A stretch of DNA of 64,000 nt from Hypanus sabinus (GCF_030144855.1 NC_082735.1:17422001-17486000); one strand, 5' to 3'; shown: positions 1-64,000, counted from the first letter of the stretch. The notes: generated by a model from the letters alone, not told the origin. Numbers and translations are program-made.

Positions 1-1489
1 TTGTTGAGATTGGAATTGGCTCCTGAAACTCAACCTGAAAGACAAAAAGGTTCGTCAGATATTCTTTTTGCAAATTATGAGTAACATCATTCACCAACAT
101 GTATCAGTAATTAATAAGCAATGTAATAAACTGTGTGATTTCATTGATTTAAACCCCTACAGATTTGTTATAGACTGGAAAGAAGTAATAAATATTTTTC
201 CTTTAAAATAATTTCTGGAAGGAATTGTTTATAATGAAAGGTCATTAGCATGAAGCAATAACCTTGTTTCTTTCTCCTCAGATGCTGCCTGACCTTCTAT
301 ACATTTTCAGCATCTTGTTGTTTTTATCTTTCAGATTTCTAGCATCCGCACTATATCCTTTTTAGGTTGCAAAATTGTCACTTATAAATGGATATGTAAT
401 ATTCTTTGTTATTAAGTATTTTCCCTTTCTTGTATCCGCCAATATTTTACTATTTGCAAGAAATAGCCCATTACGCCTGCTCCATTAGTAACAACAAGAT
501 CAGCTTAACTTTTCTGCACTAACTCAAATCTGATTAACTCCTCTCTACTGCCCTCACAGTACGTATGTACAAAGCTATGCAGTGAGTTAACCAGCTTCTC
601 AAAAATCACCCCAAAACAGAATCTTCCTTCAGTGCTTTAATTAAGAAATTATATAGTTGTTTTGAAGACAAATAAAGAGAGGATGGAGATAGATGTCTTC
701 CCATCATGTGCTTCAATTTGAATCCAAATTAACCCACACAGGAGATGATATAAAAAACAGCTTACATACAGGAAGTGACATTCATACAATCTGCACCTCT
801 CGAGGCCAGAACATTCTCTGATATACTTTATACTAATGCCAATTTCTTTATAGTTCATCGCTTATTCTAAATGGTTGCCATTGCTATTTCCAGGTGGATT
901 TCTTTGTCCTCTTCTGTTGAAGAGAGACACAAAATATCTGATAGTATTTTCTGTCATATCTTTATTCCATATCCTAGCGGTGTAGCAACATCAGACCGTA
1001 AACTTTATTTGAGTGCTGGACTGTATACAGATTGCATATACTTGCATGGCTAATCTATGTTTGTTAAATGCAATAAGATTTCCTTGTCATTTCAAGGTTA
1101 TGACAGTAAATTACTGTAAACCAAAATATAAAGTTGTAAAGTAACATATAAACACCAATATAATTACACAAAATGATACATTATTATATTTGGAAACAAA
1201 ATAGTGCAAGGTGCAACTACTGGTGAATTAGACCGAGACAAGAAACCTGCTTTTAATCTTGCTTGTACAGTGTTTAATTGAAACAGGTACACAATATTAA
1301 TGAGTTTGAATTGGAAACAGGCAGAAATTGTAAGCCTACTTCCTGCACTTTGTTCATTCAGAGCTTTTAAGAACCAGATCCTTATCATTCTAGTCACTGT
1401 TCTATGGAGTGATTGGCTTTTATTACAGCCCTTTGTACAGCTCTCAAGTTGCTTAATTGTTTATCAAGCAGTCCTAAATCAAAGCAAAT

Positions 1490-2030
1490 GGACTTGCGTT
1501 TTAATTCCACTTCCTATTCCCATATGTCCATCCATAGCCTCCTACACTATCGTGATGAGGCCACACTCAGGTTGGAGGAACAACACCTTATATTCCATTT
1601 GGGTAGCCTCCAACCCAATGGCATGAATATCAATTTCTCAAACTACTGGTAATGCCCACCACGACCCTCTTTTTCTTCACAATTTCCCATCCTCTTTTCC
1701 CTCTCTCACCTTATCTCCCTGCCCACCTATCACCTCCCTCTGGTGCTCCTTGCCCATTTTATTTCTTCCATGACCATCTGCCTCCCAGCTCTTTACTTCA
1801 TCCCTCCCTCTCCAGGTTTCACCTATTACCTTGTGTTTCCCGCTCCCGTTCCCCCCACCTTTTAAATCTACTCCTCAGCAATTTTTTCTCTAGTCCTGCT
1901 GAAGGGCTTTGGCCCAAAACGTTGACTGCACACTTTTCCATAGATGATCCCTGACCTGCTGAGCTCCTCCAGCATCTTGTGTGTGTTGCTCGGGTTTCCA
2001 GCATCTGCAGATTTTCCCTTGTTTGTTGTG
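1490..2030 (+). mobile_element. Penelope-like 3' fragment (GIY-YIG C-terminus + pseudo-LTR)
   Basis: FNSTSYSHMSIHSLLHYRDEATLRLEEQHLIFHLGSLQPNGMNINFSN; degenerate hammerhead at about 1893-1926. Confidence 0.85.
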
Positions 2031-2034
2031 TTGT

Positions 2035-2530
2035 CTAGATGACATTTCACCACTCATCCAAGAGGCATCTTCAGTTCTGATCCATGGTGGGTGGTTCTCC
2101 GGTTTATAAACTCTGTGAGTTTTTTAAAGGTATAGCACTCACGTGAGTGTCATTAAGAGACGTAGAGGTAATGAGAGGGTCATTAGTCTTACCTTTGCAT
2201 GAATGCAGGTGTGAATGGCTATGGAGATGCCAGGGTAAAGATGTTAGGACTGCATTGTAAGTAGCTGATAGGTGGTGTCATACCCCTGTCCAAGAATGGG
2301 TTTTCCAGTTTAACACAGGTGCTTCTTTAACCCTTATTTGAAACCACCTGTCCTCCCTGTCCAAAATGTTCATGGTGATATCATCAAAGGAGGGTCCCTT
2401 GTCCATTAGGTGTAGATATACAGCTGAGGTATTCGCCCTCCTGTTGTCTTGATTTACGACTGCTTGATACACAATGTCCTGGATGATTGAGAACCTTCAA
2501 AGATCCAATTGTTTGTTCCAAATACATCCA
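2035..2530 (-). mobile_element. Second-family Penelope-like 3' fragment
   Basis: SAVYLHLMDKGPSFDDITMNILDREDRWFQIRVKEA (GIY-YIG C-terminal region); terminal CTGAAGA-TGCCTCTTGGATGAGTGGT-GAAATGTC hammerhead-like motif at about 2041-2075. Confidence 0.75.
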
Positions 2531-4289
2531 CCAATCACGTTAAGCCTTCCATCTACCAGGCTCCGATTTTTAAATTCCAAGGTATTAATCTACTAATCAT
2601 CTGGAATTGCTGAAGAAGTCTCTGAATTTTCCTTATCATCCTGAACAAAAAAGTCTTAATTACCAGGCGCTGTGAATTTTTCTGTCCGGTTATTCAAGAT
2701 TCAAGTACGTTTATTATCAAAGAATGTACAAATTATACAACCTTGAGATTTGCTTGCTCACAGGTAGACACAAAGAAAGAAACCCAGGAGAAATCAATTA
2801 AAGAAAAATAAAGAATAAAATAAAAATAAAAGACCAACACGAGATGTGTAAGAGAATGAAATAAATATAAATCATGCAAACAATAGAAGCAAACAACAGC
2901 ATCCTGAACCAAAACTGAGTCCGCAAATACAAACCCTAGAGCAGCCTGGAGTAGGCCCAAAGCCTCAGTTATCAGTTCATCAGTTCAGGTGCAAAGAACA
3001 GCAGCCGGGCAGTCTTTATAGCCACAGCGCCATGGAGATGACCATCACAGAGAACGAGCAAAATTGGCTTTTGTCCCGACCAGTCTTTTTCAGTCTATCT
3101 CAGCTGGCATTTAAATTGACCAAGCACTGGAACAGCAAAAGGCCCCAGCGCCCTAGAGAGTGAGTGAAATCAGCTCTCGCCTCCAATTTGGGCTGGCATT
3201 TAAATTGTCTAAACGGTGTATCATACCTTGCACTAAGACCCAGGCACCACTCCTGTGAAAGGCTCCAAGCCTAGACCACACCACCCAATGATTTGTTCCA
3301 GCCCCAGATTTCATTGCCCAGCCCGAAGCCGCTCTTGAGCTCTTCAAATCCGTTCGGACCAGTTGTACGGGCACTGAATCTCCTCTGCACAAGCCCTAAC
3401 TTCTCCTTTTTGTGCCTACAGCAATTCAACCTCACTCCTGGCCCAGCTGTACGGGCGTCAGAATCCATCTGCAACACACCAGCTCAGTTTATGCCCCGTA
3501 CTCACCTCACCATCGCTTGCCCCCTTCACTGTTTGCAGTGACAATTTGACACAATTTACCTCAGAGAAGTATTTTTTATTGATGTTTTTAGCTTTCTGAC
3601 TACTGGAGAGTTGTTGCACACTTACTGTAGCTCATCTTAACCAGTTTGATGAAGCTGTTGCAATTGATCTTTTCCTGAATGAAATGCTAAATGCTTTACT
3701 GACCAAAAATTGCTCTTGTGCCATTGATTTCACCATCAGAGGCACGTGAATGATCTCTTTCCTTGTGTATTCTTCATTCTGGGGAAGTGCCTGTGACCTT
3801 GGATTGCCATGAAATGGGTGAGCACAGGGACATCTGTTCCCTGGATCTCGCTGTGTATGCCATCCTCTATTGTTAAAATGCAGGCTTGAGGAACAACACC
3901 TGATTGGCTGCAGTACCCAGTGTCATATTCTCCTACTCTAGATAATTTACTCTTTCTTTCTGTGTACTCAAATATTGGCTGTATTTGCCCACCATTATTT
4001 TTCTTTTCTTTTTTGAATGATCTGTCCTGACGGGTATATCCCAGTGGACAGCGTTAGCAACACATTACAAATTAACTTAACCTGATATTAACTGCTGTTT
4101 ATTAGTACACCCCATTGGGGACATCCCCTTTGGTCCATCCATTGCCTTCCCCCACTTTCTCCACAACTTAGTCTAACTTGTTCTCCTTAACATGCTTCTT
4201 ACTACTCAGTTCTGGCAAGGGGTCCTAGACCTGAAAGGTCAACTTTATTTCTCCTGCTTCACCTTCTGAGATTTTCCTAGCGCCATGTA

Positions 4290-4544
4290 TTCGTGGTAGC
4301 ACAGAGGTCAGCACAATGCTTTACAGAACCTGCCGCCCGGGTTCATTTCTCACCACTGCCTGTAAAGAGTTTGAATGCTTCCACACAGAATGCATCGGTT
4401 TCCTCCATTTGCTACTGTTTCACCCCCCAATCTACTGGTTGGTAGGTTAATTGGTTGCTGTAAATTGTCCTGTGATTAGGCTACGGTTAAATCGGGGGTT
4501 GCTCAGTGGCGTGTCTCAAAAGGCCCAAAGTACCCTATCTCAAC
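4290..4544 (+). repeat. tRNA-derived SINE (related copies at about 14270-14530 -, 15600-15915 -, 21130-21440 +, 40440-40740 +, 41530-41780 -, 41850-42090 -, 56390-56640 +)
   Basis: A/B-box-like head, then the shared core CTGTAAGGAGTTTGTAYGTTCTCCC...GGTTTCCTCC. Confidence 0.75.
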
Positions 4545-5481
4545 TGTTACATACCCCGTAACTGGGTGTCTGACCAGCAGAGAAAGAAGAATCCATTGGA
4601 GTCTGGTGGTACCAAACTAAAAGTGTTTATTAGTGAACTACACAATACAATATCAAAGATGCAAATATACATATAAAACAAGTTAGCAGTAATAAACCTA
4701 AAAGTGTAGAAATAATAATAATCAATAATAAACAAGCTCTATCGATGTCTAGGGGTAAACAAATTCTCATAGGAAAGCATAGAGTTCAGTTCATAAATGC
4801 TGAGGTGGTTATGGTTGTTGTATTGAAATCGTTGGAGAGAGAGAGCGAGCGAGATGTAACAGCAACAGCTGTGGCAAACAAACCTTTTGTGGCTTTCTTA
4901 ATCCGTCGTGTAGTCGTGGCCATTCAGTTATGACCCCTCTGGTCTTCAGCTAGACCATCCTTCTGTGGTGGACTCATCACTCTGGCATGAGTGGACACAC
5001 ACACACACAAGTCCCCACTGGCCCTGCTGTAACACTGTGAGCTTTACTGACCGATCTCCTGGTTCGGTCTCCGAAGCCCCCACCTTTCTGTGGGTTCCCA
5101 ACACTCAGTCAGTGTCCACTGGTGTGTCTGAAGGGTGTCTCTCCAGACTTGTCTTTTATCCCCACTCACGGGGTCTCAGCTATCCATCAACTCTGAATGA
5201 CCATGTTCATCAAATCAGGCCACTCCTGCTATCTCCTGAGGAATGTTAACGAGCAAAGTACAGTCCTTGTAGTGGAAGGTAAATAATCCAGGAAGAGTCA
5301 AAATACAATAAATCAACAGTCTCTCTCCCCCTCTTATCTGCAGCAGATGTTCTTGCCTGGGCTTTATCTCTCTTTCAATAGCAGCATAGCAACAGCAATA
5401 GTTCGTAGTTCTCAGGAGGGGGGTTGGGAATGGTTAACTCTGCGCGCCATTGTCCATCAGGTCTGTTCATCACTCATAACA
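4545..5481 (-). mobile_element. Solo LTR, 937 bp (Gypsy/ERV type)
   Basis: TGTTA...TAACA termini; 4-bp TSD CAAC (4541-44, 5482-85); AATAAA on the minus strand near 4626; splits a SINE from its (AAAT)n tail. Confidence 0.85.
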
Positions 5482-5605
5482 CAACAAATAAATAAATAAT
5501 CTTTTCCTCAGAATTCCAGCATTTTCATTTTTTTCTATTCATAATTTACAGAGATATTGTCATTTGAGGGTAAGTAATTATACATAGGCTATTTATGATT
5601 TAGTG

Positions 5606-5890
5606 TTGGCACGTGGCCAAGTGATTTGAAGGTCACTAGTTCGAGCCTCAGCTAAGGCAGCTGGTTGTGTCCTTGAGCAAGGAACTTAACCACACATTGC
5701 TCTGCGATGACACCGGTGCCAAGCTGTATTGGCCCTTGACCTTCCCTTGGACAACGTCCGTGGCATGGAGACGAGGACTTGCAACATGGGCAACTGCCGG
5801 TCTCCCATACAACCCTGCCCAAGCCTGCACCCTGGAAACTTCCCAAGGCGCAAATCCATGGTCTCTCGAGACTAACAGATGCCTATTATA
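5606..5890 (+). repeat. tRNA-derived SINE, second family
   Basis: TGGCCAAGTG A-box and GTTCGAGCC B-box, then the GTGTCCTTGAGCAAG core. Confidence 0.65.
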
Positions 5891-6354
5891 TATGACTTCA
5901 GCCAATGCAATACTTTAAAGTTTATTTTTCAACTCTTCAAGCACTTTCTAAAGGCAAAAATAATTTGCTCAGCTGGCTGAAGGAACAGAAGGGGTTGAGG
6001 AAGCACATAAAATAACTCCGTTCTGAGGACACATAAAATGGCTGGGGCTGAAAAATTATCCTGTGTGCAACTACACAGTGGGTGATTGTTCATCCAGATA
6101 GGGCAGATGATATAGCCACGACTTGGTTTTCCCCTCTGATTGCAACACAGGGCAGAGCACAATTCAGAAAGCTATCTAGGAACAATTATCCAATGCAATG
6201 ACTTAGAATGTAGATGATCCAAATGTGCATGTCTCAAATTTTTGTCTATTATGCAATGCAACTCATTTACAAATATTCTTTGAATCTTTCAGCACATTAT
6301 ACTGTTTGAACTCAAACTGGGCATTTGTTCAAATGCAACATACACAAACCTCCA

Positions 6355-6750
6355 AGAGGACCACAACCTCGTCACTGGGTTTGGAGGCTTGCCTGCCTCA
6401 ATGACCCGGAGAGCTATCTTGGGTGGCTCTTGGTAGGGTCACCCATGCCAAACCGGTTAAAGAGCAGAGGCAGGCTAAGAGTGGTCCACCAGTCATTCAG
6501 GTCCGGGGGTTCAGCTCAGGGCTAACAACCCTGACTGGTAAAATAAAATTGTTACGGAAACAGCAATGAAGAATCCTTCTACGTCTGAGTGCAACGGTAT
6601 TCCTGAGTCTCCACCTGGGACTTGCACGACTGACAGTAGTGAAAACTGAGAGGAAGCTGCTGACATGATGAAGGAAGCCCTGAACACCACCAGAGATGGA
6701 GGACCTTCATTGCTGCCCTGAACACCAGCAACATAACCGGCAATAAGTAA
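6355..6750 (+). mobile_element. Non-autonomous RTE-derived element (5' UTR joined to 3' end)
   Basis: RTE/Expander-like leader (GGAGAGCTAT...GGTAGGGTCACCCATG) and RTE-like tail GATGGAGGACCTTCATTGCTGCCCT...TAAGTAAG; family call from recollection. Confidence 0.5.
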
Positions 6751-8569
6751 GGAACCTATGCAATGTTTCAGATTCAGATATATTCATCACATGTACATCA
6801 AATATATAGTTCAATGTTTCATTTAATATTCAATTTGAATATAATATTCAAAATCCATTGAACTTAATATACTGTACGTCCCATTTTATATTCCATTCAA
6901 TCGAAGAGTATTAAGAAGCGACAGAATACAAGATATCTGAACACTTCAAGGTAAGTGCCATTCATTTCCTAATATTTACAATGTTGCTCATTCACTTTCA
7001 CACAGTCAAATGCATAATCACATGAACATCACCCACTCTCCGCAGTGTAACACCAACCCTAACCGAAGATACCCTCGGGACACATTCCCTGCTAGTCAGC
7101 TCTGAAACCATTAAGTAGACTGAAACACCTCATCTGAAGCCTGAGTCACCTGCACAGCTACTTGTCTTGTGCTTCATGAGATTGGCAATTAGCACTGAAT
7201 AGGTCAGGGTACTGAGCTGAGAAGGATTACACGGTGACAGCCAAGAAGCACCAGTACACAAGAGGTTCTGCTGATTTTAGAAATCTTGAGCAACATACAA
7301 CATGCCGCACGAATGCAGTATGTCAGGCAGCACTTACAGAGGGAAATAAACACAGACATCCCACCCTACAAAATCTCATTTCAGGGAGGTAGCACCCCCG
7401 CCCCACCATATCACTCCCCACCCCCACCCCCCTTGACCCCCAAAGGTGTATGTAATACTTTGCTTAGTGATTTTGTCTAATCTGTAAACCAAGTTGGATA
7501 TATGCAGAAAATGTGACATTAAAATATGTACTTATATTATCATGGAGTCATTTTTTATTATATTATGACTTTAAGCAAGTCTACAGGGAGGTCAGCCTCA
7601 GCATGTAGGACATCAATAGAGTAGCTCCTTAGCAGCTAGCCAGCTAGTTTAAATAAAGTTAGCTATGCTGATGAATGAATGACACCTGTTAAACTCACCT
7701 GAACATGTCTTTTACATTTTAACCCACCATGGGCAATAAAAAAGTCACTATTGCAAACAGTGTAGCAAGCAACACTGCCATTATTTTTGAGGTTGACTAT
7801 AAAGGTGAACTATTACTACACGTAATAAACTACAAACTAAATACAGCTTAGCTGTACAGACTATTTAGCTAACCAAGCAATTTTTAATCACACTTACCTG
7901 GTCTAAGGTCATATTCTGACAAAACAAAACATCCACCCATTCATTCAAATTCTAAACATGGACAAAGTTTCTGGCTCAACCACTGACTTGTCATAAATCT
8001 CTGTGGACGTAAATTCCTTCCTCTTTGTTTTTAAGATGTCTTGGTTCTGAGCCTGGTCTCCTGTTTGACATTCCGTAAAGAAAATTTCCTTTCATCTACT
8101 CTGCCCTTTTATCGTTTCTGACATTGTAACCACTATTTTTGTTGAGCTAATCTTTCTTTAAATTTAATCCATCCTGAATTATCTGTCTGTGGAAATCTCA
8201 AATCTTTATCTTTATGTACTGTATCTCATTAACATGGAAACAGAAAACACCTTTACTCCCATCAATATAGACATCAGTAAACTAGATAACAGTGAAATCA
8301 AACAGATGTAGTTGTACAGTTTACATTAATCTTTTCAACTTATAATCTTTTTCTCTTTGATTTACACTTTCTCCATTTCTCCAGTTCTCATTCACCGACA
8401 CCTTTATTTAATCCTTCCTTTCCTAAATATTGCTCACCCTTGCCAACACCATACTGTAGTTATCAACAGCATTTTCCATCCAATGCCACACAACAGCAAA
8501 ATATCATATCACTCGATATACACTTGACCATTTGCACACAGGCCAAAGCTATTTAATAAAAACAAGAAC

Positions 8570-9095
8570 ATCTTCAGATGCCACAAATCCAAAGCAGCAC
8601 ACACAAAATCCTGGAGGGACTCAGCAGGTCAGGCAGCATCTATGGAAAAGAGTAAACAGTCGAAATTTCAGGCTGAGATCCTTCTTCAGGATTGAAAAGG
8701 GAGGGGTGAAGTCAGAGCAAGAAGGTGCGGGGAGGGGAGGAGGAAGTGCCAAGGTGACAGGTGAAAGAGGGAGAGGGGGTGGGGTGAAGTAAAGGGCTGA
8801 GAAGTTAACTGGTGAACAAGATGAAGGGCTGGAGAAGGGGGAATCTGATAGGAGAGGGTAAGAGACCATGGGAGAAAGGGAAGGGGGAGGAGCACCAGAG
8901 GGAGGTGATGGGCAGGTAAGGACATACAGTGAGAGAGGGAAATAGGAATGGGGAGGGAGGCAATTACTGGAACTTCTTCCATCCCTCCCCACCTTTCCAG
9001 TGCTGATGAAGGGTCTCAGCCCAAAATATCGACTGTTTAATCTTTTCCATAGATGCAGCCTGGCCTGCTGAGTTCCTCCAGCATTTTGTGTGTAG
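8570..9095. mobile_element. Inverted pair of Penelope pseudo-LTR fragments
   Basis: Minus copy about 8570-8970 and plus copy about 8975-9095; degenerate hammerheads at about 8659-8692 (-) and 9001-9033 (+). Confidence 0.8.
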
Positions 9096-10374
9096 CTATC
9101 TTTAAACATTTGACCATCTATTCCAGCACACACATACTATCCTCAGAAAATCCTTATTGAAGTCCGGTTGGCTTCAGATCCGACAAGCAACTCAAACTGA
9201 GTAAACTGGTGGACATGATCGTGAGTCATATCATGGAGCTAAAACTAGGAGATGTCCACTCCCTTTTAAATCATGACCACCGGATTTAACAATAAATGCA
9301 AAATTCCACATGTTATTTCCTATCCATTCATTTGAACCAGCACCATTAAAAATAAGAAGTACTCACTTTAGTTGTCCAGTAGGAGAGAGGCTCGATCGTT
9401 GGTTTCAGTTTGGGCTGTGAACATGTAAAAGAATACTGACATTTATAAAGTTCAGGGGATCATTGTAGATGGCTTGACTTCATGATCTTGTTCTGCTAGT
9501 TAAATTATGACTTTGGCTTTGCCTAGGTTCAATAACCTTCAGCACCATTCCACTCCATGCCCCCCAACAACAAAAATAATCTGTTTACAAAATGTTCAAG
9601 TATCTGACGTGTGAACATTTTCGAATGAGAAGCTCCAGATTCGCAACGTTTCCTGAGATCATTGATGCTCCCTTGATTTTAGTTTGGCCATCAGAGCAAA
9701 TAAAATCCTTCTATATACTCCACCAACTCTTTTGACATTTTGAGTGCAAGAATTGGATTAACTGTCAAACTTCTAAAGTCAGGAGAGTACAGTCAGATCC
9801 ACTCATGTTGCTGAACTAAAGTGGCAGTGCAATGCTCTTCAGTGGTCCCTCCACCAGATTCCAAACTCCAAAGTCCAAATTCCATCCTTGGATACTAAGT
9901 TTCAGACCAGTTATTATTTTGATGTATCTACAAAGCATGCTTTCCAAGGCCAATAACTGGAAGATACTGGAATGCTGCCTGACCTGCTGAGTAATTCTGA
10001 AGTTTTAATTTCAGATTCCAAGCATTTGCAGCTTATGGATTTTCAACATCTTTGAGTTGCAGTGTTTGGAACTGAATGCAGTAATTCAGATGAGATCTGA
10101 CCACATTACCATCAAATACAGCATAACATCTGAGCCACGACACATCTCTGAGGAACATTCAAACTGTATAAAGCTGCTGTAGATAATCATCAGAAATTAT
10201 GTCATAAATGCAATGATTAATGAAGCATGTTCAATAAAACAAATCCATGTTTCATTAATTAACCTCAATAATTTTGTTTTGTTAATGTACCTGCTTTCTG
10301 CACCAATAAAGACATTTGACAAGACATATTTGTATGTGATTTATGAAGAGAGATTGGGTCGATTAAGTATATAA

Positions 10375-10860
10375 TCACTAGAGTTGAGAAGAATTAAAGG
10401 GGATCACATAGAAATCTTTAAAAAATTCTAATATGGCTGAATGAATTAAATATTCCAGATGGCTGTAGAGTCCTGAACCAGAGGTCATAGTTAAGGTTAA
10501 GGGATAAATCAGAAAGCTGAGATGAGGAAGCAGTTCTTTTCCAAGAAAGTGCTGAACTTGTGGAAATTTTCTACCACAGAAAACAATTGGATGCCTTATC
10601 ATTGAACATACTCAAGATAAAGTCAGTTAGTGTTCATAGGGCCACAGAGATATGAAGATTTAGGGGGAGAAAGCTGGATTAGAGCAAGGATTCCCAAATG
10701 CTTTTATGCTATGGACTCCTGTCATTAACTGAGGGGTCCACTGACCACAGGTTGGGAATCCCTGGATTAGAGCACTGAATTTCAATGATGACATGTCTTG
10801 ATGGTGGAGCAAGGTTGAAGGGCTGAATAAGTGAATCCTGTTTCTGTTCTCAATGTTTTT
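10375..10860 (+). mobile_element. Old CR1 3' fragment containing a hAT MITE
   Basis: AGAAGAATTAAAGGGGATCACATAGAA (RRxxGDxIE) and a CR1-like tail. Confidence 0.6.
10685..10764. mobile_element. 80-bp hAT MITE
   Basis: TIRs CA.GGATTCCCAA / TTGGGAATCCCTG; perfect 8-bp TSD GATTAGAG (10677-84, 10765-72). Confidence 0.85.
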
Positions 10861-11389
10861 GTAAACAGACAAATGACCAACTATCTAAACAGGACATAGG
10901 AACATAAAAAGATGTAAAAAGAAAAGGTCTATTTTAGTAAAATATTTTATAGCCACATTAGAAACTGAAATTTGGAAAGATAAAGGAAATCAGTACCACC
11001 AGCATCAGTCTCCACCAGTTTAAGACCCTGTTGAGAATCTTCCATAAGGCAGACCATGTGGAATGGAGAGCCATGTCTGTCGGGCATCTGTGGTCTCAAT
11101 TATGCGCCTACTCCCAGACTGATAAATGTCAGCAGTATCGTTTTCACAATGGGGAATCTGAAGCTGAAAGAAAGGTAAACACAAAGTCCAGCATGATGTA
11201 ACACTAATTCAAATTGTAAGATAAACATGTTCATCCAGGTTTATAATTATGTAATAATTATGCTGGGTAGCCTCTCAGTTCCTTAATGAGGTGCAAATGA
11301 ATGAAAGCAGATTTGTCCTTCACATTCTTGGGAGATCCAAATGTATTTCACAGTTAGTGGGTCCTGTACTGATCATCTCAAGCTTCTGG

Positions 11390-11905
11390 GTGCATTTCAT
11401 TTTAATTCTCTTTCCTATTCCCCAACCAACCTGTCTGTCTACAGAGAGGCCAAATATGAATTGAAAGAATACCATCTCATGGTCTCTTAGGTAGCTTACA
11501 AGCTAAATAGCATTAACATTGAGTTTTCCATTGCAGATAACCCACAAACACCTAGTCTTCTCCTTTTGTTCACCGCTCCCATTTCCCTGACCCAACCTGG
11601 TTCCATCTATCCACTATCCCCACCCCCAGCTGATCCCACCCACCACCTACTAGTTTCACACCCCTACCCCCTCCATTTCCATCTGTTCATCATCCCATCT
11701 ACATTTGGTTCTACCTGGCACCTACAAGCCACTATCCCAGCCCCACTGCCTCCTCGTTCTGCTACACACTGCCTCTTGCTTCCAGTCCTGATGCAGGTTC
11801 TTGACCTGAAATGTTGACTTACAATTTTTGCCTTCACAGCTGACCTGCTGAGTTCTTCTAGAGTGTTGTTTTCATTCCAGATTCCAACATTTGCTGTTTT
11901 TCTTA
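11390..11905 (+). mobile_element. Old Penelope-like 3' fragment
   Basis: Similar to 1490-2030; GTCCTGATGCAGGTTCTTGACCTGAAATGTTGAC near 11785. Confidence 0.7.
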
Positions 11906-12324
11906 TCTTCAGTGAGAAGCTATTTAAAAATGCAACGTAAGAAATGAAGCTGTTGGTTTGCACACAGCAAGTCCCCCACAAAAAGAATTGTGATCATGGC
12001 CAGATTACCTGTTTATTGAAGGATTAAAATTGAAAGGAAATTCTGGCTGCTCTTCCAAAAGTAGTGCTATGGGGTTATCTTACACCCAGACCCTATGCTA
12101 CACTCAGCCAAGCTGAAGTGCTGGAGTTGAGCTTCCAGTGGAAGATGGTGTTCTGAGACCACATAGGAAAGAAACAATGTAACATCTTTCCTCAGGACGT
12201 CAGAAAGCCCAAATTAGCCATTAAAGACTTGGACACAGACACCATGCCTTGCTCTCAACTAGAAAACTGTAGAAGTCTGGAAATTCTTTTTCCGTTGTAT
12301 TTGCAAAATGTGGGATTGTAAGAC

Positions 12325-12990
12325 GCAAGAGGTAGTACAGATGCTGGAAATCTAGAGCAGTCCACATAACGGGCTGGAGGAGCTCAGCAGGTCAGGCAGC
12401 ATCTATGGAAGGGAATAAACAGTTGGCATTTTAGGCTGAGACCCTTCATCGGGACTGGAAAGGAAGCGGGAAGAAGTCAGAATAAGAAGGTGGAGGGAGG
12501 GGAGGAGGGAGTACAAGGTGGCAGGTTGGAGGAGCAATAACTTATATTCCATCTGGGTGGCCTCCAACCTGATGGCATGAACATTGATTCCTCAAACTTC
12601 AGATAATTACCCTCTCATTTTCTTCATCATTCTCTATTCCTGTTTCCATCTTTACACCTTCTCTCCTTACCTGCCCATCATCTCTCTGGTGCTCTTCCCC
12701 CTTCCTTTACTTCCATAGTCTTCTGTCCTCTCCTATCAAATTCCCCCTTCTCCAGCCCTTTATTTCTTCTACAAATTAATTTCCCAGCTCTTTACTTCAC
12801 CCCGTTCCCCACTCCCAGTTTCACCTATCACCTTGCTACTTCTTCCTCCCCTCCATCCACCTTCTTATCCGACTTGTTTTCTCTTTCTTTCCAGTCCTGA
12901 TGAAGTGTCTCAGCCCAACACGTTGACACATTTATTCCCATCCACAGCCTGACCTGCTGAGCTCCTCCAGCACATTGTGTATATTGTGAG
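12325..12990. mobile_element. Inverted pair of Penelope fragments
   Basis: Minus pLTR about 12325-12520, then plus GIY-YIG tail + pLTR to about 12990; degenerate hammerheads near 12421-12456 and 12894-12927. Confidence 0.8.
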
Positions 12991-15900
12991 AAACTAAGTA
13001 GTACATGCAAGTTGAAATTCTGAAATTCAATTTTATATTAACAGAGGACAAAAGTTTTTGCTTTACTTTTTCTTCCCTCTAGTTTTTAGCCAACTCTTTG
13101 GGACTTTGGTTACATTTGTGGAATCAACAATTTTCACAATTGGACCAAAGCCTTGCTATAAGCCACTAAAATTTTGTTTGTAAGTGAGCTATTGTGTACC
13201 TGTCACAAAAGAATTGAATTTGAGCATAGCTCACCCTGCTGGATGACTATCACTTCACTGTTGTAGTTACCAATTACCAAGTAACTGAAGTGGTACAGAA
13301 ATATTCCACTTCCATCTCCCCATATTGTTTAAACTCTTGCATTCAGTCATGATTAATAGGATTAGAGGCAAAACTATGAACGGAATGTGGCTTAATGATA
13401 TGGATTATCTAGGGGAGGCAACTTTCAACACATCTTTATGAACGCAGGAGGAAGACAGCTGAAAATCTCCTCTTCCACTCAAACATGTTAAAATAGGGAA
13501 GGTTAGAAAAAGTAAAGTTATCAACGTCACTTACATTAAAAAATATATATTAGTATCCAAATTGATATAGCTCAAGGAAAGTTTGGATCAAAATGGCTTC
13601 TGAAGACTAGACTTCCCTTACCCCAGTAGAGTAATGGTACGTCACTTTGAAAAAGCCAAATGAAGCCACATTAGGAGACCTTGGTGAGGACCACATGAGA
13701 AGTTGCTTTGCATACTAAAGCTAATGAAAGTAATAGTGAGACGTACCAGTCTAGTAGAGACACAACTAAGTATTGTATATACCTTCATTTACAAAAGCAA
13801 GGTCTAATAGAGTTTAGCAATCTCACAGCCAATGTATTCAATCCTACTTCTCTCAGCATGATGGTGAACAATTAGAAGCTAAGAGAAAATTTCGGGGAAC
13901 TCCATGGTTTCAAGGTAACTCACCTGGTACATGCCAAATACATGACTGAAATTTGCACCAACCTTATCCAGAAGCACCATAAATGAGTCATCTCAGATTC
14001 ATCTCGAGAACTCTACCATTACAAAACTAATTTTCAGGCAATGCAATTTATTCCATGTGGTAGCAAGAAATTATATAGAACGCTGGATTGAGCAAAGACT
14101 CTGTGAGCAACATCAGAGTCCTGATAATTTACATTCTGGAACTAGACGTGTCTACAATCACACTGTTCTGGTACAGTTATAATAGTTTGCAATAAATCAG
14201 TACACACCCAGGTATGTCGTTGTCATGAAAAGGCAGAATTTACTTGTTTATCTAATGAGTACAGAACAAAATAGACTCTTCCAGTCCTTCAAACCATGCT
14301 GCCCAGCAATCCCCCGATTTAGTTGTAGCCAAATCACAGGACAGTTTACAATGATCAATTAAGTACCAACTGGTACATGTTTAGACTGTGGGAGGAAACC
14401 AGAGCACCTGGAGGAAATCTAGGCAGTCACAGGGAGAATATACAAACTCCTTAGAGGCAGCGGTGGACATGGAACACGGTTCACCTGTACCATAAAGCGG
14501 TGTGCTAACCACTACACACTACGCTGCCCATTCAAGCTATTAAACCCAATCAGTCTGCTTTCCATCATCAGAAAAATTAAGGGATGTGTTGTTTATAGTG
14601 CTATGATTCATAGATTACTTGCTTACTGATGATCACTTTGGATTTTGTTAGGACCACTGAGCTCCATGCTTCCTCATAACCTAAGGCAAAATGTGAATAG
14701 AGTATTGAATTCCAGAGGAGAGGGGGTTCTGGGTGAAACTTCCCTTAACATAAAGATAACATTCAAGTAAGTGTGACATCTTGGAGACTGGTAAAACTAG
14801 AGTCAATGGGAATTAGGAGTAAAAACTCACCAATGATTAGGATCATCCCTTGCTCAAAAGACAATGATGTAGTTGTTGAGGGTCAAGCATCTCAGCCAAA
14901 GGATATTCCAGCAGGTGTTCTTCAAGATTGTGCCCTTGGTCCAACTATCTAGAGCTGCTTCATCAACGAGTTTCCTTCTATCATAGATGTTTGCTGATGA
15001 TCCCACAATGCTAATTCCATTTGCAGTTCTTCAGTAAATGAAGCAGTCAATGGCTGCATGTAGCAGAATTGGCCAATGTTGATGCCACACAAATGGCAGA
15101 AAATAACTATATCCCTTAAGGGAAACTCTACTTCCTTACATAGTCAACGGTACTAACTTTGCCAAGTCCCTATTGCTAAGATCTAGCTGACTCTTCAGAA
15201 TTCCTCATCACCTTAAGGACACTTGGGTTGGATATTGGCCTAGCCAGCAAGGACTAAACACCACAAATAATAAAAAAAAACAAAAGAATGAAAGAACCAG
15301 TTGCGACTTAGCAGGTATCTCACAGTTCTGTATCAGAACGCTGTAGATTCAATCCCATTCACTACATCTTTACACAGTCTAAAATGGATTTTGGCTTGGT
15401 GGGGAAGGAATACTCTGCTGCTGCAAAGTCCAGTAAAGCATATCCAGTAAGGCATAAGACTGTTGACCTATCTCAGTCCTTACACTTATTTTTGGTAAAA
15501 AAGAAATCAAGGGCTAATATAATTCCTGATAAGTAAGTTGGATTTCTATTTTGCTTTTTTTTTTGCTATCTATGGCTGATTAATTGCTGATGGCTTTTTA
15601 AAAAAATAACTTTATTTATCCCATGTACATCAAAACATTGAAAGACAGTGAAATGTGTTTCAGCAATGACCGCACCATCCAAAGACTGTGCTGGGGACAG
15701 CCCACAAGTGTCACCACACTTCTGGTGGCAACATGGCAGGCTAACCCCAACTACGTGTCTTTGGAAAGTGGGAGGAAACCAGTGCACCCCGAACAAGCCC
15801 ACGAAGTCATGGGGAGAACATACAAACTCCTTACAGAGAGCAGTGGGAATTGAACCCTGACTGATGATCACCAGAATTGGAAAGCATTGCGCTAACAACT

Positions 15901-18900
15901 ACGCTACTGTGCCGCTTACAGTGCATGGCGCGGTACACTACTCATGGGCATGTTTTGAACTTTCTGACTGTAAGTTCATTCTTATTTTCCAACATGGTAT
16001 ACTTCAAATGTTTTATAAAAATTCAATTTATGGATATAATATACAAGAGTACCACAAGTTTGATGCAATAAGGTTGATGCCTTTACAGAAAGGTCTTGCC
16101 AAAGGGAAGAGTTTTAGATATGATGCAGAAATGGGACACGCAGAAACAAGTTTGGACTAAGTTAGTGCTGTTGGTAAAACACAAGTGCACACAAGTTATT
16201 TTCCACTCCCTGTTGACTTGGAGGAGTTAAATCAACAGCAATTTGGTGTACTGCTATTGTAACTCATTTTAGTTACATTTTAAAGAACTGAAAGCAAAAT
16301 TTCTCTTCTTGACTGTGCTGGCAGCACTTACATTTAACTCTTAACATGCTTTGCATTGCTTTCAAAGATCTGTAAAATTAATTGGATTTCTCCATACAGG
16401 ATTATCTGTATTTAATAGCCACCTTATATTTTATGACAAATTAAATCATTGTTGAGACATTGGGTAGGAGGCAAGTGGAGAAGTGACAGGTTTGGCTCAA
16501 GAATATATGTTAGCCGTGGTCCAACTTTAAACATCCACACAGTGATTTCATCATAACACTCCTGTTTTATTTGCCTCTTTTCCCACCTACGAGACTCCCT
16601 AGGCCCCTACCACCCTCATCACACTTTCAGATTTCCTCTAAAAAATAACTTTTAAATCAGAAGGTAACAAAAAAATGACAAATATGATTTAACTAAAAAG
16701 AATAAAATTTATATTTACACTTATCAATTCTTGACAAGGAAAAACTAAATGTAAAATTCTAAGTAAAGCTTATTTGATCCAAGCAGACATCACCAGACTA
16801 GAGAACAGATTTTACGCCACTGTTTTCAGATTCTTGAATTAACCTCTCAAATGCTAAAGATGATTTCTTAATTTTTCAATCTACCTCATAATGGCCCTTG
16901 CACTTTATTCATTTACCTGCATTGAAGTTTCTCTGAAGCTGCAATGCTATATATGGCATTCAGTTTTTATCACTATCTTGCTGCACTTGATCATGTGGGG
17001 CATGATCTGCTTGGTTGGCACTCAAATAAACATTCTTCACTGAATCTTTTTTTTTAAACTTTTTTTATTGCATTTTTAAATGATTACAAAGAATGAAAAA
17101 TCAATGTATATAACCCATACCCCCTCCCCTTAACCCCTCCCCCCTAACTGCCCTATCTTGATGCACACGACAGATATAAACCAGCACACAATTTGACATT
17201 CTTCAAGTAGCCCTGAATTCCTATTTATCTTCTTCCGATGTCCTGAACATGTTCACTTACAGATATACTGTATTAGCAAAAACTTGTCATTTATATCTCA
17301 AAAGAAGAAGTATCTTATCTGATCATTTCCATATGATAATCAATCTAATGCTAAACTTATGTTGATGTTAAGATCTTAACTGGTATATTGAAAAAAACAA
17401 TAAGCACTTTGACTAAAACAATACATGCAGAATATTTGTACTCTATATACTGTAGCATTTAATTCCACTGCTTCATGTTTTCAGCTGGGATACTAGCAAA
17501 ACAAAATACATTGTATTTTTGAGCTTAACTAAGCAGTGAGCTATCTCATTTACTGCAAATGTCCTGCTAGCAACTGATACAATATGTAATACAATAAAGT
17601 GCTGGTGTTTTACAAGGGAGATGCTGATGAGAATAGAATATAAAACTACAACAAAAGACATGAAAGTCCCCAATACCACATTTCTACCGGTAACTTCAAT
17701 CCTCATCCAGGCAGGATGAAGATGTGTAATCTCCTAAAACAAAATAAGAATTCCTACCTTTCAATTTCAGTTGAACAAAAATGGAAACGTGAGCAAATCT
17801 TGTTTATTCTTTCATATCAGAATCCCATGCAGGTTACTGCAAAGTCACTTTTTGCCTGAGTACATGATCATTCTGATCAGCAGTAGTCCAGCTCTCAATC
17901 TGTTAATATTATGAGACTTCCAACTGTGTACACATACCACCTAATGTTGTCATGTCTCTCTTAGTAACTGCACAGCCGATCTGATGTGTAAACAAACGCA
18001 AGGGGAAACAGATTGTAATCCAGTTCTTGACATTTAAACATTATTTTAATCCGTCTCATGAAAATACTGCTTTGTTGACCAAATAAATCTTGGAATGTTG
18101 TCAATTTTACCAGTCTAATCCTCTTAATATTTAAATACTCTCTTTTATTCTGTTTCTAAAATATTGCTAGGCCTCAAGTAACTTTGTTCATTGTTCAGTA
18201 GCTTTGCCTAATTCAAATACATTTATGAGCTTTAATTTGACAGTGAACAGCTCCACCATTAGATCCTTTTAAAGCTATACATCCCCATAGTTAATATGTT
18301 AATTGTAAGATATGCATACAACAAAAGCACACTCAACCTTAAACTCATCTTGGAGTCCAAGTTGTTTTACTACTTTTGTTGTTAGTTGTAAATTGCAGAG
18401 ATAAGTTAACTTGATACAAATAATGTTGCGTATGTATTAATTCAAATAGATATATCCATTCAGCAGCCAATATTCTAATGGATGAAAAAGGCAGCAGTGA
18501 ATAAACTTTGTGCACCTTGAAGATGGTGGAACCATCTTTCTTTCCAGTGAGGGAAGATTCACTGGAAAGGAAAATGGGGTATAATCTTCTTGGCCACTTG
18601 TATCCTCATCTTTGAAACTGTACCCCTTTAAAAAAAAGCTCCTGCTGCAGGCATGATAAAGTATTTCCTTCAATTTGGCATGGAGGTTTTAGCAGATTCA
18701 CACTAGTCAAACATGCCTTTTGGAGTTCTGCAGGTTCTGCTTGTCAAAGGCCAAAGAAACCCTCCCTTCTTTGTTTTGTAAAAGATGGAAGATAATTACT
18801 TGGTTAATCTGGTAATTTTTTTTTTGCCAATGGCCAGTTTGTGAGGTAGTTAATTCCTTCAGCCACTTGAGGAGGGTTTGTACATTCTCCTGATGTGTGG

Positions 18901-19179
18901 ACCTGATGTTCTCATGTTTTGTGGATGATTCCTCTCCATTTTGATTGGTCAATGCCCAAAGATTTTTAAGTTGACATGGAAGTTATATTTTCTTTAAGGG
19001 GGCATTTCTTTAACGTTTTCTTTGGAGCAGCAGAAGCTGTGGGAAGACCCAATAGAATTTACAAAATTATGAGAAGCACAGACAACCAGTTTCTTTCTCA
19101 GAGTCAAAATGTGAATACACTGCCTGGAATGGTATTGGTGGCAAATATGATATAGGCATTTAAGAGGCTCTTAAATATA

Positions 19180-20785
19180 CAAACCACATTTCCAGAAAAG
19201 TTGGGATATTTTCCAAAATGCAATAAAAACAAAAATCTGTGATATGTTAATTCACGTGAACTTTTATTTAACTGACCAAAGTACAAAGAAAAGATTTTCA
19301 ATAGTTTTACGGACCAACTTAATTGTATTTTGTAAATATACACAAATTTAGAATTTGGAAGCTGCAACACACTCAACAAAAGTTGGGACAGAGTTAAAAT
19401 AAGATTGAAAATTGCTCAAAATATTCAAGTAACACCGGTTTGGAAGACTCCACATTAAGCAGGCTAATTGGTAGCAGGTGAGGTATCATGACTGGGTATA
19501 AAAGTAGCGTCCATCAAAGGCTCAATCTTTGCAAGCAAGGATGGGTCATAGCTCACCCCTTTGTGCCAAAATTCATGAGAGAATTGTTAGTCAGTTCAAA
19601 AGAAACATTTCCCAATGCAAGATTGCAGAGAATTTAGGTCTTTCAACATCTATAGTACATAATATTGCAAAAAGATTCAGAGAATTCAGAGACATCTCAG
19701 TGCGTAAAGGGCAAGGTCGGAAACCACTGTTGAATGTGTGTGATCTTCGAGCCCTCAGGCGGCACTGCCTGAGAAACCGTCATGCTACTGTGACAATTAT
19801 AGCCACCTGGGCTCGGGAGTACTTCGGAAAACCATTGTCACTTAACACAGTCCAGAACACTGCATCCAGAAATGCAATTTGAAACTGTATTACGCAAGGA
19901 AAAAGCCATACATCAACTCTATGCAGAAACACCGGCGAGTTCTCTGGGCCCGAGCTCATCTCAGATGGTCCGAAAGACTGTGGAACTGTGTGCTGTGGTC
20001 AGATGAGTCCACATTTCAGCTAGTTTTCGAAAAAATGGGCGTCGAGTTCTCCGTGCCAAAGATGAAAACGACCATCCTGATTGTTATCAGCAAAAGGTGC
20101 AAAAGCCAACACCTGTGATGGTATGGGGGTACATCAGTGCCCACGGCATGGGTGAGTTGCATGTATGCGAAGGTACCATTGACTCTGAGGCGTAAATTAG
20201 GATTTTAGAGAGACATATGTTGCCATCAAGGTGACATCTCTTCCCAGGACGTCCATGCTTATTTCAGCAGGACAATGCCAGACCACATTCTGCACAGGAT
20301 ACAACAGCGTGGCTTTGTAGACACAGAGTGCGAGTGCTTGACTGGCCTGCTGACGGTCCAGATCTATCTCCTATTGAAAATGTATGGTGCATCATGAAGA
20401 GGAGAATCAGACAACGGAGACCACGGACTGTTGAGCAGCTGAAAGTCTTATATCAAGCAAGAATGGACAAGATTTCCAATTGCAAATCTACTACAATTAG
20501 TATCCTCAGTTCCAAAACAATTAAAAAGTGTTATTAAAAGGAAAGGTGATGTCACACAATGGTAAACATGCCTCTGTCCCAACTTTTGTTGAGTGTGTTG
20601 CAGCCATCAAATTCTAAATTTGTGTATGTTTACAAAATACAATTAAGTTGGTCAGTAAAACTATTGAAAATCTTTTCTTTGTACTTTTGTCAGATAAATA
20701 AAGGTTCACGTGAATTAACATATTACAGATTTTTGTTTTTATTGCATTTTGGAAAATATCCCAACTTTTCTGGAAATGGGGTTTG
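19180..20785 (+). mobile_element. Tc1/mariner transposon, full length, long IR/DR-type TIRs, frameshifted transposase
   Basis: About 214-bp inverted repeats (19180-19393, 20572-20785) with internal AAAAGTTGGGA direct repeats; TA on both sides; inserted in a CR1 3' fragment. Confidence 0.95.
19541..20565 (+). pseudogene. Tc1 transposase pseudogene
   Basis: MGHSSPLC... HTH region, GRKP linker, WSDES, QQDNA and SPIENVW motifs spread over several frames, with a stop. Confidence 0.92.
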
Positions 20786-21644
20786 TACAAATATGAAGAG
20801 AATGAAGGGGCATTGTGTTGGCAGAAGAGATTAGTTTAGCATTTAATTAGCTTAACATAACATCATAAGCTGAAGGGTTATTTTCCTGTGCTGTTCTCTT
20901 ATAAGTTCTATAAGGCTTTGAGTACACCCTCGAAGCCTTTTCTATATATTCCTAGTAATCTCTTACTGTGACATAACTAGGCTCAGTATTCCTGTTTTGA
21001 TATTTTGGTGTTGGCTCTGCAAACAACGTGGCCTGCCTGTCAGAACTGGGACTGCAATAAAAACCTCACTGCTGTGCATGTTGGCCTGAGACATTACACT
21101 GACACTAGCTCACATCATCAAAGTGAGGCGCAGCAGAGTAGCATTTAGCCTAATCGCTTTACAGCACCGGCGATTACTGAAAGCTGTTTGATTCCCACTG
21201 CCGTCTGTAAGGAGCTTGCACGTTTTCCTGACCGCATCAATTTCTTCCTAGCGCTCTGGTTTGCTCCCACATACTAAAGATGTACGTTTAGAGTTAGTAA
21301 GTTGAGGGCACGTTTTGTTGGCGTCGTAAGCACACTGATGCTTGTGGGCTGAGCACGGCCCTACCCTTGGACTGTGTTGGTTGCTGAAGCAAAGTGACAG
21401 ATTTTTGTTTGTTTCGATGTACATGAGATAAGTTAACTTTTAAATTCATTAAATCGGATTTTCCATTGTTGTAACAGGTAATATGAAGCATAAAGGAGAG
21501 GGATCACCGTTGGCCTGTAGGCCACTAGCTTAGTCCCAGGTCGTGAATGTCAAACGTCCTTTTCCTCAAAAGCTGTGCTGGAGTACTGAGGACAATGGTG
21601 AATTTCTTCATCAAAGTCTGCCTTTCTCAAGAGGTGGCTCCTGA

Positions 21645-22206
21645 TATAGTCGGTGGCCACTTTCTTAGGTCCCTCCTGTACCTAATAAAGTGGCTGCTGG
21701 GTGCATGCTTGTGGCTTTCTGCAGCTGTATCCCATCCACTTCAATGTCTGGTGAGTTCAGAGATGTTCTTCAGCACACCACTATTGTGACATATGGTTAC
21801 TTGAGCTGCTGTCACCTTGAACCACTCTGACCTCTCCCGTTAACAATGTGTTTTCACCCATAGAACCGCTGCTCACTGAATGATGTGTTTTTCATACCAG
21901 TCTCTGTAAACTCTAGACTGTTATGTTTGAAAATCCCAGATCAGCAGTTTCTGAGATATTCAAACCACCCCATCTGGCACCAACAATCATTCCACCAGTC
22001 AAAATCACGTTTCTTCCCATTCTGATGCGAGGTTTGAACAACTAAACCTCTTCCAGGGGTTTCCAAACTTCTTTATGCCATGGGCCAATAGCATTAGGCA
22101 TGGGGAATCCCAGATCATATTCTGCATGCTTTTATGAATTGAATTGCTGCCACAATTGGCCAATTAGGGTGTACAGGTGAATGTAATAAAGTGATCACTG
22201 AGTGTA
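21645..22206 (-). mobile_element. Internally deleted Tc1-family element
   Basis: Ends resemble (CACTCAG)TGGCCACTTT.TTAGG / AATAAAGTG..CACTGAGTG-TA; homologous to 33393-33942 in the opposite orientation; contains a small hAT-MITE-like piece near 22053-22112. Confidence 0.7.
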
Positions 22207-24074
22207 GAAGTAATCCAGATCATGAACTTTTCTGCAGATTTGCTCGTGCTCATGAACTTTTTTTTGTTTGGAAGGCAATATGGTAGATCAGGGGCAGTTT
22301 GGTAGATTGACCTTTTGATCTGCAGATACAGAATGCACACATACAATACTGTAGCTTGATTAGCTCTTTTCCTGCAAGCTGTTTAGAGGAAAGATGTAGC
22401 ATTGACATAAAATTGGGGGAGGGGAGGATGGATAATGCTGCTTTGTTTGACACTAGTCTTCATTTAGATTGCTGTCACAGGCATGTTGATTAGGATTACA
22501 TTTTGCATACCATCAAAATGAAAAGGTACACATTTCTGTGGGTAATGTATCTAATTTGAAGATCGTGCTCCAACATATTTTCTAATTGGAGTCAAAAACA
22601 TTAATAAGGCTTAAAAGAGCTATAAACAATGATTGCTACTGCTTCCTGCATACCTCTTGAATCTGTAATTCAGGGAAGTGCAGATCTGTCATTTCTTTAA
22701 ATGGATGGATTACGCACTGTGATTCAGGGAGCTGCTCATTGGCTAGTGGAAGATAGTTGAGGAAGACCCTGGCAATGACTTCCCTTCTATTTAACAGAAG
22801 AGGGACCTCTTTAATCAACAGTCAGAAGTTTCATCTCTAGCAATGATTTATTATTCTCTTCTAAGATGTGGACTATGAGGATTTGTGACTCCTTACCACC
22901 CAAGTTTTAGAAATTCTCAAATTATTGGCTCCAAGGGTCTTGTTTTTTTAAAAAAAAAGATATGGCCTTTTCTGTTTCTTACTGATCAGGAGTGATGGGA
23001 ACATTGATCCTAACAGGCTGTTTAAGGATGGCGTCCAGGGCTACCACATCAGAAATAGTTGTGGAGGTCTTCAAAATGGACTTCTTCGAGCACATATCTC
23101 CTGTAACTATGGTTTACTAAAATTGAATATTCACAGATTTGTTTTCCATTGCCATGGAAGATGTTTCATTTGAGGTTGATGTTGTTGCAGGTTATTCGTT
23201 ACTTTGTTTAAAATATTCCAACTTTTATGCTATTTTAAATATTTTAGTGTTCAATCAAAAAACTCGGTTAAGTGTGTAATGTAGGGTAACATATTTGTAA
23301 TTTTTAAAAGTTCATTTCACACAAAGCCTTTAACGGAGAAAAGCCACTAGCCCTGTTCTTAACCCCTACAGTGATGGTACTGTCAAATCGAAAACAATGC
23401 TTTCAATATAGTAATTTTTCTTTTATACTATATATTAAATCTCAGAATGCAGTTACCACCACAGAGCCAAACATGATGGACAATCTACTTATGGCAAAAC
23501 TCAAAACCAGCAATGAGAAAAATTATTCAGTCTAATAGGTTGAACTATTCTAGAATAAAGTGTCAAGTACTTTGGGAGAAATTGCATGCTTAATTTTCTA
23601 AACAATGCAATGTTATCTTTTACATTGAGCTAAACAACAAGACCCCACAAGACTCCAAAATCCATCCCCAAAAGAATACATTTTCTGCACTTCAATGCTC
23701 ATCAGTCTGTAATAAAGAATCAGCTAAGATTAGGCATTCAAGAGATAGAATTACACCTGTCATCTCACTCGTGGCCAGGGAACTATTGTACATATCCAGT
23801 TATTCAAGCAAACTACACCCACTGCTGAAGCTCATGTCAGCCTATGACATTGCTGCTGCTCAACCCAACACAGATGGAAAGCGTGCAAGGAGCCAGCCGA
23901 ATTCAAACCCGGAACCGCTCACCTTGACGTCCAATGCGGATGCCACAATACCACCAGCTGGCTATCCTTTGACATAGTAAGTTTATACTTATCAACTAGG
24001 TCAAGTATTTCCCATCAGATTTTAGGATGAAAAACGTTCAATAACTGAATAAACAACAAATTATATTTAAGTTC

Positions 24075-24080
24075 TTTAAT
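24075..24080 (-). terminator. Probable MEAF6 polyadenylation signal (ATTAAA)
   Basis: ATTAAA on the minus strand about 0.83 kb after the stop, followed by U/GU-rich sequence (ttgttgtttatt). Confidence 0.5.
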
Positions 24081-24901
24081 ACAAAATGGTCACAAATCCA
24101 TTTTCCTTCTTTAAAAAAAATAATAAAGCCATGTGTCCAAAAAATGTCATAATTGTACAAATTAAAAAGGTAATATTTATACATACAATATCCAAAGCAC
24201 AAAAAATATAATGGGTTCAAAAAAATAAAACCACATGTTGCTATTAAATCTAACTCCATTGAGTCCATTTAGAAATATCTGGAGATTATGGCCTTCTGTG
24301 CTTTTCTCACACTCACAGCTACACAAGGCTTTGACCCCAAAATGAGAACAATGTGCCTGCATACAAAATCTGTCAAGGCACAATCCAGCACAGAAGAAAT
24401 TATTTCAAATTAATTTCAGGACAAAGCAAAATAAACCACCATTTGTACTCAAAGTGAAACAGGAACTTCCAATAAGAGATTTAAAATTTGAATTTTACCA
24501 AATGAAACACAACACTTTATGTAGAATACAATCTCACATAAATGTCACAGGTAACATCAAATATTTAAACTGAGTCACAACAGACATAAAATCGACCAAT
24601 TAATTCCCCAGTTTCCCCTCACCCCATGACAATTTAAATTGGTTATAAAACCCAATGGATGCCTTACTTGTACAAATAACAAACAAATGGGCTGTAATCA
24701 GTGACGTCCAAATGAACACAAATCAGATGTAGCTGATAAAGACGCAATGTGTGGCCTCGAACACCAGGAGGAGGCAAGGCTGCCTTCATATAGTAGAGAT
24801 CTGTTAAAATCATGGCAAATGCCTGAAGCAACTCGATTTTAATGTTTTATGTCCATGTTCCTTAAACTTTGATCTTGGCATCTGCAACTGGCAAAGGTCC
24901 T

Positions 24902-24910
24902 TTAGTAATC
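24902..24910 (-). CDS. MEAF6: MEAF6 terminal coding exon (DY-stop), followed by the 3' UTR
   Basis: atttacatag|GAT TAC TAA gives the conserved C-terminus ...KKPRSDY*; spliced CDS is 609 nt (202 aa), or 579 nt without the micro-exon. Confidence 0.88.
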   Translation of the reverse strand, partial: DY

Positions 24911-25195
24911 CTATGTAAATGATAAAGTTTTAAAAATTACATCAAGAATCAAAATACCCAACATATTTTCACAACTAAGCATATTATCCAGATCAGATAA
25001 AATGACCTAAGAGTGAAAGAACAATTTTACATTGAACTTCTACTGAAGTTTGGATATTCACTTTGCATGTTAAATGGTGACTTGCACTTATCAGTGAAAG
25101 ACCAATTTAACAGCACATCTAATTATGTAAAAACTGGTTCCAAATTAATTCTTTCCAACTTAATTTATGTTTCATTGTCAGTGGAAAATTATATA

Positions 25196-26789
25196 CAGTG
25201 GCATGCAGAAGTTTGGGCACCTCTGTTCAAAATTTCTGTTACTGTGAATAGTTAAGTGAGTAGAAGATGAACTGATCTCCAAAAGTCATAAAGTTAAGAT
25301 GAAACATTCTTTTCATCATTTTAAGCAAGATTAGTTTATTATTTTTGTTTTGTACAATTTTAGAGTGAAGAAAAGGAAAGGAGCACCATGCAAAAGTTTG
25401 GGCCCAAGCCCAAGAGATTTGAGCACTCAGACTTTTCCCAAGGTCCTTAATTAACCTTAATTAGCTTGTTCAGGCTAAGTACTGACCATACTGTCCCTGC
25501 ATGGTCAGTACTTAGTAACACCCCCTTTGGCAAGTATCGCAGCTTGTAAACGCTTTCTGTAGCCAGCTAAGAGCCTTTCAATTCTTGTTTGGGGATTTTT
25601 GCCCATTCTTCCTTGCAAAAGGCTTCTAGTTCTGTGAGATTCTTGGGCTGTCTTGTATGCACTGCTCTTTTGAGGTCTATACACAGATTTTTGATGATCT
25701 TGAGGTCGGGGGACTGTGAGGGAAGGCAAAACCTTCAGCTTGCGTCTCTTGAGGTAGTCCACTGTGGATTTTGAGGTGTATTTAGGATCATTATCCTGTT
25801 TACATCTTCAGCTTTTTTACAGACGGTATGATGTTGCTTCCAGAGTTTGCTGGTATTTAATTCATTCTTCCCTCTACCAGTGAAATGTTCCCTGTGCCAC
25901 TGGCTGCAACACAAGCCCAAAGCATGATCGATCCACCCCCCTGCTTAACAGTTGGAGAGGTGTTCTTTTCATGAAATTCTGCACCCTTTTTTCTCCAAAC
26001 TTATCTTTGCTCATTGTGGCCAAAAAGTTCTATTTTAACTTCATTAGTCCATAGGACTTGTTTCCAAAATGCATCAAGCTTGTCTAGATGTTCCCTTACA
26101 AACTTCTGATGCTGAATTTTGTGGTGAGGATGCAGGAAAGGTTTTCTTCTGATGACACTTCCATGAAGGTCATATTTGTGCAGGTGTCGCTGCACAGTTG
26201 AACAGTGCACCACCACTCCAGTCTGCTAAGTCTTCCTGAAGGTCTTTTGCAGTCAAACGGGGAGTTTGACATGCCTTTCTAGCAATCCTGCTGTTCTCTC
26301 GGAAAGTTGTCTTGGACTTCCAGACCTCAACTTGACCTCCACTGTTCCTGTTAACTGCCATTTCTTAATTACATTACGAACTGAGGAAATGGCTACCTGA
26401 AAACGCTTTGCTATCTTCTTATGGCCTTCTCGTGCTTTGTGGACATCAATTATTTTAATTTTCAGAGTGCTAGGCAGCTGCTTAGAGGAGCCCAAGGCTG
26501 CCGAATGTTGAGACAAGGTTTGAGGAGTCAATTTATAAGGCTTTGAAATGTGCATAACCTGGCCTTTCCTAACGATGATTGTGAACAAGCCATAGCTTTG
26601 AGCCCTTTTCCTTTTGCGTTATTTTGAAACTGTAAAAGATGGAAATAAAGAAGTAATATTGCCAAAATTTAAAGAAATGTGTCAGCTTTAACTTTATGCC
26701 TTTCGGAAATCAGGTCATCTTTTACTTGCTTAACTATTCACAGTAATAGAAATTTTGACCAGGGGTGCCCAATCTTTTGCATGCCACTG
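25196..26789 (-). mobile_element. Tc1-like transposon, decayed, in the last MEAF6 intron
   Basis: Ends CAGTGGCATGCA.AAG.TTGGGCACC inverted; TA on the left, CA (mutated TA) on the right; transposase fragments (IIDVHKAREGHKKIAKRF, VLWTNEVKIELFG, LAKGGVTKY*) from about 26495 to 25505. Confidence 0.93.
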
Positions 26790-27707
26790 CATTTTTTGTT
26801 CACTAAATTAACCTAAAATGCATAATTAATATTTATTAGTGCTATCCATGTGCTGTTGATGGTCCTCAAGTGAGATTGGATTAGGGTTTCCAGTATTTGC
26901 ACCTAATGACAAAAGTGCAACATATTTCCCAGTTTGGAGGGTAACACACAAACTTTGACATTCCCTTATGGCTGATGTCTTTACTCTAGAATCAATCAGA
27001 CAATAGGTTTGAGGTATACTGTCCAAGATACAATATGCAAAATGAAAGCTTGCTTTGGTAGAGTCAGGGAATTGTTTTGGGTGGTGGAATGGCAGCCTAT
27101 CATGCTGCTACTTTGCTCTGGATGGTAGCAGTTTCTTCATCCTGTTGCACTCATTTAGAAAAATTGGAGAGTATGCCATCATACTCCTGGCTTGTGCTTT
27201 GTGGGAGCCATACTCTGCAAAATACCCAGTCACTGAACTTCCCTTGCAGACTCAGTCTTTATATAAGCTCATCCAATTAAACTTCTGGTTATTGGCAATC
27301 CTCAGAACATTGATAATGGAAGATTTGGTGATGGTAAGTCTTTAAAGAGCTTGACAGATTCTGCCTTGCTGATTCTGCTCATTCTCTGGCACAAGATGTT
27401 ATGATTATTTCTTGATCCTGATTTCTGACTCTGGGCGAGTTTGCACATTGCTCTGTTACCACATGAAATACCTCCGACTGCTCCTGTTTCCTCCTGCATT
27501 ACAAAGACCTGCTGATTGCTGGCTACCTAGCTAACAGACCTTGTACAAGTGAGTCAGGGCAAGTGAGCCAATAGGGTGTTGAGTACATTGCAGAGAAATG
27601 GGTGGAGTTAACAGAATACTTTAAAAAACAGCATGGACTGAATAACAACACACACAAAATACTGGTAGAACACAGCAGGCTAGGCAGCATCTATAGGGAG
27701 AAGCGCT

Positions 27708-27741
27708 GTCGACGTTTCAGGACGAGGTCCTTCGTCAGGAC
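27708..27741 (-). ncRNA. Minimal type-I hammerhead ribozyme motif (Penelope-associated)
   Basis: GUC-CUGACGA-AGGAC(CUC)GUCCU-GAAAC-GUC^GAC: full core, 5-bp stem II, GUC/GAC stem I, palindromic ACGU minimal stem III. Confidence 0.75.
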
Positions 27742-27777
27742 TAACTGACTAACAGATACTATCTTTCCTTTCGGTTA

Positions 27778-27811
27778 GTCCTGACGAAGGGTCTCGGCCC
27801 GAAACGTCGAC
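27778..27811 (+). ncRNA. Minimal type-I hammerhead ribozyme motif (Penelope-associated)
   Basis: GUC-CUGACGA-A-GGGU(CUCG)GCCC-GAAAC-GUC^GAC. Confidence 0.72.
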
Positions 27812-28945
27812 AGCACTTCTCCCTATAGATGCTGCCTGGCCTGCTGTGTTCTACCAGCATTTTGTGTGTGTTGTTGTTTGAATTTCCAGCATCTGCAGAT
27901 TTCCTCGTGTTTGCTCTTTAAATGGACTGAATAGTCTCTTTCTGACAGAAGATAGCATTAACAATGAAATGATCCATTTCAATTGCTACAACAATTGTTG
28001 GGGAGGAGAGAGAGGCTTTGGGATTCTAACATTTTTACTATCATTCATTCTTTGGGGCACTCTTCTGTTTTCGTGGATGTCTGTGAAGAACAAGAACTTC
28101 AGGATGTATATTGCATACATTTCTCTGATATTAAATAAAACTACTAAGCTATTGCCCTATGTGCCAGATACAATGCTAGACAGTAGGGGATTTTCCCCTA
28201 GGTTTCAAATGTCTTCAGTTTTACTTGGGATTCCTTCATGTTACTCAATTGAGTTATGCCAAAATACCAAGGACATCTTACTTTACCTCTGGAACTAAGT
28301 TCCTCTGCATCATAGCCTGAAATAACGCATGCTGGCAGAACAGGTAGCGTTAGTTAGATCTGTTAGTGAGAAAATGGTGGCAGACAACAATGTTGCTGAT
28401 ACCTTTGCCAATGGGACAATAATTAGCTGGATTTGATTTTCTGGCTTTCTGGATGGGACATACTTGGGCATCATTTCATATCATAAATATAATTGTTCTG
28501 CTGTAATGTGGCTATAACTGTAACTAGTTCTGGGGTATCCACTGCTTCTAGTTGTTTTTCGGTATCACAGACTGAACTGAATTTGGCAGATGACCAGCTG
28601 TGAAACACAGCGGAAATTCAGGAACAACAGAGGTGAATTGATCAGTTCTCCTTGCCCAGGGCAGTTTCACGTACTTCTTCATCCTGGTCTTCTGCAACAA
28701 AGCTGGGGTGTTCCGCTACCTTTGAAATCTGTCCACTTCTGAGGTGCTTAAATATCCACCGCTATTCACTACTGGGCTACAGAGAAAGCATTGTTATCTC
28801 CAACTGTTAGATTATAAACTAGGTAACATGCTTCACCTTCAGATACTTCCATCTGAAATCAATTCACTCCCTCATTTTAAATGACAGAGATACTCCACAA
28901 CATTGTAAAACATGTGGCAAGAAAAATAATACAAGTTGTACTTAC

Positions 28946-28979
28946 ACTTCTTGGCTTTTTATTCAGCTTGATATCAATC
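28946..28979 (-). CDS. MEAF6: MEAF6 penultimate coding exon
   Basis: acttatag|GATTGATATC...AGAAGT|gtaagt; IDIKLNKKPRS; 34 nt, phase 2 to 0. Confidence 0.94.
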
Positions 28980-30501
28980 CTATAAGTAAAATAAGAATAT
29001 TTGACACTGTTACTTGAAAAATCACAACACTTACCATCCACTGATATTAACAGCAACAACCAGAACATCAAAGCATTTATTTCAGTTTATAACTTGTTTC
29101 TCTTTAAATGGTTATTCTATTTCAGTTTATTTCTTGGCCTCTTACCAGCCCTGGAACTAAAACAGCATCTTGCACAAACTTAATGTTTAAAGCTATTTCA
29201 TTGTCACCTTTCGAAATCGAAAGTTGGGTCACAATGTTGAGAGAAGAGAATATGATAAATTCTGTCAATTATATAAATCAAATTTATAGTTAGGGCCAAA
29301 AGTTGTTATGCTTTACATTTTCTGAAACTGACAGGACTAAAGCCAAAGAGTTGAAAAAGTAGCACACAGGAGAAGAAGAAAGGAAACTTAATGTCATCTG
29401 GCCATTGCTGGAGGTTGGAATCATAGACTAAAATGTTCCTATTTGATCTCATTTTGAATCTTACACTACAACTTGGCGAATTTGGTTCACTGTCAAATGA
29501 TGAGTAGTGGACATACTGTATATACACCAGAAAACCAATAAAACTCATTCAATCATTTTGCGAATGCATAACGGTTATTTGGATCTCAATGATAGCAGCT
29601 GTAGCTGACAGTGTCTAAAATAGCAAAATTTGTAGAGGTACTAAATATTTAAATTCATCTCGAAATGGCTATTTATTAAGGTGCTCCTTTCCAGGGCAAA
29701 GTATTAAGACATCCAACCAATACACTGAAAGTGCCACAGAAAATCATGCTAATTGGTATCAACTTGAAATGCAAAATGATAAAATACAACTTTATACATG
29801 CTCACATATCTAGACACAGATTCCAATATTTATATACTTTCTATGCAAACTTAAATATCAAAATGATACACACTAGAAACAAAATTCTTCAATAAACCAT
29901 TTTATACCCAAGGATTTTATTTGTAATCTGTATCATTCAAGTTCAAATAAAGATGAAAAAGACCTAACTTAAGGATTTGTGGGAAATTATTAATATCCAC
30001 AGTCCTGCTTGCTTTGTGATTTACATTAAGGTGCTTATCTGTCTTTTTCTATAAGGATGTTCTTACTTAACTTACTGAAGGGTATTTATGGCATTTTTCA
30101 AAGCTGCAGAATTATGAAAAACACACTGATCAATGCTGAAATACATGCATTACTGGTGAGATGAAACAACTATGGAATGCAAACAGTACACAGCTTGGAC
30201 ACATATTCTGCTCACCAGCAGAGGTTTCTACACTTCCTCATAAATCTCAATGATTGATAACCATTTATTAGGGATTTAATACAAAGTTCATTCAGTATTA
30301 TATAATCCTTATGCACAGAATATATCCTGAACACAAGACGAATTTAGTGTTTGGTAATCTATATACAATTATGTATCAGTGAGTATTCAATCCTAAAGCT
30401 ACTGGCAAAGATACTTCCATAAATGTCTACAGTCTACACATCACAGTAAAGGGGAATACTGGAAAAGAGACAGCACATATACTGACAGAAAGCAAACTTA
30501 C

Positions 30502-30531
30502 TCAAAGTCATAATCAAACATGCCAGATGGG
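30502..30531 (-). CDS. MEAF6: MEAF6 30-nt cassette micro-exon (SPSGMFDYDFE)
   Basis: catcaag|CCCATCTGGCATGTTTGATTATGACTTTGA|gtaagt; frame-preserving (phase 2 to 2); peptide matches my recollection of the alternatively spliced vertebrate MEAF6 segment. Confidence 0.9.
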
Positions 30532-31061
30532 CTTGATGGTAGCATAAAGGAGGAAAGAAAGCAACACGTTAACATATCAATTATCCAAACCAGAGTCTCA
30601 ACCTTTTTTGAATATACAATTTTTAGCAAAAAGGCAAGAGACTACTGGTATTTTGATAAATTTACTGGAGAAATAAATATATCCAAAATGTTTTCCATTC
30701 AATATTTATAAACCCATAGAAAAAAAAAGAGAATTTAAAACAAAAACTTATTGCATGGTACAGTAAGAGCATTAATTCTGTCTAATCCATTTAATGCAAA
30801 GGCAAAAAAGTTAGTGGGTCAGTGAGAAGAGTCCCTGCAACAAACAGGCACTAAAACAAAATCATTACATCCAATACTGTTAAATTTAATTTATAAAACT
30901 GATTATTTCCAATAAGCTGCTATTCATTTATTATAAAAAAATTACCAAAGGAAATCCCATGTCACGTCATATTTTGTTCCCTACAATCCCAGAAATAGTT
31001 GCACAAGATTCATCCACTCTAGCCCACGCACCTGAGAATCTCATGAATTTCAAATAATTAC

Positions 31062-31257
31062 CTGTGACGGTTTTTATTTTTCCTTTTCTTGTGACTCCCA
31101 TGGTGACTGCTGGATGAGGTAGAGGAGGCTGCTTTCTGAGGTTTCACGCCCTGCAGGTGCGACCCATCCAATTCCTCAGTGTCCTCCTGGCTGGGTTCGT
31201 TCTCCTGGTTCTGGAAGTCTGGTGAATTGTCACTTTCTGTCCCACTGCCTGGTTCAC
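31062..31257 (-). CDS. MEAF6: MEAF6 coding exon 5
   Basis: tatgttag|GTGAACCA...CACAG|gtaatt; [25 protein letters not shown]...[10 protein letters not shown]; 196 nt, phase 1 to 2. Confidence 0.96.
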
Positions 31258-31769
31258 CTAACATATTTCACACAGAAAATGTAACAGATTTTAAAAAAAC
31301 ATCTGCTAGTTCTACCTTTGATAACTACATTCTTCAAAGCACATCAGCACAAATGATCAACCTTAGAAAATGTCATCAAATTTTAAGTATTAGAAATTGT
31401 TGCCACAGCACTTCAGTTTCTAATGGTACAACCAAATACCACAGACAAAATGTTTACAGCATACATAGTGAACCATGAGAAGTTATATTACACTGTTGAC
31501 ACCATTGGTCATTATTTCTCTGCCATGATAAAATTAAAAAGCAAATAAAACCATAAACATGTCCAGGTTAGCAGAAATTAATAAAACAAGGTGTCAGAAT
31601 TGCAATTAATTTAGAAGACTTGTTCAAAGCTTGATGACGTCAATATAATCACTCTTCTACTGAACCAACCTTCCCTGCCTCATTTCCAACAACTACCCAA
31701 AACATTTGAGAAAAATTGCCTGCTACAGGTCAATTTCTGTCAATAGATTAAGCATGGTTTTAGACTTAC

Positions 31770-31815
31770 GTTTTTCCACCAGTTGGTCCTGGACACCAGT
31801 CAAAGCACTGACTGC
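31770..31815 (-). CDS. MEAF6: MEAF6 coding exon 4
   Basis: cattgtag|GCAGTC...AAAAC|gtaagt; AVSALTGVQDQLVEK(R); 46 nt, phase 0 to 1; too short for the ORF track. Confidence 0.94.
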
Positions 31816-31894
31816 CTACAATGAGAGGGATCGAACAATAACACTAAATAGACAATAAAAAATATATCTGCAAATTTTAAGCATCTTATAATTA

Positions 31895-32086
<192 letters not shown>

Positions 32087-32657
32087 TTATGCAGGTGCCC
32101 TGATTATAAGATTTAAGAAAGAGTGCATACAGGGAAAGGGAAAAGTAAAACGAAAACAAGTTAGAAATCCTTCACCTAAATAGCTGGTTTACACAACTAT
32201 TGGTTATGCTCCCAAAATAAGTGATCCACTTTACATGCTGCACAGGATGAAGTCATTCAGACATGAAGTAAAGGAGAAAAAGATGTCTTTGGTTTTGGTA
32301 CACTTTTTTACTTTTGATCTTTGTAATTTTGAACTATGAGATGTATCTTGACACTTATTTGAATAATTGGGATTGTTGATCCACAAATGAATGCTGTAGG
32401 TATGGTTAAAACTGGCTTTCCCACAAGGCACTGTCATTAGTCAATAACTTGCTACATAACTGCAATACAATTTCATACTAGATTAGGTTATAGTTCTGAG
32501 AACTTCAAGCCTCAAAGGAAATCATCTTATATCAATCTGCACTCCTCAGCTGAACGCACTGAATTTTGTCCAGGTATGATTCCTCAGGCCCTCGAATCCA
32601 CCTATACCTTTCAATGGTCATTCTTCCCAAACCGTGTTCCGTTCTTGTTGCCTCATT

Positions 32658-33125
32658 AATAGGAAGGATGTGTAAGCTTTAGAGGGGGTGCAGAGGTTTA
32701 CCAGGATGCCGCCTGAGCTAGAGGACATGTCTTATGAGGATAGGTTGAGTGAGCTGGAGTGAAGGAGGATGAGAGGTGATCTGATAGAGGTCTACAAGAT
32801 GATAAGGGGCACAGAAAAAGTAGAGCCAAGGATTTTCTCTCAGGGTAGAAATGGCTTATACAAGGGGCATAATTTTAAGGTGATTGGAGGAACACATAGG
32901 AGGGATGTCAGAGGTAAATTGTTTATACAGAGAGTGGTGAGTAGACAGGGGTGGTTGTAGAGGCGGGTACATAAAGATCATTTAAGAAACACTGAGATTG
33001 GCACATGGATGATTGAAAAATGGAGGGTTTATGTAGGAGCAGATGGTTAGATTTCTCTCAGAGCATGTTAAAAGGTTGGCACAACACCGAAGGGCCTGTA
33101 CTGTGCCGTAATGTTCCATGATCTA
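32658..33125 (+). mobile_element. CR1 LINE 3' fragment
   Basis: MRGDLIEVYKMIRG...GHNFKVIGG; ends GAAGGGCCTGTACTGTGC. Confidence 0.85.
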
Positions 33126-33392
33126 TCAACTCAAGCATTCAAATATTAGTACACTTTTTATTATGAGAATAGCAGTAGAGCCTAGTTCTATTCAACAGTA
33201 GGGTGATTGAGAACACAAGTCCAGCTGTACAATTCCCTAAACTGTGGTCCAATAGTCCTGAGGTCAAGTTTACTTATCCAAGTACTACCCTGTATGGGTG
33301 CAACTCAAGATACCTCTATGTTACTATGCAAAGTCTTATTCAAGAGATTCAATAGTCTGCAGTCAGAATAAGCAAATCTTAGTAATGAAACA

Positions 33393-33942
33393 TACACTCA
33401 CTTTATAAGGCACACCAGCTCATTAATGTAAATATCTAATCAGCCAATTATGTGGCAGCAACTTAATGCATAAAAGCATGCAGACATGGTCAAAAGGTTC
33501 AGTTGTTGTTTTTCAGAACAAACATCTGAATAGGGAAGAAATGTAATCCAAGTGACTATGACCATTGGTACAAGACAGGGTATTTTCAATATCTCAGAAA
33601 CTGCTGACCTCCTGGGATTGATTTTTTTTTTACACACACACAAGTCTCTAGAATTTACAGAAACAGTGCAAAAACAAAAAAAAAACATCCAGGTTTATGT
33701 GCAAAAGTGCCATATTAATGAGAGAGGTCAAAGGAGAATGGTTAGATTGGTTGAAGCTGACAGGAAAGCGATAGTAACTGGAATAACCAGGCATTATAAC
33801 AGTGGTATGTAGTAGAATATCTCTGATCACACAAGATGTTGAATCTTGAAGTACATGGGGTACAGCAGCAGAAGACCACAAACATACCTTCAGGGGCCAC
33901 TTTATTAGATACAGGAGATACCTAATAAAGTGGACACTGAGT
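33393..33942 (+). mobile_element. Internally deleted Tc1-family element
   Basis: Remnant HTH (ISETADLLG...RGQRRMVRLVEADRKA); duplicated right-end motif CCTAATAAAGTGGACACTGAG. Confidence 0.72.
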
Positions 33943-34068
33943 CTTTCTGGTCTATGGACGTGATACAAGATTGTTTTGGGGGCCAAACAATATAAACTTT
34001 ACCTCTTTTTATTTGGAAAATTCACAGTAGCTATAATACATAATACATCTGGAACAGATTGAATTTTA

Positions 34069-34272
<204 letters not shown>

Positions 34273-35849
34273 CTATAGAAAGAATAAATTAACTGTTAAA
34301 ACTGTGGGAGAACAAAAATTCTCTTGTATTGCAATGTAATGCAGTGAGCATCGGTAAATTTCAGAAGTGGGATAGAAAATTAAATGCTTCATATTCTCTA
34401 CATCTTCTGATTAAACCTTATTCACAAAAATAACTAATGCACAACTTTACAATAAAGGATACAGAAAAGGAGTATAAAGATCAATTATTGAAAATTCTGA
34501 CAGGAAAATTAGTCCCATGGTAAGTATACATCTTAGCTATAAAACTTCTCAGTAAGATCTAGGTTCTAATTATCAATGGTCAGCATTTGGATATGGAGAA
34601 TATTATTTAACACTTTAGGAATTTTCACAATTCAGGAATTTTATACTAGTCATGCAGCTGATTAACACAGGTTTACCAAAACATCACTGCTTTACCAGAA
34701 AAAATAAGGACAGATTGGATATTCCCAAATAAACTGGACTAACCTGTTCCAATTGCTTAAAAACATGGGATTTAATTGGACATAGAGAAAAAGTATTTTA
34801 ACTGGTGCAATCTTGAAAATGCTTCAAACTGGAGATTAACCATTTAAGGGCGAAATCAGGAATTCCAATTGTATACACGAGCTTCCCAAAATGCAAAACT
34901 GTCTTTGCCAAAAGGCAATGGATACAACAACAAAGAAATTTCAAGAGATGCAAACCTATGAATTAGGATCAGGACACTCTTTAGGTTTCCTATGCCCTAA
35001 GATCATGGCTGATCATTCTGCAAGCTCTACTCCGCATTCCCATTTGTCCAGCAGAACCTATTACGTCCTTGGGAAGAATCTATCCTCTGCCTGGAACAAG
35101 CTAGAGTATCAAGACCCACTCAAGGAAAAGATTCACTTCATCTCTACCTTCATTTTTTTTTAGTATCACCTCTGGTCTTAGCTTCTCACTTGAGAAGAAA
35201 CATCCTCCTCACCCTTTCAAAACATCTCAGGAGTTCACTTTAATCAGTTATCTCTGACTCTTCTTTACAAAACCACTTCATTCAACATTTTCTCACAAAT
35301 CAACCCACCCGATTCACTCTCAACCTGGTAAAACTCTAAACTACTTACAATGTATTTCTATCCTTCCCTAGATCAGAAATCTATGCTATACATAGTATTC
35401 TAAATATAGTCTCACTAACACTCTGACTGAAACATAACTTTCTGACTTTTGTATTTTTGTATTCAATTCCCTTACAGGTAAACAATAACATTAATTACCT
35501 TTTCCCCTTATCTGAAATAGCTGCATACTTGCCTTCTGAGTACTAGGACACCTGGATCCCTCTGCAAATCAGAGATCTGTAAAAACTTACCAGTTAAATA
35601 ACAGATTGCTTTTTATTGATTCTGCCAAAAGTAGGTATAAAAATTTTGTAAGCATGGGCATAAAAGGAAACAGAATTCCAGTTGCTCAGGAGTTCAATGT
35701 AAGGTCATTTATTTTACAGTGACTGAACAACTTATCCTTGTTCCTCTGTCTTTTATGTCAGGCGGTTATGGCAATGCTGAGGACTCTACAATAAGGAAAA
35801 ACGGCTGCTGTAAGTTAAAAACAGACTTCAGTACTGACCATTTAGAAAC

Positions 35850-36345
35850 AATAGAAAATCTGCAGATGCCTGAGATCTGAGCACCACACACCAAATGCTG
35901 GAGGAACTCAGCAGGCCAGGCAGCATTTAGGAAATGAGTACAATCAATGTTTCAACCCAAGATGTCAACTGCATTCTTTTCCTAGATGCTGCCTGGCCTG
36001 CTGAGTTCCTTCAGCAATTTGTATGTAGTTTTCAGTGCTGACCATACTGAATTACACAAAATAATCAGTAGCCACTTTTGAAGTTTCACACATCCAACTG
36101 TTGGCTTAATCAGATGTGGATGCCAAGGTGTGACTGAGATGGTGACTCTGAACAGAAACATGTACAATTACATACTGGAAATTATACTGGTCCCACAGGT
36201 CTATCAATACTTGGTTACCTAACCACAACCTATAACAAACACCTGTCCTGATGAAGGGTCTCAGCCCGAGATGTTGACCGTTTACTCTTTTCTGTAGATG
36301 CTGTCTGGCCTACTGAATTCCTCCAGCATTTTGTGTGTGTTGCTT
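35850..36345. mobile_element. Penelope pseudo-LTR fragments (inverted pair 35850-36030 plus copy 36244-36345)
   Basis: GATGCTGCCTGGCCTGCTGAGTTCCTCCAGCATTTTGTGTG family motif in both orientations. Confidence 0.75.
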
Positions 36346-36355
36346 TAGGAGCCTA

Positions 36356-37910
36356 CAATTAGCTGGCTTTCTTCATTAATTATTCATAAAACATGGTCTG
36401 ATCTTCATCTAAGTCACAATATTAGACAAACACAATGTGTCTAAACTATTAACACACAAACAATCGTACCTTTTCATGTCTTTATTAAACACCTTGTTTA
36501 ATCATTCACAGCCTAGGCTGAAAAGTATGTGAACCCTTGTATTTAATAACTGGTAGAACCTCCTGAAGCACCAGTAACCTCAAAACATTTCCTGTAGTTA
36601 CTGATCCCATTTGCACAACAGCAAGGAGAAATTTTAGACCATTCCTCCATTCAAAATTGTTTCAGTTCATCAATATTTCTGGGAGATCTTGCACGAACAG
36701 TCCTCTTCAGGTCATGCCACAGCATCTCAATGGTGTTAAGGTCTGGACTCTGTCTTGGCCATTCCAAAATATGAATTTTCTTCTTTCTTTTTCTTCTGTT
36801 GTTGATTTACTCTTGTTTTGGATCATTGCCTTGTTGCATCATCCAACTTCTATAAAACTTCAGGTGACAAACCACTACACAGACATTCTCCTGTAAAATG
36901 TCTTGATACAAATTTGAATTCATTGTTCCCTCAATGATTGCAAACTGTCCAGGCCCTGAGGCAACAAAGCAAGCCCAAACCATGATGCTCCTTTCTCCGT
37001 GCTTCACAGTTGGGATGAGGTTTTGGTGCTGGTGTGCAGCGCCCTTTTTCCTCCAGACATAAGTGTGCATTTCTGCCAACAAGTTCAATTTTCATCTCCT
37101 CTGTCTACAGAACATTGTCCCAGAAGTATCGGAGAACATCTAGGTGGCCTTTTGCAAACTTGAGACGTGCAGCAATTCTTCTTTTTAGAGAGCAGTGGTT
37201 TCCTCTATGATGTCCTTCCATGAACACCATTCTTGTTCAGTGTTTTTCTTGTAGTGGACACATGAACAGAGACTTTAGCAAGTTCTAGAGGTTTCTGCAG
37301 GTCTTTTGCTGTTACCCTTGGGTTCTTTCTCACCTCCTTCAGCATTGCGTGGTGTGACTTTGCAGGATGCTCACTCACAGGAAGAGTAGCAACAGTACTG
37401 AATTTCATCCGTTTGGAGACAATTTCTCTCACTGTGAACTGATGAACACTCAGGTCTTTAGAAATGCTCTTGTAGCCTTTTCCAGCTTCATGCATCTCTA
37501 CAATTCTTCTTCTAGGGTCCTCTGTAAGTTGCTTTGATTGCAACATGGTGCACATAACCAGAACTTTCTTGAGAAGAACAGGCTCTGTCAGTAACTTGAC
37601 ATTGTATTTCTTTTTTATAGGGCAGGGCACTTCTATAATCCATACCCCCAATCTCATCTCATTGATTGGAACACCAAGACTCCAAATAGCTTTTGTAGAA
37701 GGCATTACCCCAGAGATTCACATACATTTGTGAACCTAGTCTGTGATTGTTTAAATGGCGTACTCAGTATTGATGAGAAGTATTATTAGTTTAGGCAAAT
37801 AGTGTTGGTCCATTATTGTGCCTTAGATGAAGATCAAACCACATTTTAAGAGTAATTAATGCAGAAAACTAGGTAACTGCAAAGGGTTCACAAACCTTTG
37901 CTTACAATTG
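36356..37910 (-). mobile_element. Tc1-like transposon (Frog Prince-like protein), decayed, in MEAF6 intron 1
   Basis: Fragments EAGKGYKSISKDL, KNPRVTAKDLQ, PTVKHGERSIMVWACF, MQQGNDPK; long degenerate TIRs; right end ...CAATTG-TA; left end partly deleted. Confidence 0.88.
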
Positions 37911-38839
37911 TATAGCTTTGTCTTTCAATTACTTTATGACCATAAAACAGATGAGCAGAATTAGGCCATTTGGCCCATCAAGTCTGCTCTGCCATTTGAT
38001 TTAATATCCCCCTCAACCTTATTCCCCTGCCTTCCTCCTATAATCTTTGATGCCCTTACAAACCAAGAAACTATCAACCTCCAATTTAATTATACCCAAT
38101 GACTTGGCATCAATGAATTCCACAGATTCACAACAATCTGGCCAAAGAAATTCCATTTCATTTCTGTTCTAATGGAATACCCTCCTATTCTGAGGCTGTG
38201 TGGATGAAGACTGCCTTATATCGAATTGCAAACTTCCCCACCTCAGATCAGGTGTTCCAGTTTTGCCCTTACACCCCAGAGCTGTTAGGTTATTAAGCTA
38301 CCGTAAATGTAAACGCAGCTGGGAGAATCAGAAAGGTGTAAATACCTACGTACGAAAGAATAGGTTTCAAGGAAATAAACGGGGAATAGAATTGATCCAA
38401 GAGCTAGCAGAGATTTGATAAACCAAGCAACCTCCTGTTTTAAGGAAACATGAGAAATACTTTCATTCAGGCTGAGGCGCAAAATAAGCAGAAAGATATG
38501 CATTTAGATGATTCACAGTTACGATAATTAGGAATGAAAATTCAGAACACAGTTTCAATAATTTAAGCTGGTGGTTGTGAAGAGCTGCAAAGCATTACTG
38601 ATAATTAATTTTCCATCCTGATTCACTTGAAATCCAATTCAAAGCATAGGGTCTTGTATTAATCTCATTCTGTACAAGAAAACCTACAAACACTACCAGG
38701 CTAAGTGCAATTGCATGCTGTTAGCCCACAGACCCAGTGGCCATTGGACCAATGTTACTAGACTAGAGATGCAGTGCCTGGTGGATGCGTATTACTGTTC
38801 CAAAGTCATAGCGGCCATTGGTTGAATGCTGTTAGCCTG

Positions 38840-39522
38840 TAGGTACAGTGCAGTTGGGTGGACGGCGTGAACATTAACACGCAGGGACTGTTCAGTGGAC
38901 ATTGAGGTACAGTGTCCATTGGGTGAACACTGTGGTCATCAGGGTGTAATAACTATTGGATGGACATTGTAAACATTAAATTGTCGTGACCTTTGGGTGG
39001 ACGTTGTGGACATTAAAGTGCAGTGACCATTGGGCAGATGTTGTTGACATTAAGGCGAAGTGACCATTGAGTGAACATTGTGGACATGAAATGCAGAGAC
39101 CATTTGGTGGATATTAAGGTATGGTGCCTGTTGGGTGAACATTGTGGATATTAAGGTGCAGTGACCATTGTGTGAACGTTGTGGACATGAAATGCAGTGA
39201 CTATTTGATGGACATTAAGGAGTAGTGATGGTTGGGTGGACGTTGTGGATATTTAGGTGGAGTGACCGTTGAGTGGACACTGTGGGCATGCAATGCAGAG
39301 ACTATTTACATAGAAACATAGAAAATAGGTGCAGGAGTAGGCCATTTGGCCCTTCGAGCGTGGACATTAAGGAGTAGTGATGGTTGGGTGGACATTGTGG
39401 ATATTTAGGTGGAGTGACCATTGAGTGGACACTGTGGGCATGCAATGCAGAGACTATTTGGTGGGCATTAAGGTGTAGTGACCGTTGGGTGGTCATTCTG
39501 GACAATAAGGTGCAGTGACTAC
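38840..39522. repeat. Minisatellite with higher-order 37+37+27-bp (about 101-bp) structure in MEAF6 intron 1
   Basis: Monomer about GTGGACATTAAGGTGCAGTGACCATTGGGTGGACATT; every third unit shortened to GTGGACATGAAATGCAGAGACTATTTG. Confidence 0.9.
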
Positions 39523-39539
39523 TACTGCTGGATGCACTC

Positions 39540-40270
39540 AGCCGGTCCATGTCTGCAGGGCCCGCCGCTGGGCAGCGATCAGTGGTGGGAGCAGCGCCGG
39601 CGAGAGGCGGCAAAGCAACCGGGGCAAGGGGGCGGATACTGGATGGAGGGAGGGCGGCAGTCAAGGCTGCGAACTTCCTATCTCCCGGCCCTTCAACGCA
39701 GCCCGCAGCTCCCCTCGAACCGGAGCCCCGCTTCGCCGATGACCCGCCGCGGGCTCCCGTACTGGCAGCTCTGCCTCTCGGGCCCGGCTCCCGCCGCCTG
39801 GCCTGGCCTGGCCTGTACCCGCCTTCCCTCCTCCAAACCGGCTACCGCCACGGCGCAAGGTCCCGCCTCTTTCTCGAAGCTTCGCGCCGGCTCCCTGCTT
39901 CTCAACGGAGAGGGTTTTGTTTTCGTTCCGCACCGCGCTCACCGCCAGTTCCTGCTTCCTCTTCACCAGCTCGGCCAGCTCCCGCCGGGTGTCCGGGATC
40001 TGCGGTGCCTGCGCCTTGTTGTGCATCGCCATACTGGAGATGAGGAGCGGGAGGCGCCCCAAGCTGAGCCGAGCCGAACCGAACGCTTCTCCAGGCCGCA
40101 GGAGCTCGGAGGCTCGGCGGACCTCCGGGCAGCAGGGGCCGCCAGCGCGACGCCCGGAACCCGGCGGGCGGACTGCCGCCCCGAGCGCCGCCGGCAGCAC
40201 GGGAGGGCACATTGCAGCAGCCGAGCCCAGGAATGACGTCCAGGCGCACCGCCCCCTAGCGCAGTTAAAT
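39540..40270. promoter_or_regulatory. CpG island / promoter and exon 1 of MEAF6
   Basis: Sharp GC- and CpG-rich block in an AT-rich background; near-CRE TGACGTC at 40234-40240. Confidence 0.85.
39943..40032 (-). CDS. MEAF6: MEAF6 (MYST/Esa1-associated factor 6) coding exon 1
   Basis: ATG at 40032; [30 protein letters not shown] is the Eaf6 N-terminus; 90 nt; donor GCG|GTGAG; inside a CpG island. Confidence 0.97.
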
Positions 40271-42739
40271 CAAAGTGCTGGAGACGCTAAACATAGTTAA
40301 TATTTGAGGCCCCAACATCCCTCAGCAGACCATAGAACGGTACAGCACAGAAATCTTTATTTTCATTATTTAAATTATTAAATTAAGTATTTTAGAGTCT
40401 CGTTTTGTAAAATATCATGGCTAGTTCTATTCTAACTTAGTGGGTAGCATAGTTACTTAACTGTTAGGGCTGCACTTCATGACGCCAGTGATCGGGAGGG
40501 TTCCGTTCTTGCTGCCTTCTGTGTGGAGTTTCTATGTCCTCCCTGTGACTGCGTAGGTTTCCTCCAGGTGCTTTTGTGTCCTCCCACATCCCAAATGGCA
40601 TGTGGGTTATTATGTTGTGGGCATGCTGTACTGATGCCAAAAGCATGACAACACTTACACCCAGCACATCCTCCGACCGTGTTGGCCATAGATTTCAATG
40701 TTTCTATGTACATATGGCAAATAAAGCAAACCTTTTAATCAGAGAACGGTGATGTACGTACTCTACCCATTGTTACGACCATCCAGACATTTACGACATT
40801 TGTCCAGACAAACAGTAGGCTTAATAATTCCTTAATGAATTATTCCCTGCAATTCATTCGCTCATATGCTCAGCAGCTCCCCCTATTGATTATTTTATCA
40901 TTTAGCTATATTAAGACATAATTTTCAGTAGCCAGTTGATCTAACACTTTGTCATTGGGATATGGAGAGAAAGCAGAACAGCAGGAGGAAATAGAAGGAA
41001 TATGCAAACACTCACAGCACTAAGAAGTCTGGCACCATGATGAGGGAGAAGTACCACCATCAGTAAGCTCATTATTGGAAACGAAAAGCAGTTTTCCAAA
41101 AATTGATATTCAAGTAAATTATTGGCATTAATCAAATAGTTGCCATTGTTTGCAAAGAGTCATTATTAAAAGAGGCTGTTGTGGGTATCCAGCTTCCAAA
41201 CAATGATATCTGAATATCCACAGGAGTTTTTGTCAATTGAGGTATACTCCCATTGTTAATATGTAATAGTATTTCTCTCCTCCCAGAGATATTGAAGTAA
41301 GATATATAATTATAACACCTTAATGCATTCAATCACCTGCTGTTAGGTTGTGACAAAGAGTGTAATACCACTATGTACTTTCTTCCCCCATGTCTCTACT
41401 GAGTCTGTCGTTGTTCTGAAATGAAGACTTTTTACATTTACAGCTCTGGTCTTGCTGTGGCTCATTCAATGATATTGCACCACCTTGCTCACCGTATATT
41501 CATCCATGACAGACCTTTATTTACTGACATACGGTGCGGATGGAAAAAGCCCTCCGCACCATGCTGGCCCCAAGCAACCCCTGATTTAACCCTGCCCCAA
41601 TCACGGGGTGATTCACAATGACCAATTAACCTACTAACGGGTACGCCTTTGGACTGTGGGAGCACCCGGAGGAAATCCACATGGTCACGGGGAGAATGTA
41701 CAAACTCCTGACGGGCAGTGTCAGGAATTGAACCTGAGTTGCTGATGCTGTACAGCAATGTGCTAGCCACTATGCTACTATGTGACTCCAGTATGAAATA
41801 AGAATAGGCTCATTTTCGCTGATTTTTATTGCACACTCTGATCAAGTTTATTTACTGAGTTACAGTGTGGAATAGAACTTTCTGGCCACTCATCAGTCCC
41901 TGATTAAACCCCAGCCTAATCACGGGACAATTTATAATGATCAATTAACCTACCAACCAGTACCTCTTTGTTCTGCGAGAGGAAACTGGAGTGCCCAGAG
42001 TAAACCCATATGATCACAGGGAGAACATACAAACTCCTTACAGACAGCGGCAGGAATTGAACCTGGATCGCTGGTACAATAAAGCATCTGGACCCAGGTC
42101 TAGAAGAGGACCGGGGTAAGCCTGGTCTGTATCCTGATATAGCGGCAGCATTGTGTGAGAACCTGGAGACCTGGCCCTATATCACAAGAGCTACCAACCA
42201 CTGTGGACGATTTATTTGCTCTAAAGACCATGCTCCAGTTGATTGAACCCTGGGGATCTGACTTCAGCACCAGCTGGCAACAAGGTCTAGGCAGAAAAGT
42301 GGCAGTTTCTAACCAAAAGTCCTTACGCTGCAGTGCAAAACAGCTCATTTTAAGCAGTTGTAGCTGACCCTGGATTCATTTGGTTTTATCAGAAATTTAT
42401 TATACCATTACAATATCATCTAGAGTGGCTAATTTTCCATTCAGATGCAGTAGGCACTAGACTATGTGGGATTATGGGCAATACCAGTGGCAGCTCAAGC
42501 GTCATCATCAGGCAGAAAATGCGGCATTTTTCATGGATATTACTTCAATTCAGAATAACAGGCAAACTCAATAAACCACCTTAAATGTAAATCAACATTC
42601 AGAAACTAACACAGTTTGGCAGCAGACCTAAAAAGTAGGGCAATTTCAACAAATAAAAAGCCCTTAAAACTACAGTATTTCAAAGCCAATATCTGCCAAT
42701 CACTTAGAGGTGCCATTTCATTTCATTTGTCTTAAGAAC

Positions 42740-43300
42740 GTTACAAGGTCAGGGTTGACCATGGATGTTGTGTCCGAGCTGTCTAGATATGCAAGCCTGG
42801 GCAGTATGGAGAGCAAGCTGTTACCCTAGTAGCAAGCTGCCTTTCTCCACGCGTCTGATGAACCCACAGGAATGGCAGAGACTGATGCCACCAGCAGCAT
42901 CGCAGAAGTCACCAGAACTTAACATAGGACTGCCTTAGGGACTGCAGCTCCAGAATTTTTCCCCTCGGGGTTTACTCCCAAAGCCTTCCCCACGAATGGG
43001 CATAGCCCCATGGCTGTGGAGGTTTGAGATCAGAATTTTCCTTCTCCCTGTTGAGAAGCCAGCCACGGCTGATGAGCCCAACCTGACTGAAGCAACTGGT
43101 ATGGAGACACCAGTAACCTGTCTTTGCCCCTTCTCCTGTCAGTAGGAATGGTTCCATCGACATTAGTAGCTAAGCCACACATGAAGGCCAAGAGCTGGAC
43201 TTGGTTGCCAGAGGCTGTTTGAGGTGGACGCCATTGGGAGCATTTAATAGGTAGTGGGAGCTTATTCCCATTACCACCCCCTGGCTATAACAAACTTAAG
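42740..43300 (-). repeat. Interspersed repeat (RTE-like non-autonomous family); related copy at about 57550-57990 (+)
   Basis: Shared CCTATTAAATGCTCCCAATGGCGT...AACCAAGTCCAGCTC block in opposite orientations. Confidence 0.65.
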
Positions 43301-44222
43301 GAACCTGTTACAATGGCCTTTCAAAGGATAATAATATATATTATTTGCTTGTGGTAGACAATGGCAGAAATGTTCGCAAGAATAAAAGCACTTCAGAATA
43401 CTGTAGGGCAGAAGGCTGTTCACAATTACACGAAAGAAAATTATTTCTTTGGTATTGGAGTTAGAATTGGTTTATTATTGTCACATGCTCTGAGGTACTT
43501 TGAAAATCTCGTTTTGCGTACTGTTCAAATAATTACACAGTGCTCTGAGGGTGTAAAGGTAAAATAACAACAGAATAGACCAGAATGCAATAACCACAGA
43601 GAAAGTGTATTGCACAAAGAATCTTTATGGTAAAAACCTGATCTTTTTTGGCATCGACTGACTGTCCTCATAGAAAACAGAAGTTGATGCATTTTAAGTA
43701 CAATTTATAAATAAGTGTAACACTTACCCAAAAGGCTGGTATATGTCTAGGGCAGGGGTCAGCAACCTTTACCACTGAAAGAGCCACTTGGACCCGTTTC
43801 CCACAGAAAAGAAAACACTGGGAGCCGCAAAACCCGTTTGACATTTAAAATGAAATAACACTGCATACAACGTTTTTTTTGCCTTTATGCTATGTATAAA
43901 CAAACTATAATGTGTTGCATTTATGAAATTGATGAACTCCTGCAGAGAAAACGAAATTACATTTCTGCATGCAACAAAAACATTTTGAACTCCGAAAAAA
44001 AGACGTTGGGTTGAAGGTTACTTTTAAGTAAAATACTCAACGTCTATTTGAGTCCTTCTTGTATTTATGAAAAACGCCAAACTTAAATTTGCCGCCAGCA
44101 GCAAACCAAAAATAACATCAGCCAGCTGTCAGCCTGAAAAATAAAAGGACTATTTCACTGAACAATGAAAAAATATGAATATACATAAAATAATAGGCAA
44201 TTAAAATATTTATCATACTTGG

Positions 44223-46157
44223 TTAATGGGATTTCTGCTCCTGGACCTCAGCGCACAGCGTCTGCACAGCAGGGCTGTATGACGTCACCTTCATCTTTAC
44301 ACAGGATCGCAAGCTGTCATCTGTGAGGCGTGCGCGATGTTTGTTTTTAATAAAGTTCATGTTGGAGAACACCTGCTCACATACATATGTGGATCCAAAG
44401 ATCGACAGGACTCCAAGCGCATACTTTTTCATGTTTACATAAATGTCGGGCATAGCATTCCATGTTTCGAACACAAGTTTGTCCGGTTTTGGAAGGTTTT
44501 CAATATCACTCCATTTGTGATTCTGAGCAAGAACGGCCTTCTGACGGGCAACATCTTCAAGGTCTGCTGTCAAGCGTCTAAACTTGGACACCCATATGTC
44601 TTTGTCGGCTATGTCGGCCAGTTCCATCTCAAGATCAGGTTGACTCACACCTGCCAATGCAGTCGTATTCAGTAGGGAAGGATCGATGCTTAAGGGAGTG
44701 ACCGGGAAGGATAATGTGTTTTTTTCCTCTCTGAACTCACAGAAGCGTTTCCCAAATGATGTTTGCATTGCGATGATTGCAGAATGTAAATACTCCGAAA
44801 TTATCATGTCGTGACCTTGTTTGAACTCTCTCAAATTGGGGAAGTGAGACAAAGTGCCTTTCTGTAAATCTCTGGCAAGCACTGTCAACTTGCGCTCGAA
44901 TGCCAAAACATCCTCCAACATGTGCAGGGCTGTGCGTCCTTTCCCCTGAAGAGCTGTGTTCAGCGTGTTCAGGTGCGCTGTCATGTCTACCATGAAGTGT
45001 AGCTTTTCCAGCCACTCTGGCTGTTCCAGCTCAGGAAAGGTGAGCCCTTTGCTGCCCAGGAAAGTTTTCACTTCTTCCAGACACGCGACAAAGCGTTTCA
45101 GCACCTCCCCTTTGGACAGCCACCGGACTTTGTTGTGCAGCAGGAGATCAGAATATGCGCTTTCCATCTCGTCCAGTAACAAACGGAATTGACGGTGATT
45201 TAAACTTTTTGCCATTATTTTATTGACAATCTGAATGACAACATCCATTACTTCTGTGCATTCCGGAGGAAATGTTTGAGCGCACAGTGCCTCTTGGTGC
45301 AAGATGCAGTGAAAAGTCAGCAGCTTTCTGTCCAGCGACTTCTGCAGTAAAGCCACAAATCCCTTGTGCGTTCCCGTCATATTCGGAGCCCCATCAGTAG
45401 CTACTGACACCAGATGGGTGGTCTTTATTCCTTTGGCTCTTAAACAATTCAAGACAGCCTCACAGATGTCCTCCCCCCGTGTTTGGTCTTTTAGAGGTAT
45501 CAACTCAATCAGTTCTTCCTGTGGCCCGGCAGAGTTTACATACCGGCAGAACAACGCTATTTGTTCAATATCACCTTTGTCTTTAGACTCGTCACAGGCA
45601 ATCGAGTAGGCCACAGCTGAATTGATGTCTTTAATTTGCTGTCTTGTGATGTCTTCTGCCATTTTTATGGTTCTGTCTTTGACAGTCTTTGCAGAGAGGG
45701 GCATATCCCTGATTTTCTGCACAATTTCACTCTTGTTTTTAAAGTCCGTGAATAGATGTTCTGAAATCTTAATGAAAGATTCTTTTATATATTCACCATC
45801 TGTAAACTGCTTCCCGTGCCTGACTATTTCCTGAGCGGCAATATAACTGGTGTATGTCGTTGATTTTCCAGACTTCATCCATTTCTGGAAATGATTTTTG
45901 CTCAGATCAACCTTCCGCATCAGTTCCGAAACGGCTTTTTTTCTCTCATCTCCATCCGGATATTTTTGAGCAAAGGCTGCGTGTTTACTCTGGAAATGCC
46001 TTGCGACATTTGACTTTTTGTTGTTTGCTAGTTTCTCATTGCATATTAAGCATACCGGTAAACCAGTCTCGTCAACAGTGAAAGCAAATGAATCTGTCCA
46101 CGTATCATTAAACGTTCTGTTTTCTTCAGTCACTTTTCTTTTTTTAGAATTCTCCAT
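44223..46157 (-). CDS. hAT transposase (GTF2IRD2/EPM2AIP1-like family), 644 aa, uninterrupted
   Basis: First ATG at 46157 (MENSKKRK); BED-type finger CLIC...RHFQSKH; catalytic D (ACDES), D (ATDGA), CxxH (HCILH), W (VRWLS), E (CEQVFS); C-terminal hAT dimerisation region. Confidence 0.95.
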   Translation of the reverse strand: MENSKKRKVTEENRTFNDTWTDSFAFTVDETGLPVCLICNEKLANNKKSNVARHFQSKHAAFAQKYPDGDERKKAVSELMRKVDLSKNHFQKWMKSGKSTTYTSYIAAQEIVRHGKQFTDGEYIKESFIKISEHLFTDFKNKSEIVQKIRDMPLSAKTVKDRTIKMAEDITRQQIKDINSAVAYSIACDESKDKGDIEQIALFCRYVNSAGPQEELIELIPLKDQTRGEDICEAVLNCLRAKGIKTTHLVSVATDGAPNMTGTHKGFVALLQKSLDRKLLTFHCILHQEALCAQTFPPECTEVMDVVIQIVNKIMAKSLNHRQFRLLLDEMESAYSDLLLHNKVRWLSKGEVLKRFVACLEEVKTFLGSKGLTFPELEQPEWLEKLHFMVDMTAHLNTLNTALQGKGRTALHMLEDVLAFERKLTVLARDLQKGTLSHFPNLREFKQGHDMIISEYLHSAIIAMQTSFGKRFCEFREEKNTLSFPVTPLSIDPSLLNTTALAGVSQPDLEMELADIADKDIWVSKFRRLTADLEDVARQKAVLAQNHKWSDIENLPKPDKLVFETWNAMPDIYVNMKKYALGVLSIFGSTYVCEQVFSNMNFIKNKHRARLTDDSLRSCVKMKVTSYSPAVQTLCAEVQEQKSH

Positions 46158-46255
46158 AGTTGGCTTACCTTGGATCGAAAAATTAAAGAAATCGCGCACT
46201 GGCGGGTGTCAGGTATTGGCAGTGGTGACGTATATTAATAGCGATAAAAACACGT

Positions 46256-46467
46256 CGTAGCGGTGTGCTCACGCAGTCAGTAAACTGCAGTCGAATAACT
46301 TTATTCGAACTAAACAGCCTTGCTTTTAAGCCTCCCTCAACCCAGCCCCCATGGACGCAGATGCTGCAAAAGACGCGTACTCACAAACCCCCGTAGGCTA
46401 TCTCCCTTAGCCGGAATGCTGGCTAATTGTGAGCCGTTTCGGATGTGCCAGGAAATGTGTCGCCACA
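46256..46467 (-). mobile_element. LTR-like cassette inside the hAT 5' region
   Basis: Minus strand reads TGTGGCG...CGCTACG (imperfect inverted ends), with TATA-like TTAAAA and AATAAA inside; no TSD visible. Confidence 0.45.
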
Positions 46468-48638
46468 CTTAGATTGTACAAGATCACCATAATCTTCAAA
46501 TTTAGAATTACATTTCAAAAGCTAACAAACTAACATAAAATACATTTTAATTAAATACTGACCAATTATTTCCCAAAGCCACAGGGAGCCGCAGCACAGA
46601 GGTGAAAGAGCCACAAATGGCTCGGGAGCCGCAGGTTGCTGACCCCCGGTCTAGGGGAAACGGAGATCCAGCCACTCACCAACCTACCTCCTGTTCGCAC
46701 AGGTGCTGTGAGAATCGAGTTTTATGCCTTGCGCCCGCCAACAGTATCAAACCCACAACAAATACAGTTATGAAATACACTTTAAAGAGTTTACTAAAAT
46801 TAAAAGAGTATTAGGCAATACAATATATATATAAGGAAAACAAAAGGCACCAACTTATCAAAGTTCAGTCTGTTTAGTGCACTCGTTGGAGCTCAATCAA
46901 CGAACCAACGACCCATCTGACCGCCACGCCGTCGCACCTGGGACCACCCCGGTGGTCTTACGAGCAGTCCAGCGCACGTCCACCTTCCTCAGCGTCTTCC
47001 TCCCGACTCCCCTCACACCAAAAACCCGCGAAAATCCCTCGCCCAAGCTCCCAGCCTCACAAGACACAATAACATTCCCCATTGATTAACAAATGAATAC
47101 AATTACCATATCAGCCATTCTAAAGCGAAACAACGGCGAGAGAAACACTTATCCGACAAAGAAGCATTCCTACTTGTAACAAACCAAAGAAGCCATTTTG
47201 AGTAACATACACAGGACATTGTACATAAGTAAAACATATCCAAATTTGTTCTTGATAATAATGAAAGACAAAGAAGAATCCTAATAGCTGAAATCTTTCA
47301 GAGATTGTCACGTAATGACTCGAATGTTGGAACAGAAGTGAAATCCTGAAGAAACTGAAGGGGAAATACATCAGATTGGATATTCTGAAGTTTCTGCTGG
47401 AAGCTGAACACTGTTTGGGGTTTTAGAATGTGGGGTTGCAGGAACAGTTCTGCCTAATGCACAATCTAATTTAAAATAGACAACCAGACATCACAGCAGA
47501 AATTATAGTACGGGGTCCTGGGGCAATGATGACATTGCGTCCACCTCTGTGGGCAAGCTGACTATACTTGCCCTGCGTAGGGGAATTAGGAAGCTCAAAT
47601 GGAGTCAAGAAATGAACGTTTGTTAATGACCCTATTGGCACTCGGTTCATAGACTTTATATGTGATGTGCTAACTCAGACTGCAATGAAGCACAAGAGGT
47701 TCTCCTGCTACATGCTGTCACAAATCTCATAAAATACAACTGGGAAGATGTGGTCAAAGAATAAATAATATATGGTAGCATATATAGGATATAGACCATT
47801 AAAGCACAGGAACTGATTCTTCGGCCCACAATGTTGTGCTGAACAGTTATGCTAATAACGTCTAATATCTTCCGCCTGCATATGACTCTCCATTCTCTGT
47901 GTATTCACGTGCATACCTAAGTACCTCTTAAATGCCTCTATCATTTCTGTGTCTACCAGATACCCATGCGCCCACCATGATGTAAAAAATCTTGTACATC
48001 CCCTTTAAACTTAAAGCCATGTTCTCTAGTTGGACAGTTTAACACTTGGGAAAAGATGACTGCTGTTTACACTATCTATGCCTCACATAATTTTACAAAC
48101 ATCTTTGTGATCCCCTTGCTCGTACCCCTCAGTCTGCGGCTCTCCAAATAAAACTATTCAAATTTGTCCATCCATACACATTTCTCCCTCACCCTCCATC
48201 TGGTTCCACGGAAGTTCACCCCTCCCATAATGGTTCCCATTCTCACCACGTTCACTTGTCAGAAACTGTCCCAAAGAAGGGTCTTGGCCCGAAACGGCGA
48301 CCTTTCATTCATTTCCAATAGGTGCTGCCTGACCTGCTGAGTTCCTCCAGTATTTTGTGTGTGTTGCTCAGCATTTGTAAGCAGCATTCAGAAGAAAACA
48401 AAATCATAAACTAAACATTAATTATACACAAATTTTACAAGAAATAATTAGAACAAAAAAAAAATGGTCTATTTCAGGCAAAGTGGTCAAAATGATCAGA
48501 GTGTTCTTCAATTGCAATCATTACATTATTGGCAGCTAATTCAAGAACTAAATGCTTGAAGGGAGTTAGCTGTTCTTGAACCTGTGGTGGAGGACTTCAG
48601 GTTGTGGTACCTCTCAAATGACGGCAGTTGTAATTTGT

Positions 48639-50884
48639 AAACACGAGGAAATCTGCAGATGCTGGAAATTCAAACAACACACACAAAATGCTGGTGGAAC
48701 ACAGCAGACTAGGCAGCATCTATAGGGAGAAGCGCTGTCGACGTTTTGGGCCGAGACCCTTCGTCAGGACTAACCGAAAGGAAAAATAGTAAGAGATTTG
48801 AAAGTAGTGAGGGGACGGGGAAATGCGAAATGATAGGAGAAGACCGGAGGGGGTGGATGAAGCTAAGAGCTGGAAAGGTGGTTGGCAAAAGTGATACAGA
48901 GCTGGAGAAGGGAAAGGATCATGGGACAAAGAAAGAAGTGTGGGGGGGGGGGGGGGAGCACCAGAAGGAGATGGAGAACAGGCAAACAATTAAATATGTC
49001 AGGGATGGGGTAAGAAGGGGAGGAGGGGCATTAACGGAAGTTAGAGAAGTCAATGTTCGTGCCGTCAGGTTGGAGGCTACCCAGCCAGTATATAAGGTGT
49101 CGTTCCTCCAACCTGAGTTTGGATTCATCTTGACAATAGAGGAGGCCATGGATAGACATATCAGAATGGGAATGGGACGTGGAATTAAAATGTGTGGCCA
49201 CTGGGAGATCCTGCTTTTTCTGGCGGACAAAATGTTCCGCAAAATGGTCTCCCGGTCTGTGTCAGGTCTCACCAATATATAAAAGGCCACACCAGGAGCA
49301 CCGGACGCAGTATACCACACCAGCCAACTCACAGGTGAAGTGTCGCCTCACCTGGAAGGACTGTCTGGGGCCCTGAATGGTGGTGAGGGAGGAAGTGTAA
49401 GGGCAGGTGTAGCACTTGTTCTGTTTACAAGGATAAGTGCCAGGAGGGAGATCGGTGGGAAGGGGTGGGGGGGGATGAGAGGACAAGGGAGTCGCGTAGG
49501 GAGCAGAAAGCAGAAAGAGGGGGGGGGAGGGAAAAATGTGTTTGGTAGTGGGATCCCGTTGGAAGTGGTGGAAGTTATGGAGAATTATATGTTGGACCTG
49601 GAGGCTGGTGGGGTGGTAGGTAAGGACAAGGGGAACCCTATCCCAAGTGGGGTGGCAGGTGGATGGGGTGAGGGCAGATGTGCGGGAAATGGGAGAGATG
49701 CGTTTGAGAGCAGAGTTGATGGTGGACGAAGGGAAGCCCCTTTGTTTAAAAAAGGAAGACACCTCCTTCGTCCTGGAAAGAAAAGCCTCATCCTGAGAGC
49801 AGATGCGGTGGAGACGGAGGAATTGTGAGAAGGGGATAGCATTTTTGCAAGAGACAGGGTGGGAAGAGGAATAGTCCGGGTAGCTGTGAGAGTCTGTAGG
49901 CTTATAGTAGATATCAGTAGATAGGCCATCTCCAGAAATGGAGACAGAAAGATCAAGAAAGGGGAGGGAGGTGTCAGAAATGGACCAGGTAAATTTGAGG
50001 GCAGGGTGAAAGTTGGAGACAAAGTTAATGAAGTCGACGAGCTCAGCATGTGTGCAAGAGGCAGCGCCAATGCAGTCGTCGATGTAGCAAAGGAAAAGAG
50101 GGGGATGGATAGCCTCGGAACATGGACTCTTCCATAAAGCCAACAAAAAGGCAGGCATAACTGGGACCCATACGGGTGCCCATGGCTACACCCTTGGATT
50201 GGGGGAAGTGGGAGAAGTCAAAGGAGAAATTATTGAGAGTAAGAACTAATTCCGCTAGACAGAGGAGAGTGGTGGTAGAGGAGATTTGGCTAGGTCTGGA
50301 ATCCAAAAAAAAAACCGAAGAGCTTCGAGACCATCTCAGTGGGGGATGGAGGTATATAGGGACTGGACGTCCATGGTGAAAATAAGATGGAGGGGGCCAG
50401 GGAACTTAAAATCATTGAAAAAATTCAAAGCATGAGAAGTGTCACGAACATAGGTGGGAAGCGATTGAACAAGGGGGGATAAGACAGTGTCAAGGTATGC
50501 AGAAATGAGTTCAGTGGGGCAGGAGCAAGCTGAGACAATAGGTCTACCTGGACAGGCAGGTTTGTGGATCTTGGGTAGGAGGTAGAAACAGGAAGTGCGG
50601 GGTGTGGGAACTATGAGGTTTGTGGCAGTGGATGGGAGATCCCCAGGGCTAATAAGGTTGGTGATGGTATAGGAGACAATGGCCTGGTGCTCCTTGGTGG
50701 AATCATGATCAAGGGGTAAATAAGAGGAGGTATGAGAGTTGTCGCTGTGTCTCGGCCAGGTAGAGGTCAGTACACCAGACAACAGCTCCCCCCTTATCAG
50801 CAGGTTTTATAGTGAGGTTGGGATTGGTGCGGAGGGAGCGGAGAGCAGAGCATCCGGAAGGAGTGAGGTTGGAATTGGAACAAT
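48639..50884 (-). mobile_element. Penelope-like retroelement (RT + GIY-YIG endonuclease + 3' pseudo-LTR), 5'-truncated and frameshifted
   Basis: IKPADKGGAVV, FYLLPKIHK, TMDVQSLYTSIPH, GVAMGTRMGPSYA, CYIDDC; GIY-YIG VVYCVRCSWCGLLYIGET; 15-bp direct repeat GCAGTTGTAATTTGT at 48624-38 and 50885-99. Confidence 0.93.
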
Positions 50885-51959
50885 GCAGTTGTAATTTGTT
50901 GAGGATCACTGACAGATGCCTGAGGCAGTCCCTCCCACCTGTATTACCACTGGTGGGGAGGGATGTGCCCATGAGTTATTAAGTAGAGTCCATCACACCG
51001 CTCTTTGCTGTACACTCCTGACCTTCAAATTGCCATACCAGCCAACTAGTCCAGCTATCTACGGAAGTTTGTTTGGGTCCAATGATAAGCGGAACTTCCT
51101 AACAAAATGGACACTGGCACACTTTCATTATGATTGCATCTATAAAATGAGCCCAGTACAGGTCATCCAACATACTGGCACGCAGTATTCTTCCCTCTGC
51201 TGACCACCAGTCACTGATGTATGACCAAGGTGCTGTGTTATGGACAAGAATAATGATTGGAGTCCCCCAGTACTTGACATGGTATATTCTTTAAATAAAG
51301 CCTCAAACCATTTTCATGGAACTGTCATAAATAAATTTAAATCTTACACCTCCCTCCCACAATCTTACATTCAATTCTGACATATATTGTCAACCAGCAT
51401 TCAATAATTGGCTACGACAACAGTAATTCAAAAGCAAGTTGTCCATTTTGTTAATGAAGCAACCCGGTTAAGTTACTGTAGTTAAGATATAAATATCTCT
51501 GGATTCTTTAAGTCCCACCATGACAGTCTGGAACTTTGAATTTAGTTAATTAAATATAGTGTATTGGGAATTTAAAATCTAATCTTGGAAACGATGCATG
51601 GGGAAAAATTGTCCAGTAAATTTGTTTGGTTATCTAATGTGTATTTTGGGAGAGACCTGCTATTCTCATCTGGCCTGGTCTGAATTATTTTATTCCATGT
51701 GCCGGAAACATGCAGACATACAATCAGTATATTATCACCTTTATTCACTGTACTGCGCAATTGAATGTGTTAGTGTCACTAATGTCTCATCTCCAAGCAT
51801 TCAGTCAGAATAACCTATGAGATTACATGGACCCACACCCTCCGCATCCAGCCAGGACCATAGACTGCTCTCTTCTTCCAGAACCATTGCAGTTGCTGCA
51901 CCAAACTTCAAGTCCCTGAGAATATAACCTCACATCAGTAGCATTCAGTTGCAGGTGTC

Positions 51960-52900
51960 CCATAAGACTAAGCAGAATTAGGGCATTCAGCCTGTCGAGT
52001 CTGCTGTCATTCCATCACGGCTGATTTATTACCCCTCTCAAACCCGCTCTCCCAGTAACCTTTGACACCATGACAAGTGAAGAATCTATCAACTTCCCCT
52101 TTACATATAACCAATAATTTGGCCTCTACAGCCATCTCTGACAATGAATTCTACAGATTCACTGTCCTCCAGCTAACAAAATGCCTCATTTCTATTCTAA
52201 AGGGACAACCCTCTACTTGTTGGCTGTGATAGGAAACAACCTCTCCACATCCACTATATCTAGGCCTTTCAATATTTGATAGGTTTTAATGAGATCTCCC
52301 CTCATTCTTTCAAATTCCAGCTGGTGTAGGCCTAGAGCTAACACTCTCCTCATATGGTAACTTTCACAGCCAGAATCATTGTAGTGCACCTGCTCTGGAC
52401 CCTCTCCAATGCCAGAGCATCTTTCCTCAGGTAAAGGGCCCAAAACAGATTATAACGCTCCAAAGCCTCAGCATTACTTCATTTTCATTTTCTAGTCCTG
52501 TCGAAAAAAATGCTAAGATTGCATTTGCCTACCTTTCCACCGACTCAACTGGCAAGTCAACTGTGCTTGATTACTCCCCAGCTCCTTCGCAGCTGACTTC
52601 TGAATTTTCTCCCTATTTAGAATATAATCTGTGCTTTTATTCCTTCTACAAAGTGTATTAACCATATCCTTCCTTACACTGTATCTTCCCATTTTCATCC
52701 AAATCCTTCTGCAGACTGCCTGCTTCCTCTACACCACCTGACCTGCCCCTTCACCTACAGGCGTATCGTCTGCAAACTTGGGCACAAAATCAACAATTCT
52801 GTCACCTGAACCAATGACACGTAATGCAAAAAGAAGCGGTCCAAACACTGACCTACTGAACACGAGTCACCGGCAGCTATTCCCACTCTTTAACACCTAT
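51960..52900 (-). mobile_element. Decayed CR1 LINE fragments
   Basis: RMRGDLIKTYQILKGLDIVDVERLFP and a CR1-like 3' tail near 51960-52010. Confidence 0.75.
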
Positions 52901-53650
52901 CAGCTATCTATGCTTCGCACTTGTGTGAGTTCTAGTGAAGATGCATTCTGCAAAATGATTTTGTCACCAAGTCTGAGCTATATGTGACCCCAGAGAGAAC
53001 CGTGTTTAATTTATCATTGTCCACTAATATGACTTTGTAAACCAATAATTTGGACTAAATAACTTCAATCTTTACACAGCAGCTCATCTTGAGTGTCATT
53101 AGGGAGTGGAAATTAATCACTGGTCTTGCATTCAATGAGAGAATGAAGATGCTCTGTATACACTTTAATGTTTTGTATGTTTTAAAAATTCACATCCTAA
53201 AATGTAGTTCTACCAACTTCTGAGTTTAAAAAAAACCTAAACGTTAAAGGCTAGAAGCGAAGCTTTAGCCTGCTAAGAGATAAGTCAGTCCACCTCTACA
53301 AATGACCCAATTTTCTGAGCTGGAGAATCATGTTGGGTTAAATGTAGCAATAAATGGGCCAGTACCGACAACCTGGTCCTGCACATGGCACTTGGACATC
53401 ATAGAACTCTCCACCTGCAATGAGTCAAGTGTGTTCTATTCCTTAAAAGCAAGTATTTTTCATGAAGGATATATAAAAAGCTACTGACCTTCAATAATTA
53501 CCTAAATATGTGACCACTTAGAGCCCATTGGGAGTACTCAAATAGAACAGATTGGGTTAATCTTAGCTCAGTTTAACAGCTGAAGAAGCATAACCACATT
53601 CTGTATCTGAGTACACCCTGCGACCAAAGCCACAAGAGTACAGCCGCTAA

Positions 53651-53682
53651 TTTATTTTTTAAAGTCAAGTGAGCATTTTATT
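53651..53682 (-). terminator. Candidate SNIP1 polyadenylation signals (two AATAAA)
   Basis: TTTATT on + at 53651-53656 and 53677-53682, ending a repeat-free AT-rich stretch of about 2.3 kb after the stop. Confidence 0.4.
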
Positions 53683-56023
53683 TTAAACCAAAAGCAATGT
53701 CATAATAAAGGCACTCAACACATGAAAAATATTGTTGGAAATCTACTTTACTAAAAATTAAACAGACTGCCAAAAAACATAGGAGTGATTGTAACAAAGT
53801 CAGTATTACAATCTACAGAACACCAGTATTTTTTATACAACAAAATATAAATCTGAGCAGTATTTTAAAACAGCTTTCCATTTAATAGTAAATTGTGGCA
53901 AAAGATAGGCTTGTGCCACTGCTCATTATCACCTCCTGTTGCTTAGCAACAATTTGACTTGACTATACAACTGTACTGGAGAAGGGGTAAAGTTGAGCCC
54001 TTTGGTATGAAAATCTATGAACGTTTTTGCAGACACATTTATGAGCAACAAATTTAAGTAAAGAAGACTTTTCCTTAATGGTTGATTCCTACAGACATCA
54101 GTGTAATTATACAGATATAAAAAGCATTAATTTTTCATTACCTGCCTTCCTAATATTTTGTGAAGAACACACTATTTCACTGCCACATGTAGCATCCCTG
54201 CCTCTCAACATGAAACTCTTTCTTGTCAGGGGAGTTGAAAACATCCTCAAAAGAAAGTCAATGCGATAGGTGAACTAGAAATGCAGATCAATATAGCCAA
54301 CTGATTTTGACTGCATTCCCGCCCCAACCACTGTCATTTATAAATGACTATCTTCGTTCCAAGCAGTTATGGTGGAGGTGGTAGATGCAGTTACATGTCC
54401 TAGACATCCAGGCATCTTAACTGGACAGTCTAAAGTAATGTAAGTTATTTAAAAACAGAAGTTGCCAGTAAACACTCATTAAGTCAGACAGAGTCTGTGG
54501 ACAAAAGCACAGGGTTAACATTCTGGGTCCATGGGCTTTAACAAGAGCTACTAAAGATTAAAATGAATGTTGATGGAATATGTCTCTTTCTGTAAGATGT
54601 CAGAAACACTCGTAGGAAATAGAATATAGCTGCGTTTTTGAACCATACAATTCATACTAACTCTTTCTCTAATTCAAGAATTTTACAGACCAAAATTAGA
54701 TTAAACTGCCAGCTGAAAGACTCCAAGCTCAGGTGGTGGGTCAAATTGTGATTTTCAATTACTAACAAACTGTACATGGATTTAAATTAATTTGATCTAT
54801 GCTGCAATTGAAATTGGTTGAATTTCTGTATATCCAGGAATTCTATATAAAGAAAGTTTCAGTAGAAAGTACACATTTAATGAAAGTATTAGACACGGTA
54901 TAATTTGAAATTAATGTTTAATGCTCCTGTTGGTCAATGTCCTTGGCATGTCATTTTCACTGTGCACAAGTACAGCTATATTTGTGACTGTATCCAAATC
55001 AAACGTGATGAATCAATAGCAAGATGCAGAGGATTATATTTCAAAGTTTACTATGTAGGAGTTTGTTGAGGTTCCTGTTACTTACTGCTCCTCAATGTAA
55101 TTCAAAACAACAATTCACTGCTGGCAGATTAAAAAAAAACCTTCAAGCAAAAATCTCTTGCCTTGCTACAGCATTTATATAACCGGACATCATATATTAC
55201 TAGCAATAGAATCCCCGCTTTCCCTCTCATTAACCAAAATAGCAACAAAATCAAAATTAGAAAGATAAACCCTGTGAGGAAGTATAGCATCTTCTATTTT
55301 AACACAAGGTTAAAGACAATTCTCAGACAAAAAAAATGTTCTGCTCATTTTTACCATTAATTCAAATGCCAGAGGGTTCTGAAATATCATGTAAAGAACT
55401 TTAAATTATAAAGGACACTGTGCACAATTTTCAGTTAGAAAAATTAAAGGCTTGAGACTTACAACCAAACATCTCAAAGCTCGCGAAGCCAACAGATGTA
55501 TAAAAGATCAGTCATATGACAACTTGTTGTCTGACATCCTCAGACCAGAGCCCATTGATAAACTTGCTCATGGAGTTCATTGCTCTCCATTAAATAACTT
55601 GAATCTAACAAAACAACAATAAAAACAATTGTCTCTTCCTAAATAGTTAACTACAGCCCTTTTGCAGCTGCTTGGTAAAATCTATGCAGCAATTCCATGG
55701 GCTTTGCTACTATCTCGTAAGCTTCCCGAATGCCACACTGAAGGCAATGAACCAGATTACAACACATGAAAAGTCGACTGCAAAATAGAACTTTAAACGT
55801 TTGGTCTGAAGGGATTGCATGTCCAATCCTGTTAGCCAGGCTGCATTTCAAACACAAATTGATCTGGAACCCCAGTGTGAGAGTCAATATGCACTCGCTG
55901 TTGGCTTCACTTGGACAGAAAAAAACAAAAGTAGTCAATTGTCCATTGGTCCTTCCAATTAGATCATAACCATTCAACTGCAAGGGGGAAGTGAAGATGC
56001 AGAGTGAGGTTTTCTTTTAAACA

Positions 56024-56282
56024 TTAACTTTCAACTTCTTCATCATCATCATCCTGTTCTTGTTTTGCATCCACCTCAGCAGTATCTGAGAATTCGTGCA
56101 AAATGACATATTCCCTGCTACTGAAACCAAATTTCAGCACATCCTTTTCCCGGAGTTCATAGTATCGCTGGACTTCAATGCGTTGATTGTTAAGATAGGT
56201 GCCGTTGGCGGAGCTCAGGTCGATGATGTATGGCCTCACCCTCCTGCCAGGTGTACCATCGCTACGCGTGAACTCGACAAGT
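56024..56282 (-). CDS. SNIP1: SNIP1 terminal coding exon
   Basis: ctcttcatag|A CTT GTC GAG; LVEFTRSDGTPGRRVRPYIIDLSSANGTYLNNQRIEVQRYYELREKDVLKFGFSSREYVILHE...EEVES*; completes the FHA domain; total CDS 1092 nt (363 aa). Confidence 0.96.
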
Positions 56283-56726
56283 CTATGAAGAGAAAATAGA
56301 CAGCATGTTATTCAGTGACTGTACTTTTAAATATTAAATTCCATTTCAGCCTTAAGGGATTTGTACTTTTCCCAAGGAGGGAAGCAAAAATGTGCATACT
56401 GGGGTAGGATGGTAAAGCTGCTGCCTCAACTCCAGCAACCAGATTTATTCATGGCTCTGGAATTTGCAAACTCAAGTAGATTTTCTCACCCACAACCCAA
56501 ATACATGGGGGTTGGTAAATTAATTGGCCCCATTGTGTGAGTGAGTGGCAGAAGGGGAGATGGGAGAGGTGTAGCAGGTGTTAATGGGAATGGGATTAGT
56601 ACAGATTGGTGGATGATGTTCTGAGAATGGGCTAACAAGTCTTTTAAATGCCAACAACGACTCTAACATTAATAACGAGTTACTAAATGAGTGAAAGACA
56701 GTAACACAGTCCTGTGCTTTATCTTA

Positions 56727-56992
56727 GGCTACATCCACACGAGAAGGGAAAATTTTGATAAGGCCGGTTTATCTTGTATTTCCATACAATGTTACATTAG
56801 GCTGTTACTCATCTATTGTTAGAGAAGTACTTGCATAATAGGTAAAACCACCTTAATACCAGCAAGGGCAAAAGCGTTTTTGAAAAGCTCCGGTTTCGGG
56901 GGACGAAAATGACGTTTTAGTGTGGATGGAGGTTAAAAATGAAGAGAAAAAGCTTCAGTTACAGATTTATCCAGCGTAGTGTGGATGTAGCC
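56727..56992. mobile_element. PIF/Harbinger-type MITE, followed by a truncated related copy to about 57540
   Basis: Perfect 14-bp TIR GGCTACATCCACAC; TTA on both sides; about 100-bp internal segment repeated at about 57410-57507. Confidence 0.8.
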
Positions 56993-58264
56993 TTAGACTG
57001 GATAACTTTGAAAACGCCGGTTTCGCGTAAAAACAATAGGCGTCCACACTGTGCTTTTTAAAAAATATCTCTGTTCACATTAAAACGGATATTTCGGCGA
57101 ATCCTCTCCTACTGCGCATGTGCAGGACACATCTACCGAAAACACGCAACATGTTTGGTGTTGAATCTCACTGTCAAAGTGTGCGTTTGTCCAGTTACAG
57201 ACTAGAAAAACTTAAACAACGGACAGATGTTGGCTCTCGCGCAGGAGGACTTAAAAGTAAAAAAAACTAATACTGAAGCCTAAGGAGGCAATCGACAGGG
57301 AGTTCACAGACAGTATGACCTGGCTGATGACGAACATTGAAAAACTGACAAACTCTGTTGCATTAATAAAGCACCTTGTTAAATGTATAAAACACGTCTG
57401 CATCAGTATTATCTTGTATTTCCATACAATATTACATTAGGCTGTTACACACCTATTGTCATAGAAGTACCTGCATAAATAGGTAAACCACCTTCATACT
57501 AGCAAGGACAGAAAATATTAATTCAGTAAGTTATGGATCAAAGTACTTGACAAGCTCCCACAACCTATTAAATGCTCCCAATGGCGTGTGTCTCAAATAG
57601 CCTTTAACAACCAAGTCCAGCTCCTGACCTTCACATGTGGTTTACTTACTAAGCCCAGTGGAGTCATTTTTACTCATAGCTTGCTTCAGGCAGATGGGGC
57701 TTGTCAGCCATGGCTGGCAGCTCATCTAGAAAGAAAACTAACTTTAAATCTCTGCTGCCTTGCAGCTATACCCACTCATGGGAAGGCTTCGGGAATAACC
57801 CCCCCACCCCGGGAAAAATCAACAGGCAGTCCTACGTTGAGTTCAACGCTGACTGGCAACTCCTGCGACGCTGCTGCTAGCAAACTGTAGCTGTCTCTGC
57901 TGTTCGTTGAGGAACATCAGTTGTGTGGTGAGGGGGAGCTTGCTACAAAGGGAACTATATGATCTCCAGATCGTACTGCCCACGGTTGCATGTCTAGTTT
58001 GGCCTCATTCACTCGCAAGTGGAGTGATATGGATGATACACAGAGGATATCTAATACAAATTGGCATCAAGATAGGCATAACACTGCAATGTTATACTGC
58101 TTTATGTTCTATTTACTGCAGCTTGTTTTATTAACAATATATTAGCATTTACAATGAGCCAAAAAAAAAAGCAATTTTCTTAAGGGAGATGCCTAACAAA
58201 ATGAAAGGATTAGAATTGATACTCAAACTTCCTCACAATACAAAACAGTTTGGAATCACAATGA

Positions 58265-59770
58265 AAAAGAAACACAGAAAACTTACAACACAATACAGGT
58301 CCTTCGGCCCACAAAGCTGTACCTAACATGTCCTTACCTGAGAAATTAACTAGGGTTACCCATAGCCCTCTATATAACTGTCCAGGAGTCTGGAAAGTCC
58401 CTATCATATCCGCCTCACCACTGTCGCCGGCAGCCCATTCCACGCACTCACCACTCTCTGCATAAAAAAACCTCAACCCTGACATCTCCTCTGTACTTAC
58501 TTCCCAGCACTTTAAAATTGTGCCCTCTCGTGCTAGCCATCTCAGCCCTGGGAAAGAGCCCCTGACTATCTACACAATCAATGCCTCTTATCATCTTGTA
58601 CACCTCTATCAGGTCACCTCTCATCCTCCGTCACTCCAAGGAAGAAAGGCCGAGTTCACTCAATCTATTCTCATAAGGCATGCTCCCCAATCCAGGCAAC
58701 ATGTTTGTAGATCTCCTCTGCACCCTTTCTATGGTTTCCACATCCTTCCTGTAGTGAGGTGACCAGAACTGAGCACAGTACTCCAAGTGGGGTCTGACCA
58801 GGGTCCTATATAGCTGCAACATTACCTCTCGGCTCCTAAACTCAATCCCACAGTTGATGAAGGCCAATGCACCGTATGCTTTTTTACCCACAGAGTCAAC
58901 CTATGCAGCTGCTTCGAGTGTCCTATGGACTCAGACCCCAAGATCCCTCTGATCCTCCATGCTGCCGAGTCGTACCATTAATACTACATTCTCTCATCCT
59001 ATTTGACCTACCAAAATGAAACACCTCACACTTATCTGGGTTGAACTCCATCTGCCACTTCTCAGCCCAGTTTTGCATCCTATCAATGTCCCGCTGTAAC
59101 CTCTGATAGCCCTCCACACCATCCACAACACCTCCAACCTTTGTGTCACCAGCAAACTTACTAGCCCATCTCTCCACTTCCACGTCATTTATAAAAATCA
59201 CAAAGAGTAGGTGTCACAGAGCAGATCCCTGAGGGACACCACTGGTCACCGACCTCCATCCACCCATCTAAACCACTCTTTGCCTTCTGTGAGCAAGCCA
59301 GTTCTGGATCCACAAAGCAATATCCCCTTGGATCCCATGCCTCCTTACTTTCTCAATAAGCACCTTGTCATGGGGTACCTTGTCAAATACCTTGCTGAAA
59401 TCCATATACACTACATCTACTGCTCTTCCTTCATCAATCTGTTAGGCACATTCTCAAAAAATTAAATCAGGCTCATAAGGCATGACCTGCTTTTGACAAA
59501 GCCATGCTGACTATTCCTAATCATATCATGCCTCTCCAGATATTCATAAACCTGCCTCTCAGGATCTTCTCCATCAACTTAATGGCCATTGACGTAAGAC
59601 TCACTGGTCTATAATTTCCGGGGCTGTCTCTACTCCTTTTTTTGAAAAATGGAACAGTATCCGCAACCCTCCAATCCTCCGGAACCTCTCCCGTCTCCAT
59701 TGATGATGCAAAGATTATTGCCAGAGGCTCAGCAATCTCCTTCCCCGCCTCCCACAGTAGCCTGGGGTAC
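58265..59770 (-). mobile_element. CR1-type LINE 3' portion (decayed RT) in SNIP1 intron 2
   Basis: SKFAGDTKVGGVVD, WAEKWQMEFNPDKC, LVRPHLEYCAQFWSPHYRKD; 3' end GGGCCGAAGG.CCTGT...TTCT(A)TGTTTCT. Confidence 0.92.
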
Positions 59771-59910
59771 CATCAAGTCTGTTATCGAGAAGTGATTTAA
59801 GGAGAGTAGGTTAATCAAATTGAGCTGCTTTAATTTCTTTGAGTACATGTAAAAGGAGACACCTAAATCTCCTTCTTCCCAATTGTATTTATTCAGAGAT
59901 CAACACAAAC

Positions 59911-60518
59911 CTGTACTGCAGCACTGCATGTTGCTTGGAGCAGGAGGGATGATCAATCGGGATGTCCACTATTCTTCGCTGACGACCCAAAAGATAGGCA
60001 CTCTGGCGATGAATGTGCATAACTGGGAGGGGCTCGTCATTCTTGAACGGATAAAGACGCCATCGTTTCCTTGGGACTCTGGACTCTGGCGGTTCGTTGT
60101 ATTTTATCACCACCCCACGAAAGGTGTTTGCATCTTCCACAAGAGCACCAGATAACTCAAAATTCGGCTCCTCTTTAACCTGCGCAGTATTGCCCCGACC
60201 AGCCTGGCTACTGTTTGGTTCAGCCTGGGGATTCTTGGCTGTGAGTGTTTTCAAACGGTCACGGTTCTGGCGCCGCCTTTCATTGTGCAATTCGCGCTCG
60301 GCCTGCTGCTCGTGGAGCTGTTGAACCTCCCTGTCTCGGCCACTAGCACCGTCTTCAGTGCGAGGCCCACCATTCTTTTTGCTGTGGGCCCGCCCACGGT
60401 CCGACCACTCCCTGCGTCGCTCTCTGTCATCGGCCTTCTTGTGTCGGTGCTCTTTCCCTTCGGAGTGGTCTCTGTGACATCTTTCATGGCGCTCCTGTCG
60501 CGGATGGTCATGTCGTTC
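59911..60518 (-). CDS. SNIP1: SNIP1 coding exon 2
   Basis: gtatctag|GAA...TACAG|gtttgt; open frame ERHDHPRQER...KEEPNFELSGALVEDANTFRGVVIKYNEPPESRVPRKRWRLYPFK...YLLGRQRRIVDIPIDHPSCSKQHAVLQYR (first half of the FHA domain); 608 nt. Confidence 0.96.
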
Positions 60519-61479
60519 CTAGATACAATCAGAAAATCCAATTTTGCTAAGTCAACACAGCTAGGATTTAAAAGAACTCCAAGTTTTTTTTTTGGGCAAA
60601 CTACTTCATGAAACAAATGACCCAAACAGAAAACAACATTGCATGCACAATTTTAAATTTGACTTGCATAAGTATCTATCACCAGGACAAATTAAGAATT
60701 GCCTCCAAGCTCAAATTTGGATTTTGAGCAATAAATGTATAAGTTCAGTCCATAGTATCTATTAAAAAGATCTGCCCAACTTGCCTCACTTCCCTGCTTT
60801 TTTTTTTAAGCACACTTCACGACTGCCCTCCATTTTCAAGAAGTTACCCTTTGACATCACTGCCAATTTCATTTTCACCACTCGTATATTCCAGATTCCA
60901 GCAATGTACCACATCACTATCTTTGTTCTACCTCCAAGTTCTTTTACATTGGTGCAATTTGAGTGACTGAGTTACCAGCTACCAGAACCGGATTCTCCTT
61001 CCCTCCGGTAAAACTCTTTCATAATGCACCCATTCTTGAAACAAAACCAATTTCTTTCCCACTCTCTAACCCTCGCCAGAGAATTACATTCTTGTTACAT
61101 TTCCCTGAATTGAACTGGGAGAGTGATGGCTATGAAAGCAAACACGCAACTTCCCAACAATTTGACACCCCCCCCCCCACCACTTTCAGTTCCTGCTTCC
61201 CCTTCCCACTGCCTCCCTCCCAATAACACTCCTGCCTTCCTCCACTTCCCTCCTTCCCCCTCCAGCAAAGAAGCCCTTTCCTTCCCCTCAACACCCACAA
61301 CAGTTAAACTCCATCTGTTCCTCCTTACCCCCCTCGCTGGATGACCCCCTACTTCCCTCCACCTCGCCAGGTGACCAACTCTCTCCCTCTTACCAGATGA
61401 CCCCTCCCTTCCTCCTCTCTCGCCGAAGGGCCCCCTCCCTCCACCCACGCCGGCTCTCACCCCACCTCCTTCCTTCTAT

Positions 61480-61900
61480 TTCCCTTTCCCGTCACCGGCC
61501 GCTCCTTCAGCTCGATGCCGGAAGTCCCTGCTTCGGCGTCCAGGAATCGTGCTGCTAGGCCGTACTTACCCGCCTATACTTGGCCTCAGGCCGCGGGTGT
61601 CTCTGTGTGCCAGGTCCGGGCTTCGGCTCCCTCCGGGCCGGGGAGCGGCCTCTCCAGTGTCCGGGTGGAGACAGACTGCCGCCGGACGAGCCGGAACTCG
61701 AGCGGCGCCGTTTGTAGGCCGCAGCCTCGCTCTTGACGCGCACCCTGTCGCGGCCGGGACTGTGCGAGGCCCTGCGGCGGCCCCGCGCCTCCATTGGAGT
61801 GGCTCCGGCCGACACCTGATGCCCAGCGAAACGTCCGCCGGCAGAAGCGGGGGAAGGAGTGAGGACAGCGCTTCCGGGGCAAAGGTTAACACTGGAGTCA
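61480..61900. promoter_or_regulatory. CpG island / promoter and exon 1 of SNIP1
   Basis: GC/CpG-rich block; ETS/GABP-type CCGGAAG motifs at 61518-61524 (+) and 61871-61877 (-). Confidence 0.8.
61570..61794 (-). CDS. SNIP1: SNIP1 (Smad nuclear interacting protein 1) coding exon 1
   Basis: ATG at 61794 (CCAATGG); R/S-rich MEARGRRRASHSPGRDRVRVKSE...AKYRR with a VKxE SUMO-type motif; donor CGG|gtaagt; 225 nt, phase 0. Confidence 0.85.
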
Positions 61901-62014
61901 GGTCCATTCACCCACTCACCTTCCTTCCAGCCAGCCTCTCTCCCCTACCCCCACCGCTTAATTCACACCTTTACCACACCACCCCCCGCCATCACACTCC
62001 TGAAGAACGATCTC

Positions 62015-62240
62015 GGCCGAAACATTGGCTGTTAACTCTTTCCATAGATGCTGCCGAACTCGCTGAGTTCCTCCGGCATTTTCTGTGTGTAGCTGCACTC
62101 ATACAGCTTTATTCTGGGCATTCAAGCAATAAACACAAAATGCAGGAGGAACTCAGCAGGCCAGGCAACATCCGTGGGAGAAAAAAAGAATAACCTTTGT
62201 TAAATGTTCAGCATTTGCAGATTTTCCCCTGTTTGTGGTT
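62015..62240. mobile_element. Penelope pseudo-LTR fragments just upstream of the SNIP1 CpG island
   Basis: Same family motif in + (62015-62095), - (62130-62190) and + (62205-62240) orientations. Confidence 0.7.
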
Positions 62241-62789
62241 GTTCTGGGCACTAGAGACCCTAGTCTCCTTGTGCCCTTTGATTTCAACAGATTAAATTAA
62301 GGCAGCATTTCCTCCCTCAAAAATGCAATTCATTCTTAATATTTACAAATATATAATGTATATTTAAATGCCTCTATTGTCAGGCAGAAATATCTATCTA
62401 CATGTACAGTATATGATTTACTAACGACACTACCACAGGTTTAAGAACAGTTCTATCCCACTATTTGCTCCCAGTACGATAAGATGGACTTGTGACCTGG
62501 AATCTATCATGTTATGTTCTTGCATGTTTGCCTGCTCTAAACTTTCTCTTTAACATTTTTTTCCGCGGTATGCTCATTGCTTTCCGTTGCAGAGTTGTAA
62601 CAGTTGTCCACTGAAGCTCATTCGACAATAATAAAGCAATATGATTTAATATATTAAAAATTATGGACAAATGATAATTTACCAATATGATATTGTTTTT
62701 TCCTGACACATGTTCTTTAATGAGCCCTTCAGTGCCACAGCATGGGAACGGGCTTGTCAGCCCACTGTTTTAACACCTAACATCCAGGG

Positions 62790-63285
62790 AAACCGGACAG
62801 AATTTTATAAGATTATCAAAGGCATATTAGGGGCAGGCAGCTGGTGTCTTTTCTCCAGGGTCGAAATGTCCAATACAGAAGACATACATTTAAGTAGCGA
62901 GGGGACGTTCAAAGGAGATAGGCATGATTACACAGTCAGTGGTGGATGGTTGGAATGCAGTCCCAGGGGTGGGACTGCGGGCAACCACAATAGAGGCATT
63001 TAAGAGGCTCATAGATATATAGAGAATGTAGAGACATGGACATTGTGCTGCTAGAAGGAATTAGTTCAGTTGGGTGTTTATTTATTAATTTGGCACAATA
63101 TTATGGGCTAATGGACTTTTTCCAATAGTTTAAAGTGAAGTTTAAAGAGACTACTGGACAGGTATATGGAGGAATTTGTAGGGGGGTTATATGGGAGGCA
63201 GGGTTTGAGGGTCAGCACAACATTGTGGGCTGAAGGGCCTGTAATGTGCAGTACTATTCTATGTTCTATACTGTCCTATATTCTA
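62790..63285 (+). mobile_element. CR1 LINE 3' fragments
   Basis: Two successive CR1-like 3' ends ending in TTCTATGTTCTA. Confidence 0.7.
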
Positions 63286-63468
63286 TCAAACAACCATTGA
63301 TACTAATCCTACACTTAATTACACTTTTTCTGTCAAACTTACATCAACCTACCCCTCCCCACCCAAGTTTTGTTCCACTTGCCTACATTGGAGCAATTTG
63401 CCAATTAACCTACTGATCAGCAAACTTCTGGAATCGCAACACCAAGCAATCACGGAGAGCCTCTAAAC

Positions 63469-64000
63469 CAGTGGTTCCCAACCTTTTTTTGGCCATGCCC
63501 CACCTAATCACTTCTAAAATCCTGATGCCCCCTGTGGTGATATATAATTCTTATTATTCAAAAAGTGAACTCCTATTCACCTGGAGGAAGCATTAACTTG
63601 GTTTAAACAAGCTTCAAGTTTAAACATGGCATTCATGAAAGAGAAAAATAAAATAACCAAAGGACTATTAAAGTTCTGAGGAAGAAATTACTAAGAAATT
63701 GTAAAAAAAAACATTAAGTGATATTGAAATAATAATAATAATAATAATAAATGAACAATGCCAATTCGTTTCTACAGCATACAAAGGCAGATACACCATT
63801 TAAAAGAGATGATGCAATGTACACACCTTCACACCACCAAGAACCGAAGGCTACTGCAAAAAGCAGCATTGGTGCGACCTCGTACGAATTTCTTATGCGT
63901 TTCGACTTGTTCATTCGTTCCTTCCTACATCAGTCAATTCATTAATTTAATTATGAAAGTCATTTGATGGTTGTAATGATGGTGATACACTATATATACA
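63469..64000. mobile_element. Left end of another hAT (Charlie/SPIN-like) element, probably running off the window
   Basis: CAGTGGTTCCCAACCT terminus preceded by CTCTAAAC (nnnTAnnn target); no right end seen. Confidence 0.55.

Follow-up and report, generated by a model that had tools for sequence, protein, structure and literature searches.

A complete hAT transposon, probably young and of the Buster type, in the stingray Hypanus sabinus, with evidence for horizontal transfer of its family

That DNA transposons pass horizontally between vertebrates is well established, mostly for ray-finned fishes, bats and reptiles. The Buster family of hAT transposons (TcBuster and SPIN, with the derivatives ZBED5, FAM200 and GTF2IRD2) has a record of horizontal transfer among animals. 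To our knowledge, Hermes, a member of the Ac family, is the only hAT with solved structures. The target consensus of Buster-type elements is nnnTAnnn (PMC3499496). Another described hAT is hAT-6_XT, an autonomous element that has intact copies, TIRs and TSDs as well as non-autonomous derivatives and has repeatedly been transferred horizontally among aquatic vertebrates (PMC11008031). The main text of a large vertebrate survey does not mention cartilaginous fishes (PMC7070016).

We analysed a stretch of 64,000 nucleotides of the Hypanus sabinus genome (NC_082735.1:17422001-17486000), called the window below. It contains a hAT transposon at positions 43753-46648 (2896 bp), complete and with both ends present (Table 1). 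A sequence-only reading had taken it for an intact, potentially active hAT of the Buster/SPIN group; the ORF, the motifs, both ends and the TSD were all confirmed, and the element is very probably a young, complete and autonomous member of this group, multi-copy in stingrays, whose family has spread by horizontal transfer. It shares with the Buster family an 8-bp TSD with a central TA, a length of about 2.7-2.9 kb and one intronless ORF of ~640 aa, which encodes DUF4371 and, at the N terminus, a C2H2/BED-like finger. The RNase-H-like DDE domain, interrupted by an alpha-helical insertion, is likewise common to both, and a putative hAT dimerisation region lies at the C terminus. With Hermes it shares the overall fold, the DDE triad, the CxxH and W motifs and the architecture of short subterminal repeats; however, the Hermes target consensus is unlike that of Buster elements. 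Although hAT-6_XT is similar in organisation, its termini start with CAGAGAAC, and its reported hosts do not include cartilaginous fishes, squamates or tunicates (PMC11008031). We considered whether hAT-6_XT was the same family and rejected this because the termini differ (PMC11008031).

Table 1. Features of the stingray element, in positions of the window
Feature	Position	Strand	Details
TSD, left copy	43745..43752	.	GTCTAGGG, 8 bp, identical to 46649-46656
3' TIR (element orientation)	43753..43768 (15-16 nt)	-	+ strand, CAGGGGTCAGCAACC
3' non-coding region	43768..44222	-	subterminal G[CT]GGCTC motifs; ~80% identity to Metynnis, Logan and Crotalus 3' ends
Transposase ORF	44223..46157	-	644 aa + stop, uninterrupted, from ATG (46157->44223)
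Private substitution D630A	44268..44270	-	position 44269: aspartate codon in every contig of four runs
E594 (CEQxFS motif), predicted catalytic	44376..44378	-	98% conserved
RW motif, R345-W346	45120..45125	-	W346 invariant (57 sequences)
CxxH, C284-x2-H287	45297..45308	-	H287 invariant; C284 at least 90% conserved (57 sequences)
D255 (ATDGA motif), predicted catalytic	45393..45395	-	invariant column (57 sequences)
D189 (ACDES motif), predicted catalytic	45591..45593	-	at least 90% conserved (57 sequences)
Private substitution A103T	45849..45851	-	site 95% alanine in family
C2H2 zinc finger (BED-like/SPIN-DOC-type)	45981..46052	-	C36-x2-C39...H54-x4-H59; PF18658 E 5.7e-6
Conserved ATG-proximal block	46158..46250	-	~81% identity to Metynnis, Perca and Logan copies
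Lineage-specific insert, 5' non-coding region	46251..46468	-	~210 nt; unmatched in other-taxon elements
5' subterminal region	46469..46633	-	four G[CT]GGCTC motifs + AT-rich stretch; ~80% identity to Metynnis and Logan copies
5' TIR (element orientation)	46633..46648 (15-16 nt)	-	CGGGGGTCAGCAACC, G at position 2
TSD, right copy	46649..46656	.	GTCTAGGG, 8 bp, pairs with left copy

The previously described TIRs and perfect 8-bp TSD were both recovered from the sequence. The arms match at 15 of 16 positions, and the sole mismatch falls in the ORF-upstream end, at its position 2 (CGGGGG vs CAGGGG). The TIR 15-mer with up to two mismatches occurs at two sites only in the 64 kb, which are the two arms (chance expectation, 0.13). 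The short TIRs of hATs start with CAG or TAG; in the window copy the 3' end starts with CAG and the 5' end with CGG. CAG was found at every other terminus scored, i.e., at the 3' end of the window copy and at the clear termini of other taxa, with the degenerate Crotalus 3' end left out of the scoring. The G at position 2 of the 5' TIR could impair the mobilisation of the window copy in cis. The 3' TIR has homologues in the CAGGGGTCGGCAACC termini of elements from Metynnis, Perca, Menidia and Clavelina. The family is probably a distinct one among Buster-type hATs, with CAGGGGTC[A/G]GCAACC as its TIR. Such TIR strings were absent from the literature searched. The window TSD carries T-A at positions 4-5 and fits the Buster-type consensus. 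Among the TSDs and half-sites of family copies, T-A occupies these positions in 8 of 8 cases and CTAG is present in 6 of 8; 8-bp TSDs also border the Metynnis, Perca and both Menidia copies.

The CpG observed/expected ratio is 0.72 in the element and 0.66 in its ORF, in comparison with a value of 0.35 for the window and of 0.32 for the left flank, which agrees with the CpG retention noted from the sequence earlier. The block next to the ATG contains ACGTCAC and CCAAT motifs and is a candidate promoter, a function that we infer only; AGGTAAG lies 7 nt before the ATG. This AG/GTAAG is not family-wide and is kept only in the subgroup of the ray, Metynnis, Perca and Logan copies. In sequencing-run contigs, the copies of three related species pass from 46250 directly to 46469, i.e., they are without the ~210-nt insert. 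No sense AATAAA or ATTAAA, the canonical poly(A) signal, was found in the 3' non-coding region, and Rfam gave zero matches within or around the element. The statement that all other transposable elements of the window are decayed stood only as far as a rough check goes: among the remaining ORFs of 200 aa or more in the 64-kb window, none had a Pfam match.

The uninterrupted ORF noted earlier was found at its full length of 644 aa counted from the ATG; the listed length of 658 aa counts from an upstream GTG. The D-D-E triad (D189/D255/E594), C284/H287 and R345-W346, noted earlier as well, were confirmed; across 57 family sequences each residue is either invariant or conserved at 90% or more. 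Pfam detected DUF4371, the SPIN-DOC zinc finger and the hAT dimerisation domain in the protein, each slightly under its cut-off; for the last of these (PF05699, residues 562-620) the score was 20.1 bits vs a cut-off of 21.4 (E 5.5e-4). Precomputed annotation places PF05699 on several close homologues. The N-terminal finger had been called a BED finger. A C2H2 finger is indeed present, but the best Pfam family is the SPIN-DOC-type PF18658, under cut-off, and not zf-BED. Three of its residues (C36, C39 and H59) do not vary in the family alignment of 57 sequences, the fourth (H54) reaches at least 90% conservation, and the AF2 model gives the segment a beta-beta-alpha secondary structure. The NLS-like KKRKV lies upstream of the finger, at residues 5-9. 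The AF2 model of the whole transposase has a pLDDT of 80.5. A Foldseek search of the PDB with this model gave Hermes hAT transposase in all of the best 12 matches (E 9e-10 to 7e-8, probability 1.0), aligned over ~550-625 columns. The sequence identity to Hermes is 14-16%, and a PDB sequence search with the transposase returned nothing at E<=1, so that the likeness emerged from the fold search. In the model, the transposase folds like the Hermes transposase, with an RNase-H-like DDE domain and an alpha-helical insertion. The assignment to the Buster type is suggested indirectly by DUF4371, the SPIN-DOC finger and the Pfam families FAM200-ZBED5_RNase-like and FAM200-GTF2IRD2-like on homologues that are 97-99% identical. 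The nearest bat and insect proteins are ~50% identical and may or may not include SPIN.

Rather than highly diverged copies, Hypanus sabinus holds gene models that are 98.6-99.4% identical to the window transposase. The Hypanus protein cluster has 73 members, three of them full 644-aa models, and dozens of near-identical paralogues lie on different chromosomes. Older Hypanus copies are more diverged (88-95%). In four sequencing runs of related species, ORF contigs are 97.9-99.8% identical to the window copy, and other contigs contain several distinct internal-deletion joints with 2-3 nt of microhomology. Contig depth at the termini is several-fold to ~25-fold above that of the ORF, where copy numbers are summed contig depths and are to be read qualitatively only. 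The gene models and contigs show the family to be multi-copy in stingrays, with many internally deleted, predicted non-autonomous derivatives. The window copy shares S57, M331 and E640 with copy P0129 only, and A103T and D630A are private to it; at position 45851 every contig of three of the four runs has an alanine codon, and the fourth run has no depth there. The first three residues, shared by a sublineage, and the last two, which are private, show that the family passed through successive rounds of transposition in stingrays.

The insertion had been described as very recent and possibly polymorphic. It is young, with relatives 98.6-99.4% identical, but may be older than that. Elasmobranch substitution rates are slow. 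Given these rates, A103T, D630A and the changed TIR position 2, its age could amount to millions of years. A single copy of the GTCTAGGG site is present in contigs where 43744 is joined to 46649, with 8 shared letters. These empty-site contigs extend for only 29-30 nt per side and lie within a high-copy host repeat; thus, they may represent paralogous sites.

The suggestion of horizontal transfer was borne out by dS, non-coding identity, the patchy distribution of hosts and the rejection of the species topology. The dS of the window copy was 0.14 with a Logan contig of run ERR6050756, the closest relative outside rays, 0.20 with Perca, 0.25 with Metynnis, 0.37 with Crotalus, 0.65 with Menidia and 0.74 with the tunicate Clavelina; the Perca and Metynnis partners are full, TSD-flanked elements. 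If 3.1e-9 per site per year is taken as the vertebrate rate (PMC7070016), vertical descent over a split of ~450 My is expected to give a dS of ~2.8, a value derived from this published average. The ray-Metynnis dS (0.25) is lower than the Metynnis-Menidia dS (0.58). Despite slow elasmobranchs, the teleost branch by itself should saturate dS. The non-coding ends are ~80% identical between taxa in the Metynnis, Logan and Crotalus comparisons. In the tree, the ray, Perca and Metynnis form a clade with a support of 99/98, and an AU test rejected the species topology, in which the bony vertebrates are a single clade (delta lnL 63, p 0.0029). A single 90% protein cluster unites stingrays with Metynnis, Perca, Cottoperca and Pogonophryne. 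The expected patchy, high-identity relatives in distant taxa were found: besides rays, the hosts are teleosts (perch, characin), snakes and other squamates, axolotl and sea squirt, i.e., mainly aquatic animals and squamates. These comparisons strongly support repeated horizontal transfer, and not descent, as the way in which the family came to rays, teleosts, squamates, a salamander and a tunicate. Among viral contigs no relative was found, hence there is no lead to a viral vector.

Ancient vertical inheritance, with the similarity across classes maintained by very strong purifying selection, appears highly improbable. The dN/dS of 0.15-0.27 across the same pairs does indicate protein constraint, and the more diverged Hypanus copies would suit an old residence in the genome. 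However, selection on the protein cannot keep a dS of 0.14-0.37 or 80% non-coding identity for more than 400 My, the tree is incongruent with the hosts, and the copies are dispersed, TSD-flanked and numerous. We find it scarcely credible that the ORF is a domesticated host gene of the GTF2IRD2, FAM200 or ZBED5 kind. RefSeq labels homologues 'GTF2IRD2-like' or 'FAM200C-like', but these names are automated annotation; squamate models that join the transposase to KRAB and SCAN domains also point in this direction. Against it, the TIRs and the perfect TSD are kept, non-autonomous derivatives exist, and near-identical paralogues are numerous and spread over different chromosomes, in place of the single-copy locus that domestication implies.

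It is possible, if rather doubtful, that the family has stopped transposing in rays and that the copy is an immobile fossil that looks alive through slow elasmobranch change; in that case it may already have been disabled by the change at TIR position 2 and by A103T or D630A. The TIR mismatch falls in the most conserved terminal trinucleotide, one of the two private substitutions, A103T, affects a 95%-conserved site, and the sister Hypanus copy P0124 already carries K at residue 594 (E594K), where the window copy has E. On the other side, the ORF is fully open with all catalytic and structural motifs, CpG content is kept (0.72 vs 0.35), several full-length ORFs remain at ~99% identity, and the sublineage-shared substitutions show repeated recent rounds of transposition. 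We suggest only tentatively that the family is still transposing in stingrays and also belongs to a recent transfer network (dS 0.1-0.25, about tens of My or less).

If the element is a young, autonomous Buster-type hAT, it would have entered this dasyatid genome by cut-and-paste insertion upstream of MEAF6, where a high-copy host repeat contains the target site GTCTAGGG. From the biochemistry of hATs, the zinc finger at the N terminus of the 644-aa transposase is predicted to bind the TIRs and the subterminal G[CT]GGCTC motifs, and the RNase-H-like site D189/D255/E594 to cut DNA. Reinsertion would then follow through a staggered cut of 8 bp with TA at its centre. The distance to the MEAF6 start codon, given earlier as about 3.7 kb, was measured as 3.72 kb from the element edge to the exon 1 ATG at 40032 on the minus strand, with the element upstream. 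Since the element precedes the MEAF6 CpG-island promoter by 3.7 kb and its own candidate promoter is co-oriented, regulatory effects are possible.

If the family does still transpose in stingrays, the locus would provide a naturally intact vertebrate Buster-type hAT transposase, ready to test. Intact Buster-type transposases are candidate gene-transfer tools beside TcBuster, and the natural variants of the ray, Perca, Metynnis and Menidia can be compared. The network would join cartilaginous fishes, distant teleost orders, squamates, a salamander and a tunicate. A Buster-type hAT common to stingrays and teleosts at a dS of 0.14-0.25, with relatives in snake, axolotl and sea squirt, would extend the horizontal-transfer network to cartilaginous fishes, and the family would serve as a dated marker of transposable element invasion in a slowly evolving lineage.

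The sequence-only reading had described an intact Buster-type hAT transposon with a perfect 8-bp target-site duplication (TSD), terminal inverted repeats (TIRs) matching at 15 of 16 positions and an uninterrupted 644-aa ORF. All these features were read directly in the sequence. The element itself measures 2896 bp. Even when up to two mismatches are allowed, the TIR 15-mer has no further site in the 64-kb window (chance expectation 0.13). The retained CpGs were also found: the observed/expected ratio is 0.72 in the element, against 0.35 across the window and 0.32 over the 3 kb on its left side. MEAF6 was said to start about 3.7 kb away; we measured 3.72 kb from its exon 1, and the gene has the orientation of the transposase. 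The element is embedded in a very high-copy host repeat; in each of the four runs (Logan contigs of related organisms) the summed contig depth of this repeat is in the thousands or tens of thousands. This repeat has no second copy within the window and no Rfam match.

Features of the element and its setting (window positions)
Feature	Position	Strand	Remark
Left TSD, GTCTAGGG	43745-43752		identical to right copy
Right TSD, GTCTAGGG	46649-46656		identical to left copy
TIR, 3' end, window strand CAGGGGTCAGCAACC	43753-43767		directly inside TSD
TIR, 5' end, reverse complement CGGGGGTCAGCAACC	46634-46648		directly inside TSD
Transposase ORF	ATG 46157 to stop 44223	minus	644 aa
Insert in 5' non-coding region	46251-46468		about 210 nt
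Splice-donor-like AG/GTAAG	46164-46170	minus	7 nt ahead of transposase ATG
Host repeat, flanks	43716-43752 and 46657-about 47000		boundary near 43716
MEAF6 exon 1, start	40032	minus	within CpG island
Strong positive GC skew	48500-51000		+0.3 to +0.5
298-aa ORF	49262-50158	minus	within the skewed stretch; no Pfam match

We read eight TSDs or half-sites: in the window (GTCTAGGG), Menidia (GTCTAGGG and GTCTAGTG), Metynnis (AGCTAGAC), Perca (GGTTAGGT), an ENA contig (CTCTAGTC), Crotalus (GTCTAGGC) and Clavelina (CCTTAAGC). T-A stands at positions 4-5 in all eight, and CTAG occurs in six. All eight match the TcBuster target consensus, nnnTAnnn (PMC3499496). Buster and SPIN are grouped in the Buster family of hAT, as distinct from the Ac family (PMC3499496). 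Judging by the TSD consensus and the domain set, the element probably belongs with the Buster family and would work in the way of its members, which supports the initial assignment.

The window transposase matches DUF4371, a SPIN-DOC-type C2H2 finger and the hAT dimerisation domain in Pfam, each slightly under the gathering score. A PDB sequence search with the transposase gave no match. We built an AlphaFold2 model from a 57-sequence family alignment (pLDDT 80.5); its best 12 PDB matches were all the Hermes hAT transposase (E 9e-10 to 7e-8, probability 1.0). In relatives down to 44% identity, D189, D255, E594, C284, H287 and W346 are invariant or at least 90% conserved, so the proposed D-D-E, CxxH and RW motifs are real. 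The same conservation holds for the zinc finger (C36, C39, H54, H59). The name "BED finger" was approximately right; the Pfam match is of the SPIN-DOC type. A putative nuclear localisation signal, KKRKV, lies at residues 5-9.

A word search with the window protein returned 262 relatives, and this exact protein is absent from the collection searched. RefSeq has many models from Hypanus sabinus, under the name "GTF2IRD2-like", with 98.6-99.4% identity to it; three of these are full 644-aa ORFs on different chromosomes. The element belongs to a transposon family and is not a domesticated gene. The family is present in all four runs, where ORF contigs are 97.9-99.8% identical to the window. M569, common to the window protein and the Hypanus models, occurs in no contig of the four runs (place 44451). 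The host is thus a dasyatid stingray, and M569 points to H. sabinus or a close relative as the source of the window and to other, related species as the source of the runs. Several different internal-deletion joints were found in the runs (e.g., 44020 to 46152, 43880 to 45388, 44106 to 45892, 44785 to 46222 and 45109 to 45990), several with 2-3 nt of microhomology. Such deletions are the usual mark of abortive gap repair following hAT excision. Depth at the termini is several-fold to about 25-fold above that of the ORF, which, being summed over contigs, is qualitative only; this points to many non-autonomous derivatives.

All four runs contain a contig that passes from 43744 into 46649, sharing eight letters and carrying a single GTCTAGGG. 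This joint is an element-free site and confirms the boundaries and the duplication. Since the contigs reach only 29-30 nt per side in a very high-depth repeat, they may come from paralogous sites and are no proof of an allelic or orthologous empty site. Compared with three full-length Hypanus copies, the window copy has two private changes, A103T and D630A. Residue 103 is alanine in 95% of the family. At place 44269 (D630A), every contig of the four runs shows the family residue; at place 45851 (A103T), so does every contig of the three runs that have depth at this position. S57, M331 and E640 are common only to the window copy and copy P0129, and the two pair in the trees. Both therefore derive from a sub-lineage master, and the family passed through several transposition rounds in rays. 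P0124, a sister copy in Hypanus, has a changed catalytic residue (E594K). With the slow substitution rates of elasmobranchs, the age of the insertion could be about 1 to 10 million years. It is plausible to call it "very recent", as had been proposed.

Horizontal transfer had also been suggested, and the host range bears this out. The teleosts Metynnis, Perca, Cottoperca and Pogonophryne share one 90%-identity protein cluster with the stingrays Hypanus and Hemitrygon; at 79-87% identity there are relatives in a skink, vipers, a monitor, axolotl, silverside, medaka and the tunicate Clavelina. Metynnis hypsauchen, Perca flavescens and Menidia carry complete elements, in which TIRs, TSDs and an intact ORF of 643-644 aa are all present; ORF-bearing loci were found in Crotalus tigris, Clavelina, a Logan contig and an ENA contig. 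The Nei-Gojobori dS from the ray copy is 0.14 for the Logan contig, 0.20 for Perca, 0.25 for Metynnis, 0.37 for Crotalus, 0.49 for the ENA contig, 0.65 for Menidia and 0.74 for Clavelina (dN/dS 0.15-0.27). If synonymous sites change at the vertebrate average rate of 3.1e-9 per site per year (PMC7070016), lineages that parted about 450 My ago should show a dS of about 2.8, i.e., saturation. The Metynnis element is closer to the ray (0.25) than to the Menidia element (0.58). The non-coding ends are about 80% identical among ray, Metynnis, Logan contig and Crotalus. Vertical descent under selection does not account for the combination of low dS with alignable non-coding DNA.

The maximum-likelihood tree agrees with horizontal transfer: ray, Perca and Metynnis form a clade (99/98) nested amid squamate, axolotl, tunicate and other teleost elements. 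The AU test rejects a topology that unites the bony vertebrates in a single clade, with ray and tunicate outside it (delta lnL 63, p 0.0029). Viral contigs yielded no relative. The two Menidia copies (L005:2169-5030 and L006:2169-5030) lie at different sites and are 99.9% identical (dS 0.002), which suggests very recent transposition in this silverside.

In squamates, the Tiliqua model P0005 and the Crotalus tigris models P0007 and P0008 carry a transposase 83-84% identical to ours fused to KRAB (PF01352) and SCAN (PF02023), with products of 874-1108 aa. They may be host-transposase fusions or annotation read-through. Directly upstream of the Crotalus tigris transposase ORF (L003:1075-2489), a second hAT-like terminus pair, CAGGGGTTCTCAACC ... 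GACCCCTG, is flanked by CTAGGC; another element seems to have replaced the 5' part of this copy or to be nested with it. In metatranscriptomic RNA runs X16-X19 (fish metagenome and fish gut metagenome), 10-14% of the words of the stretch were present.

Among the termini examined in other taxa, those that are clear read CAGGGGTCGGCAACC, and the 3' end of the Crotalus element is degenerate. Both ends of the ray subfamily have A at TIR position 9, a change of CpG-transition type, and the window copy has a G at position 2 of the ORF-upstream end that is unique among the ends visible. The motif G[CT]GGCTC has four copies within the first 75 nt and two within the last 80 nt, all in one orientation, and the Metynnis element conserves it; by analogy with other hATs, these are likely transposase-binding repeats. 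A block conserved with teleost copies, located after the AT-rich subterminal part and ahead of the ATG, holds ACGTCAC and CCAAT and is a candidate promoter. In the Metynnis, Perca and Logan copies the splice-donor-like site is kept as AGGTAGG; it is not conserved in the Crotalus, Clavelina, Menidia and ENA copies. The insert in the 5' non-coding region has no counterpart in any other taxon compared and is skipped by most copies in three related species (joint 46250 to 46469). Its own depth is very high in two of the runs (organisms A and E), so it looks like a captured fragment of another repeat. It contains AATAAA within a small hairpin (TCGAATAAAGTTATTCGA); the 3' region of the element has neither AATAAA nor ATTAAA in sense orientation.

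The bat and insect proteins from the search are about 50% identical to the window transposase. By comparison with these proteins, it is probably a separate family within the Buster group. hAT-6_XT, for which transfer among turtles, fishes and a frog was recently reported (PMC11008031), was rejected as the same element by its different termini. Cartilaginous fishes are absent from the main text of a large vertebrate survey (PMC7070016). The TIR strings do not occur in the searchable literature, and the family may already be catalogued in Repbase or Dfam. Judged by its sequence, the window copy is structurally intact, yet it has one changed terminal nucleotide and two private substitutions. The interest of the family lies mainly in the breadth and recency of its horizontal-transfer network, and also in the set of natural intact Buster-type transposases.
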